The notes beneath the pieces are model-generated. The model searched no databases, had not been told where the DNA came from, and saw only the letters and a list, made by a program, of their open reading frames with translations. A stretch of 64,000 nucleotides of DNA from Mustelus asterias (taxonomy: Eukaryota). The position numbers and the translations under genes were made by a program. This document shows, piece by piece, positions 1 through 64,000 of the stretch. The first letter of the stretch is position 1; each line of letters starts with the position of its first letter. The stretch lies in the NCBI RefSeq assembly GCF_964213995.1, contig NC_135814.1, positions 9,300,001 through 9,364,000 on the forward strand, read 5' to 3'.

Positions 1-410
1 AAGTGGTTGTGGGTTTGGAAGATGCTGTCTAAGGATTTTTGGTGAATTGCTGAAGTGCATCTTGTAGATAGTTCACACTGCTGCTACTGAGCGTCAGTGG
101 TGAAGAGATTGTTTGTAGATGTGGTGCCAATCAAGCGGGCTGCTTTGTCGTGGATGGTGTCAAACTTCTTGTGTTGTTGGAGCTGCACCCTTTAGGCAAG
201 TGAGGAGTATGTCATCACATTCCTGACTTGAGCCTTGTAGATGGTGGACAGGCTTTGGCGAGTCAGGAGGTGAGTTACTCGCCGCAGTATTCCTAGCCTC
301 TGGTCTGCTCTTGTAGCCACTGTGTTTATGTGGTGAGTCCAGTTGAGTTTCTGGTCAATGGCAACCCCAAGGATGTTGACAGTGGGGGATTCAGTGATGG
401 TAACATTTGC
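1..410 (-). mobile_element. Fragment of a CR1-Zenon-like non-LTR retrotransposon (RT C-terminal region)
   Basis: ORF 192..422 reads ILGVAIDQKLNWTHHINTV...IYKAQVR; same family as 2030-4260 and 36490-40340. The clade name is from motif recollection. Confidence 0.8.
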
Positions 411-471
411 ATTCAGCATCACAGTTGCCAGTCAATATTATGCATTCTCCATCCAATTACTTTACCAAAGT

Positions 472-740
472 GGGTGGCACGGTGGCACAGTGGTTAGCAC
501 TGCTGCTTCACAACGCCAGGGACCCGGGTTCGATTCCTGGTTTGGGTCACTGTCTGTGTGGAGTTTGCATGTTCTTCCCATGTCTGCGTGTTTCCCCTCT
601 GGTTTCCTCCCACAGTCCGAAAGATGTGCTAGTTAGGTGCATTGACCTGAACAGGCGCCGGACTGTGGCGCCTAGGGGAATTTCACCGTAACTTCACTGC
701 AGTGTTAATGTAAGCCTTACTCGTGACTAATAAATAAATT
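472..740 (+). mobile_element. V-SINE, tail type 2 (tRNA head, V core, ...gtaacttcactgcagtgttaatgtaagcc...aataaa tail)
   Basis: Box A tggcacagtgg, box B ggttcgattcc, V-domain gtgtggagtttgca... Confidence 0.85.
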
Positions 741-764
741 TTGACTAAGCAATGATTAAATCTC

Positions 765-940
765 AGCAAAAAGTACTGGAAAAACTCAGCAGATCTGGCA
801 GCACCTGTGGAGAGAGAAACAGAGTTAACATTTAGCCCAATATGCTCTTCAGGAGTGTGAATGCTGCCAGACCTGCTGAGCATTTCCACCGCTTTTTGTT
901 CTTTGATCTCAGATCACCAGCATCCGCAGCATTTTAATTT
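765..940. mobile_element. Degenerate palindromic Penelope-like terminal fragment (family B)
   Basis: ctcagcagatctggcagca ... tgctgccagacctgctgag are inverted arms; homologous to 39924-40087 and 44700-44810. Confidence 0.65.
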
Positions 941-1532
941 CATTTTAATAATGAAACTATATTCATGCAACATGCTTGCAAACAAAGAGTCAGGTCAATA
1001 GAATGGATCCCTCCACATGAACAATTTACTGTTATCACCAATAGAGATCCAGGTAATACCAGGATTAGGTCTAGGTGCAATCGGAATTATTTCAGCTCAT
1101 TAAGTGAGTAATTGAGTAACCCAGATGTACAACATCATTGACTTTGAACAAGGTCGAATTAGACCACATCATTTTTTTTGCTCTTAGAAGCCAAACTAGC
1201 CACCTGCATACAAATCAAGGTTCCAGCTCACACAGAGCAAATCAAGTGAACAGCAATCAGTGTAATGTGAACATGTGCAGCACAAATGAATCCAGATCAC
1301 TGTGCTCTGTGCATCAACACCAATCCTAAACAGATTTTTGTTTTGTTTCCTCCTGTTTCGGCTATGCACTCTACTCAGAACATACAGTGCAGACGCTGGC
1401 CAATCAAGCGTGAGTCAGCCCTTTGAAAGAGCTTTCCAAATAATCTCTCTTCTATGACCCCATAGCCCTTATTCTGACAGAGAACAGTATTGCCATTATC
1501 CATCTCTACCTACAAGTGAACTTTCTACAATA

Positions 1533-1820
1533 GGGCGGCACGGTGGCACAGTGGTTAGCACTGCTGCCTCATGGCACCAGGGACCTGGGTTCGATTCCCG
1601 GCTTGGGTCACTGTCTGCGTGCAGTTTGCACGTTCTCCCCGTGTCTGCGTGGGTCCCCCACAGTCCAAAGATGTGCGGGTTAGGTTGATTGGCCATGCTA
1701 AATTGCCCCTAGTATCAGGGGGATTAGCACGGTAAATATGTGCTGTTATGGGGATAGGGTGGGATTGTTGTCAGTGCAGGCTCGAATGGCCTCCTCCCGT
1801 ACTGTAGGGATTTTATAATT
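1533..1820 (+). mobile_element. HE1-type V-SINE (CR1-derived tail)
   Basis: tRNA head, V core and a gaatggcctcct...ctgtagggatt tail shared with CR1 3' ends. Confidence 0.85.
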
Positions 1821-2029
1821 CTAATTGAGCAGTTCAAGAGTCATACTACATCAGATATAGGAAGTGGGTGGACAGGTCTGCCGCTGGTTTAGGGTCAAGC
1901 TCTGGAATTGTCTTCCAAAACCTTCCCATCCTTTTCTCCTCCTTTAAAGATCCACCTTAACTCTCAAATCAAATGCTTGGTCCCAAGACAGTAACAATTT
2001 GCATTGATACATGTTATTTATTTGTTCAT

Positions 2030-4260
2030 GCCAGGCCAGCATTTATTGCCCATCCCTAATTGCCTTTAAGAAAGTGGTGGTGAGCTGCCTTCTTGAGCCC
2101 GCCGCAGTCCATGTGGTGTAGGCACACCCACAGTGCTGTTGGGGAGGGAGCTCCAGGATTTTGACCCGGCGACAGTGAAGGAATGGCGATATAGTTCCAA
2201 GTTAGGATGGTGTGGGGCTTGGAGGAGTTACAGGTGGTGGTGTTCCCATGCATTTGCTGCCTTTGTCCTTCTAGCAGGTAGAGGCTGCAGGTTTGGAAGG
2301 TGCTGTTGAAGGAAACTTGCCAAGTTGCTGCAATGCATCTTGTAGATGGGATAGATTGTTGCCACTGCGCGTTGCCGGTGGAGGGAGTGAATGTTGAAGG
2401 TGATGGATGAGCTGCTGATCAAATGGGCAGCTTTGTGCTGGATGGTATTATGCTTCGAGTGTTGTTGGAGCTGCACACATCTGCGCAAGTGGAGAGTATT
2501 CCATCACATTCCTGATCTGTATCTTGTGGATGGTGGACAGACTTCGAGGACTCGAGGTGAGCTACTTGCTGTGGAATTCCCAGCTCTGACCTGCTCTTGT
2601 AGCTGCAGCGTTTATATGGTTGGTGCAGTTCATTTTCTGGTTAATGGTGACCCTCAGGATGTTGATTGAGGGGAATTCAGCTATAACGCCATTGCAAGTC
2701 AAGGGAAGATGGTTAGATTCTCTCCTGTTGGAGATGGTCATTGCCAAGCATGGTGAGAATTATACTTGCTACTTCTCAGACCAAGCCTGACTATTGTCCA
2801 GGTCTTGCGGCATATGAACATGGTCTGCTTCATAGCTGACAAGTCATGAATGTGCTGAACAGGAACATCTCCATTTCTGACCTTATGATGGAAGGAAGGT
2901 CATTGATGAAGCAGCCAGGTATGACATCAACTAGTAAAGAGATTTCTCCCCGGTTCCCATTGTCTCCAGTTTTGCTAGGGCGCCTTAATGCCACATGGTC
3001 AAATGCTGCCTTGATGTCAAGATCAGTCACTCTCACCATTTGTCCATGCTGTAATGGGGACAGGTAGAACCCAAACTGAGCATCTGTGAGCAGGTTATTG
3101 CTGAATAAGTGCTACTTGAGAGCACTTGTTGATGATCAAGAATAGACTAATGGGGCAATAATTGGCAAGGTTCGATTGTCCTGTTTTTTGTGGACAGCAC
3201 ATACCGGGACAATTTTACACATTGCCAAGTAGATGGAAGTGTTGTAGCTGTACTGGAACAGCTCGGCTAGGGCATGGCTAGTTCTTGAGCACAAGTCTTC
3301 AGTACTATTGCCAGAATATTATGAGGGCCCATTGCCTTTACAGTGCATTCAGCCATTTCTTGATATCCCGTTGCATGAACTGAATTGGCTGAAGACTGAC
3401 ATCTGTGATGCTGGGGGTCTCTGGAGGAAGCAGAGATGGATCATCCACTCAGCACTTCTGGCTGTAGGTGGTAGCAAATGCTTCAAACTCATCTGTTGTA
3501 CTTACGTGCTGGGCACTCCAATCTTTGAGGATGGGGATATCTGTGGAGCCTTCTCCTCCGGTGAGTTGTTTAATTGTCCACCACCATTTAGGACTGCAGA
3601 TGCCAGGATTGCAGAGCTTAGACTTGATCTGTTGGTTGGGGAATTGCTTAGCTCTATTACTTGCTGCTTATGCTGTCTGGCAGTCAAGTAGTCCGGTGCT
3701 GTTGCTTCACCAGGTTGACACATATTTAGGTGTGCCTGGTGTTGCTCGTGGCATGCCCTCCTGCACTCATCATTGTTTGTCAGGTATGATTCCTTGTGTA
3801 TGATTAGGCCCACTGTTGCTTGACTAGTCCGTGCCCAATTTTGGCACAAGCCCCCACTAGTCCAAAGGCGGTCGGCAGGGCAGGGTTTGCCATTTTGCTT
3901 CTGGTGCAGAGGTCGGTGTCAGGTGTCCCATCCGGTATCATTCCATGTTGTGGGCTTTGTAACTGTTTGATACAACTGAATGGCTTGCTAGGCCTTTTCA
4001 GAGGACAGTTTAGAGTCAACTACATTGCTGGGCAGCTGGAGTTACATGTAGGTCAGACCAGGTAAGGACGGAAGATTTACTTCCCTAAAGGACATTAGTA
4101 AACCAGATGGGTTTCATGATAATCGACAATGGTCAGCATTAAACTAGCTTTTAATTCGATTAATAAATCTGGAATCAAAATTCCACCTGCTGCCTTGATG
4201 GGATTTTAACCCATGTTCTCGTGGGTTAAACTAGTGACATAACTACTGTGTCACCACCCA
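2030..4260 (-). mobile_element. Degraded, internally deleted CR1-Zenon-like LINE with both 3' tail and tRNA-like 5' head
   Basis: Tail (gggcaataaatgctggcc on minus) near 2035; RT remnants such as DIKAAFD in ORF 2830..3039; 5' segment 4020-4260 is homologous to the short SINE at 56405 and 61155. Confidence 0.8.
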
Positions 4261-4274
4261 CCCCCTGCCGCCCC

Positions 4275-5650
4275 CATATAGAACAGTACAGCACAGAACA
4301 GGCCCTTCGGCCCACGATGTTGTGCCGAGCTTTATCTGAAACCAAGATCAAGCTATCCCACTCCCTATCATCCTGGTGTGCTCCATGTGCCTATCCAATA
4401 ACCGCTTAAATGTTTCTAAAGTGTCTGACTCCACTATCACTGCAGGCAGTCCATTCCACACCCCAACCACTCTCTGCGTAAAGAACCTACCTCTGATATC
4501 CGTCCTGTATCTCCCACCACAAACCCTATAGTTATGCCCCCTTGTAATAGCTCCATCCACCCGAGGAAATAGTCTTTGAACGTTCACTCTATCTATCCCC
4601 TTCATCATTTTATACACCTCTATTAAGTCTCCCCTCAGCCTCCTCCGCTCCAGAGAGAACAGCCCTAGCTCCCTCAACCTTTCCTCATATGACCTACCCT
4701 CCAAACCAGGCAGCATCCTGGTAAATCTCCTCTGCACTCCTTCCAGCGCTTCCACATCCTTCCTATAGTGAGGTGACCAGAACTGCACACAATATTCCAA
4801 ATGTGGTCTCACCAAGGTCCTGTACAGTTGCAGCATAACCCCACGGCTCTTAAACTCCAACCCCCTGTTAATAAAAGCTAACACACTATAGGCCTTCTTC
4901 ACAGCTCTATCCACTTGACTGGCAACCTTTAGAGATCTGTGGATATGGACCCCAAGATCTCTCTGTTCCTCCACAGTCTTCAGAACCCTACCTTTGACCC
5001 TGTAATCCACATTTAAATTTGTCCTACCAAAATGAATCACCTCACATTTATCAGGGTTAAACTCCATTTGCCATTTTTCAGCCCAGCTTTGCATCCTATC
5101 TATGTCTCTTTGCAGCCTACAACAGCCCTCCACTTCATCCACTACTCCACCAATCTTGGTGTCATCAGCAAATTTACTGATCCACCCTTCAGCCCCCTCC
5201 TCTAAGTCATTAATAAAAATCACAAAGAGCAGAGGACCAAGCACTGATCCCTGCGGCACACCGCTAGCAACCCGCCTCCAATCCGAAAATTTTCCATCGA
5301 CCACCACCCTCTGTCTTCGGTCAGACAGCCAGTTGCCTATCCAATCGGCCAACTTTCCCTCTATCCCACACCTCCTCACTTTCATCATAAGCCGACCATG
5401 GGGGACCTTATCAAACGCCTTACTAAAATCCATGTATATGACATCAACTGCCCTACCTTCATCAACACACTTAGTTACCTCCTCAAAACATTCTATCAAA
5501 TTTGTGAGGCACGACTTGCCCTTCACGAATCCGTGCTGACTATCTCGGATTAATCCGCATCTTTCTAAATGGTCGTAAATCCCATCCCTAAGGACCCTTT
5601 CCATCAATTTACCAACCACCGAAGTAAGACTAACCGGTCTATAATTATAG
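4275..5650 (-). mobile_element. Young 5'-truncated CR1 LINE; intact RT/C-terminal part of ORF2 (4348..5619, 423 aa)
   Basis: QHGF, DFSKAFD, GVPQGSVLGP, FADD and LVRPHLEYC motifs with no stops; CR1 tail gggccgaagggcctgttctgtgctgtactgttcta on minus. Confidence 0.95.
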
Positions 5651-5771
5651 CATCTTTAAAATAAGTAAATGTTCCAAGAGTCTTTGCAGAGCATTATCAA
5701 ATATTTCTGACAACGAAATACATTATGAAATATAAGAACAGGTAAGAGGCAGGTATAAAGGAGCATTTTTT

Positions 5772-6092
5772 GGGCAGCACGGTGGCACAGTGGTTAGCAC
5801 TGCTGCCTCACAGCGCCAGGGACCCGAGTTCAATTCCTGGCTCGGGTCACTGTCTATGTGGAGTTTGCACATTCTCCTCGTGTCTGCGTGGGTTTCCTCC
5901 GGGTGCTCCGGTTTTCTCCCACAGTCCAAAGATGTGCAGGTTAGGTTGATTGGCCATGCTAAATTGCCACTTAGTGTCGGGGGACTAGCAGGGTAAATGT
6001 GTGGGGCTATGGGCTAGGGTCTGGATGGGATTGTGGTCGGTGTTGACTTGATGGGCCGAATGGCCTCCTTCTACACTGTAGGGGGCTTCTAT
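5772..6092 (+). mobile_element. HE1-type V-SINE
   Basis: Full head, core and tail. Confidence 0.9.
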
Positions 6093-7872
6093 CTCAAAAG
6101 GAGGGAGTAGGAGAGGTATAAGGCGGGGTGGGGTGAGGAGAGTTCCAGAGCTTACATGGCCAGACGGCAGTCAACAATGGGGCAGAAATTAAAATCGGGA
6201 TGTGCAAGAGTTTAGAACTGGAGCAGAAATCTCTCAAGGTTGTAGCAGTGCTCGGAGATAGGGAGAGAGCGACATCTCCTACTTTGGCTCAGGGTCAATT
6301 CTTCTTTAATTATGCTCCTGTGAAGAGCTGAAGGATGCTCCACTGGGTTCCAAGCGCGATAGAAATGAGAGTTGCTGCTACATCAGCAACAGCTTTGCGG
6401 GCAGGTGGTCTCTGAGCCAGAAACAACGCCAGCCCAGGTCGAGGGTGTTCCCAACTGCACCTGGGCCGATCACACTCGACCTACGAGTGCTCGACGCAGA
6501 TACGGAGGGCGAGGGTGGGGAGCACAGGGAGTGACAAATTCAGGTTTTGCCAGCACTGTCTCCTTCATAACACTGTTCATCCCCCCCTCAACCAACCAAG
6601 TAAATATACACATGGGCTTTTTACGAGTGGAAACAACTTGCTCCAGCCCATTCAAGTTCCTCCTTAAACCACTTCCATTGTATATTCAGCGAGTGCTTCC
6701 ATAAGCATCAGTTCGATGTGATAAAATGCTTCCAACATTTTTGCAGCAGAGGTAGAAAATGTCAAGTGTAGGATTTGGATTTCCTGCCAGAAGCTGTTGG
6801 GGGATTTTAATAAAACAGTTCTCGGAGCCAGCTGCAGCTCTTGGTTATGCTTTTAATAGATCAAAAAAAAAAATACATTGAGATTTCTGAACAGGGCGAA
6901 ACACAGTGACTGCCAAATACCAAGAGACTGAAATTTCCATACATTTTTCCACAGGAACCAAATGGATTAGACCAGGTCGCTTCCCCTTTTCCTCTTACAC
7001 AATTTAATTAAAGGTTTATAGCATTGAGGATTCACTGCTTGCCCTTTGTCATCAAAATGTCAAATTAAAAGTAATTAGTTCCACCGTGGTTCCTGGTGAA
7101 TGACACTGCGTCGGATAGAGTCGCTTATCTGCGGGCTGCCACTGGAGCAGTAACCGTTGAGTGATTCTGTCACAATCAAAGAGCACATCGATGTCACCCC
7201 TTGAACCATCAAGGACAATCAGCAGCTGGGGGAGCTTTGTGTGGGAAAGCAGTGCGGAGCTCAGTGACGACAGACATGTTGCCGGTCGGGGGTTGGGGGG
7301 GGGCAGTAATTCCAATGCTCTCCAGGCTGACCTCGCAATCAGAGCTCATCCAAAATTCTACCGCCCGCATATTCTAAGTTGCCCAGAGTCCTGCTCACTC
7401 ATCGCGTGCGCTACATTGGTCCGCAGTTCAGCAAGGCTTGGTGTTTAAATTCCTCTCCCATGCTTTCAAATCGTACCGTGCCTCATCCCTCTCCAGCGCT
7501 CTAACATCTTATCGACCCTCTGTGATATTTGCCACCCTTCAATTCTGGTTTCTTGCACAGCCCTGTCATTATAAATAAAATCAAAATACTGCGGATGCTA
7601 GAAATCGGAAATAAAAACTGGAAAAGCTCAGCAGGTCAGGCAGCTTCTGCAGAGGAAGGGACTGAGTCCAAATGACTCTTCTTCAGAGCTGATTTTGACT
7701 GCCCCGCCATTGGGACCATGCCACAAGCTACCTAGGCCCTAAGCTCGAGAATTCCTTTCTCAAACCTCTCCTTCCTCCTTTTAGATACTCCTCAAAACAC
7801 ACCTCATTCACCAAGCTTTTGGTCACCTGTACCAACGGCTCCTTCAGTGGGCTGCCGTCACGTTCTCGTTGA

Positions 7873-8157
7873 ATCATAGAATCCCTACTGTGCAGAAGGA
7901 AGCCACTCGGTGCATCGAGTCTGCACCGACCACAATCCCATCCAGGCCCTATTCCCGTGACCCTATACATTTACATTGCCAATCCCCCGATACTCGGGTC
8001 AATTAGGCCAATCAACCAAACCCGCACATCTTTGACGTGTGGGAGGAAACCGGAGCACTCGGAGGAAACCCACGCAGACACGGGGAGTACGTACAGACTC
8101 CACACAGGCAGTGACCCAAGACAGGAATCAAACCCAGTCCCTGGCACCGTGCCGCCC
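7873..8157 (-). mobile_element. HE1-type V-SINE
   Basis: Reverse complement of the HE1 pattern with an (attctatg) tail. Confidence 0.85.
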
Positions 8158-8318
8158 TTTGTATAATTGATCCTGTGAGGCGCCTTGGGATTACTTTACT
8201 ACAATAGCAGCACTTTAAATACAAGGTGTCGTCATTGTTAAATGGATTTTCTCTGTGGACCTAACCAGGGCATGAAATCTTTTGACCAGGAAAATATGCA
8301 ACTGAGATGCCTGCTCAA

Positions 8319-8597
8319 GGGCAGCAGGGTGGCACAGTGGTTGGCACTGCTGCCTCACAGCGCCAGGGACCTGGGTTTGATTCCCAGATGGGTCACTGTC
8401 TGTGTGGAGTTTGCATGTTCTCCCTGAGTCTGCGCAGATTTTCTCTGGGTGCTCAGGTTTCCTCCCACATTCCAAAAGACATGTTGGTCATGCTAACATT
8501 GTACCTGCACTGGAGTGTGGCGACTAAAGGTGCTTCACAGTAGCTTCATTGCAGTATCAATGTAAGCCTACTTGTGACACTAATAATAAATAAATAA
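8319..8597 (+). mobile_element. V-SINE, tail type 2
   Basis: Head and V core plus gtgtggcgact...gtaagcctacttgtgacactaataataaa tail. Confidence 0.85.
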
Positions 8598-8783
8598 GAC
8601 TCTGTAGCTTTAGCATATCGCTGATCAAACACAAGCCTGGGACCCACTTGTCAATCACCTCCATCTGTGCCATTCACTCAATCTACCCTTTGCGGTGTCC
8701 TGCGCACAAGCCTCAAATCTACCATGTGGATTTGTCATGGAGAAAAATTCACTACAAGCAATGATTAATGATCAATAACGTAC

Positions 8784-8947
8784 TTGTAGATCCACTCGAT
8801 GATCTTGTCCTTGGTCCGCAGATGTGGAAGTGTCCATTTCTCTTCAGTATTTTCAAAGTATTTGAGTGTTGGGAAGCCAGTGATTTGATACTTTTCTCCC
8901 AAGTACTTCTGAGCTGTGACGTCAACTGCTGCCAACACGCCTGGGCT
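8784..8947 (-). CDS. PDIA5: PDIA5 coding exon (~exon 13, 164 nt): SPGVLAAVDVTAQKYLGEKYQITGFPTLKYFENTEEKWTLPHLRTKDKIIEWIY
   Basis: ttttgctttgttaacctAG acceptor and AA|GTACGT donor; GVLAAVD and GFPTLKYF thioredoxin motifs. Confidence 0.96.
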
Positions 8948-9094
8948 CTAGGTTAACAAAGCAAAACAGTAACTGGAGGTGGTGAGCAGGAGAGAGGTTA
9001 AAAAGGCATGCTGAAATTTTTGAGAGAGTGAGTAAAGGCATCATTATTTCTCTTTTCCAAGTGTGCCAGCTCCACTAACTTTGGTTGAAGTATT

Positions 9095-9586
9095 AAAGTT
9101 TAAACTTTAAGTTTATTAGTGTCACAAGTAGGCTTTCATTAACACTGCAATGAAGTTACTGCGAAAATCCCCTAGTTGCCACACTTCGGCACCTGTTCGG
9201 GTACACCGAGGTAGAATTTAGCATGGCCAATGCACCTAACCAGCACGTCTTTCGGACTGTGGGAGGAAAGCGGAGCACCCGGAGGAAACCCAGGCAGACA
9301 CAGGGAGAACGTGCAAACTCCACACAGACAGTGACCTAAGCCGGGAATCGAACCCAGGTCACTGGCGCCGTGAGGCAGCAGTGCTAACCACTGTGTGAGG
9401 GAGAATGTAGCATGGCCAGCCCACCTTACCAGCACGTCGTTCGCACTGTGCGAGGAAAGCGGAGCACCCGGAGTAAACCCACGCAGACACGGGGAGCATG
9501 TGCAGACTCCGCACAGACAGTGACCCTAGCCAGGAATTGAACCCAGGTCCCTGGCGCTATGAGGGAGCAGTGCACTATGCCGCCCA
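9095..9586 (-). mobile_element. Tandem pair of V-SINEs, tail type 2
   Basis: A complete copy at ~9095-9395 is followed directly by a second head/core at ~9395-9586. Confidence 0.85.
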
Positions 9587-9622
9587 TTTTTAGGAAGAAG
9601 AGAACCACAAACATTTTCTTAC

Positions 9623-9693
9623 ATCACTGTCATTATTCAGCACCTCAGCAGCTTCCTCGTACTCTGGCTTCATCTTCTTACAATGACCACACC
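9623..9693 (-). CDS. PDIA5: PDIA5 coding exon (~exon 12, 71 nt): (W)CGHCKKMKPEYEEAAEVLNNDSD, second catalytic CxxC
   Basis: TAG acceptor and GAT|GTAAGA donor; canonical WCGHCK. Confidence 0.97.
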
Positions 9694-10782
9694 CTATATC
9701 AGAACAGGATGAAAATTCAGAATGCACCCATCTCAGACAGGAGTAGCAGCTTTATCACATTGCTGTTTTTTGGAGCTTGCTGTGCACAAATTGGTGCACT
9801 TCAAAAGCACTTCATTGGCTGTAAAGTGCTTTAGCGCGTCTGGAGGTCGTGAAAAGTGCTACACAAATTCAAGTCCTTTTTTTCTCCCCAAAGATGGCAG
9901 GGCTCCATAGGGTCAGACAAACAGAAGATATAGTGATGTACTTGATGTTAGATTTTGCAATAATCCAAACAGAACATGTCACTAGATGTTGTTAATCAAC
10001 ACAATACTGATGATGGACCTCTATAATTGACAGTCCATGGATTAAGGACAATTGGGAACTAAACATCAACAGAATGCTTGATGTCATTTCAGTAATAATT
10101 GGCTAGCTGTCTCTGCCTCAGCGTTGAGAGGGATTTAGGCCTCAGCTATTATTTCCATGTTTAATAACTTCCTGTCACCGTGGCAATTATCAGCCGTCAC
10201 CTCAGCAGTGCATCGTCTTGCTAACACATACACACACCTGTCAACTGTTCAAATGCACTTGAGAGAATCTGGATTTAAAAACTCTTCAGAGGCTAAGGGT
10301 GGAGGTATTTTTGGATTATTTTAACAGATTGCATCTGTGCTTCCAAAATTCTGTATTCATCCACCTTGTTGGCAAATTAGAAAATCACCCTCCATTTAAA
10401 TAGAGTGCAGGAGGCCATTCTGCCTATTTTGCCTCTGAAAAGCTACTAATTCATTCCATTCCTCCGCCCTTTTCCCTGCATACCATTCCTTTGCAAATAT
10501 ATATCCAGCTCCCTTTTGAAAAAATACAACTAAATCTGCTTCCTTTGCCCTTTCACGCAATGTATTTCAGGTTTTAACTCATCACAATTCCATTTCTCAT
10601 CCACTCCCAGTTTTTATTTTCAATTGTCTTAAATCCCTGACTTGCTTACAAGTGACAAGTTTTCATGCTCCACAACCCGCCCCCCCGCCCCCAATCCTGC
10701 ACCTCCCTAACTGCTCTCATCACACACTTGTAATTTTGAATTAAATTGCCTTTTGACCTTTTAAGTAATTCTATTGGCTAAA

Positions 10783-11088
10783 TCATAGAATCCCTATAGT
10801 AGAGGAGGAGGCCAGTCGGCCCATCGAGTCTGTACCGACCACAATTTCACCCAGGCCCTATTCCCGTAACCCCACACATTTACTCTGCTAATCCCCCGAC
10901 ACTAGGGTCAATTCAGCATGGCCAATCAACCTAACCCGCACATCTTTGGCCTGTGGGAGGAAACCGGAGCACCCGGAGGAAACCCACGCAGAGAGAAAGT
11001 GCAAACTCCACACAGATTGGGACCCAAGCCAGAATTGAACCTGGGTCCCTGACGCTGAGAGGCAGCAGTGCCAACCACCGTGCCGCCT
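10783..11088 (-). mobile_element. HE1-type V-SINE
   Basis: Reverse-complement HE1 pattern. Confidence 0.85.
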
Positions 11089-11094
11089 ATTATT

Positions 11095-11420
11095 TATTTT
11101 ATTCTTTTATGGGATGTGGGCGTCTCTGGCTAAGCCAGCATTTATTGCCCATCCCTAATTGCCCTTGGGAAGATGGTGGTGAGCTGCCTTCTTGAACAGC
11201 TGCATCTGTGTGTAGGTTCACCCGTAGTACTGGTAGGGAGGGGTTCCAGAATTTTGACCCAGCGACATTGAAAGAACAGTGATCTATTTCCAAGTCACGA
11301 CGGTGAGTGGCTTGGAGGGGAACTTGCAAGTGGCGGTGTTCCCATGTACCTGCTGCCCTTGTCTTTCTAGATAGAGGTCAATGGTCTGGAAGATGCTGTC
11401 GAAGGAAGTTCAGCGTGTTG
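11095..11420 (-). mobile_element. 3' fragment of the Zenon-like LINE
   Basis: ccagcatttattgcccatccctaattgccctt tail, as at 2035. Confidence 0.8.
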
Positions 11421-12039
11421 CTTTCCTCAAATGAGAGTAATTCACGCAAATTAATTACATTTAACAAGTTATTTGTGGTACTCTTCATGTGGAACTGTCA
11501 GCTTTTCAAAGGAGATTCACTGCCTGACCTCAGACGAGCAAGGATCTTCTCCAGGTTACTGTAATTATTCTGTCGGTTAGCTATTATGGTCACTATGTTA
11601 ACTTGTTCAGACGGCTGTGAAACTTTGGAATTCTCCATCCCAGAAAGACACGGATGCTCAGTGTTCGAGATCAATAACCTTTTAAACATTAAGTGAATCA
11701 AGAAACATAAGGATAGGGCAACAACGTGAAGCTGAGGTAACTTAGCCATGATCTTATCAAATGGCAGAGCAGACGTGAGGGGCTGAATAGCCTGCTGCTG
11801 TTTGGAACTCCCTTCCTCAAAAGGCAGTGGGAGCAGAGCCTTTGAATGTTTACAAGGCAGAACTGGATAGGTTCTTGGTAAACGAGGAGGTGAAAGGTTA
11901 TCGGGGGTAGGCAGTTGGTCACAGTTAGATCAGCTACAAGCCTACTGAATGGCGGAGCAGGGTCCAAGTACTGAGTGGCCGACTCCTGCCCCTACCTCGA
12001 ATGTTTGGATTTTTTACGTCAAGATAAGACAATAGACAG

Positions 12040-12425
12040 TGGGAGAAGAATAGTTTTGTGGTAATGTCACTGGTCTAGTGGGTGAGGTTAATGTTCTGGG
12101 GAGGGGAGACACGGCTTCTAATTACACCATAGCAGCCGGTGCGATTTAAATCCAATTAATAAATTCTGCAATTGAAAGCTCTGCTCAGTAACAAAACTAT
12201 CGTTGATTGTTATGAAAACCCATTTGGCTCACCAATGTCCCTCGGAAATCTGCCGCCCTTCCCCGGTCTGGTCTACATTTGACTCTAAACCCACAGCAAT
12301 GTGGTTGACTCCTATCTGTTCTTCTGAATAGGACAAACACGCCAATTGGTTCAAGAGTAATTAGGGATGGACAATGAATGCTGGCCCTGCCAGTGACACC
12401 CACACCCTAGGAAAGAAAAAATGAA
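12040..12425 (+). mobile_element. Old copy of the tRNA-headed short derivative of the Zenon-like LINE
   Basis: ggaaatctgccgcc...ggtctacatttgactc...cacagcaatgtggttgact is joined to the ttagggatggacaatgaatgctggcc tail. Confidence 0.7.
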
Positions 12426-12909
12426 AAGCTCCAAGGGCTTTCTTTCATTGATTAGTAAATTTATTCAGCGGCTGATTGAGCTAAACAAACTAACATGGCC
12501 ATTGGGTGAGGGCTTCGCTGAGGCGCCAACCCCATCCCACCCAATTAAGCAACCAGTTTGCAGAAATTCACCCATGGCTGGCAAGTGAATAGCATGCTCA
12601 TGGGTGTGGCATTGGAGGACTGAGATTGTGGGACTTTTCTACAACAAGTAACCATTGCCCCTGGAAAAAGGGTGTGGGGGTGGGAGAGACATTCATAAGA
12701 TAAAACCCATCAGGCAATGTTGAACTGGCTGGGTCTTTTTTCTTAAGAAAAGAGAAGAGAGAGGGACAGTCCGTTCAAGGTCATGTGAGACCAAAACAAC
12801 AAGCCACGAATGTACGATAGTCACTAATAAATACAATAGGGAATTCAGGAGAATCTTCTTTATCTAGAGTGTGATGAGAATATGAAACTCACTGTCACAA
12901 CACTTACAT

Positions 12910-13350
12910 ATATACACGTACATACGAATTAGGAGCAGGAATAGGGCATGCAGCCCCTGCAGCCTGCTCCATTGTTATAACAAGGCTGCTCTGTGGACTC
13001 AAGTGCACTATCCTTCCTACCTCCATATCCTTTGACCCCTCCCTTGTCAATCAAAAATCTGTCTCACTCTGCATTAAGCTACTCAATGACCTCCACTGCT
13101 CTTTGGGGAAAAATATTCCACAGACTAATGACCCTCAGGAAAAAAAAATTCTCATTTCAGTCTTAATTGGGAGACTCCTTATTTTTAAACTGTGCCCCCT
13201 AGCTCCAGTCCCTCCCACAAGGGGAATCATCTTCTCAGCATCCATCCTGGCAAGTCCTCGCAAGATCTTATATATTTGAATAAGATCATCTCTCAGTCTT
13301 CTAAACTCCAATGAATACAGGCCCAACCTGCCCAACCTTTCCTCATAAGA
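12910..13350 (-). mobile_element. Degraded CR1 3' fragment nested in an older plus-strand CR1 remnant (~12780-13540)
   Basis: ORF 13135..13428 contains YEERLGRLGLYSLEFRRLR. Confidence 0.8.
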
Positions 13351-14889
13351 TGCGGTACAAGTTGCAGTTGAGGTGAACAGCATAAATGTATTTAAGGAGT
13401 TTTCCGAGTGGAATAAAGAATAGAACAATATTCTGAAATGGTTGGATGAAGTAGGGCGAGAGGAAGCTCATATGGAGCACAAACACTGGCACGAACACGT
13501 TGGGCTGAATGGCCTGTTTCTGTGCTGTACATTCCATGTAATGCTATACAAAGCTTGTTTCTTCCTTATCAATTTTTCCCACCACACCATTAACCTCAAT
13601 TTTCATCAAATAAAAAAACATTAGTACCTCGAGCACAGATGGTCAGTGAAAACTGAAGATTATTGCCAGGGTACAAGTGCCCACATCCACTGTATTGTCC
13701 CTGCCACGGTTGTGATCAAGGATGTGGCTTTGTGCAGTGGTCCCACATCAACTGGGTGCTGCTTCGATAATAACGAAAAACTCATTTCACTTGGCAACAC
13801 ATACATTGAAACAATAGACAGTGAACACCAATCTTGTCATGCCTTATCTACGCACGGCCGAGCCAGAGTGGCTTGGCCAGGTTCGATAGCACTTGCTGGA
13901 ATGAGATTAAGCAAAATGTGTTGCTGCCTGGTTACCAATTGTCCTCAATTCATGGACTGTCAATTATAGAGGGTCGATAAACGAGTCGTGTTGATTAACA
14001 GCATTCTAGTGACTGACTTTGGCTTGTTGACATAACAGCACGTCACTGTTACTCAGTCTCTATCTCCTGAAATGCATTTAAACCACAGAATCCCAGGGGA
14101 ACAAGCCAAGGTACAAAAGGCATCAGTGGTGCCAGCCTCAGTGATCTCCTAGAGCCAAGCCTGATCATTTATGAGGTGGGGGAGTGGAGGGGTCACAGGA
14201 AATTCCCAGCATTTGCTTTCCCTAAATATTTCTTCCCTCGCCAGAGGATTTTGAGGCTGGGATTGAGGCTGGGGCGGATTTAACTGCGTGGGCAGAAGCA
14301 AGCTGGTCATTTCCTGTTCATAAATAAAACTGGAGTTTGTACAAATCAGAAACCAGGATCTTCCTCCAGCTTTAAAAAAAGAAACACAATTGCTTTAATA
14401 TTTTTGTTCTTTCTAGAACAGCTCAAGCAATATTTAACAGTAGCTTGTATTTGTTTAGCACTTTTTAGAATAGTGAACGTCACCTCACAGGAGCGTTAGC
14501 AAGCTGAATTTGACACTGAGCCACTCGGGGTATTCTAGAACATGAACACTTGCCCGCTAACCTCAATGATGTCTCGCTCCCAGGATGTGGCCTCCTGAAA
14601 ATCAGAAGCCAGACGGACTCTTTACTCTCCCCCCCCCCCATTAATGTAAACATGGGTGAGGCTGGTGCCATGGTCAGATGGCACAGGGGAGATTTACAAG
14701 GATGTTGCCAGGACTGGAAAGGCCAGTCCTATTGACCTTGGGAGCGGTCAGTGACTAGGGGACATATATTTAGTGACTGGTAGAAAGATCAGAGGGGAGG
14801 CAAGGAAAGACTTTTACCCCCCGAGGGTGTAGGAGTCTGAAACTCTACCTGAACACATGCAGGCATTGGGACTTAGGGAGGAAAGCGCA

Positions 14890-15237
14890 GAATCTTAGAA
14901 GAATCTTAGAAACCCTACAGCACAGAAAGAGGCCATACGGCCCATCGAGTCTGCACCGACCACAATCCCACCCAGGCCCTACCCCCATATCCCTACATAT
15001 TTACCCACTAATCCCTCTAACCTACGCATCCCAGGACACTAAGGGCAATTTTAGCATGGCCAATCAACCTAACCCGCACATCTTTGGACTGTGGGAGGAA
15101 ACCGGAGCACTCGGAGGAAACCCACGCAGACACGAGGAGAATGTGCAAACTCCACACAGACAGTGACCCAAGCCGGGAATCGAACCCAGGTCCCTGGAGC
15201 TGTGAAGCAGCAGTGCTAACCACTGTGCTACCGTGCC
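14890..15237 (-). mobile_element. HE1-type V-SINE (young)
   Basis: Complete copy, close to the other young HE1 copies. Confidence 0.9.
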
Positions 15238-15422
15238 ATCAGGTGACTTGAATTTCTAGCAATCATGATTGAAATCCACTGTATTTCAATTAGCTTTGAA
15301 AAGAAAGCCTCCGAGCAAACACGCAATGAATAGGAACGAGTGGCATCGAGTTTCCTTAGCCTTTTCAGGGCAGGCTTATAAGCAACAGACAAAGGCCTTC
15401 TTGAATTCAGACTGTAACTTAC

Positions 15423-15559
15423 ACGGCGCATAAAACATAACGAGCACTGATGAATGTTCCTTCACGAATCCATCGAAGCTATCGTCGGTTAAGTGCGAGA
15501 CGGCAGACTCCTGCTCCGCCCATGGGACCTCTGGGGCTTTTGGCTGCACTGCTTGTGGA
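15423..15559 (-). CDS. PDIA5: PDIA5 coding exon (~exon 11, 137 nt): (N)PQAVQPKAPEVPWAEQESAVSHLTDDSFDGFVKEHSSVLVMFYAP(W)
   Basis: cttttgccaccAG acceptor and CGT|GTAAGT donor; HLTD..FD.FVKEHSSVLVMF motif. Confidence 0.97.
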
Positions 15560-16169
15560 CTGGTGGCAAAAGGAATGCAAGGGCTTGATGAAGATGAAAA
15601 CGCACCAGAGAGAGACTATTGTCCAAACCATCAATCGATTACCAGATCCCGCTTGATAATGCTTCAATTCAATCGCACCCCCATACATCTTTGTCAGTCT
15701 GATTAAGAGCAACTCTTCTGATGGCTGAGTGCATTGAGCCCGGCTGCACTGAAGTTTATGTGGCCAAGCAAGATAAAGTACAACACAAAGAACCTCATTC
15801 TAGAAAATGTTTGTCATTAGGCAAGTAATTTTTTTTTGCTTTTGGCCCTTTTGGTTGCTCAGATCCAGGAACAAGATACTTTCACAGACAATAAGCTATG
15901 AGTAAACATTTGTTTAGATGAACGATAAGGACATTAGGATAGTCCGTGTGTTTCATTGAGTTATCATGAAAACATGCCCAATGTAATTAGACTAACATCA
16001 AAGTTTAAGACGAATTCATAATCTCAATGCAACGAAGCATTTATAACGCTGATGTATTAAAATAGCCTGAGAGGCAAAAAAAAATCATCCATTGTATCCA
16101 TGGCAGTAGCGTCTGCAAGATAAGGCACATATAATTTTCTTTATACATACAACACTTAATCTTACTCAC

Positions 16170-16241
16170 TTTTTCATCCATTCAACAAAATCTTGGGCTG
16201 TAGCTCCGTAGTTTTCAAAATTAAACAGAAACTTTCCCTTC
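16170..16241 (-). CDS. PDIA5: PDIA5 coding exon (~exon 10, 72 nt): (E)KGKFLFNFENYGATAQDFVEWMK(N)
   Basis: ctttcaaaAG acceptor and AA|GTGAGT donor; matches KG.FLF...NYG.TA.D.VEW.KN. Confidence 0.95.
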
Positions 16242-16929
16242 CTTTTGAAAGAAGCCAGAGGAAAAAAACTCAATTATCATGTAAATCTATGCAGCATTGC
16301 ACAATACTCGAAATCGTTCTGATAAAGGACGGGGACTCTTGGGATTAAATGGGCTGAAGGGACTGCTTCACACGAAGCCATCTAGTGAATGCATCGTACT
16401 GAAATGGGAGCGGCCATTACTTTTCATTAAAAACAGAAAATGCCAGATAAACTCAGCACGTTTAACCAGTTTTCATTTCAGATTCCCAGCATCCACAGTA
16501 TTTTGCTTTTATTTGACTAATATGTCTCATGTTTCACTTATTCTATTGCAAAATCCAGTATGATAGCACTTCAAATTTTGACTGTCTACACATAAATAAA
16601 TAGTGCAGGAATTAGGCCCTAAACAAGTTCCTGGGACTTGACTAACAGAAATAAATGTAGAGTTTGTTTGCAAAAAGAGATCATCTTCCCTTTGCTTCCA
16701 GGACTGCTGACTCAGGTTGAACCAGAGATCCAAGTCCACAGGGGCTGTTCAATACCTCAGGCAAGAGGCAATTATTTGTGGACAACAGAAACCTGTGAGC
16801 GCGGTTTCATTTTTTTTTCACCAACATTGGTGAAAATTGGCTCAACGGCCAAGTCAAATCAGATGCATTTGCTTTCCTGCAGCAACCAGGATAGAAGAGT
16901 AGGACGGCTAGCTGACTCTCTTTGTTAGC

Positions 16930-17230
16930 CGTGGCGCAGTGGACAGCTAGCTCGCTCGAGTCAGACGGTTAAGGGTTCAAATTCCACAACAGGTACTGAA
17001 GCACAAAACCTCAGCCAGCACTCTCTCGTGCAGTGCAGAAGGAGCGCTGCACTGCTGGAGATGCCATCTTTCAGATAAGATGCTAAACCAAGACCCCGCC
17101 CACCCGGGTGCATGCACAGGATCCCGCTACAACTTTTTGAAGAGTGGGGTGTTGTCCCTGGTATCATCGCCAACATCCATCCTTCAACCAATATCATCAG
17201 AGCAGACGGCCTGAGGTCATACTACATTTG
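16930..17230 (+). mobile_element. Deu-domain SINE (SacSINE1/AmnSINE1-like), old
   Basis: tRNA-like head followed by gtgcagtgcagaaggagcgctgcactgctggagatgccatctttcagataagatgctaaacc, which resembles the Deu domain. Confidence 0.7.
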
Positions 17231-17296
17231 CCCATGAAAGTCATCAAAAAGGACCTTTGATCTAAAGCCACTATTTTTTTAAAAAACCTACATTTG

Positions 17297-17610
17297 GGGC
17301 GGCATGGTGGTTGGCACTGCTGCCTCACAGCGCCAGGGACTCGGGTTCGATTCTCAGCTTAGGTCACTGTCTGTGTGGAGTTTGCACGTTCTCCCTGTGT
17401 ATGCGTGGGTTTCCTCCCACAGTTCAAAGATGTGCGGGTTAGGTGGATTGGCCATGCTAAATTGCCCCTTAGTATCCCGGGATGCGTAGGTTAGAGAGAT
17501 TAGCGCAGTAAATATGTGGGGTTACGGGGATAGGGGCTGGGTGGGATTGTGGTCGGTGCAGACTCGATGGGTCGAATGGCCTCCTTCTGCACTGCAGGGA
17601 TTCTATTCTA
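17297..17610 (+). mobile_element. HE1-type V-SINE
   Basis: Full head, core and tail. Confidence 0.9.
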
Positions 17611-18449
17611 TATCATCTTCACAATCCAACACAAATAACACGGAAGTGGAAATTTATACCAGTTTTCGGAATTACATCCAGACCTGATGGGACAATTAAG
17701 CTGTGTACTCATTGGCACAGAATGAGAAAACGGCAGCGCACTTGCGAACATCAATTAGAAGCATTCTATGGGAAAAATTGCCTTTTTTAAAATAAAGTAA
17801 AGACGAGATCGCTTTCAACTCCGGAGACAGAAAACCCAGAAAGTCATGCATTTAAAAAAAAAACACTTTAAAATTCATAATTTGACAGTTTCTGTGAAAT
17901 GATTCTTTGGGCAATTTGTGAAGAGAGAATTTTAAATAGGTCCTCAGGAAGCTATGGTAATTTTAAAACAGCTTTTATAGCGATCAATTTTAAGCAACAC
18001 TATAAACATCATTTTATAAATATACTTCAGAAACATTTCCTAATTTGCTCAAATTAACAAATGGCAATCAGTCTGGGCAAAATTCCAATTAAGTTCATCG
18101 ACATTCCCCAAAGGATCGGATTTTGCAACAGTAATTACCATCTTTAATGCTGAAAAATCATTCTTTTTTCCCAGCCAAATTGACATATGCAAATCATTCC
18201 TTCCCCCCACCCGCCAGTCTCCAACTTTCGACCGTGAATTGCTTCAAGAAGTCAGCACGACAGCGAGGCAGAAAATAAATACTGATGGGTTGGATTGAGC
18301 AGGTTTTCCTCCAGTGCATTCCTATTTGTCTTTCAAACTAAATGTTCATAACCGGCCTGCAGAAGATATTGCCTGACAAAATGACGACTGTTATTCACTT
18401 TCTAAATCTTTTCCTCCATTTATATTAGGCAGAAGGGATTCTGAACTTT

Positions 18450-18725
18450 ATAAAGAGAGGCAGAAGAGTTCAAAAGTCAGGAAGTTGCACTGAGCCTTCA
18501 GAAAACACTGGCTCGGCCACAGCTGCGGCCAATTCTGGGCACCGCACATTTACGAATGATGTCCAGGCCTCGGAGCAGCTGCAGAGGAGGTTCACCAGAA
18601 TGGCACATGGAGTAGTGGGTTTCAGGTAGGTGGGGAGACCAAAGGGGTGAAGATCACTTTCCTTGCAGGAGAGATTAAATCTCAACACAGATTTAAGAGA
18701 TGCTAAAAATATTGAAGGATTTGGA
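18450..18725 (+). mobile_element. Old CR1 3' remnant hosting the G-rich array (its tail resumes at ~24960-25020)
   Basis: ctgcagaggaggttcaccagaatg encodes LQRRFTRM; a CR1-type tail aaatggcctccttc...ttctat follows the array. Confidence 0.65.
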
Positions 18726-18729
18726 CAGA

Positions 18730-21700
18730 AGGAAAGGAAAGAGGGGGGGGGGAAAGAGGGCAGAGGGGGGGGGAAAGAGGGCAGAGGGGGGGGGAAAGAG
18801 GGCAGAGGGGGGGGGAAAGAGGGCAGAGGGGGGGAAAGAGGGCAGAGGGGGGGGGAAAGAGGGCAGAGGGGGGGGGAAAGAGGGCAGAGGGGGGGGAAAG
18901 AGGGCAGAGGGGGGGGGAAAGAGGGCAGGGGGGGGGAAAGAGGGCGGGGGGGGAAAGAGGGCGGGGGGGGAGAGGGCGGGGGGGAAAGGGCGGGGGGGAA
19001 AGGGCGGGGGGGAAAGGGCGGGGGGGAAAGGGCGGGGGGGGAAGGGCGGGGGGGGAAAGGGCGCGGGGGGAAAGGGCAGCGGGGAAAGGGCAGCGGGGGA
19101 AAGGGCAGCGGGGGAAAGGGCAGCGGGGGAAAGGGCGGGGAAAGGGCGGGGGGGAATGGGCGGGGGGGAATGGGCGGGGGGGGAAAGGGCGGGGGGGGAA
19201 GGGGCGGGGGGGAATGGGCGGGGGGGAATGGGCGGGGGGAATGGGCGGGGGGGAAAGGGCGGGGGGGAAAGGGCGGGGGGGAAAGGGCGGGGGGGAAGGG
19301 CGGGGGGGGAAAGGGCGGGGGGGGAAAGGGCGGGGGGGAAAGGGCGGGGGGGGAAAGGGCGGGGGGGGAAAGGGCGGGGGGGGAAAGGGCGGGGGGGAAA
19401 GGGCGGGGGGGGAAAGGGCGGGGGGGAAAGGGCGGGGGGGGAAAGGGCGGGGGGGGAAAGGGCGGGGGGGAAAGGGCGGGGGGGGAAAGGGCGGGTGGGG
19501 AAAGGGCGGGTGGGGAAAGGGCGGGGTGGGGAAAGGGCGGGGGGGAAAGGGCGGGGGGGGAAAGGGCGGGGGGGGAAAGGGCGGGGGGGGAAAGGGCGGG
19601 GGGGGAAAGGGCGGGGGGGGAAAGGGCGGGGGGGGAAAGGGCGGGGGGGGAAAGGGCGGGGGGGGAAAGGGCGGGGGGGGAAAGGGCGGGGGGGGAAAGG
19701 GCGGGGGGGTAAAGGGCGGGGGGGTAAAGGGCGGGGGGGTAAAGGGCGGGGGGGTAAAGGGCGGGGGGGTAAAGGGCGGGGGGGAAAGGGCGGGGGGAAA
19801 GGGCGGGGGGGAAAGGGCGGGGGGGAAAGGGCGGGGGGGGAAAGGGCGGGGGGGAAGGGGCGGGGGGGAAAGGGCGGGGGGGGAAAGGGCGGGGGGGGAA
19901 AGGGCGGGGGGGGAAAGGGCGGGGGGGGAAAGGGCGGGGGGGAAAGGGCGGGGGGGAAAGGGCGGGGGGGGAAAGGGCGGGGGGGAAAGGGCGGGGGGGA
20001 AAGGGCGGGGGGGAAAGGGGGGGGGGAAAGGGCGGGGGGGAAAGGGCGGGGGGGAAAGGGCGGGGGGGGAAAGGGCGGGGGGGGAAAGGGCGGGGGGGAA
20101 AGGGCGGGGGGGAAAGGCGGGGGGGAAAGGGGCGGGGGGGAAAGGGCGGGGGGAAAGGGCGGGGGGGAAAGGGCGGGGGGGAAAGGGCGGGGGGGAAAGG
20201 GCGGGGGGGAAAGGGCGGGGGGGAAAGGGCGGGGGGGGAAAGGGCGGGGGGGAAAGGGCGGGGGGGGAAAGGGCGGGGGGGGAAAGGGCGGGGGGGAAAG
20301 GGCGGGGGGGGAAAGGGCGGGGGGAAAGGGCGGGGGGGGAAAGGGCGGGGGGGGAAAGGGCGGGGGGGGAAAGGGCGGGGGGGGGAAAGGGCGGGGGGGG
20401 AAAGGGCGGGGGGGAAAGGGCGGGGGGGAAAGGGCGGGGGGGGGAAAGGGCGGGGGGGGAAAGGGCGGGGGGGGAAAGGGCGGGGGGAAAGGGCGGGGGG
20501 GAAAGGGCGGGGGGGGAAAGGGCGGGGGGGAAAGGGCGGGGGGAAAGGGCGGGGGGGAAAGGGCGGGGGGGGAAAGGGCGGGGGGGGAAAGGGCGGGGGG
20601 GGAAAGGGCGGGGGGGGAAAGGGCGGGGGGGGAAAGGGCGGGGGGGGAAAGGGCGGGGGGGAAAGGGCGGGGGGGAAAGGGCGGGGGGGAAAGGGCGGGG
20701 GGGAAAGGGCGGGGGGGAAAGGGCGGGGGGGAAAGGGCGGGGGGGAAAGGGCGGGGGGGAAAGGGCGGGGGGGAAAGGGCGGGGGGGAAAGGGCGGGGGG
20801 AAAGGGCGGGGGGGAAAGGGCGGGGGGGAAAGGGCGGGGGGGAAAGGGCGGGGGGGAAAGGGCGGGGGGAAAGGGCGGGGGGAAAGGGCGGGGGGGAAAG
20901 GGCAGAGGAGGGGGGGAAGGGCAGAGGAGGGGGGGAAGGGCAGAGGAGGGGGGAAGGGCAGAGGAGGGGGGAAAGGGCAGAGGAGGGGGGGAAAGGGCAG
21001 AGGAGGGGGGGAAAGGGCAGAGGAGGGGGGGAAAGGGCAGAGGAGGGGGGAAAGGGCAGAGGAGGGGGGGAAAGGGCAGAGGAGGGGGGAAAGGCAGAGG
21101 AGGGGGGGAAAGGGCAGAGGAGGGGGGAAAGGGCAGAGGAGGGGGGGAAAGGGCAGAGGAGGGGGGGAAAGGGCAGAGGAGGGGGGAAAGGGCAGAGGAG
21201 GGGGGGAAAGGGCAGAGGAGGGGGGGAAAGGGCAGAGGAGGGGGGGAAAGGGCAGAGGAGGGGGGGAAAGGGCAGAGGAGGGGGGGAAAGGGCAGAGGAG
21301 GGGGGGAAAGGGCAGAGGAGGGGGGGAAAGGGCAGAGGAGGGGGGGAAAGGGCAGAGGAGGGGGGGAAAGGGCAGAGGAGGGGGGGAAAGGGCAGAGGAG
21401 GGGGGGAAAGGGCAGAGGTGGGGGGGAAAGGGCAGAGGAGGGGGGGAAAGGGCAGAGGAGGGGGGGAAAGGGCAGAGGAGGGGGGAAAGGGCAGAGGAGG
21501 GGGGGAAAGGGCAGAGGAGGGGGGGGAAAGGGCAGAGGAGGGGGGAAAGGGCAGAGGAGGGGGGAAAGGGCAGAGGAGGGGGGAAAGGGCAGAGGAGGGG
21601 GGGAAAGGGCAGAGGAGGGGGGGAAAGGGCAGAGGAGGGGGGGAAAGGGCAGAGGAGGGGGGGAAAGGGCAGAGGAGGGGGGGAAAGGGCAGAGGAGGGG

Positions 21701-22290
21701 GGGAAAGGGCAGAGGAGGGGGGAAAGGGCAGAGGAGGGGGGAAAGGGCAGAGGAGGGGGAAAGGGCAGAGGAGGGGGGGAAAGGGCAGAGGAGGGGGGAA
21801 AGGGCAGAGGAGGGGGGAAAGGGCAGAGGAGGGGGGGAAAGGGCAGAGGAGGGGGGAAAGGGCAGAGGAGGGGGGGAAAGGGCAGAGGAGGGGGGGAAAG
21901 GGCAGAGGAGGGGGGGAAAGGGCAGAGGAGGGGGGGAAAGGGCAGAGGAGGGGGGGAAAGGGCAGAGGAGGGGGGGAAAGGGCAGAGGAGGGGGGAAAGG
22001 GCAGAGGGAGGGGGGAAAGGGCAGAGGAGGGGGGGAAAGGGCAGAGGAGGGGGGGAAAGGGCAGAGGAGGGGGGAAAGGGCAGAGGAGGGGGGAAAGGGC
22101 AGAGGAGGGGGGAAAGGGCAGAGGAGGGGGGGAAAGGGCAGAGGAGGGGGGGAAAGGGCAGAGGAGGGGGGGAAAGGGCAGAGGAGGGGGGGAAAGGGCA
22201 GAGGAGGGGGGGAAAGGGCAGAGGAGGGGGGGAAAGGGCAGAGGAGGGGGGAAAGGGCAGAGGAGGGGGGAAAGGGCAGAGGAGGGGGGG
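18730..22290 (+). repeat. G-rich tandem array in three domains: GGGCAGAG(n)AAAGA, GGGCG(n)AAA, GGGCAGAGGAG(n)AAA
   Basis: Directly visible ~14-21 nt units, nearly all purine on the plus strand. Confidence 0.98.
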
Positions 22291-24775
22291 GAACATAGAA
22301 CATAGAAAGCCACAGCACAAACAGGCCCTTCGGCCCACAAGTTGCGCCGATCACATCCCCACCTCTAGGCCTATCTATAGCCCTCAATCCCATTAAATCC
22401 CATGTACTCATCCAGAAGTCTCTTAAAAGACCCCAACGAGTTTGCCTCCACCACCACCGACGTCAGCCGATTCCACTCACCCACCACCCTCTGAGTGAAA
22501 AACTTACCCCTGACATCCCCCCTGTACCTACCCCCCAGCACCTTAAACCTGTGTCCTCTCGTAGCAACCATTTCAGCCCTTGGAAATCGCCTCTGAGAGT
22601 CCACCCTATCCAGACCCCTCAACATCTTGTAAACCTCTATCAGGTCACCTCTCATCCTTCGTCTCTCCAGGGAGAAGAGACCAAGCTCCCTCAACCTATC
22701 CTCATAAGGCATGCCCCCCAATCCAGGCAACATCCTTGTAAATCTCCTCTGCACCCTTTCAATGGCTTCAACATCTTTCCTGTAATGAGGTGACCAGAAC
22801 TGCGCGCAGTACTCCAAGTGGGGTCTAACCAGGGTCCTATAAAGCTGCAGCATTATCTCCCGACTCCTAAACTCAATCCCTCGATTAATGAAGGCTAGTA
22901 CGCCATACGCCTTCTTGACCGCATCCTCCACCTGCGAGGCCGATTTAAGAGTCCTATGGACCCGGACCCCAAGGTCCCTCTGATCCTCTACACTGCTAAG
23001 AATGGTACCCTTCATTTTATACTGCTGCTCCATCCCATTGGATCTGCCAAAATGGATCACCACACACTTATCCGGGTTGAAGTCCATCTGCCACTTCTCC
23101 GCCCAGTCCTGCATTCTATCTATGTCTCGCTGCAACTTCTGACATCCCTCCAAACTATCCACAACACCACCTACCTTGGTGTCGTCAGCAAACTTACCAA
23201 CCCATCCCTCCACTTCCTCATCCAGGTCATTTATGAAAATGACAAACAGCAAGGGTCCCAGAACAGATCCCTGGGGCACTCCACTGGTCACTGACCTCCA
23301 TGCAGAGAAAGACCCCTCCACAGCCACTCTCTGCCTTCTGCAGGCAAGCCAGTTCTGGATCCACAAGGCAACAGCCCCTTGGATCCCATGCCCTCTCACT
23401 TTCTCAAGAAGTCTTGCATGGGGGACCTTATCGAACGCTTTGCTGAAGTCCATATAGACCACATCCACCGCTCTTCCTTCGTCAATGTGCTTGGTCACAT
23501 TTTCAAAGAACTCAACCAGGCTCGTAAGGCACGACCTGCCCCTGACAAAGCCGTGCTGACTACTTTTGATCATACTAAACTTCTCTAGATGATCATAAAT
23601 CCTGTCTCTCAGGATCCTCTCCATCAACTTACCAACCACTGAGGTTAGACTCACCGGTCGGTAATTTCCTGGGCTGTCCCTGTTCCCTTTCTTGAATATA
23701 GGGACCACATCCGCAATCCTCCAATCCTCCGGAACCTCTCCCGTCTCCATCGACGATGCAAAGATCATCGCCAAAGGCTCCGCAATCTCCTCCCTCGCCT
23801 CCCACAGTAACCTGGGGTACATCCCATCCGGTCCCGGCGACTTACCAACCTTGATGCCATTCAATAGTTCCAACACATCCTCTTTCTTTATGTCCACATG
23901 CTCGATCCTTTCTGTCCTCCGCAATCCAGCAGTACAACCACCCAGATCCCTTTCCACCGTGAATACCGAGGTAAAGTATTCATTAAGCACCTCCGCCATT
24001 TCTAACGGTTCCGCACAAACTTTTCCCCCTTCACCTTTTAAGGGTCCTATGCCTTCACATCTCATCCTTTTACTCTTGACATATTTGTAGAAAGCCTTGG
24101 GATTCTCCTTAATCTTACCCGCCAAGGTCTTCTCATGACCCCTTCTCGCTCTCCTAATTTCCTTCTTAAGCTCCTTCCTACATCGCGTATACTCCTCTAA
24201 ATCCTTAACACCTCCTAGCTCTCTGAACCTTCTGTACGCCTCTCTTTTCTTATTTACCAGGTTCATCACAACCTTCGTGCACCACGGTTCCCGTACCCTA
24301 CCAACACCCCCCTGTCTCATCGGAACGTTGTCATGCAGAGCTCCAGACAAACATTCCTTGAAAATCCTCCACTTTCCTTCGGCACTTTTCCCCAAGAATG
24401 CCTCCTTCCAATTTACCCGTCTAATTTCCTCCCTGATGACACTGTATTTCCCTTTACTCCAGAGAAACACTTTCCTAGCCTGCCTGACCCTATCTCTTTC
24501 CAATGCTATCGTGAAGGAGATAGAATTATGATCGCTATCCCCAAGATGCTCACCCACCGAGAGATCCTCCACCTGTCCAGGTTCATTAGCCAGCACCAGA
24601 TCAAGAACAGCCTCTCCTCTAGTAGGCTTATCCACATACTGTGTCAGGAAACTCTCCTGGACACACCTAACAAACTCCTCTCCATCCAAACCCCTAGCCC
24701 TAGGGATATTCCAATCTATGTTTGGGAAATTAAAATCTCCCATCACGACAACTCTGTTATTCCTACATCTCTCCA
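22291..24775 (-). mobile_element. Young 5'-truncated CR1 LINE with intact partial ORF2 (endonuclease C-terminal half plus RT; 22371..24746, 791 aa)
   Basis: GDFN and SDH endonuclease motifs; YRPVSLTS, DFSKAFD, GVPQGSVLGP, FADD; (TTCTATG)n tail; no stop or frameshift. Confidence 0.97.
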
Positions 24776-24960
24776 GGAAAGGGCAGAGGAGGGGGGGAAA
24801 GGGCAGAGGAGGGGGGGAAAGGGCAGAGGAGGGGGGGAAAGGGCAGAGGAGGGGGGGAAAGGGCAGAGGAGGGAGGGAAAGGGCAGAGAAGGGGGGAAAA
24901 GGAGGGGGAAAAGGAAGGGGAAAAAGGAGACAGGAAGGATTAAAGGAAGAAAGGATGGAA
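24776..24960 (+). repeat. Continuation of the GGGCAGAGGAG(n)AAA array, decaying into GA-rich sequence
   Basis: Same ~20-mer unit as 20900-22290. Confidence 0.95.
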
Positions 24961-25589
24961 AAAAGTAAGCGGAGCTATGCAAGTCAAATGGCCTCCTTCG
25001 GTGCTACATGGTTCTATCAAAAATAAATAATTTCCGAGAATATGCTTTACTTTGAAGTGCTGCAATTGGTTTGAACACCCCCAGGATTTGCAAGAGGAAT
25101 GGCTACTTGGGTGAGATATGCTAAGTAGGCCAACATCTGTGCAAATATATCCCAATGGAAGCCTTTCAGCAAAGGAACAGGCGAAAAGTCAGATCGGAAA
25201 ACATCCAGTGTTTTGTTTTTAACCCACTTCAGCAATTGTTTCACATTTGTACTGTTCTGTGGAGAAAGAATTGGGCCACATTATGGCAGTAAACCACAGG
25301 GAAACAGTGGTGACTTGGCAGACCAGAAAGACTTGATCGAATTGAATCCTTCATGCCCTTAACACAGTCTCTAATCCGGGGAATGATACATTCTTCCTCA
25401 GACACATGCTTTGCAATGGTTGGGTGGGTTTACAATTCCCAGGCTATTTGATGCTGTGACCACGGCAACATTAAAGAAAATGAACGATGCACTCACCAGT
25501 GACATTATCAGATGGAGTTAGAAGCAAAGGAGCAAACTGGGGCAGAATGCTCATTTTCAAGTAATTATAAACATCTTTTTTAAACTCCC

Positions 25590-27200
25590 CAACACTTCTC
25601 CAAATCCTCACCCGCCTGCAACCAATTCATCAAACCTCCTTCAACAGCAACCTCCAAACCTTCAAGGTGGTCAGCTGATCTATGGGAACACCACCAAGAT
25701 CCCCTCCAAGCCACACTCCATCTTGATTTGGAAACGTATCACCATTCATAGGGCGGCACGGTGACACTGTGGTTAGCACTGCTGCCTCACGATGCCAGAG
25801 ACTCGGGTTCGATTCCAGCCTCGGGTGACTGTGTGGAGTTTGCATGTTCTCCCCAAGACCACGTGGGTTTCTTCCGGGTACTCTGATTTCTTCCCACAGT
25901 CCAAAGATGTGCCAATTAGGTAGATTGACCATGCTAAATTGACCCTTAATTGTCCAAAGGTTTTAAAGTAAAGTTTATTTATTAGTCACAAGTAAGGCTT
26001 ACACTACAATTAAGTTACTGTGAAATTCTCCTAGTTGCCACATTCTGGCGCCTGTTCGGGTGAATGCACCTAACCAGCACGTCTTGCGGACTGTGGGAGG
26101 AATGGGCGGCACGGTAGCACAGTTGTTCGCACTGCTGCTTCACAGCTCCAGGGACCTGGGTTCGATTCCCGGCTTGGGTCACTGTCTCTGTGGAGTTTGC
26201 ACATTCTCCTCGTGTCTGCGTGGGTTTCCTCCGGGTGCTTCGGTTTCCTCCCACAGTCCAAAGATGTGCGGGTTAGGTTGATTGGCCATGCTAAAATTGC
26301 CCCTTGGTGTCCTGAGATGCATAGGTTAGAGGGATTAGTGGGTAAATCTGTAGGGATATGGGGGTAGGGCCTGGGTGGGATTGTGGTCGGTGCAGACTTG
26401 ATGGGCCGAATTGCCTCTTTCTGTACTGTAGGGTTTCTATGATTCTATGAAACCAAAGCACCTGGAGGAAACCCACGCAGACACGGGGAGAACGTGCAAA
26501 CTCCACACAGACAGTGACCCAAGTCAGGAATCGAACCTGGGTCCCTGGCACTGTAAGGCAGCAGTGCTAACCACTGTGCCACGTACCGCCAGTGTGTAGG
26601 TTAGGTGGATTAGCCATGGGGATGGGGGGGCTGGGTAAGGTGCTCTTTCGGAGAGTCAGTGCAGACCCAATGGGCCAAATGTCCTCCTTCTGCACTGTAA
26701 GGATTTTATAGTTTCTTTACTGTCATTGGGTCAAAATCCTGGAACTCCTGGCGTGGTGGCATGGTGATTAGCACTGCTGTCTCACAGCGCCAGGGACCCA
26801 GGTTCGATTCCCACCTTGGGTCACTGTCTGTGTGCAGGCTGCACGTTCTCTCTGTGTCTGTCTGTGTTTCCTCCGGGTGCTCCGGTTTCCTCCCATACTC
26901 CAAAGATGTACGGGTTTGGTGGATTGGCTGTGCTAAATTGTCCCTTAGTGTCAGGGGGGCTAGCTAGGGTAAATGCATGGGGTTATGAGTGGGATTGTGG
27001 TCAGTGCAGACTCAATGGGCTGAATGGCCTCCTTCTGCACTGTAGAATTCTATGATCCCTCTCTAACAGCGTTGTGGATTATCCACAACCACATCAACTG
27101 CAGTGGTTCAAGAAGGCAGCTCACCACCACCTTGGAGGGCAATTAAGGATGGGAAACCAATGTTGGCCTCACCAGCAACACCCACATCCCATGAAAAAAT
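25590..27200. mobile_element. Nested cluster: Zenon-like LINE 3' fragment (+) containing four V-SINEs
   Basis: LINE pieces at 25590-25750, 26705-26750 and 27057-27200. SINEs at 25751(+), 25965-26590(-, type 2), 26103-26449(+) and 26750-27056(+). Confidence 0.8.
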
Positions 27201-28194
27201 AAATTAAAAAGTCTCAATTCCGACAGAGACCAAAAACAGATTTTCACTGATATAAACACCTTATGTTCTCAAACTGTCTGAAGCCATTTAATCGAACATT
27301 AAAAAAATTAGAGCTCAGAATGCAATGACTATTTCTCTGATTATATTATCCTAATCATGTGTTTCACTTCTTCTAACTTGAATCTTTTTTCTCTTCAAGG
27401 TTAATTAGGCAGGAAGCAACTGCACACATCTCCCACCTGCAATTCAATCTGTAAATAGTCTGAAGGGAAATTAATAGTTAAACCATTGTAGAATCCAGCA
27501 ATGTCTTCTCTTCCTGCCCTATAATGCACTACCTCTGGAATGCTACATAAATCTATCAGATTCCTTCCTTTTCTGAATGCTACCCCCTTTGGTGACATCA
27601 TCTGAAGACTTAGGTTCCACTTACACACACTAACCACCCAGTTCTACCTCTCTACCATCTCTCTTCCCCACCTCCAGACCTTGGCATTGTCACGCTGCTG
27701 CCCAACATCAAGTCCTGGATGAGATTCAATTTACTCCAGTTAAGCAGTGGGAAGATTGAAATCATCTGCATTGGCCCACATGATAAAGTGCATACCTTGC
27801 CACTCTTCCCAACTCCTCTCTGCCCACTGTCTCAGGTTAAACCAGATTGTTCATCTTGCACAAGAGTTTCTGGCCAGTTCCTCCCCATCATAAAGACCGT
27901 CAACTTTCTTCTCCATGACATGACCCTCCTGCCTCAGCCCAGCTGTTACTTAAATCCTCGTAATATTGACTACTTCAATAGGTTCTTGGCTGCCTCATCA
28001 TCCCTCACATTCCATGACTTCACCTTAACCAAACCTTTGCTGCCCATATCCTTTGCCATATCGTCTTGCACTTGCTCACCTACAGTAGCTCCCAGTGCCT
28101 TAAATTTCTATAGACCATTCACAATCATTACAGCACCAAAGGAGGCCATTCAGCCCATTGTGACTGCACCGGCTCTCCGAATGAGCATTTCACC

Positions 28195-28478
28195 GAGTGT
28201 CACAAGTAGGCTTACGTTAACACTGCAATGAAGTTATTGTGAAAATCCCCTAGTCGCCACACTGTGGTGCCTGTTCGGGTACACTGAGGGAGAATTGAAC
28301 ATGGCCAATGCACCTAACCAGCGCGTCTTTCAGACTGTGGGAGGAAATCGGAGCACCCGGAGGAAACCCACGCAGACACGGGGAGAATCTGCTGACTCTA
28401 CACAGAAGTGACCCAAGCTGGGAATTGAACCTGGGTCCCTGGCGCTGTGAGGCAGCAGTGCTCACCATCGTGCCACCA
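28195..28478 (-). mobile_element. V-SINE, tail type 2
   Basis: Reverse-complement head, core and type-2 tail. Confidence 0.85.
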
Positions 28479-28578
28479 TTGAGCCATCCAATTTTACAAA
28501 GTTGTGTAAATTAGCAAAACCACACAAGATTGTTTGGACTGGATTGGTTAACCTCAAAACGTGCCTTGCTGAACTTAC

Positions 28579-28670
28579 TCAAAATAACAGAAGGTTGGAT
28601 ATCCTTTAATGTTAAATTCCTGTTTGATTTCATCAAATTCAGATGGATGTACATTCATTCCAGCCATTAC
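28579..28670 (-). CDS. PDIA5: PDIA5 coding exon (~exon 9, 92 nt): VMAGMNVHPSEFDEIKQEFNIKGYPTFCYF(E)
   Basis: cctttatAG acceptor and GA|GTAAGT donor; thioredoxin cis-Pro GYPT motif. Confidence 0.96.
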
Positions 28671-28834
28671 CTATAAAGGAAACAGTTAGGATTAGAATTG
28701 GGAAGTCACTGGTACAAAAATGGCTGAGTGTTCAACAAATACTGGATGAATTAGATGGAGTATTTTAAGACTAGGCGATCTCTCTGAATCGCATTCTAAC
28801 AGTTGGTATTGGCCTTAATATTAGGATATTAAAC

Positions 28835-29300
28835 AGAAAGAGTGCAGAAAAGATTTACTAGGATGCTACCGGGACTTGATGGTTTGAGTTATAAGGAAAG
28901 GCTGGATAGGCTGGGTCTATTATCCTGGAGCGTAGGAGGCTGAGGAGTGAACTTATAGAGGTCTATAAAATAATGAGGGGCACAGATCAGCTAGATAGTC
29001 AATATCTTTTTCCAAAGGTAGAGAAGTCTAAAACTAGAGGGCATAGGTAGGTGAGAGGGGAGAGATACAAAAGGGTCCAGAGGGGCAGTTTTTTCACACA
29101 GAGGGTGGTGAGTGTCTGGAACAAGCTGCCAGAGGTAGAGGGGAGTACAATTTTGTCTTTTAAAAAGCATTTAGACAGTTACATGAGGTAAGATGGGTAT
29201 AGAGGGCTATGGGCCAAATGCGGGCATTTAGGACTAGCTTATTGGTTAAAAACTGGGTGGCATGGACAAGTTGGGCTGAAGGGCCTGGTTCCATCCTCTA
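28835..29300 (+). mobile_element. CR1 3' fragment (same subfamily as 47070-47590)
   Basis: agagtgcagaaaagatttactaggatg encodes RVQKRFTRM; tail ttgggctgaagggcctg. Confidence 0.85.
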
Positions 29301-29559
29301 TGCCTCTATAATATCTACTTCAACTGAACATTAGGGATTCAGTCAGCAGGAGGTTGCACACTCGGTCCCAGGTCCGCTAACTGCAGCAAAACATTAGAAT
29401 AATAGAACCCCTACAGTGCAGGAGGAGGCCATTTGGCCCATCAAGCTTGCACTGGCAACAATCCCACCCAAGGTCTATCCCCATTAGCCCACTTTTTTAC
29501 CCTGCTAATTCCCCGACACTAAGGGGGAATTTAGCATTTGCCAATCCACCTAACACTGA

Positions 29560-32410
29560 CATTTTAGGAGTTCCTTACAGGCCACCAAATAGTTGTGATA
29601 ATGTAGGGCAAGGTAGAAGTCAGGAAATTATAAGTGCTTGGAACAAGGATAAAAAAGTAATAATGAGGGACTTGAATCTACAATGAGACTTGGTAAACCT
29701 AAAGTTGTGGAGGACAAATTCCTGGAATGTACACAGGACGGTGTTCTAGAGCAGTGTGTTGAGGAACCAACTCGTAATATGGGCTATTTTAAACCTAGTA
29801 TTGTGCAATGAGAAAAAGCTACTTAATAATCTCGTTACAAAGGAGACTTAGAGGAGAAACCATAATATGACAGAATTTTATAAGACTCAAAGTGATATAG
29901 TTCAATCCAAAACTATGGTCAGAAATCTAAACAATGTACAAAGGTGTGAGGGGCAAGTTGGCTGCGGTGGATTGAGGAACTACGTTGAAAAGATGAGGTT
30001 AGACAGCCAATGGCTAACACTAAAAGAATTAATACACGGTCACCAAATACACATTCCTTTGAGGCACAAAGAAACCCAACAGAAAGGTGAGTCAAGCGTA
30101 GCAAACAAGAGAAGTTGAAGATTCTATTAGATCAAAGGAAGAGGCTTATGAAGTTACTAAAAATAGCCTGAGGATTGGGAGCATTTTCAAATTCAGCAAG
30201 AGAACCAAGAAACTGATAAGGAGAAAATAGAATATGAAAGCAAACTAGCAAGAAACACAAAAACAGACTGGAAAGGCTTCAGACTGAAATAGGTTTGTAG
30301 AAAGGAAATGATGAGCAGAGACAAATGCAGGGCCATTACAGGTAGAGGGGAGAATTTATAATAGGAAATAAGGAAACGACAGAGAAGTTAAATAATTACT
30401 AAGTCATAGAATCCTACAGTGCAGAAGGAGGCTGTTCAGCCCATTGAGTCTGCACCGATCACAGTCCCACCCAGGCCCTATCCCCATAACACCATGCATT
30501 TACCCTAGCTAGTCCCTCCATGACACTAAGGGGCAATGTTGCAGGTTCACAATGTTATAGATTCTGGAATAGTTCCTGCAGATTGGAAGGTAGCAAACAT
30601 CACCCCACCATTTAAGAAAGGAGAAAGCGAGAAAACAAAAAAGCTATAGACCTGTAAAGCCTGGCATCAGTGGTAGGGAAAATGCTAGAATCTTGTACAA
30701 AGAAAGTCATAGCCGGACACCTGGAAAATAATGGTACGTTTGGGCAGAATCAACATGGATTTATGAAAGGGAAATCATGCTTGACAAACCTGGAGTTTTT
30801 TGAGAATGTAACTAGCTTAGATAGGAAGAACCAAGATGTGGCAAATTTGGATTTTCAGAAGGTTTGATAAAAACTTCTTGCGTGGGACCTTAAGAAAAAT
30901 TAAGAGCACATGGGATTTGGGGTAACATACTGGTTAACACAGCAAACAGTAGGAATAAATAGTTCAAAACTAGTGGGTTAACACAAGGATCAATGCTTGG
31001 ACCCCAATTATTCATCATGTATAGCAATGGTTTATACATGGGAATCAAGTGTAAATATTTCAAAGGTTTGCTGCTGACACAACACTCTGTAGAAATGAGA
31101 ATTCGCTACCCCTTGGGTGGATGCTGGGACAGTGAGTAAATTTAAAAAGTTAGACAGATTTTTAATTGGTAATGGGTTGAAGAGTTATGGGCAGCTGGCA
31201 GGAAAATAGGGATGAGGAGCATATCAGCCGTGATCAAATGGTGGAGTAGACTCGATGGACCGAATGGCCTAATTCTGCTCCTATATCTTATGAGTTTTGA
31301 GGAGGATGCAATGAGGTTTCAAGGAGATTCAGATAGGTTGGTTGAGTGGGTAAGAATATGCCAAATGGAATAGAAGGTGCAAAATTGTAAATTTATCCAC
31401 TTTATTTTTTTTAATCAAAGTTTATTTATTATTGCCACAAGTTGGCTTACATTAACACTGCAATGAAGTTACTCTGAAAATCTCCTAATTGCCACACTCT
31501 GGCGACTATTCGGGTACACTGAGGGAGAATTTAGCATGGCCAATACACCTAACCAGCACGTTTTTCAGACTGTGGGAGGAAACCGGAGCACCTGGAGGAA
31601 ACGCATGCAGACTCAGAGAGCATGCACACTCCACACAGACAGTGACCTGAGCCGGGAATCTGTTGCGAGACAGCAGTGCTAACCACTGTGAAAGTTATTT
31701 CTTAAAAGGGGATAGATTGGGAAGTGTTGATGTCCAAAGGATCCTGGGTGTCTTTGTTCATAAGTTACTGAATGTGAACACGTAGGTTCAACAAGGAATT
31801 AAGGCAAATGATATGTTCACATTTATTGCAAGAGGATTTGAGTATAGGAGTGAGGAAGTCTTGCTGCAGTTGTCTCGAGCCTGATTGGGACCACACCTAC
31901 AGTTTTGGTTTCCTTACTTAAGGTTATACTTGCCAGAGAGGGAGAGTAACAAAAGTTCACCGGATGGATGGCGGGATCGCCCTACGAGGAGAGATTTAGG
32001 AGACTGGGACAGTAATCTCTCGAGTTTGGAAGCGATCTCATTGAAATGTACACATCCTTTTACAGGCCTTGACAGAATACATTCAAGAAGGATGATTCCC
32101 TTGTCTTGGGTGGCGGGGGGGGGAGGCATAGTGATGGTGGTGGTCTAGAACCAGGGGACAGAGTCTCCGAGTAAGAGGTATATCATTTAAGATCGAGATG
32201 AGGAGCTATTTATGAGGATGGTGAATCTTTGGAATTCTTTATCCCAGTGGGCTGGAGAGGCTCAGTCATTCAGTATATTCCAGACAAGACACCGACAGAT
32301 TTCTGGATATTAAAGATAGCAAGGGTTATGCGGATAGTGCAGCAAAGTAGCGTCAAAGCAGAAGATCAGCCAAGATCTAATTGAATGACAGAGCGAGCTT
32401 CAGGGGCCTT
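29560..32410 (+). mobile_element. Long degraded CR1 ORF2 remnant with nested SINE and CR1 fragments
   Basis: YRPPNS, QHGFMKGKSCLTNL and DFQK remnants with many stops; inserts at ~30403-30540, ~31100-31295 and ~31415-31690. Confidence 0.8.
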
Positions 32411-33516
32411 GCTAGCAGAATCAATACTCTCAGAATCAACTTAAAAGAGTCTCTCCCTGCTGCAAAGTGAGTGCACTTGCAGCTCGAGGGTGAAGCAGGA
32501 TCAAGCTCAGTTATAGCAGTCCAATAGCCAGTTGGTCACTCACACCACTTCTAAGAGGCAAAAGAGCCTAATAGCACCTGTTAAACTTTGTCGACTTAAG
32601 TGAATACTTTAAAGAGAAAAGGGTTTAGGGCAGGTCAAAAATACTATATGGTGAGTTAGCAAGGCTGTGTACTGTTTAGTGATGGGTTAAAGATCTGGTC
32701 TTGGATGTGTATTAGAGTGCTGGACCAGAACCTCACATTACATCAGGAAGCCAGGCCAACAATTTTTCTATCTGGTATAAATGGATGTTTCACTCCAGGA
32801 GTGATTCCCCTGACAACAGAGATATCTTTTATGGTAAACAAACTTTATTTAATAACACAGTTTAAATATAACTTTAACAAATGAATCAGCTTACCCATTA
32901 ACAGTGAACAATATTTAAAACTGAAAGGAAGCAACTTTACTTTCTAGCTTATCACTGTCCCAGTTCCAAATAAGCCCCATTCATGCATAAATCAAAACCA
33001 CTTTTAATTAAATAGTTCGCAAACCCAGGCATACTTGCTTTCAGACAGAGATAGAGTTCCAGAAGCCTGCAAAGTCCTTCTAACTTCAACCAGGCTTCAT
33101 GCAGTTGACAACTTTCTGCAAAAGCTTTTCTTTTCTGCTACAGATCCAGCTCTGCGCATAAGCCACATCATCACATGACCCTGTCAATCACTCTAATCAG
33201 AAATCCCAGGGGAACTTCAGTAAATATAAGTCTATTAGCTCTACTTAAAATAAACACTTGCAAGGCTGAAATGATTAACTGTCCTGCTCTCCCAAAATCT
33301 AAGTTGCATTTCCTCCAGACAAACCAAAGGCCTGTAGAGTAAAGCTGAATTTTTAAACATTCCCCTTGCACTACGCTAATCACACGGGACTTGTTCCAAT
33401 AATGCAAGCTGTATAAATTGTGGTTACACAGAGGAATCAAATCAAACAGGACGTCCTTGCTTAACATTTTGTTTTGGAAAACACAATGTCATGGGAAACA
33501 GTCTGTCTTGAGGTTC

Positions 33517-34022
33517 GCACAGCAAGAAGTCTCACAACACCAGGTTAAAGTCCAACAGGTTTATTTGGTAGCACGAGCCTTCGGAGCGTTGCCACTTCAT
33601 CAGGTGAGTCTCATCGGGGGACTCACTTGATAAAGGGGCAGCACTCCCGAAAGCTCATGACACCAACTAAACCTGTTGGACTTTAACCTAGTGTTGTGAG
33701 ACCTCTTACTGTGCCTACCCCTTTAAATTGAGGGGGGGTAGTTATAGAACCGATGTCAGGGGTAGGTTCTTTACCCAGAGGGTGGTGAGGGATTGGAATG
33801 CCCTGCCAGCATCAGTTGTAAATGCGCCTAGTTTGGGGGCGTTTAAGAGATCCGTAGATAGGTTCATGGACGAAAAGAAATTGGTTTAGGTTGGAGGGTC
33901 ACAGTTTTTTTTTTTCTTAACTGGTCGGTGCAACATCGTGGGCCGAAGGGCCTGTTCTGCGCTGTAATGTTCTATGTTCTATGTTCTATGTACCCCGGTC
34001 CAACGTCAGCATCTCCACATCA
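33517..34022. mobile_element. Palindromic Penelope-like insert (family A), interrupted by a CR1 3' end at 33722-33990
   Basis: Inverted arms ...aggttaaagtccaacaggtttatttggt / ...aaacctgttggactttaacct; near-direct flanks tgtcttgaggttcg / tgtctgaggttcg; the CR1 piece is flanked by tacccc/tacccc. Confidence 0.8.
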
Positions 34023-34084
34023 TGTCTGAGGTTCGTAACTGCTTCACAAGATTGCCCGCTTTCCACTGTGCCTGAGACCAAACT

Positions 34085-34925
34085 CTCGCATGCTCAACAT
34101 GGGCAGGAATGTCCAGGCATTACAACATGCTGCTGTGCAGAGGGACCTGGGGGTCCTTGTGCATGAGACTCAAAAACCCAGTCTGCAGGTGCAACAGGTG
34201 ATCAAGAAGGCAAATGGGTGTTGGCCTATATCGCAAGGGGGATGGAATATAAAAGCAGAGATGTCTTGCTGCATCTGTAAGAAGTCTCACAACACCAGGT
34301 TAAAGTCCAACAGGTTTATTTGGTAGCAAATACCATCTGTACAGGGCATTGGTGAGGCTGCAGCTGGAATACTGTGTGCAGTATTGGTCCCCTTATTTGC
34401 GGAAGGATATATTGGCCTTGGAGGGAGTGCAGAGAAGGTTCACCAGGTTGATACCAGAGATGAGGGGTGTTGATTATGAGGAGAGACTGAGCAGATTGGG
34501 TTTGTATTCGTTGGAATTTAGACGGCTATGGGGGGATCTTATAGAGACCTATAAGATAATGAAGGGGATGGATAGGGTAGAGATGGAGAGATTCTTTCCA
34601 CTTAGAAAGGAAACTAGAACTAGAGGGCACAGCCTCAAAATAAAGGGGGGTCAGTTTCGGACAGATTTGAGGAGGAACTTCTTCTCTCAGAGGGTGGTGA
34701 ATCTCTGGAATTCTCTGCCCACTGAAGTGGTGGAGGCTACCTCGTTGAATATGTTTAAATCACGGATAGATGGATTCCTGATTGGTAAGGGAATTAGGGG
34801 TTATAGGGATCAGGCGGGTAAGTGGAACTGATCCACTTCAGATCAGCCATGATCTTATTGAATGGCGGGGCAGGCTCGAGGGGCTAGATGGCCTACTCCT
34901 GCTCCTATTTCTTATGTTCTTATTA
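34085..34925 (+). mobile_element. CR1 3' fragment with a one-armed Penelope family A insert at 34280-34333
   Basis: ORF 34349..34831 is a CR1 RT C-terminus; the insert is flanked by catctgta/catctgta. Confidence 0.88.
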
Positions 34926-35277
34926 ATGTGAGGCAGCAACACAAGGCAAATGTAGGATTCTAATTGGAGAGCAACGTTGACGCAAAATATAATTGTGCAG
35001 GGTGATGTTAAGCGGCAACATCCTGTGCAGTATTCACCTCCTGGGCTTCACTGCCTATAACACACTGAAGCAGAAACTTGCATTTCATTATTGATATCAT
35101 TCCCACAGCTTTATAATAAAAAGTCTGATTGAAAAACCTGAACAGCATAACTGAATCAGGATTGAATATCTGACTGAACTGATCTGCACACAAAATTTTT
35201 TTAAAACCAGAAGCGTCCTCACGCCCGGTGCTTTTTAAAAAAAAAGCAAAATCGGCCAGTGAAACTGAGATACTTAC

Positions 35278-35345
35278 ATAGGCTCCCTTCAACTCTGTGG
35301 CAGCTTGCTGAAAGGCTGGCATCATCCGCTTACACACCCCACACC
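35278..35345 (-). CDS. PDIA5: PDIA5 coding exon (~exon 8, 68 nt): (W)CGVCKRMMPAFQQAATELKGAY, first catalytic CxxC
   Basis: CAG acceptor after a long pyrimidine tract and TAT|GTAAGT donor. The peptide is visible inside ORF 35008..35451. Confidence 0.96.
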
Positions 35346-36489
35346 CTGACTCACGGGGGCAAAAGGGCAGGTCAAAGGCAACAGCAGAACAAGAAGCAGA
35401 AAGAAAGAGACACAAACATTGTGCTAAATGAGTCAGTGACAGCTTTAACAAAAATCATTTCACCAAATGACATTCCGTGGACACGACAGCATGGCAAAAT
35501 GTCAGCCCGTCAATTAAAATTGTCCAATCCAATCACTTTCCATTAGCATCTCTCGATATTTATTTGATTTTAAATGCATTCTACGGCAATGTTACATGCG
35601 GGGAGGGCAAATTAGAACACAAGAAAGGGTGACTTGGAGGCAATCATACGGGGCTTTGATAAAGTAGGAAGGAGAAGTTCCTACTGGTGGACGAAGGGGG
35701 GGGGGGGGGGGGGGGGGGCACAGGGGCAGTTATCAACCAGTGATTTAAAATAATTGGCCAAAAAAAGAGGAAAATGAGAATTCCGTTTACACAGAATTGT
35801 TAACATCTGCATTGCGCGACCTGCGAGAGTAAGGGAAGCAGATTCCTCCAAGTTTTGAAAGGCAATTAGACAGTGATTTGACCAGAGCTGATCTGCAGAT
35901 GTGCGAGCCAAAAGCTGGGGTCTGAGGCTAAATTGGAAAACCCCTTCAAAGAGCTGGCGCAGCACAATGAGCTGAATGGTTTATTTCTGCACTAAGATTA
36001 CGCAACTCGCTTCTAGTCCTTGTCCTCGATGTAAATCCACTTGTTCACGATTCTCCAATCAGCACAAGCTGTCTTTCACTATTTATCCTCCATCATTTTG
36101 AAAAGCTTTATTAATTTGTCTCTCCTTCATGCTTCACTATACCACTGAAAGAAGTGTCCAGATTTATTCTGCCTTTCCACACAATCAGAAATTCTCATTC
36201 AATTACATTCTGATCAATATAATTCAGTTATTTATTTGCTATGGTTTTAACATTCTCCCACACCAGCACCTTAGACAAATCCAACAATGCATTATATTCT
36301 CAGAAACCCATCTGCCTTTTTACACCCTCTTCAGTTCACAGACAAGATTTCTGCATTTCTCTACTCAACTGCCATTCAGGGACATTTAATTATTTTATCG
36401 ATTCCTCTCCTAAAAATGTACCACTTCCTGTTTGACTGGACGACCCCTGCCCTACACTGCTAAACTGGCTTTGGTCCCTTTTTTAAAAA

Positions 36490-39400
36490 AGAAAATTCAT
36501 TGATGAGATGTGGATATTGCTGGCTGGGCCAGCATTTATTACCTATCCTCAGTTGCCCTTGAAAAGGCAGTAGTACCTGCCTTCTTGAACCAGTGTAGTC
36601 ATAGAATCCCTACAGTGAAGGAGGCCATTCGGCCTATCGAGTCTGCACCGACCACAATCCCACCCAGACCCTATCCCATTAACCCCATATATTTACCCTA
36701 GCTAGCCCCCGTGACACTCGGGGGAAATTTAGCATGGCCAATCCACCTAACCCGCACATCTTTGGACTGTGCGAGGAAACCGGAGCACCCGGAGGAAACC
36801 CACGCAGACACGGGGAGAATGTGCAAACTCCACACAGACAGTGACCCAAGCTGGGAATCGAACCTGGGGCCTTGGCGCTGCGAGGCAGCAGTGCTCACCA
36901 TTGTGCCACCGTGCTGCCCTAGATACACCCACAGTGCTGTTCGGGAGAGAGCTCCAGGATTTTGACCCAGAGACAGTGAAGGAACGGCAAAATACTTCAA
37001 AGTCAGGATGGTGAGTGATTGGAGGGGAAACTCCAAGTGGTGGCATCCCCAGGTATCTGCTACTCTTCTCCTTCTAGACAACAGTGGGTTTGGGAGGTGC
37101 TGCCTCAGGGACCTTGGTTAATTTCTGCAGTGCATCTTGTAGATGGTACATACAGCTGTCACTGTTCATTGGTGAATGTTTGTGGAAGGGGTAGCAATCA
37201 AGTGGGTGCTTTGTCCTGGGTGGTATCAAGCTTCTTGAGTGTTATTAGAGCTGCACTCATCCAAGTAAGTGGAGAGCATTCCATCGCATTCCTGACTTGT
37301 GCCTTGCAGATGGTGGTCAGGTTTTTGGGAGTCGGGTGAGTTACTCGCTGCAGGATTCCCAGCCTCTGACCTGCACTTGTAGCCACTGTATTTACGTAAC
37401 GAGTCCAGTTCAGTTTCTTGTCAATGGTAATGGAAGATTCAGCAATGTAGTGCCATTGAATGTCAAGGGGCGAAGGTTGTTAGATATTCCCTTGTTGGAA
37501 ATGGTCATTGTCTGGTACTTGTGTGGCAGGAATGTTACTTGCCACTTGTCAGCCCAAACCTGTATATTGTCCAGGTCTTGCTGCATTTGGACATGGATTG
37601 CTTCAGTATCTAAGGAGTCGCGAATGATACCGAGCATTGTGCAGTCAATAGTGAACACTTCCACTTCTAACCTGATGATGGAAGGAGAGTCATTGATGAA
37701 GCAGCTAAAGGTAGTTGGGCTGAGGACACTTCCCAGAGGAACCCCTACAGTGATGTCCTGGAACTGAGATGATTGACCTCTAATCACCAGAACTGTCTTG
37801 CTTTGTGCCAGGTATGACTCCAATCAGCGGTGGGTTTTCCCTAATTCCCATTGACTCCATCTTTGTTAAGGCTCCTTGATGCCATATTGCCAATTGCTGC
37901 CTTGATGTCAAGGGCAGTCACTCTCACATCACTTTTGGCATTCAGCTCTTTCGTCCATATTTAAACCAAGGCTGTAATGAGGTCAGGAGCTGAGTGACCC
38001 TGGCGGAACCTAAATTGAGCGTCCGTGAGCAGTTATGGCTGCTTGATAGTGTGGCTGATGATCCCTTCCATCACTTTCCTGATGATTGAGAGCAGACCAA
38101 TGGGGAGGTAATTGGCCAGGTTGGATTTCTCCTATTTCTTGTGTACAGGACTTATCGAAAGTTTTAAAGCTTATTTATTAGTCACCAGTAAGGCTTACAT
38201 GCGAAATTCCCCTAGTCGCCACATTCTGGTGCCTGTTCGGGTCAATGCACCTAACCAGCACGTCTTTCGGACTGTGGGAGGGAACCAGAGCACCCGGAGG
38301 AAACCCATGCAGACATGGGGAGAACGTGCAAACTCTGCACAGACAGTGACTCAAGCCAGGAATCGAATCCGAGTCTGTGGCGCTTTGAGGTAGTGGTGCT
38401 AACCACTGTGCCACCCCCACGTACTTTTCCACATTGCCAGGTAGATACCAGTGTTGTCACTGCACTACAACAGCTCAGCTAGGAGCACGGAACGTTCCGG
38501 AGCACAAGTGTTCAGTCCTATTGCTGGAATATCATCAGGTTCAGACTTTGCAGTATCCAGTGCCTTCAGCCATTTCTTGACATCACATGGAGAGAATCGA
38601 ATTGGCTGGAGACCGACTCGTGTGATGCTGGGACCTCTGGAGGAAGCAGAGATGGATCGTCCACTCGGCGCATCTGGCTGAAGATTGTTGCAGATCTCAG
38701 TCTTACCGTCTGCACTGATGTGCTGGGCTCCTCCATCATTGAGGATGGGGATATTTACGGAGCCTCCTCCTCCGGTGAGTTGTTTAATTGTCCACCACCA
38801 TTCTCGACCGGATGTGGCAGGGCTGCAGAGCTTAGATCCGACCCGTTGGTTGTGGGATTGTTTAGCTTTGTCTATTACTCGCTGTTTAGGCTGTTCTGCA
38901 TGCAAGTAGTCCTGTGTTGTAGCCTCACCAGGTTGACACCTCATTTTTAGCTATGCCTGGTGCTGCTCCTGGCATGCCCTTCTGCACTCTCCATTGAATT
39001 AAGGTTGATCCCCTGGCTTGATGGTCATGGTAGAGTGGGGGATATACTGGGCCATGAGGTTACAGATTGTGGATGAGTACAATTCTGCTGCTGCTGATGG
39101 CCCACATCACGCCTCATGGATGCCCAGTTTTGAGCTGCTCGATCTGTTCGAAGTCTGTCCCATTTAGCACGGTGATAATGCCACACAACACGATGGAAGG
39201 TATCCTCAGTGCGAAGACAGGACTTTGCCTCCACAAGGAATGTGCGGTAGTCACTCCTATAGATACTGTCATGGACCAATGCATCTGCGGCAGGCAGCTT
39301 GGTGAGGATGAGGTCAACTAATGGTTTGCCCTCTTGTTGGCTCCCTCACCATCTGCTGCAGTCCCAGTCTATCAGCTATGTCCTTTAGGACCCGGCCAGT

Positions 39401-40340
39401 TTGGTCTGTGGTGGTATTTCCAAACCTCACTTGCTGACAGACATTGAATTCCCCACCCAGAGTACATTCTGCAGCCTTGCCATCCTCCGTGCTTCCTCCA
39501 AGTAGTGTTCAACATGGAGGAGCACTGATTCATCACCTGAGACAGGATGGTACGTGGTCATCAGAAGAAGGTTTCCTTGCCCATATCTGATCTGGTACCA
39601 TGAGTTGATGTTGAGGACTCCCAGGGCCCCCACCCAACTGTACACCACTCTGTCCTATTGGTGACACAGGGTATACCCAGGAATGGTGACGATGGTGCCT
39701 GAGACATTGTCTTGAAGATATGATTCTGTGAGTATGACTACGTCAGGCTGCTACTTGACTAGTTTGAGAGACAGTTCTCCCAATTTTGGTACAAGCCCCC
39801 AGATGCAAGGAGGACTTTGCAGAGCTGACACGGCTAGGTTTCCCGTTGTCATTTCCAGTGCCGTTCGGATTAGTTCCTTTTTGTACCACTTGCAGCTGTT
39901 GAATACAACCGAGTTGCTGTGGCAAAAGCAGAAAACATTGGAAAATCTCAGCAGGTCTGACAGCATCTGTGGAGAGAGAAGACAGCCAATGTTTCGAGTC
40001 TGGATGACCCTTTGTCAGAGCTCTGAGATTTTCCAGCATTTTCTGTTTTTGTTTCAGATTCCAACATCCACAGTATTTTGCCTTTATCCGAGTTGCTGTG
40101 GCTCTGGAGTCACATGTAGGCCTAACCAGATAAGAATGGCAGATTTCCTTCCCTAAAGGACATGAGTGAACCAGATGGATTTCTACAACAATCGACATTG
40201 TTTGATTTTTAATTCCAGATATTTTACTGAATGTTTAAATTCCACCATCTGCCATGATGAGATTTTCACACGGGTCCCCAGAGCATTACTCTGGTCTCTG
40301 GATTATCGGTCAATTGACAATACCTTGTGCCACCACCTCC
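36490..40340 (-). mobile_element. Near-full-length degraded CR1-Zenon-like LINE with tRNA-like 5' head, carrying three nested inserts
   Basis: Endonuclease-like remnants (YHP..DESVLLHVEH) and RT remnants (GVPLGSVLSPTTFSCFIND, QVWADKWQVTF). Inserts: HE1 36598-36919, V-SINE type 2 38160-38415, Penelope B 39924-40087. Confidence 0.85.
39924..40087. mobile_element. Penelope-like family B insert with hammerhead-like motif
   Basis: Exact 15-bp target duplication ccgagttgctgtggc (39909-39923 / 40088-40102); minus strand reads CTGACAA-agggtc-atcca-gactc-GAAAC. Confidence 0.75.
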
Positions 40341-40649
40341 CTCCTGCAGGTTAATTCCTGAAATGTTAACTGTGCTTCTCTCTATTGGTGTTGTAGCCGA
40401 CTTACTGAGTGTTCCCAATATTTTGTTTTTTTCCCTCCTCCCACAAACTCTTCCCACATTTATTCTGTCAGCAAACTTCAATATCATTCCTTTGATGCTT
40501 AAATCCAAACTTTGACTGGCAATGAAACCATGAACAAAAGTTACTGGAAGGACAAGGGAATTGTTAGTGCTTCGTACACATCAGAGGACAGCCTAAAACT
40601 CGCCATCAGCCAGGAGTTTAGCACAGAAAACACAGCTCGTTAATACGGA

Positions 40650-40920
40650 CATAGGAATTAGGAGAAGTCGGCAAATTCAGCCCTTCGAGCCTGCTCCGCT
40701 ATTCCATCAGATCCTGGCTGACCGCTCCCTGGTCTCTAATCCACCTTCCCCACCTGTTCCCCATCTACCCTCTTTCCCTTTTCAACATTAGAAAAATGTC
40801 CATCTCCCTTATGAAACCATTCAACAATTCAGACTCCACTGCGCTATGGGGCAGAGAGTTCCACAAGTTCACCACCCTCTGCGAGTAGTTGTTCCTCCTC
40901 ATCTCAGTTTCAAATCTACC
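40650..40920 (-). mobile_element. CR1 3' fragment
   Basis: SQRVVNLWNSLP in ORF 40765..40950. Confidence 0.8.
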
Positions 40921-41979
40921 GCCTCTCTTAATGCTTTGTTTGCAACTCATCGCATCAGGGCTAGCTAACCAAGCAATGACTCAACAGCGAGTTACGCCTG
41001 AAGCCAGCCTTTCTCCCTCAGAACCTGATTCACCTGCAGTGCAATTCCAGCCCTTTTCCACTTTTAATTTAGGTTTCCAAAATTTCTCTCACTGGTAAGC
41101 TGTTCTACTCGTTCTGTGGCGTAGTTGCTGGAAAAACATCAAGTGCCCCTTTAAATCAATGCAGAACAGCATATGTTCTGTGAACTGTGGGCCCTTATTT
41201 CTCACATTTCTCTTTGCGCAGCCGCAGAATGCAGGTATGAAAACGCATCGCAGAGATGCAGTTATAGGTTGATGGTCATGATCTTCCACAACTAGAATGT
41301 GACAGGAACATAAGCAGATGCATGGCTCATCCTCAAACCCTGGGCAGTGTTGGTGCTGGGCTTAGAGGGAACAAAAGTGGGGTTAAAAAGAGAGGAAAGC
41401 GTTTCGCAGCCAAATCAATGCCTGCTGCACAATGGAGTGGAACAGATAGACTGGGAAGACGCAATGCATCCTGCACATCAAAAAAAAAAAGCTCTGGCAG
41501 CACTCACTTTATTCAATAAATGTATCACTATACAGGTTCTTACAATTTGAAGACAAAAAAACACAAAAGCACTAGCATCTGTTCGAGAATTAAAATAAGT
41601 CACAAAGCAGCAAAACACACTGAGTAACAGAAGGCTGAGAGGAATCTTGCTGCTTCATTATCATCAGGGGTTACAGCAGTGAAAACATTGTAAAAAAGTA
41701 TTCTCTGCAAAAATAGCAAGGAGCGTTTTTCTAATATGACTGAACGAGGAATGCTACAATTTCATCTCCCTCATTTTGCTCTCTCCTGTGCTTCAGTACA
41801 GCGGGCAGGAGGGACGGCTTACATCCCACCAAGGCAGCCACTCTTCAAGCACAATCAGTGTCAGTGAGTGGGACACAAGAACAGGAATGGGCCAAACTGC
41901 AGGAGGAGGAATCCTGGCTGATAACCCATTCTAAATGCCCCAAACCTCCACCACAACCTCCCTCTCTTTGTACTCTGCA

Positions 41980-42255
41980 TTTTTTATTTATTAGTCACAA
42001 GCAAGGCTTACATTAACACTGCAATGAAGTTACTGCGAAATTCCCCCATTCGCCACACTCTGGCGCCTGTTCGGGTCAATGCACCCTAACCTGCACGTCT
42101 TTCAGACTGTGGGAGGCAACCGGAGCATCCGGAGGAAACCCGCACAGACATGGGGAGAATGTGCAAACTCCACACAGTGACCCGAGGCCGGAATTGAACC
42201 CGGATCCATAGCATTGTGAGACAGCAGTGTTATCCACTGTGCCACCGTGCCGCCT
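41980..42255 (-). mobile_element. V-SINE, tail type 2
   Basis: Reverse-complement pattern. Confidence 0.85.
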
Positions 42256-42383
42256 TATATGGTCCTTCAGATGGTCTGCTCTTAAAAAGATGGGTGTATA
42301 AAAGGAGTTGCGGTTGGTCATCCAGCTGAGGTCACTTGCTCCTACTGCCAATCACTCTGCAACATTCACAACTGAGCTGACGA

Positions 42384-42720
42384 GAGGCACGGTAGCACAG
42401 TGGTTAGCACTGCTGCTTCACAGCTCCAGGGTCCTCGGTTCGATTCCTGGCTCGGGTCACTGTCTGTGTGGAGTTTGCACATTCTCCTCGTGTCTGCGTG
42501 GGTTTCCTCCGGGTGCTCCGGTTTCCTACCACAGTCCAAAGATGTGCGGGTCAGGTTGATTGGCCAGGTTAAAAATTGCCCCTTAGAATCCTGAGATGCG
42601 TAGGTTAGAGGGATTAGCGGGTAAATATGTGGGGGTAGGGCCTAGGTGGGATTGTGGTCGGTGCAGACTCGAAAGGCCGAATGGCCTCCTTCTGCACTGT
42701 AGGGTTTCTATGATTCTATG
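42384..42720 (+). mobile_element. HE1-type V-SINE (young)
   Basis: Complete copy ending ttctatgattctatg. Confidence 0.9.
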
Positions 42721-42784
42721 AGAGAGAAAACACATACAGTACTACGACCGACCAAGAGTGTGAACACTCGCGAAGGAAACTTAC

Positions 42785-42845
42785 ATGGGGCGTAGAAAAT
42801 CATGAGAACGGGACGCTCCTCCTTCTTGATCAATTTTCTGAATTC
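42785..42845 (-). CDS. PDIA5: PDIA5 coding exon (~exon 7, 61 nt): EFRKLIKKEERPVLMIFYAP(W)
   Basis: ctgtctccttAG acceptor and CAT|GTAAGT donor; FYAPW precedes the thioredoxin CxxC. Confidence 0.96.
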
Positions 42846-44224
42846 CTAAGGAGACAGTGAACATGATGACCAAGAAAAAGCAAGTCAATATTTAATACAT
42901 TGGAAAGCAGTGCATCAGAGGTGGGAGAAAAGGCAAGTGAAGCCTATAGGTTTGTAGAGAAATGTAGTACAAAAACAGAACGTTCGAGTGTAGGACGGAG
43001 GTCGTGCTGCACTGTCAAGAGTTGAACATCATTTGGTAAAGGCAATAAACAGAGCTGCTTGCTGAGGTGGACTCAAAAGATTCCCTTGGTGTTATCTGGA
43101 GAGAGTCCTGGCCATCACCTCTTATTCCTCACCCAATACTTGTGAAACAGAATGCATGGTCATTTACTATACTGCTACTGGTGTCCAAATTAGATGCTAC
43201 ATTTGCCCGCAGCAGAAAGTGTTCACACTTGGGGTGGGGAGGAAATCCAATTGGATGCGAGACAGCTTTAGGATATCCCGAGGAGATGAAAGCGATGCTA
43301 TTAAAAAATGCAAACTCTTACTTGGAAAAATTACATTGCAAAACACGTTTCCATGTTTTTTCTCTCTGCAGCCAGACGGACTTACTGTGAGGGGAAAAAA
43401 GTCCAGCACGTCACAGGCTGCTTTGCCCCAAATGGATCAACAGATACCCCTGCTCAAAGTAAAGACTCAATTATTTTTGAACACTCATGCTGATGTTTGC
43501 ATTGGACGCTCAAAAGTGCTCACCTTACCATTAAAAAAAGGCAAACAGAACCCCTCTCCTTGGCCACCACTCATAAGACTGTAAGTGTCCTGGGTGTAAT
43601 CAGTGCAAGAACACGCCTTGTGTGTGTATACGTGAGGTTGACTGCGTGCAGCACTGATATTTTTGACTCGGGATTTATGTTTGAAATTGGGTGCGTTGGG
43701 GGAAAGTGGGACCAGATTGGAGGGACAAACACAAGGAGGATAAAACACGAACATGTACTAGCTGTGTAGGGCTTCAGGCTCTAGAATCCGGTGTTTGGGA
43801 AACTTGCGTTCACAAAGAAATAGCAGGTATTAAAATTGCTCCAGCTCTACCTTCGGATGATACCTCAAGATGATCTCCTCACACCACCTGTATTTAACCT
43901 GCTATTCTTGTCCATTCCAGGACAGGGAGGGTGCAAAGCACCACAAGCTGTTCCAGGAGGAATACAATGCTTTCTATATTTTATTTGCCTATTTTTATTC
44001 CTCTCTGTGACCAGCAGGAAGGAAGAGTAAAAATAGCAAAGATAGTGCTGGCTACAACATCGCTAATGTTCCAGTAAAACCATGGCATTTGACCAGCAGT
44101 AAAACATCTCTGGAATATGCATGTGGGAAAGACAAACCTTGGAAAACTGCCTTGTCTTTATGTTCAATATGACCTTGAGAAAGATCAAGCCTACTGATAC
44201 CTACATAGTTTCCTGGCTTTAACC

Positions 44225-44810
44225 ACTTCCTGTTCACAATGGACATCCAATCCCTCTGCACTGTTACCTCCATTCCCGATGTGGAGATGCCGGCGTTGGA
44301 CTGGGGTAAACACAGTAAGAGTTTTAACACCACCAGGTTAAAGTCCAACAGGTTTATTTGGTAGCAAATACCATTATATACCAAATAAACCTGTTGGACT
44401 TTAACCTGGTGTTGTTAAAACTCTTACTGTGTTTACCTCCATTCACCTCATGAGGATGGTCACAGAGTCCTCTGCTTCTCCCTCAAACTGAGTCCCAACC
44501 ACCACCCTCTTCGGGGCTGAGCTTGTTCTCAATCTGAACAATTCCTTCAACTCCACTCACTTCCTCCATGGATACCTACATGGGTCCCAGCCTTTTTATG
44601 GGCTAAGTGGAACATACATTGTTCCAGTCCTACTCTATTACAGACCTCCGCCTTTATTTTTCCTAAACCCTCCCCTCTTCCACATGCTTAGAAACTCTTA
44701 CATTTCTTCAGTTCTGATGAAAAGGACAATGACCTGAAATGTTAAATGTTTCTCTCTCCACAGATGTTGCAGACCTGATTTTTTTTCCCCAGCATTTTTG
44801 GATCTTAAAA
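44225..44810 (+). mobile_element. Degraded Penelope-like RT fragment plus hammerhead-bearing terminus (family B), interrupted by a family A palindrome at 44278-44436
   Basis: Translated remnants FLFTMDIQSL, AELVLNLNN and TYMGPS resemble PLE RT; ctgatga...gaaatgtt near 44713; the family A insert is flanked by ttacctccattc on both sides. Confidence 0.7.
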
Positions 44811-44942
44811 ATAGAGCCAAACATCTTTTGTAAAACTAGATTTGTTTGGAAATTTAATGGGCAAATGGCCAAATATTTTAATTCAAAAATTTATGCAGGC
44901 CATACTTTTACATCATTATGTTTTCTGTGTCTGTCTGAAGCA

Positions 44943-45220
44943 GTAAAGTTAAGTTTATTTATTAGTCACAAGTAAGGCTTACATTAACATTGCAATGAAG
45001 TTACTGTGAAAACCCCCTAGTCGCCACATTCCAGCACCTGTTCGGGTCAATGCACCCAACCAGCGCGTCTTTCAGATTATGGGAGGAAACCAGAGCACCC
45101 GGAGGAAACCCACGCAGACACGGGGAGAATGTGCAAACTCCACATAGACAGTGACCCAAGCTGGGAATTGAACCCGGGTGCCTGGCACTGTGAGACAGCA
45201 GTGCTAACCACCGCCACTAC
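44943..45220 (-). mobile_element. V-SINE, tail type 2
   Basis: Reverse-complement pattern. Confidence 0.85.
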
Positions 45221-45969
45221 GTAAGCTTGCACCTTACTTGAGATAAGTCTTGCACGCTGGTTACTTCCAGTTTGCTATGATATATTCATACTTGAACTCA
45301 AGACACCCGCATGTCACATTGCATGTGTGCCCGTGGTGCTCAGCACCCTCTCGGTTTTGGAGACTAACAGATTATATACAGTTTAAGTGAAATGACACAT
45401 CTTGATGGGCCAAGAGTTGCATCAGAGTAGACCTGCAGCAATTTTAATATTTGCTATTTCTTTATGTCCCAAGCTCAGAGAATTCTCGAGCCCCAAGTCA
45501 CACATAGCTATTACATGTCTGTTTCAAGTATTAAATTCCACTGTATCCCAAACACTACCTAAAGTATGCGAAAATGTATTCAATGGCAACAGGATGTAGC
45601 ACTTGGGGCGAATGGGATCAAAGGTTATGGGGAAAAAGCAAGATTAGGCCATTGAGTTGGATGGTCAGCCATGATTGTAACGAATGGCTGAGCAGATTCG
45701 AAGGGCCAAATGACCTCCTCCTGCTCCTACCTTATGCTTCTAAGAGTTGAACTGTTTTAAGGGGATACATCGTACTTGGGAAGGGAAAAAAAGACTTTTA
45801 TATACCAATCATATCCCTTGAATTGCCCAGAGCAAGAGACATGTAATGAATTACTACAAATGCAATAACTCTTGCCATATAGGGAAGCCAAGGCAGCCAG
45901 TTTGTACATAGCAAGATCTCAGGAACAATTCCAAAGATGTGCGGGTTAGGTTAATTTACCATGGGAAGG

Positions 45970-46300
45970 ATCACCAAAGATCCTTAGACAGCACCTTCCA
46001 AACCTACGATCACTTCCATCTGGAAGGACAAGGGCAGCAGATACATGGGAACACCACCACCTGCAAGTTCCCCTCCAAGCCACTCACCATCCTGACTTGG
46101 AAATACAGTGCCATTCCTTTGCAGTCACTGGGTCAAAATACTGGAATTCCCTCCCTAACGGCATTGTGGGTCAACCCACAGCACGTGGACTGCAGCGATT
46201 CAAGAAGATAGCTCACCACCACCTTCTCAAGGGCATCTAGGGATGGGAAATAAATACTGGCCAGCCAGCGAAGCCCATGCCCCAGGAATGAATATTTTTT
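45970..46300 (+). mobile_element. Zenon-like LINE 3' fragment inserted in an HE1 tail remnant (~45934-46435)
   Basis: gggaacaccaccacctgcaagttcccctccaag... followed by the family tail; HE1 tail sequence on both sides. Confidence 0.8.
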
Positions 46301-47069
46301 TAAAAATTACCCCTTAGTGTCAGGGTAAATTTGCATGGTAAATACACGGGGTTACGGGTATTGGGCCTGAGTGGGATTGACGTCGGTGCCGGCTCGATGG
46401 GCTGAATAGCCTCCTTCTGCTTTGTCGGGATTCTCTGAATCAGATGAATAGTCAGTTAATCATTTTTTGGTTGTGTTGGAAGCTGTGTCAAAAGCATCTC
46501 CACCCAAAAAACATCAGAAAACACCTTCCATCGAACCTGTGGTTCCTGTAGAGCCAGAAAAGAAGGTGGGACACCAGCACCTCAGACTTGAAAAGACCTG
46601 CTCAATGCACAAGCCATCGATCTGTTGCTTGGCGACTGGCACCCTTCCTGCTCCTGGGTGCCAGATACAGGTCGAGGGGAAAAGAAAAGCACCAAATACT
46701 GGAAATCCAACAGTAAAAACACAATTCTGCTGAAGGGGTTACACTCGAAACTCACAGCTTCCTCTTTCAACTGCTGACCAATATTCTGTGCATGTCCACC
46801 AGTGCTTTCTATTTTTATTGCAAAGAAAAGCTTTGCGTATTTTGCTTCTGGCTGTGAAATGCTCTTCCCACTCTGTGTTGTCCTTGGATCTCTGCCCCTT
46901 ACACATTGCAGCTTGAATGACGAGGATCTGCAGAATCAGGGTTATGCAGCTTACACTGATCTATCAGAAAATCTATCACTTGCGCCTTGATGGACCGGCC
47001 CATTAACCGGCACGGTTAAGATTTTTAGGGCATTATTCCCATTGGTGTAATCTCTCCTCCCATGGGGTT

Positions 47070-47590
47070 ATCATAGAGTCATAGAGGATTACAGCATATA
47101 AACAGGCCCTTCGGCCCAACTTGTCCATGCCATCATTTTTTTTTAAACCACTAAGCTATTCCCAATTGCTTGCATTTGGCCCATATCCCTCTATACCCAA
47201 ATTACCCATGTAACTGTCTAAATGCTTTTTAAAAGACAAAATTGTACCCGCCTCTACTACTGCCTCTGGCAGCTTGTTCCAGACACTCATCACCATCTGT
47301 GAGAAAAAATTGCCCCTCTGGACCATTTCGTATCTCTCCCACCTCACCTTAAACCTATGCCCTCTAGTTTTAGACTCCCCTACCTTTGGGAAAAGATATT
47401 GACTATCTAGTTGGTCTATGCCCCTCATTATTTTATAGACCACTATAAGGTCACCCCTAAGTCTCCCATGCTCCAGGGAAAAGAGTCCCAGTCTATCCAG
47501 CCTCTCCTTATAGCTCAAGCCATCAGGTTCCGGTAGCATCCGAGTAAATCTTTTCTGCACTCTTTCTAGTTTAATAATATCCTTTCTATA
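47070..47590 (-). mobile_element. CR1 3' fragment
   Basis: ORF 47156..47614 contains KLERVQKRFTRML. Confidence 0.88.
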
Positions 47591-47599
47591 ACAGTTGGG

Positions 47600-48280
47600 G
47601 GAAAAAACATGCATTTATACATGCCCCAGGCTGCCCAAAAGTGCTTTTCGACCAACAGACCTCTTTTGAAGTGTAGTCACTGTTGTGATGTAAGAAATGC
47701 AGTAAATTACACACAGCGAGTTCTCACAAACAGCAATGACCAGCTAGTGTGCTTTTAGGTGTTGGCTGAGGGATAAATATCAGTAAGAAGTTTAACACCA
47801 CCAGGTTAAAGTCCAACAGGTTTATTTGGTAGCAAAAGCCACACAAGCTTTCGGAGCTGCAAGCCCCTTCTTCAGGTGATCACCTGAAGAAGGGGCTTGC
47901 AGCTCCGAAAGCTTGTGTGGCTTTTGCTACCAAATAAACCTGTTGGACTTTAACCTGGTGTTGTTAAACTTCTTACTGTGTTTACCCCAGTCCAACGCCG
48001 GCATCTCCACATCATGGATAAATATCAGCCAGGGCACCAGGGCCAACTCCTTTGCTTTATTTCAAATAATGTCATGGGATTTTTTACGCTCACCCAGACA
48101 GGGTCTCCTCTGTTTAACGTTCCATAAAAAGGACAGCACCCCTGACAGTACAGTGCTCCTTCAATATGCACTGGGAGCTTCATTGAGGATTGCTGGCTCA
48201 AGTCTCAGAAGTGAGCCTTAGATCTAGAACCTTCTGATTCAGAACAGTGTGTGCTACCACTGACCCAATGCTGACACACA
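47600..48280 (-). mobile_element. Deu-domain SINE (SacSINE1-like), interrupted by a Penelope family A palindrome
   Basis: Reverse complement of the Deu core (…atatttatccctcagccaac…) and of the tail (…gtgactacacttcaaaag…). Confidence 0.7.
47781..48015. mobile_element. Young palindromic Penelope-like insert (family A) with a minimal hammerhead motif on both strands
   Basis: ~99-bp arms (47781-47879 / 47880-47978) with one mismatch and no loop; ggataaatatcag is duplicated at 47771-47783 and 48016-48028; cac-CTGAAGA-stem II-GAAAGCTT-gtg. Confidence 0.88.
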
Positions 48281-48940
48281 AAACACACAACTCATTCCTG
48301 GTTGGGACTTCCGCCTTTAAAAATCTGACTTGAGTGCAAGAGCCACGATTGGCACCCAAGTCCTGAAATTGGCACCTAGATACCAGCAGATGCGCATCCT
48401 GGATTAGGCAGAGGTGCAGAAACACCAAAGTTGGACCTTTACAGCTGGATCTCCAAGATTCTAGTGACTATCTTTCCCCTGCTAGACAAGTGAAATGATT
48501 GAAATCTCTGCTGCCTGCATCCTCACACCAAGTCCAATTCAGCCACTAATATTTATTATTTATTTGTGTCACCAGCGGGCTTACCTTAACACTGAAATGA
48601 AGTTACTGTGAAAATGCCCTAGTCGCCACACTCTGGCACCTGTTCAGGTACACTGAGGGAGAATTTAGCATGGCCAATGCACCCTAACTACCCTGTATGC
48701 TTGCTGACTTGAACTTCTGGATCACCAATACCTCACATTTAAAATCCTCACCCTTGTATTCAAACCCTTCCATGTTTTCCCTCTCCCCAACTTCCAACTC
48801 CAGGCTTCATTGCCCTCCTCCAATTAAAACATCTTGTGCAACCCCCACCCCACTTCCTTCGCCCCCACCACTGGCAGCTGAGACTCTAGCTGTCTCAACC
48901 TTAAGCTCTGGAATTCCCCTTCGAACCTCTCCAGCTCTAA

Positions 48941-49683
48941 CCCAAAATGACATCAAAGGACTAACTTCCTTCCACTTCCTTTGGGCCCAAAAGTAAAAAT
49001 TCTCTTAGCCCAACCACAAAACCTATCATGGACAGCTGGAAGACATGATAAATTTCTCAACAAGTAAAATTTGAGAAGCCACGGAAATGGAGGCACAGAT
49101 ATCGCACTGCTGGCCACAGCATATCCTGTACATGCTGTACAATTTCTTGTTGAAGCTTTTGGCCACTTGTACTAATGTCTCCTCCTCCTTTGGCTGTGTG
49201 TCAACTACACTCCACGAAGGGGTGGTTCACAGCACAGAAGGTGCTGCATAAATCCGAGTTGATACACCAACTAAAATATTTAAACCTGGGCAGAATATAT
49301 ACATTTGCTATGTAATATACTGCTGTGCATGTATTTCTCGCCCTCTCCTCACCCTAAATGGCAGTCCCTGTGAAGACTGAATGAGGAAACAGTTATTCCA
49401 ATATCAAAGGAAAGGATTCATTATTCAAAGGGACCTCATGAATGTCCAAAGATTGCTTGAAATAAATTGTACAGTATGTACAGGATATGCTGGGTCAGCA
49501 GTGCGATATCTGTGCCTCCATTTCCATGGCTTCTCATATTTTACTTGTTGAGATATTTATCATGTCTTCCAGCTGTCCGGAATATGCTTTGTGGTCGGGC
49601 TTTGAACAGAGTTGAGCCGAGAGAATTCCTGCTTTAGGTCCAAGGAAGTCAAAGCAAATTTGCCCTTTGATGTAGTTTTGGGG
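48941..49683. repeat. Long inverted repeat: ~205-220 bp arms around a ~320 bp spacer
   Basis: 49030-49145 is the reverse complement of 49464-49578 with about 6 differences by manual alignment; weaker similarity extends to 48941 and 49683. Confidence 0.92.
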
Positions 49684-50072
49684 GTCTGTAAGCAGCCCCC
49701 GCCCCCACTCATCCCCTCATAGAATTGTAAACATGGACAGCAAATTGGTCAGGTTGAAGACGTAGGAGGGGGCTCGTGTGGGACATGATCGTTGACACAA
49801 ACGGCCTCTGATGAATGGCCATCATCTACTCGACAGGTTAACTGTTTCTCTACACAGGCGATGCCTCCTCTGGGGTGGAGGTTTCCTCGCAGATGAGGTC
49901 TCCTGAACATCTGCAGCATTTGGCTTTCTTGTTCGGCAGGAAGTTTAAGTTTATTTATTAGTGTCACAAGTAGGTTTGCATTAACACTGCAAAGAAGGAA
50001 CTGAGAAAAAAGTTGTTGGAGGGACACAGTTTTCCACAGAGAGTATTTACAGATTGTACTCCAAATAATGAT

Positions 50073-50396
50073 CCATAGAATCACAGAATCCCAACACTGC
50101 AGAGAGAGGCCATTCGACACATCGAGCCTGCACCGACAACAATCCCACCCAAGCCCTATCCCCGTAACTCCACATATTTACCCTTCTAATCTCCCTGACA
50201 CTAAGGGGCAATTTAGCGTGGCCAATCCACCTAACCTGCACATCTTTGGACTGTGGGAGGAAACCGGAGCACCCGGAGGAAACCTACGCAGACACAGTGA
50301 GAACATGCAAACCCCACGCAGACAGTCACCCGAGGCCAGAATTGAACCCAGACCCCTGGCGCTGTGAGGCAACAGTGCTAACCACTGCGCCACCCC
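50073..50396 (-). mobile_element. HE1-type V-SINE
   Basis: Reverse-complement pattern. Confidence 0.88.
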
Positions 50397-50943
50397 TTAA
50401 GTGACAAAGGAAGGGAAGATTCAGGCCTACGGGGTGGGGGGGGGGGGGGTGTAGTAGGAGGGTAGAGAGCTCTGTTGTGGGATTAGTTCCACGTTGTTCC
50501 AGCAAAGAGCCAGGATAGATGTATGTGAAAGATTGAACATCACCCTGCTGTGCTGCAACTCTCTGGGGCCTTGTGATTGTCTTGTTGTGACTTTGCAGTG
50601 GTTATTACTTCAGATTTTCAGCATTAAAAATTTATCTTGTAATACCGCGTCAGCATTAAATTAAAATTTCAAAATATACATTTACATTTCTTTCTCCAAA
50701 TAAAAATGAAAACCTTCCGCACGGACACACTGACCATTCCAAAAACAGTCCTTAAAAATAGAAACTATGAGTTAAAGCAAGGTCACGCTGTGCTGCATGC
50801 ATTACATGTCCTTTATGCAACGATCTACAACACTTGACAGCGTTCACATTCTCTCGTGTGCACAAACAAAATAAAGCAGCATTGTTATCACCATTGAGTA
50901 TCCCATTTCCCAGCCAAGTCCATTATCAGGAATAGTGTCAAAC

Positions 50944-51036
50944 CTTCTCACTGTCAATGTGAACCACATCCTTTGCCTCAGGATTCTCTTCCCACAATGG
51001 AGCACCCTCCGGGTCCCTCATAAATGCCACCATTGA
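50944..51036 (-). CDS. PDIA5: PDIA5 coding exon (~exon 6, 93 nt): SMVAFMRDPEGAPLWEENPEAKDVVHIDSEK
   Basis: ttcacAG acceptor and AAG|GTTTGA donor; PLWEE..AKDVVH.DSEK motif of PDIA5. Confidence 0.96.
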
Positions 51037-51939
51037 CTGTGAACAATCAGAAACAGTGCAGAGTTCATGAGTTTCTAAGCTGAGCAGCAGAACCTCCGTT
51101 TTGAATACACAAATTATTTGTGGTGGTGTGGAGGATTAAAGGAATTGAAAAAGACTATTTGCATCTAAAACTTCTTGGGCTCATCAGTGGCATTGTGCTT
51201 ATTCCAGCCTGATCCCAAAGAGGTTTCTCACAAACTGGCAGGGACGGGGAGGAGATTACATCAAGCATTACAACGTTAACCACCGGAACAGGCCAACAGA
51301 TGAGACTTGAGCACGGAACGCATGGTTGTGATCCCTTCTTTCCCCCCTCCCCTCACAACACACCCATCGCCAGCGAGCAGAGGAAATTCCAATTAGGGTT
51401 TGGTTTGCAAGTGTTAAGTCACATGCGAAAAAAAAAAGCAATGGCCTCTTTTGCAAGCGGAATCAAAGGAAAGTGTTGGGTTTTCCACTAATGCTGGTTT
51501 TTGCCAGAAAGTCGCCTTTGTTGTGACGCAAGGATTACGGCTCTGCAGCGGGCTGCCAAGACGCCCCTGCCACCAGAACCTGAATACCACCATTCTCCAG
51601 TCAGCGGGCATTAGTACACTGATGAGCCAGACCACCAGACCTTTTACAAACATTCTGCAGGAGAGCCAAAGAGTGGAATTCCTCAGGGGATTTACGAAGA
51701 AAGATTCAAAACTTTAACTCAGGGGAGGGAGGGGAGGGAGGGAGAGAGAGAGAGAGAAGCTGTTTAAGGATACAGTTGAAAAAACACAACACTGGAACGC
51801 TGAAGCAGAGGGAAGATTGGGGGGGGGGGGGGAGGGTGAATGGTTTGGCAGGAGTAGTGAAAGGCTGGACTGCTGAAAGTCCAATTTAGATCCTCACGTG
51901 ATCAGCGATCAGCATATAAAATAGGTTTACAATGGGGAA

Positions 51940-52252
51940 CTTAAAGTTATAAAGTTTATTATTTGTGTCAAAAGTAGGCTTACATTAACACTGCAATGAA
52001 GTTACTGTGAAAATCCCCCAGTCGCCACACTCCGGCGCCCGTTCAGGTACACTGAGGGAGAAGTTAGCACGGCCAAAGCACCTAACCAGCACGTCTTTCG
52101 GATTGTGGGAGGAAACTGGAGCACCCAGAGGAAACCCACGCAGATATGGGGAGAACGTGCGGACTCCGCACAGACAGTGACCCAAGCCGGGAATTAAACC
52201 TGGGTCCCTGGCGCTGTGACACAGCAGTGCTAACCGCTGTGCCACCGTGCCA
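51940..52252 (-). mobile_element. V-SINE, tail type 2
   Basis: Reverse-complement pattern. Confidence 0.88.
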
Positions 52253-53539
52253 CTCTGGAAATCATTCAAAGAAAATGATACATTTTTAACAGAGAGAGTG
52301 AGTGAGTGAGTGAGAGCGCGAGAGCGTGCGTGTGAATGGGTGGGCAGCAGGGTGGACTGTAGATTTTGAATGCACCAAATGCAAAAAATGTGAAATTTAC
52401 CTGTGCAAAGTAAAATATTCTGAAGCATTTGTCATTTGACAAGACAAGTAAAAAAATAGACAAATGTGGTTTACCTCAGGTCCTGTTGCAACTTTACCGT
52501 CGCGGAAACGATACATCTTACATAACGTCTGTATTAAGAGTCAGGTTAACCAAATGACACCCACAAATATGATCTGTGGTTTATCTTCTTCAACCATAAG
52601 AAGGGATGTAATTTTAACACTTCCTGCGTTTAGATCTTTACATTCAGCACCTCGTAGCCCATTTTGTATGAAATTCCCTTTTTAAAAAATCTATTGGGCA
52701 AGGTTGGCGGTATTAACTTTCAACATGGGAATCTCTTCCGCAGTTTTTAAAACATCCCTATTTGCACCTAATAAACAACAAAAAGGCAAGACATCTTGTA
52801 CTAGGATTAGCTGATTTCAGCCCAGGTACCAATTGGCTTCAGTGATCTGGAGGACAGCTTGCCTTTGATACCCAGAGACGTGTGTTATACACGGCACGCT
52901 TGGATGTCAGGGAAGGGCAGGTCAAACTTTAACGCAACCCCCTTCCCGGATGAATAGCTGCCACGGTTTACTGCCACTAGATTCACAGGAAGAGCGGACA
53001 ACTGGATCAGTTAGTGGTGGACGCCGCGTGGAACCTTTCCCTGGCAGGAGTCCACACTTCCAGGGGAAAGAGGGAGAAAATTTGATTCTTCTTGTGGTAC
53101 AAGAGGTAACGTGGGGAAACCGGCATCCAAAGCCAGTCAATAAGGGAGTCAACAGCTGCTTGAGGTTGGCTGCCTATCCCACTTCTCATCCTTATTTAAA
53201 TGAAATTATATTCATGACTGCACTTAACATTCTTTATCAATGACTGGGCTCAAACTGGAAAAGGGTATTATAATTACAGACGCCTGATGGGATTGTTGGG
53301 ATTTATTTTCCACATAGCCACATCCACTGATAGGCAGAATAGGTGATTCAGAAACGCTGCTCAAACAATTGGACAATTATGAAGGTAACTGTGAGTCAAA
53401 CCACAATAGATTGCAGCAAGTTAATTGCACAACTGCGAGAGAGGGCGGAAGAGGGCAGTTATACAACACTTAGATGAGAAACGCCAGCCAAAGGAATTAT
53501 CCTTTCTTCTTAGCTGAAGATTGTTCAGGGATTAGCAAT

Positions 53540-53829
53540 AAAGTAAAGTTTATTTATTAGTTACAAGTAAGGCTTACATTAACACTGCAATGAAGTTACT
53601 GTGAAATTCCCCTAGTCGCCACACTCCGGCGCCTGTTCAGGTCAATGCATCTAGCCAGCACGTCTTTCAGAATGTGGGAGGAAACCGGAGCACCCGGAGG
53701 AAACCCACACAGACATGGGGAGAACGTGCAAACTCCACACGGACAGTGGCCCAAGCCGGGAATCGAACCCAGGTCCCTGGCGCTGTGAAGCAGCAGTGCT
53801 AACCACTGTGCTACCTACCGTGCTGCCCT
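53540..53829 (-). mobile_element. V-SINE, tail type 2
   Basis: Reverse-complement pattern. Confidence 0.88.
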
Positions 53830-53837
53830 ATAAAACT

Positions 53838-53941
53838 AGGTATGCACGTGTGTGTTTGTGTATGCATGCATGTGTGGTAGTGCACATGGACGTAGTGTGC
53901 ACGTACGTATGTAGTGTGCATGCGTGCGTGTAGCATACATG
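53838..53941. repeat. Degenerate alternating purine-pyrimidine (TG/CA-rich) tract
   Basis: gtatgcacgtgtgtgtttgtgtatgcatgcatgtgtg...gcatgcgtgcgtgtagcatacatg. Confidence 0.7.
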
Positions 53942-54430
53942 AAGAGGGCTTGGAAATGGGTCTCTCAGCGTACAGTTGAAAGCATGGTCACCTGCAAATG
54001 AAGTGGACACACACCTAAAGGAACCCTCGGGCTACAGTCATTGCTAATGGAACCCTTGAAGTTTTATTTGGAGTGCTCAGTTGCGATAACTCAAAAGGAT
54101 TGACCTGTGTTCATTCTGCATGGGGTCTTTCAGATGGCTGTGTGGCCACATAGGGTAGAGGGAAAATGAGCTCATCGCTCTGTTCTTTCTCTTGAGCGAA
54201 AATGGCATGTGCAAGGCTGATTGTACATTGGAACTTGACTGACTGACAAAACTATTTGCAACAGGCGCTGGGGACAAGCATTTGAGCAATTCACTCTCTC
54301 TCAAGCACAACACATCAAGACTTGTAGCCAAGAATATTGCAAACATAAAGACAGCGCACTCTCCAATTAATCATGTGGAAACCAAGTAGCACGCAAATGA
54401 CCACAAATGCTTGGTGGAAACATTTATTAC

Positions 54431-54476
54431 CTTGTAGGTTTCAGGCCTTTCATATTCAACATGGAAAGCTCCGTCC
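54431..54476 (-). CDS. PDIA5: PDIA5 coding exon (~exon 5, 46 nt): (K)DGAFHVEYERPETYK
   Basis: ctgtctgtctAG acceptor and AAG|GTAATA donor; DGAFHxEY motif; frame is continuous. Confidence 0.93.
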
Positions 54477-55739
54477 CTAGACAGACAGTCAGAAACAAGC
54501 AGATATCAGGATCTTTCAGTACAAATGTCAACACCCTTCTCCCTTGAAAAACAAATACAACATCGCTCTCATTATACTCCTCAAAATAGAGGGAGACTGA
54601 TCAAGAGACACAGAAACACATCTGGTATGTCTTAAAAATGACAAGAACTGATTCAACCAGTTTCTCATAATTAAGTGGCCTGGATTTGACTCTAACTATT
54701 GCTTGCTCTGAACTGAAGTTAAACGCACCATTAGCACTGGCATCAGTTGGGTTGGCAAGAGAAGAATTACTATGAACACAGCGTTCCTGGACTTGGTAGG
54801 GGAACAAACAATAAGTACACCAAGTTCGTCCAGAAACTCCAACTCCAAGTGCAGGTGTTGATGGTGCTTTCAGCTGCTCAACTATGACTAAACACCACTG
54901 CAACAATCTATGCTCACGTGTGGCCACTTCAGTGGCTCTTCAGGGTTGGGGTACCGCAAGCCCAGCATCAATAAATGCAGCACAGGGAAGGACAAAGAAA
55001 CAGAAAAATGATTTTTAAAAAGCAGCGTTTAAAGATTCTTGGTATGAAGCAAACTCTCATATACTTTCATTTCTTCATAATCAGGGCAGAGTATAACTGG
55101 CTGAGGATTTCAATTGTGTTTATCTTCAGCACATAAGCCAACTTACCCCAAGAACAGATAGTGTCTTTCTCAATGAAACAGACTGCACTATATCTTGACA
55201 AAATGGGACCCATGTAGAAGGACTTTAAACATGGAGTCAGACTCAATGATCAAGCAGTGACTTAAAATCCATCACGCTCATGTTTGTCACCTCATTACCT
55301 TTTGACACAGTTAGCCTGTCGCTGTCTTTTTAAGGTTTCTTCAAAGACTGACTGGTGTTGATGTACTAATCTTTGCTTTAGTGCTGAGGGGGGGTCTGTA
55401 ATGACTTGCACAGCAAGATTTCCACTCAAATGGACCCAACTGACTTAAACAGAACAGCAAGACCCCAAATCTGATGCCTGTTCTCTTCTGACCTAGCTGC
55501 TCGTCAACCTAGCTGGCGATAAAGCCACTTTAACTGGCTCATTTAGCTAGAGGTAGGTGAAATATTGGTCAACATTTACACTTATGATGGAAAGTGTACA
55601 TTTGGACAGGTACAGGATCACTTACAATGCCCCGCCCCCAGTCAAAATTCCTGAAGGCACTTATCTGGCCTCTCACCTGAAGTGTGTTCGACAAAGTAGC
55701 CAAAGTTCTAGATTAGAGCTAGCACTAACCTTTGAATTA

Positions 55740-56840
55740 GGAAGTTGAGAGACGCAAGTCCCATTCCAGAGCCTTGAACACACCAGCTACTTGCACACTG
55801 CACTGTCAGAGGTGCGACATGATGGCACATTGATTAGCACTGCTGCCTCACAGCGCCAGGGACCTGGGTTCGATTCCTGGCTTGGGTCTGTGTGCAGTTT
55901 GCACATCCTCCCCCGTGTCTGCGTGTGTTTCCTCCGAGTGCTCCGGTTTCGTCCCACAGTCCAAAGATGTGTGGGTGAAGTGGATTGGCCATGTTAAACT
56001 GCCCCTTAGTATCAGGGGGACGAGCTGGGTAGATGTATGGAGATAGGGCCTGGGTGGGATTGTGGTCAGTGCAGACCCAATGGGCCAAATGGCCTCCTTC
56101 TGCACCGTAGGATTCTATGAAAGGTGCTACTCTGAGACGAAGCCCTGCCTATCCTCTCAGATTGACTTAAGATTTCTCATGACACTATTTGAAGAAGAAT
56201 ATGGGGAGTTCCGCCTGTGTACTGGTTGACATTCATACCTCAACCAAATCCCAACCATCTGGATGTTTGTGGGACCTTGCTGTGCACAGATTGGCTGTTA
56301 CATTTCTAACATGGGATGGGAAATAAAGGGCGGCAGTCAGCGCTGCCCATATCCCACAAATAAATTTTAAAAATTAGAATGATAACTAAACTTCAAAAGT
56401 AAATGGGGGGGCAATGGCCGAGTGGTATTATTGCTAGACTATTAATCCAGAAACTAATGTAATGGGGACCCGGGTTTGAAGCCTGCCACGGGAGATGGTG
56501 GAATTTGAATTCGATGAATAATATCTGGAATTAAGAATCTACTGATGATCATGAAACCATTGTCGATTGTCGGAAAAACCCATCTGGTTCACTAATGTCC
56601 TTTAGGGAAGGAAATCTGCCGTCCTTACCTGGTCTGGCCTACATGTGACTCCAGAGCCACAGCAATGTGGTTGACTCTCAACTGCCCTCCAAGGGTAACT
56701 ACGGATTGGCAATAAATGCTGGCACGTCAGTAATGCCCATGTCCCATGAATGAAATTTTTAAAAAACCTTCACTGACTGTAAAGTGCTCAAAGGCCCTCA
56801 AAGAGTGAAAGGCGCTATACTAATGCAAGTGTTTATTTTA
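55740..56840 (+). mobile_element. Old Deu-SINE split by an HE1 (55815-56120), a Zenon-like tail piece (~56312-56370) and a tRNA-headed short SINE (56405-56760)
   Basis: Deu pieces are colinear across the inserts; aggtgc is repeated on both sides of the HE1. Confidence 0.72.
56405..56760 (+). mobile_element. tRNA-headed SINE made of the 5' and 3' ends of the Zenon-like LINE
   Basis: Box A tggccgagtgg, box B-like gggtttgaagcc, the LINE 5' segment, then the ggcaataaatgctgg...cccatgaatgaa tail. Confidence 0.85.
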
Positions 56841-57254
56841 TTACTTTTTATGGTTGCTACTGCCCAAGATGCACAGAAGACGGACGACAAAAGAAACAGG
56901 GGAGTAAAGCAATTTTTCAAAGCAAAACATGTCGAGTGACAGGAGCTTGACGACAGAGTGTGCTACAACTCAAAGTGTGCTGTTTAGCCGCACTGATATG
57001 GGGAAGTGCCAAGCCAGGAAGACAGGAGAAAAAAAACAGGAAGAGCGACTGTAGCCCAGCAGCTGGTTTCAGAACAACACTTGCGGAAGTCATGCAGCAA
57101 GGCATCCATCTGCTGCTCTCTGTCAGACGATGATCCGTGGCTTCGGGAGAAAGGGGCACGCAACAGTAAGCAAGATCCCCCCCCAAAAAATAACAAACGG
57201 TCTCGTTGGAAATACCTAACCCTCGTCACTTAAAGGACGCGGTTTTCTGCTTAC

Positions 57255-57338
57255 TTGTAATGCAACAACTCGATACCATTTTTCTTTGAGGCTGGTTCCA
57301 CTTTCATCTTCTTGCACAGCTTCCTGCTTTCACTGTTC
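57255..57338 (-). CDS. PDIA5: PDIA5 coding exon (~exon 4, 84 nt): (G)NSESRKLCKKMKVEPASKKNGIELLHY(K)
   Basis: cttcttgcAG acceptor and AA|GTAAGC donor; phase fits both neighbours; contains the ESRKLCKKMKV motif of PDIA5. Confidence 0.96.
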
Positions 57339-58214
57339 CTGCAAGAAGACAGCAGCATGATATGACTGCAAATTGGGGGAAGACACTCTTGTCTTTGGTT
57401 TCCACTGCAACATTACTTGAAATTCCTCCCTCACAAAAAAAAGCCAAAGGTTCTTATAGTGCAGAGCAATCTGCCAAGCGCTCTCATAAATTCAGCTGCA
57501 ACAGATTAAACTAATATCTGGGCTTAATCTCTCTCGCAGGTTGCCAGCAGGTAGCAGCCATATAAGCTTGCCTGGCAGAAGGAGCTCCGGCGACACAACA
57601 GCAAGCCAATTATCATTTTTGTCGGTAGTCAAGGGCAGGAGTCACAAATCAGAGGCAGGGATGCAGCAATTAATCAATCTATCGGGAAGCAATTTGGACA
57701 AGGCTACTTATCCAGCTTATAAAACGTTCACCTGCTGTACATCACAACCTTGTTTTGTTTCCCCCATTTCAAGCAACACCACACAAGCTCCTCCGATGAC
57801 ACAAGAGCACGAGCTTAAAAGGAGGGTGCAACGAAGACAGGTGGGAAAAGGCACAAGTAGAACGTAAACCAAAGTACAGACTAGCTGGGCCGAATGGCCT
57901 ATTACTGTGCTGCAAATTACTATGGAGGTAACAAAGGGAATTGACAGGTAGGAATTAAGCAAGCCTGTTTTTGGAAAACCAGAGCAAGAAATGCTAGCAG
58001 ATTTGCATGCACTGTACCTGAAGGTGTCGTCAATTCAGGGTGTTTAACAGGAGATAGCTACTTACTTCAGAATTAAATGGGAAAATTGAGGAAGGTGGGA
58101 AATTAGGATCAAGACATTGATCATTTGCCATGGCTGACATGAATAGCTAATTAGCCTACTTTTGTCCCTAAATATGCTGTCCAAAGATAAACTTGAGTTA
58201 TATAGAGAACAAAC

Positions 58215-58590
58215 AAACAAATTAGGAGGAGTATGCCACTCGAGCCTGGTCCACCATTCAGAAAGATCATGGCTGATCTGATTGCAACCTCAACTCCACA
58301 TTCCCACCTACCCTCAATGACCTTGTTTATCAAGAATTTACCTACCTCTACCTTAAAAATATTCAAAGACTAATCCTTCCACCACCTTCTGAAGAGCATT
58401 CCCTCAGAAAAGAAAATCTCATTCTTTGTCTCAAATGGGTGACCTCATGTTTTCAAATTGTGACCTCCTAGCTCTAGATTCTCCCAAAAGGGGAAACATC
58501 CTTCTGACATCCACCCAGTCAAGTCGTTTCTTACTCTTCCAAATTCCAGCGGTTCCAAGCTCAGCCAGTCCAACCTTTCCTCATAAGACA
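58215..58590 (-). mobile_element. Degraded CR1 3' fragment
   Basis: gatcatggctgatctg, aacctttcctcataagaca and similar CR1 3' segments. Confidence 0.7.
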
Positions 58591-60254
58591 AGGCTCAATT
58601 GCTGATGAATGCTGAGTTTGTCAGCTTCGGCCAGAGTGGTACTGAGGGAGATACAAATGTCCTCCGTGCACCTGACTCAAGGAGGATGGGATACAATGGC
58701 CGGTTCACATTCTTGATCATTATGTACTGGCCTCTCTGTGGCTGTGTCCACCATACTCACTCAAATATCCTGCCAACATTCACGCTTGAAGCTCAAGCAT
58801 TACTCTCATAAGATATTAATGATTTTGGCATGAAGATAACCACTAAACAAAAGAATTGATTTGCATGACAAATTAAGTACTGCTCCCTGCTGCGCTGTAT
58901 GAAGAACAAATTATCCTCTCTGTACAAGCTTAAAATGTAACTGTTGTACACTATTATCCCTGCTTCCCCACCCACTTTCCCACATCACTGGCAAATGAGT
59001 GTTGAACCTTTGTCGTGATACATTCCCACTGACACAAATATCTCATTTATTATTCAATGAATTTGGAGTGTTACAGCTGGCAGATTATCTGACCACAAGA
59101 ATGGCGGGGACGGGGGGGAAAAAAAAAAGAGAGGGGGAGTGAGGGATTGGCATCAGTGCCTTCGCTAATCTTTGCTTCACCCAATGTCCACAGATGCATT
59201 CCCAGCAGAGGGAACAGTCTCCAGAAACAAAGACTGTTACGAAGTATGATGGAGGACCGGCCTCACAAACGAGGTTAAAACTGGCCCTTCTGTTCCTCCA
59301 ACTGTAGGTCATCCATCTGAAGCATTAAGTCTCCAAAAATGCTCTTGGATCGGCTAAGTTGTTTCAGATTTCCAGCCATGGCGGTATTTTGCTTTTACTT
59401 AGCTACCCTGAACATTGCTTTAGAAGCTAAATGACAAGAACAAAAAGGACAAAAAGGATTTGTGATATATTTGAATGCGCGTCATCACCACCATTCAATG
59501 TGCCACAGCAATTCTTAACTTGTCAATCAAAAATCCTTTAGATTTTATACACTGTGCACATGCCCCAATCACCTCAGTAAAAGGAAACCAGTTGAATGGA
59601 ACATTGAAAATAAGAAATAGAATAGGAAGGGTAAATCCGAAACAAAACTTCAAATAAGGGAGAGGCAAGAGTTCAAACAGCCCTTAAGGCAGGAAAGGTA
59701 TCCTCACACAAGGGCTGTTCAACTTAGGTATGGCTATGAAGGCAACCACTGTGGAATCATTTAAAATACATGAGATGTTGTGGTGGGAGGACTGCAAGTT
59801 TGCCGTAGGAGAGCACAGGAGCTGGATGGGTTGATTGACTATTCATCTTGTGATCCAGTGCACAGTGAATCACAATAACTGCAGAACTGTGCCAACTCTT
59901 CACCTCTCTCATCCTTATTTTCCTACAATCTCGACGCACAAAGCTTTAGCTTGACATCAGCCACCCACAACTTTGTGATTTATCTCACATTCTCTCCTAC
60001 TCGCCCGACTCTGTTAATATTCTGCACGATGAGTCCTGGTCTTTAGCTGACATTCTTAGTGGTAAAATAAATCTAGTGCATAGGTTGAACACTGAGGATG
60101 TGGGCATCAGTGTAAGCAAAGAACCACTTCATTGCTCTTTCAGGATATACTGGTAGAAAGCAACCGCATCCATCTTTTACTGACTTTGAGCAAAGAGCAC
60201 AGCTATGAGAGGAGATCGGATCAGCTAGGATTGTTTTCCTTAGAACAGGAAGGA

Positions 60255-60727
60255 TGTGGAAAAGATTGAAAGGGTGCAGAGACGATTTACAAGGATGTTG
60301 CCTGGATTGAGTGGCATGCCTTAGGCTGAGGGAGCTCGGTCTTTTCTCCTTGGAGACGTAGGATGAGAGGAGACCTAATAGAGGTATTTAAGATGTTGAG
60401 AGGCATAGATCGGGTGGACTCTCAGAGGCTTTTTCCCAGGGTGGAAATGGCTGCTGCGAGAGGACACAGGTTTAAGGTGCTGGGGTGTAGGTACAGGGGA
60501 AATGTTAGGGGGAAGTTTTTCACACAGAGGGTGGTGGGTGAGTGGAAACGGCTGCTGTCAGTGGTGGTGGAGGCAAACTCAATCGGGTCTTTTAAGAGAC
60601 TCCTGGATGAGTACATGGGACTTAATAGGATGGAGGGTTATAGGTAGGCCTAGAAGGTAGGGATATGTTCAGCACAACTTGTAGGTCCGAAGGGCCTGTT
60701 TTGTGCTGTAGTTTTCTATGTTTCTAT
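60255..60727 (+). mobile_element. CR1 3' fragment, same subfamily as 22291-24775
   Basis: ORF 60363..60647 is nearly identical to the C-terminus of the 791-aa ORF. Confidence 0.9.
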
Positions 60728-60801
60728 GTAATAGTGGTATACAAAATAATGAGAGGGCTAGACAAGGAGGACTCGTTTCCCTTAGCTGTGGGGTCAATTA
60801 T

Positions 60802-61110
60802 TGGGCGGCATGGTGGCACAGTGGTTAGCACTGTTGCCTCGCAGTGCCAGAGACCAGTGTTCGATTCCTGGCTTGGGTCACTATCTGCGTGGAGTCTGCA
60901 CATTCTCCCCATGTTTGTGTGCGTTTCTTCCGGGTGCTCCGGTTTCCTCTCTCAACCCGAAAGATATGCTGGTTAGGTGCATTGGCCATGCTAAATTCTC
61001 CCTCAGTGTACCCGAACAGGCGCTGGAGTGTGGCAACTAGGGGATTTTTACAGTAACTTCATTGCAGTGTTAATACAAGCCTACTGGAGACACTAATAAA
61101 TAAACTTTAG
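60802..61110 (+). mobile_element. V-SINE, tail type 2
   Basis: Complete copy. Confidence 0.88.
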
Positions 61111-61154
61111 ATTTAAAATGATTGGTAGAAGGATTTGAGGAGACATGGGGAATA

Positions 61155-61500
61155 GGGGAGGCGATGGCCTAGTGGTTTTATCGCTAGACTATTAATCCAG
61201 AAACAGCTAATGTTCTGGGGACCAGAGTTCGAATCCTGCCATGGCAGATTGCGGAATTTGAATTCAATATAAAAAAAAATATTTGGAATCAAGACTGAAG
61301 ACCATGAAACCATTGTCGATTGTTGTAAGAACACACCTGGTTCACTAACGTCCTTTAGGGAAGGAAATCTGCCATCCTTACCTGGTCCTGACCCACAGCA
61401 GTGTGGTTGACACTCAACTGTTCTCCAAAGGGCAACTAGGGATGGACAATAAATGCTGGCCCAGCCAGCGACGCCTATGTCCCATGAATGAATAAAAAAA
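61155..61500 (+). mobile_element. tRNA-headed SINE made of the 5' and 3' ends of the Zenon-like LINE
   Basis: Box A tggcctagtgg, box B gttcgaatcc; same structure as 56405-56760. Confidence 0.85.
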
Positions 61501-62529
61501 ACTCATCCCAGGAGATGTGGGGGCCTGGAACTCATGGTCTAGTTTGTGGCTGAAGTGCTGAGGTACCCGGATCTACACCTGAAGGGCTGTAACCTGCAAG
61601 GCTACGGACCACGTGCTGGAAAGTGGGATTCAAATGAGTGGCTAGTTTCTTTTTTTTCTCTTCCTTGGCCAGTGACGACACGATGGGCTGAATGGCCTCT
61701 TTCCATACTGTAACCCTTCTGTGGTCCCCTTCCTAACTGCCCTGGGGGTGGACCTACACCACAGGAACAGCAGAGATTCAAGAAGACGTTCCCCCCGCCC
61801 CCACCACCTTCTCCAGGGTAATTAGCGATGGGAAATAAATGCTGACCCTAACCAGCGACGCCCACATCCTATGAATAAATAATAAAAAATGCTGATAGAA
61901 ATATGGCATCAGCTTGTGAGTGATTGGATCAGCATGTTTATAATGTTAAAAAGGATCCAATAGGGCAGATGCAGAAATTATTTCCTTTGATGGGCAGGGC
62001 TGTCGAGGGGGAGAGGTAAGCATCTTGGGCTGCTTTGACAGGTTAAAGCTGCTCTATAAGTACCATTTCGGATAATCTTAAAATTGGGGCTAAGCCATTT
62101 GGGGGAGAAATCAGGAAGCATTCCTTCACACAAAGAATAGTGGAAATCTGAAATACTTTCCTACAAAATGAATGAGGCAGGTGGAGCTTTTGAGATGGAG
62201 AACAATAGATATTTCTTGGGCGACGCTATTAAAGGGTAAGCAGCTAAGCAGGTAACTGGAGGTCAGTCTCGAACTCACTCGAATAGCAGGACAGACTTTA
62301 GAGTCTGAATGATCAGCTCCTGTGTTCTCAGCAGATGAGCATAAACCAAACATGCCTGGTGGGCACAGGGTAGGGGTCTGAAAGCTGGTTAGGGAGCCTG
62401 TCGACACCTTTAAAACAAATGTGCAGCAAATAAATAAATCCAACAGAGGGAAATATTAGGAGAGAGATGGAGGCACGAGAATGAGTCAAATCAAAATGAT
62501 TTATTGCTGTTAAAAGATAAATAACTTAC

Positions 62530-62617
62530 CCACAATCTACCCAGGCAATGGTGCCCTGCCCTTTCACTGCTTCTGCCACGTCTGAGAGCAGTTTCAGCGG
62601 TCGTTCAGCAGTGGCAG
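62530..62617 (-). CDS. PDIA5: PDIA5 coding exon (~exon 3, 88 nt): ATAERPLKLLSDVAEAVKGQGTIAWVDCG
   Basis: Minus strand shows a CTCACTAAC branch point, a pyrimidine tract and a TAG acceptor, with donor GG|GTAAGT. The peptide matches the PDIA5 N-terminal non-catalytic domain (human ...AVKGQGTICWVDCG, from memory). Confidence 0.95.
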
Positions 62618-63409
62618 CTATCACACAGTAAGAAAGCAAACACGGGCGTTAGTGAGCATTGCTTATCACCCAGCATTCTGCTGTGCAAAGATTCAGGCTC
62701 GGTCAATAGATTATCAAAATACACTGAACTCATGAACAAGCCCTTCAGCAATACCGCGGTTGCCATGTAATCACCCAACCAGGCACACACTGGCTGCAAG
62801 GAGCCTGGTGAAATCTGCCAAACTCGCCTGCACCAGTGCAGTGTGACAATGGCTGAGCACGGTGTTACAACATCTGGGGAAAGGAAAGGTAAGACAACGA
62901 AGAATCACCTCCCCACAGCCATTCCCAATCAACGGTGGAAATCCAGGAGCAGGCAATACTGGTTGCTTCACAGGTCGAGAGAACAGGATGCACACGGACA
63001 GAAGCTAGATCAGTGCTGTGCGCACTCTCAAACTTCTGAACAATCTTAGCAAAAGAACTTCAAAGGCAGCAAGAAGCTGAGTTTACAGACCCAAGAAGGT
63101 CGCATTGCAGGGATCTCTGAGGAGCCAGTGAATCTCGGCTGGGGGGGGCAGTCGACGAGCTACATCTCTAGGGAGGAGGAAGACAAGGTTAGAATTTGGG
63201 GAAAAGAAAAAAAGTGAGAGTAAGCCTGGAGCACGAGCTCTGGGGGAGTTATCACTGTTTACCAACTCCAGCTAGAAGTGCAACGGTGAAAGGGAGAGGG
63301 GGACATGCCAAATGAGAATTGGACTTCACTCCAACAGCCTACTCTTGGGCAAATTGCTTGCTGTCAACTGACCAACCAAGCTCACATGTGAAGAATTTTG
63401 ACATGTCGA

Positions 63410-63880
63410 AGGACCGGGCTATTTCCTGGGATGGCAGGTCTGTCATACATGAGGAGAGGCTAAGTCAGTTAGGATTATATTCACTGGAATTTAGAAGGGT
63501 GAGAGGGGATCTCATAGAAACTTTGAAATATTAACAGGATTAGATAGGGTGGATTCAGAAAGAAATGTTCCCAATGGCGGGGGAGTTCAGAACTAGGGGT
63601 CATAGTTTGAGGATAAGGGGTAAACCTTTTAGGTTGAGTTGAGGAGAAATTTCTTCACCCAGAGGGTGGTGAATGTGTGGAATTCACTACCACAGAATGT
63701 AGTTGAGGCCAAAACTGTGAGAGATTCCAAGAAAAAATTAGATATAGCTCTTGGGACTAAAGGGATGTGAGGGGGAAGGAAGGATCCGGATATTGAATTA
63801 GATGATCAGCCATCATTAAAATGAATGGTGCAGCAGGCTTGAAGGGCCGAATGGCCTACTCCTGCTTCTAGTTTCTATAT
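63410..63880 (+). mobile_element. CR1 3' fragment
   Basis: EERLSQLGLYSLEFRRVRGDLIET followed by the tail gggccgaatggcctactcctgcttct. Confidence 0.85.
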
Positions 63881-64000
63881 TCGCCTGCTGCCACCACACC
63901 CAACTCCAGGAAGAGTTTGTCTTTAAAAAAAAATCAATAACTAACCGTGAAAGCTGTTGGAATGTTGTGAAATGTCAACTTTCCATTTAAATTCTCTTAT

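What the first reader, a model, noticed from the sequence alone, without database searches (positions are those of the whole stretch)
47771..48028. Loop-less ~99-bp palindrome encoding a minimal hammerhead ribozyme on both strands
Seen: two ~99-nt arms meet at GGTGA|TCACC with one mismatch and are flanked by a 13-nt duplication. Each strand reads cac-CUGAAGA-a-ggggc(uugca)gcucc-GAAAGCUU-gug, i.e. stem I, catalytic core, stem II, GAAA and a self-complementary AAGCUU. Known: Penelope-like elements carry minimal type-I hammerheads in their pseudo-LTRs, which are thought to cleave as dimers, and often insert as inverted termini. Inferred: this is a young non-autonomous Penelope derivative. PDIA5 pre-mRNA would contain the ribozyme motif, but probably locked in a long hairpin (dsRNA substrate; cruciform at the DNA level).
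Basis: partly seen in the sequence, partly recalled or inferred. Interest (0 to 1): 0.7.

Follow-up and report, generated by a model that had tools for sequence, protein, structure and literature searches.

The report
Head-to-head stub of a Penelope retrotransposon
This palindrome is one of tens of thousands of insertions of a protein-coding Penelope-type jumping gene, here two short copies of its end joined head to head; the self-cutting RNA motif it carries belongs to that element and is predicted to be locked shut in this intron, although sister copies likely record real cutting elsewhere.

Summary
In detail: 99-nt arms with one mismatch and no spacer, a perfect 13-nt duplication, and a minimal hammerhead on each strand. 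The parent is an autonomous Penelope-like element (892-aa RT + GIY-YIG ORF, Neptune-type linker) with at least 61,105 tail copies. In a tail-selected sample, 71 of 96 ends have an inverted partner arm. This layout is published. Junctions vary between copies, so this is a single insertion product, not a non-autonomous family. Both arms start 2 nt inside a likely capped RNA 5' end, a hot spot for arm starts. Here the ribozyme is always transcribed after its own complement and is predicted to be locked (-197 kcal/mol). The one result beyond the papers read is family-wide: 1,594 arms begin exactly at the predicted cut, against 425 and 422 one and two bases upstream. That suggests cleaved RNA is sometimes the template. 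This locus came from uncut RNA. The scan has noted similar stubs in other genomes.

The parts
47771..47783 (+). Target-site duplication, left copy (13 nt; last 3 nt also match element positions +99 to +101)
   Evidence: a duplication of 10-14 nt was found at 44 of 64 sister insertions, none at 14, other lengths at 6
47784..47879 (-). Tail-less inverted arm, element positions +3 to +98 (to +101 with the overlap); carries the one substitution
   Evidence: of 71 partner arms listed in the sample, 63 ended between +60 and +137, and 49 of those at +98 to +105
47840..47879 (-). Minimal hammerhead motif, minus-strand copy; predicted cut between 47845 and 47844
   Evidence: cut position inferred from hammerhead numbering
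47879..47880 (.). Head-to-head junction; both arms start at +3. It equals the commonest family junction minus its central unpaired base
   Evidence: commonest junction in 14 of 50 listed loci, 16 with two point-mutated ones (hand count); table 4 shows the one-base-longer form in contigs of 2 of 4 runs
47880..48015 (+). Tail-bearing arm, element positions +3 to +138: the 5' UTR / pseudo-LTR end of the parent
   Evidence: 100% identical over 136 nt to sister copies such as L002, L013, L018; lies before and after the ORF in long copies
47881..47917 (+). Minimal type-I hammerhead: stem I 5' strand 47881-83, core CUGAAGA 47884-90, extra A 47891, stem II 47892-47906, GAAA 47907-10, palindromic AGCU, predicted cut between 47914 and 47915, stem I 3' strand 47915-17
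   Evidence: 5,197 exact genomic matches of these 37 nt
47979..48015 (+). One-sided tail (37 nt; 40 nt if the left overlap is given to the duplication), ending in the first two bases of the ORF's ATG, whose G is the first base of the right duplication
   Evidence: 61,105 exact matches of a 28-nt tail pattern
48016..48028 (+). Target-site duplication, right copy
42846..50943 (-). Host intron (GT...AG, in-frame flanking exons) of a protein-disulfide-isomerase-family gene
   Evidence: exon peptides and splice sites; a downstream exon hits PDI-family structures, best E 2.7e-7

Best explanation
It is a single, young insertion of an autonomous Penelope-like retrotransposon, made of two short copies of the element's end joined head to head, and it likely arose when the element's enzyme nicked both target strands and copied one uncut RNA twice, to its 5' end. 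Shown: the anatomy, the parent ORF, the family size, the pattern of one tailed and one tail-less arm, and that the two arms of an insertion match in length and sub-type. Inferred: +1 (about 29 nt after a TATA-like box) is a capped start site; one cDNA began at the ATG (+138) and the other near +100; both ran off near +1 and were joined with loss of 2 nt each. Predicted: on either strand the antisense arm is transcribed first, so the ribozyme arm pairs with it as it emerges and cannot fold; no second same-strand hammerhead lies in the window to form the dimer it needs. The ribozyme is a passenger here.
For: Parent: 16 of 16 loci chosen for long open frames have 910-913 aa with the arm downstream; 13 have the whole arm upstream and 3 a 5'-cut one. 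RVT_1 E 1e-9; YIDD, VVY-x10-YIG, CCHH and a C-x4-CxxC linker. Layout: 71 of 96 tail ends have an inverted arm nearby (a few of the 71 are split or unrelated pieces). One template: arm starts within 15 nt of each other in 28 of 58 pairs against 8 expected, rho 0.74; loop-II variant equal in 48 of 51 pairs against 29% expected, 23 of 25 when over 300 nt apart. Each arm type is the longer one equally often (15 and 15 of 58), which simple fold-back of the tailed cDNA cannot give. 5' end: 10 of 88 distinct arms start at -1 to +3 against 22 over the next 92 nt (p 4e-7, or 1.4e-3 against the nearest 19 nt); 770 tight junctions there against 126 at a control about 25 nt upstream; 1,030 arms start exactly at +1, and 72 of 100 listed have G before it against 38 of 100 at +38 (hand count; p 2e-6); G in 6 of 8 such arms with no partner. 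Locking: -196.9 kcal/mol, z -31.8; stem II pairing probability 7e-24 in the hairpin against 0.67 in the free arm. Literature: inverted 5'-truncated copy plus 30-40-bp tail (PMC8557442, PMC3846280, passages); two internal RT start sites and extension of both strands in vitro (PMC11167929, main text).
Against: No RNA data show the start site or a cap; the cap reading of the extra G is recalled from other retroelements and two searches found no paper. Part of the G excess comes from the partner arm (39 of 72 are TG, the palindromic junction; without rows starting with T it is 33 of 52). Most arms (56 of 88) run far upstream, so they come from the 3' copy of the repeat; a chance truncation of such arms cannot be excluded for this one locus. 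Equal sub-types could also come from one dominant source locus or later conversion between arms. The junction counts use exact patterns and so differ in sub-family coverage. Pfam GIY-YIG scored only below cut-off in one fragment (21.1 against 22.6 bits) and not in the two full ORFs.
Confidence: 0.8

Rival explanations
1. Same insertion, but the second arm was made by fold-back (self-priming) of the first cDNA or of an antisense template, not by a second target-primed cDNA.
For: Explains equal sub-types and near-symmetric junctions. Self-priming on an antisense template was proposed for rotifer Penelope junction palindromes (PMC3846280, passages). Junctions favour self-pairing words: 9 of 50 listed near the cut are centred on AAGCTT (hand count).
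Against: The tail-less arm is the longer one in 15 of 58 pairs, which fold-back of the tailed cDNA cannot produce without later loss; tail-less arms end at a fixed site near +100, as a second start site predicts (PMC11167929).
Confidence: 0.3
2. A non-autonomous palindromic mini-element or retrozyme that spreads as a unit.
For: 770 tight palindromes centred at this spot; animal retrozymes are argued to derive from Penelope pseudo-LTRs (bioRxiv 10.64898/2026.07.22.740005, abstract and part 1).
Against: Junctions differ from locus to locus and 0 of 50 listed equal this one; arm lengths form a continuum from under 100 to over 1,800 nt; no same-strand tandem of hammerheads; the promoter-like sequence upstream of +1 is absent from this copy.
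Confidence: 0.05
3. The ribozyme is active or has been co-opted in the host intron.
For: Core intact and in the pre-mRNA of the host gene.
Against: The complement precedes it on both strands; hairpin -196.9 kcal/mol against -9.5 for stems I and II alone; even two free arms prefer a -32.5 dimer to the -18.1 double hammerhead. Published minimal Penelope hammerheads showed no monomer cleavage (PMC4209133) or needed the element's protein (PMC11167929).
Confidence: 0.03

Closest known systems
Endonuclease-bearing Penelope-like elements with an inverted 5'-truncated pLTR, one-sided tail and junction palindrome (Adineta vaga Pen2/Pen3a, PMC3846280; general scheme in PMC8557442)
   Same: Head-to-head inverted copy, 30-40-bp tail on one side only, target duplication, palindrome at the junction, single RT + GIY-YIG ORF in the parent.
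   Different: Here both arms are cut to about 100 nt, so the whole insert is the palindrome; the family is very large (at least 61,105 tails).
Minimal hammerheads of metazoan Penelope-like elements (PMC4209133)
   Same: Conserved core, extra nucleotide after position 9, G10.1-C11.1 pair, palindromic 15.2-16.2 with no helix III; that paper also notes pairs on opposite strands about 100-700 bp apart.
   Different: Helix I is only 3 bp here (4-5 bp in their Schistosoma families) and helix II 6 bp; spacing between the opposite-strand pair is zero.
Poseidon element PAc of Anolis (PMC11167929)
   Same: Two adjacent internal RT start sites bracketing the tail; both target strands cut and extended; hammerhead in the pLTR-ORF region.
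   Different: In PAc the ORF starts inside the ribozyme and RT starts over 100 nt into the ORF; here the ribozyme lies 100 nt before the ATG and the tail ends at the ATG. The parent here has the Neptune/Nematis-type zinc linker. PAc RNA-seq showed no read ends at the cut, whereas 1,594 genomic arms here start at it.
Animal non-LTR retrozymes (bioRxiv 10.64898/2026.07.22.740005)
   Same: Non-coding, type-I hammerhead, Penelope-related.
   Different: Defined by head-to-tail tandem units each with a hammerhead; this is a single head-to-head pair.

Membership tests
EN+ Penelope-like element | Single ORF with RT and C-terminal GIY-YIG endonuclease linked to this repeat | tested here: met
   892 aa from the first Met; RVT_1 E 1e-9; VVY-x10-YIG and CCHH by motif; Pfam GIY-YIG only below cut-off
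EN+ Penelope-like element | Direct pseudo-LTRs flanking the ORF | tested here: met
   whole arm on both sides in 13 of 16 loci, 5'-cut upstream arm in 3; unit length 3,021 nt
EN+ Penelope-like element | Inverted 5'-truncated copy and 30-40-bp tail on one side | tested here: met
   this locus and 71 of 96 sampled ends
EN+ Penelope-like element | Target-site duplication | tested here: met
   13 of 13 nt here; 10-14 nt in 44 of 64 sisters
Neptune/Nematis clade | CX2-5CxxC linker upstream of GIY-YIG | tested here: met
   C-x4-CxxC at residue 754, 37 residues before the GIY-YIG motif (feature from PMC8557442 passages)
Neptune/Nematis clade | Placement in an RT tree | not tested
   no reference sequences were fetched
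Minimal type-I hammerhead of metazoan PLEs | Core CUGANGA / GAAA / UH conserved across copies | tested here: met
   175 arms picked by flanks alone: core columns 165-174 of 175, N7 free (A 90, C 46, T 36). The 3' flank used as anchor is equally constant, so the contrast is with stems and loops only.
Minimal type-I hammerhead of metazoan PLEs | Covarying helices I and II; extra base after position 9; palindromic stem III | tested here: met
   of 254 arms with intact core: stem I pair 1 C-G 204 / U-A 38; stem II pair 3 G-U 148 / A-U 71 / G-C 35; extra A 253; GCU 247. These are a few lineage changes, not many independent ones.
Minimal type-I hammerhead of metazoan PLEs | Helix I of 4-5 bp | tested here: not met
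   3 bp in this sub-family (pair 4 is U-U in 163 of 254); 4 bp in the second sub-family
Minimal type-I hammerhead of metazoan PLEs | Self-cleavage as a dimer or with protein | not testable with these tools
   only indirect: arm starts at the predicted cut
Rfam hammerhead families | Covariance-model hit | tested here: not met
   no hammerhead family listed at E<=5 or E<=10
Non-LTR retrozyme | At least two head-to-tail units each with a hammerhead | tested here: not met
   one motif per strand in the window
Non-autonomous family spreading as a unit | Many copies with the same internal structure | tested here: not met
   0 of 50 listed tight palindromes share this junction (50 of 770 loci were shown)
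microRNA precursor | Rfam score above the family threshold | tested here: not met
   mir-607 67.6 bits against 94; reflects pairing only

The most novel reading that the evidence does not exclude
The tens of thousands of head-to-head stubs are a genomic run-off map of the element's RNA: one RNA is copied twice by a dimeric enzyme, and arms stop at its two natural 5' ends, the capped start (+1) and the hammerhead cut (+38). The cliff at +38 would be in vivo evidence that a minimal Penelope hammerhead cleaves inside the retrotransposition complex and that the cut RNA is inserted.
Probability: 0.45. Interest if true: 0.6.

Novelty: new member of a known kind. Interest (0 to 1): 0.25.

Why it matters
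The locus itself is ordinary: a known insertion layout of a very abundant Penelope-like family, probably inert apart from adding a 99-bp hairpin to an intron. The value is in the family. Whether minimal Penelope hammerheads cleave in vivo is open: one paper reports low in vitro activity and no in vivo evidence (PMC4209133), another found cleavage dispensable in vitro and no RNA ends at the cut (PMC11167929). The family-wide step in arm starts at the predicted cut, and the match between the two arms of an insertion, make both this question and the origin of inverted pseudo-LTRs testable from genome sequence alone.

Tried and rejected
A DNA search of the genome with the arm returned nothing because common words are skipped; patterns were used instead. 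Rfam gave only sub-threshold microRNA and small-RNA hits. The ORF has no solved relative at E<=0.01. My first idea, that the inverted arm has a fixed length, was rejected: both arms vary from under 100 to over 1,800 nt. The count for arms starting at +39 (4,267) is unusable as it stands, because 90 of 100 listed rows belong to a variant with a 2-nt deletion. A scripted test of the cut site in a second sub-family mislabelled palindromic cases; read by eye about 5 of 50 arms start within 2 nt of the cut, and in the first sub-family only 1 of 40 tail-selected arms does, so small samples neither confirm nor deny the step. Sequencing runs: no RNA holder listed; contigs laid on the locus and on an intact 5' region show sub-family variants, bridge neither flank by 31 letters, and cannot show starts, editing or expression. 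Searches for a paper on sharks plus Penelope plus hammerhead, on twin priming or cut-site truncation in Penelope elements and on cap-derived G found none in the listings; the library lacks most subscription papers and no supplements were read, including Fig. S2 of PMC11167929, which bears on copy ends.

Full report
Observation. The two arms (47781-47879 and 47880-47978) are 99 nt, abut with no spacer and differ at one position. A 13-nt duplication flanks the insert (47771-47783, 48016-48028). The hammerhead-like pattern occurs once on each strand and nowhere else in the window, against 0.10 expected.

Family and parent. The window lies in a 3.68-Gb genome. The 37-nt ribozyme motif has 5,197 exact matches and a 28-nt tail pattern has 61,105. 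A widely spaced pair (L031) held a 709-aa frame with an RT domain. A protein search with part of it listed 150 scored matches of 6,529 candidates. I fetched 16 with the longest-looking frames; all 16 have 910-913 aa open, with the arm downstream, and 13 have the whole arm upstream too (two of the 16 look like duplicates). The ORF is 892 aa from the first Met and has RT, GIY-YIG, CCHH and C-x4-CxxC motifs. The last is described for Neptune and Nematis elements (PMC8557442, passages); I built no tree. The arm is the element's 5' UTR and pseudo-LTR end, and its tail stops at the ATG. The repeat resembles shark Penelope ends as I recall them; no call named the organism.

Numbering. +1 is the A of ACTCACC, 29 nt after a TATA-like box in intact copies. 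The predicted cut falls between +37 and +38 and the ATG is +137 to +139. Both arms of this locus start at +3, so both contain the uncut ribozyme.

Layout of insertions. From the first 100 tail matches I fetched the first 96 or so and analysed 96 distinct ends; 71 have an inverted arm nearby (a loose rule that admits a few split pieces). Tail-less arms end mostly at +98 to +105, and duplications are mostly 10-14 nt. This is the published arrangement: inverted 5'-truncated copy, one-sided tail, junction palindrome (PMC8557442 and PMC3846280, passages). It also fits the two internal RT start sites and extension of both target strands shown in vitro (PMC11167929, parts 1-2 of 4 and passages). The two arms of an insertion are not independent: starts lie within 15 nt in 28 of 58 pairs (8 expected; the 58 exclude edge cases and tandem ends), and the loop-II variant agrees in 48 of 51 pairs (29% expected). 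Either arm can be the longer (15 and 15). I infer one RNA copied twice; one dominant source locus or later conversion could also give the match.

Why the centre is here. Among 88 distinct arms that reach +4 (from the 100 places listed; identical contexts collapse), 10 start at -1 to +3, 22 over the next 92 nt and 56 run further. Tight junctions number 770 at this spot and 126 at a control about 25 nt upstream. Genome-wide 1,030 arms start exactly at +1; by hand count 72 of 100 listed have G before it, against 38 of 100 at +38. Some of these G come from the partner arm, but 33 of 52 remain without rows starting with T, and 6 of 8 partnerless arms have it. I read this as a copied cap, from recollection of other retroelements. 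By hand count of the 50 loci listed, 14 share one junction (16 with two point-mutated ones) and none equals ours, which is that junction minus its central base. The locus is therefore best read as a one-off product, not a spreading unit.

The ribozyme. It matches the minimal hammerhead of metazoan Penelope-like elements (PMC4209133, parts 1-2 of 4): intact core, extra A, G-C closing pair, palindromic AGCU in place of helix III. In 175 arms picked by flanks alone the core is nearly constant while N7, stems and loop vary, and stem I pair 1 switches from C-G to U-A between sub-families. Helix I is only 3 bp in this sub-family and Rfam models do not detect the motif. At this locus it should be silent. 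The insert lies in intron 42846-50943 of a minus-strand PDI-family gene (the name PDIA5 is recalled). On either strand the antisense arm is made first. The transcript folds at -196.9 kcal/mol, and stem II has a pairing probability of 7e-24 against 0.67 in a free arm.

A family-wide signal at the cut. Arms starting exactly at +38 number 1,594, against 425 at +37 and 422 at +36; chance extension from +38 would supply most of the +37 class. At +39, about 10 of 100 listed rows of 4,267 are not the deletion variant, roughly 430 if extrapolated. By hand count of the 100 arms in the 50 loci listed: 10 at +41, 20 at +40, 15 at +39, 25 at +38, 5 at +37, 4 at +36, none at +35 or +34, 2 at +33, and 19 at or past +32, nearly all in junctions centred on AAGCTT. 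In the tail-selected sample 9 of 155 arms start within 1 nt of the cut, against 11 in the other 24 nt nearby. Against this: a G shared with the partner arm makes some +38 starts ambiguous, a hairpin just there could stall or fold back the cDNA, +40 is inflated by other sub-families, no matched control site was counted, and only 1 of 40 first-sub-family arms in the unbiased sample starts near the cut. Such arms are a minority. I put in vivo cleavage as the cause at about even odds. I found no paper reporting it in the listings.

Earlier notes of the scan. A look-up by sequence found nothing. A look-up by words gave 12 findings, 8 shown, of similar stubs in other genomes. They agree on identity and are mostly sceptical of the cut-site reading; one reports arm starts 30-59 nt upstream of the cut, which fits the +1 hot spot here. 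These are unchecked notes and I take no support from them.

Verdict. A real feature and a new member of a known kind: a short head-to-head Penelope-like insertion with a locked ribozyme. Interest 0.25. The family-wide run-off pattern deserves a whole-genome test.

Noticed in passing
window 33518-33721: Older head-to-head insertion of the same family; both arms start at +1 and both have an extra G before it, with a short filler between them, so here the G is not shared with the partner.
   Followed up: partly
window 44278-44437 and 34277-34330: Two more stubs of a second sub-family whose arms start at or within 2 nt of the predicted ribozyme cut; a lone tail piece lies at 33991-34023.
   Followed up: partly
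window 48941-49682: A separate inverted repeat with arms of about 190-210 nt (80-94% complementary in three pieces) around a 312-nt spacer; no match to the Penelope reference or to any of the 285 fetched loci.
   Followed up: partly
window about 19000-22000: Strongly purine-skewed, G-rich tandem array of roughly 14-16-nt units of G runs and AAA, inside the host gene; could form G-quadruplexes or R-loops.
   Followed up: no
window 47934-47939 (+) and its mirror on the - strand: Each arm has AATAAA followed by a GU-rich stretch, a possible poly(A) signal upstream of both RT start sites; in the host pre-mRNA it would be buried in the hairpin.
   Followed up: no
L031, L184 and other intact copies, around +1 to +9 on the antisense strand: The antisense of the start region reads as a consensus splice donor; this locus has lost the base that completes it.
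   Followed up: no
L184 2784-2921 versus 5805-5941: The upstream and downstream pseudo-LTRs of one full-length copy carry different loop-II variants, suggesting the upstream repeat came from another template or changed later.
   Followed up: no
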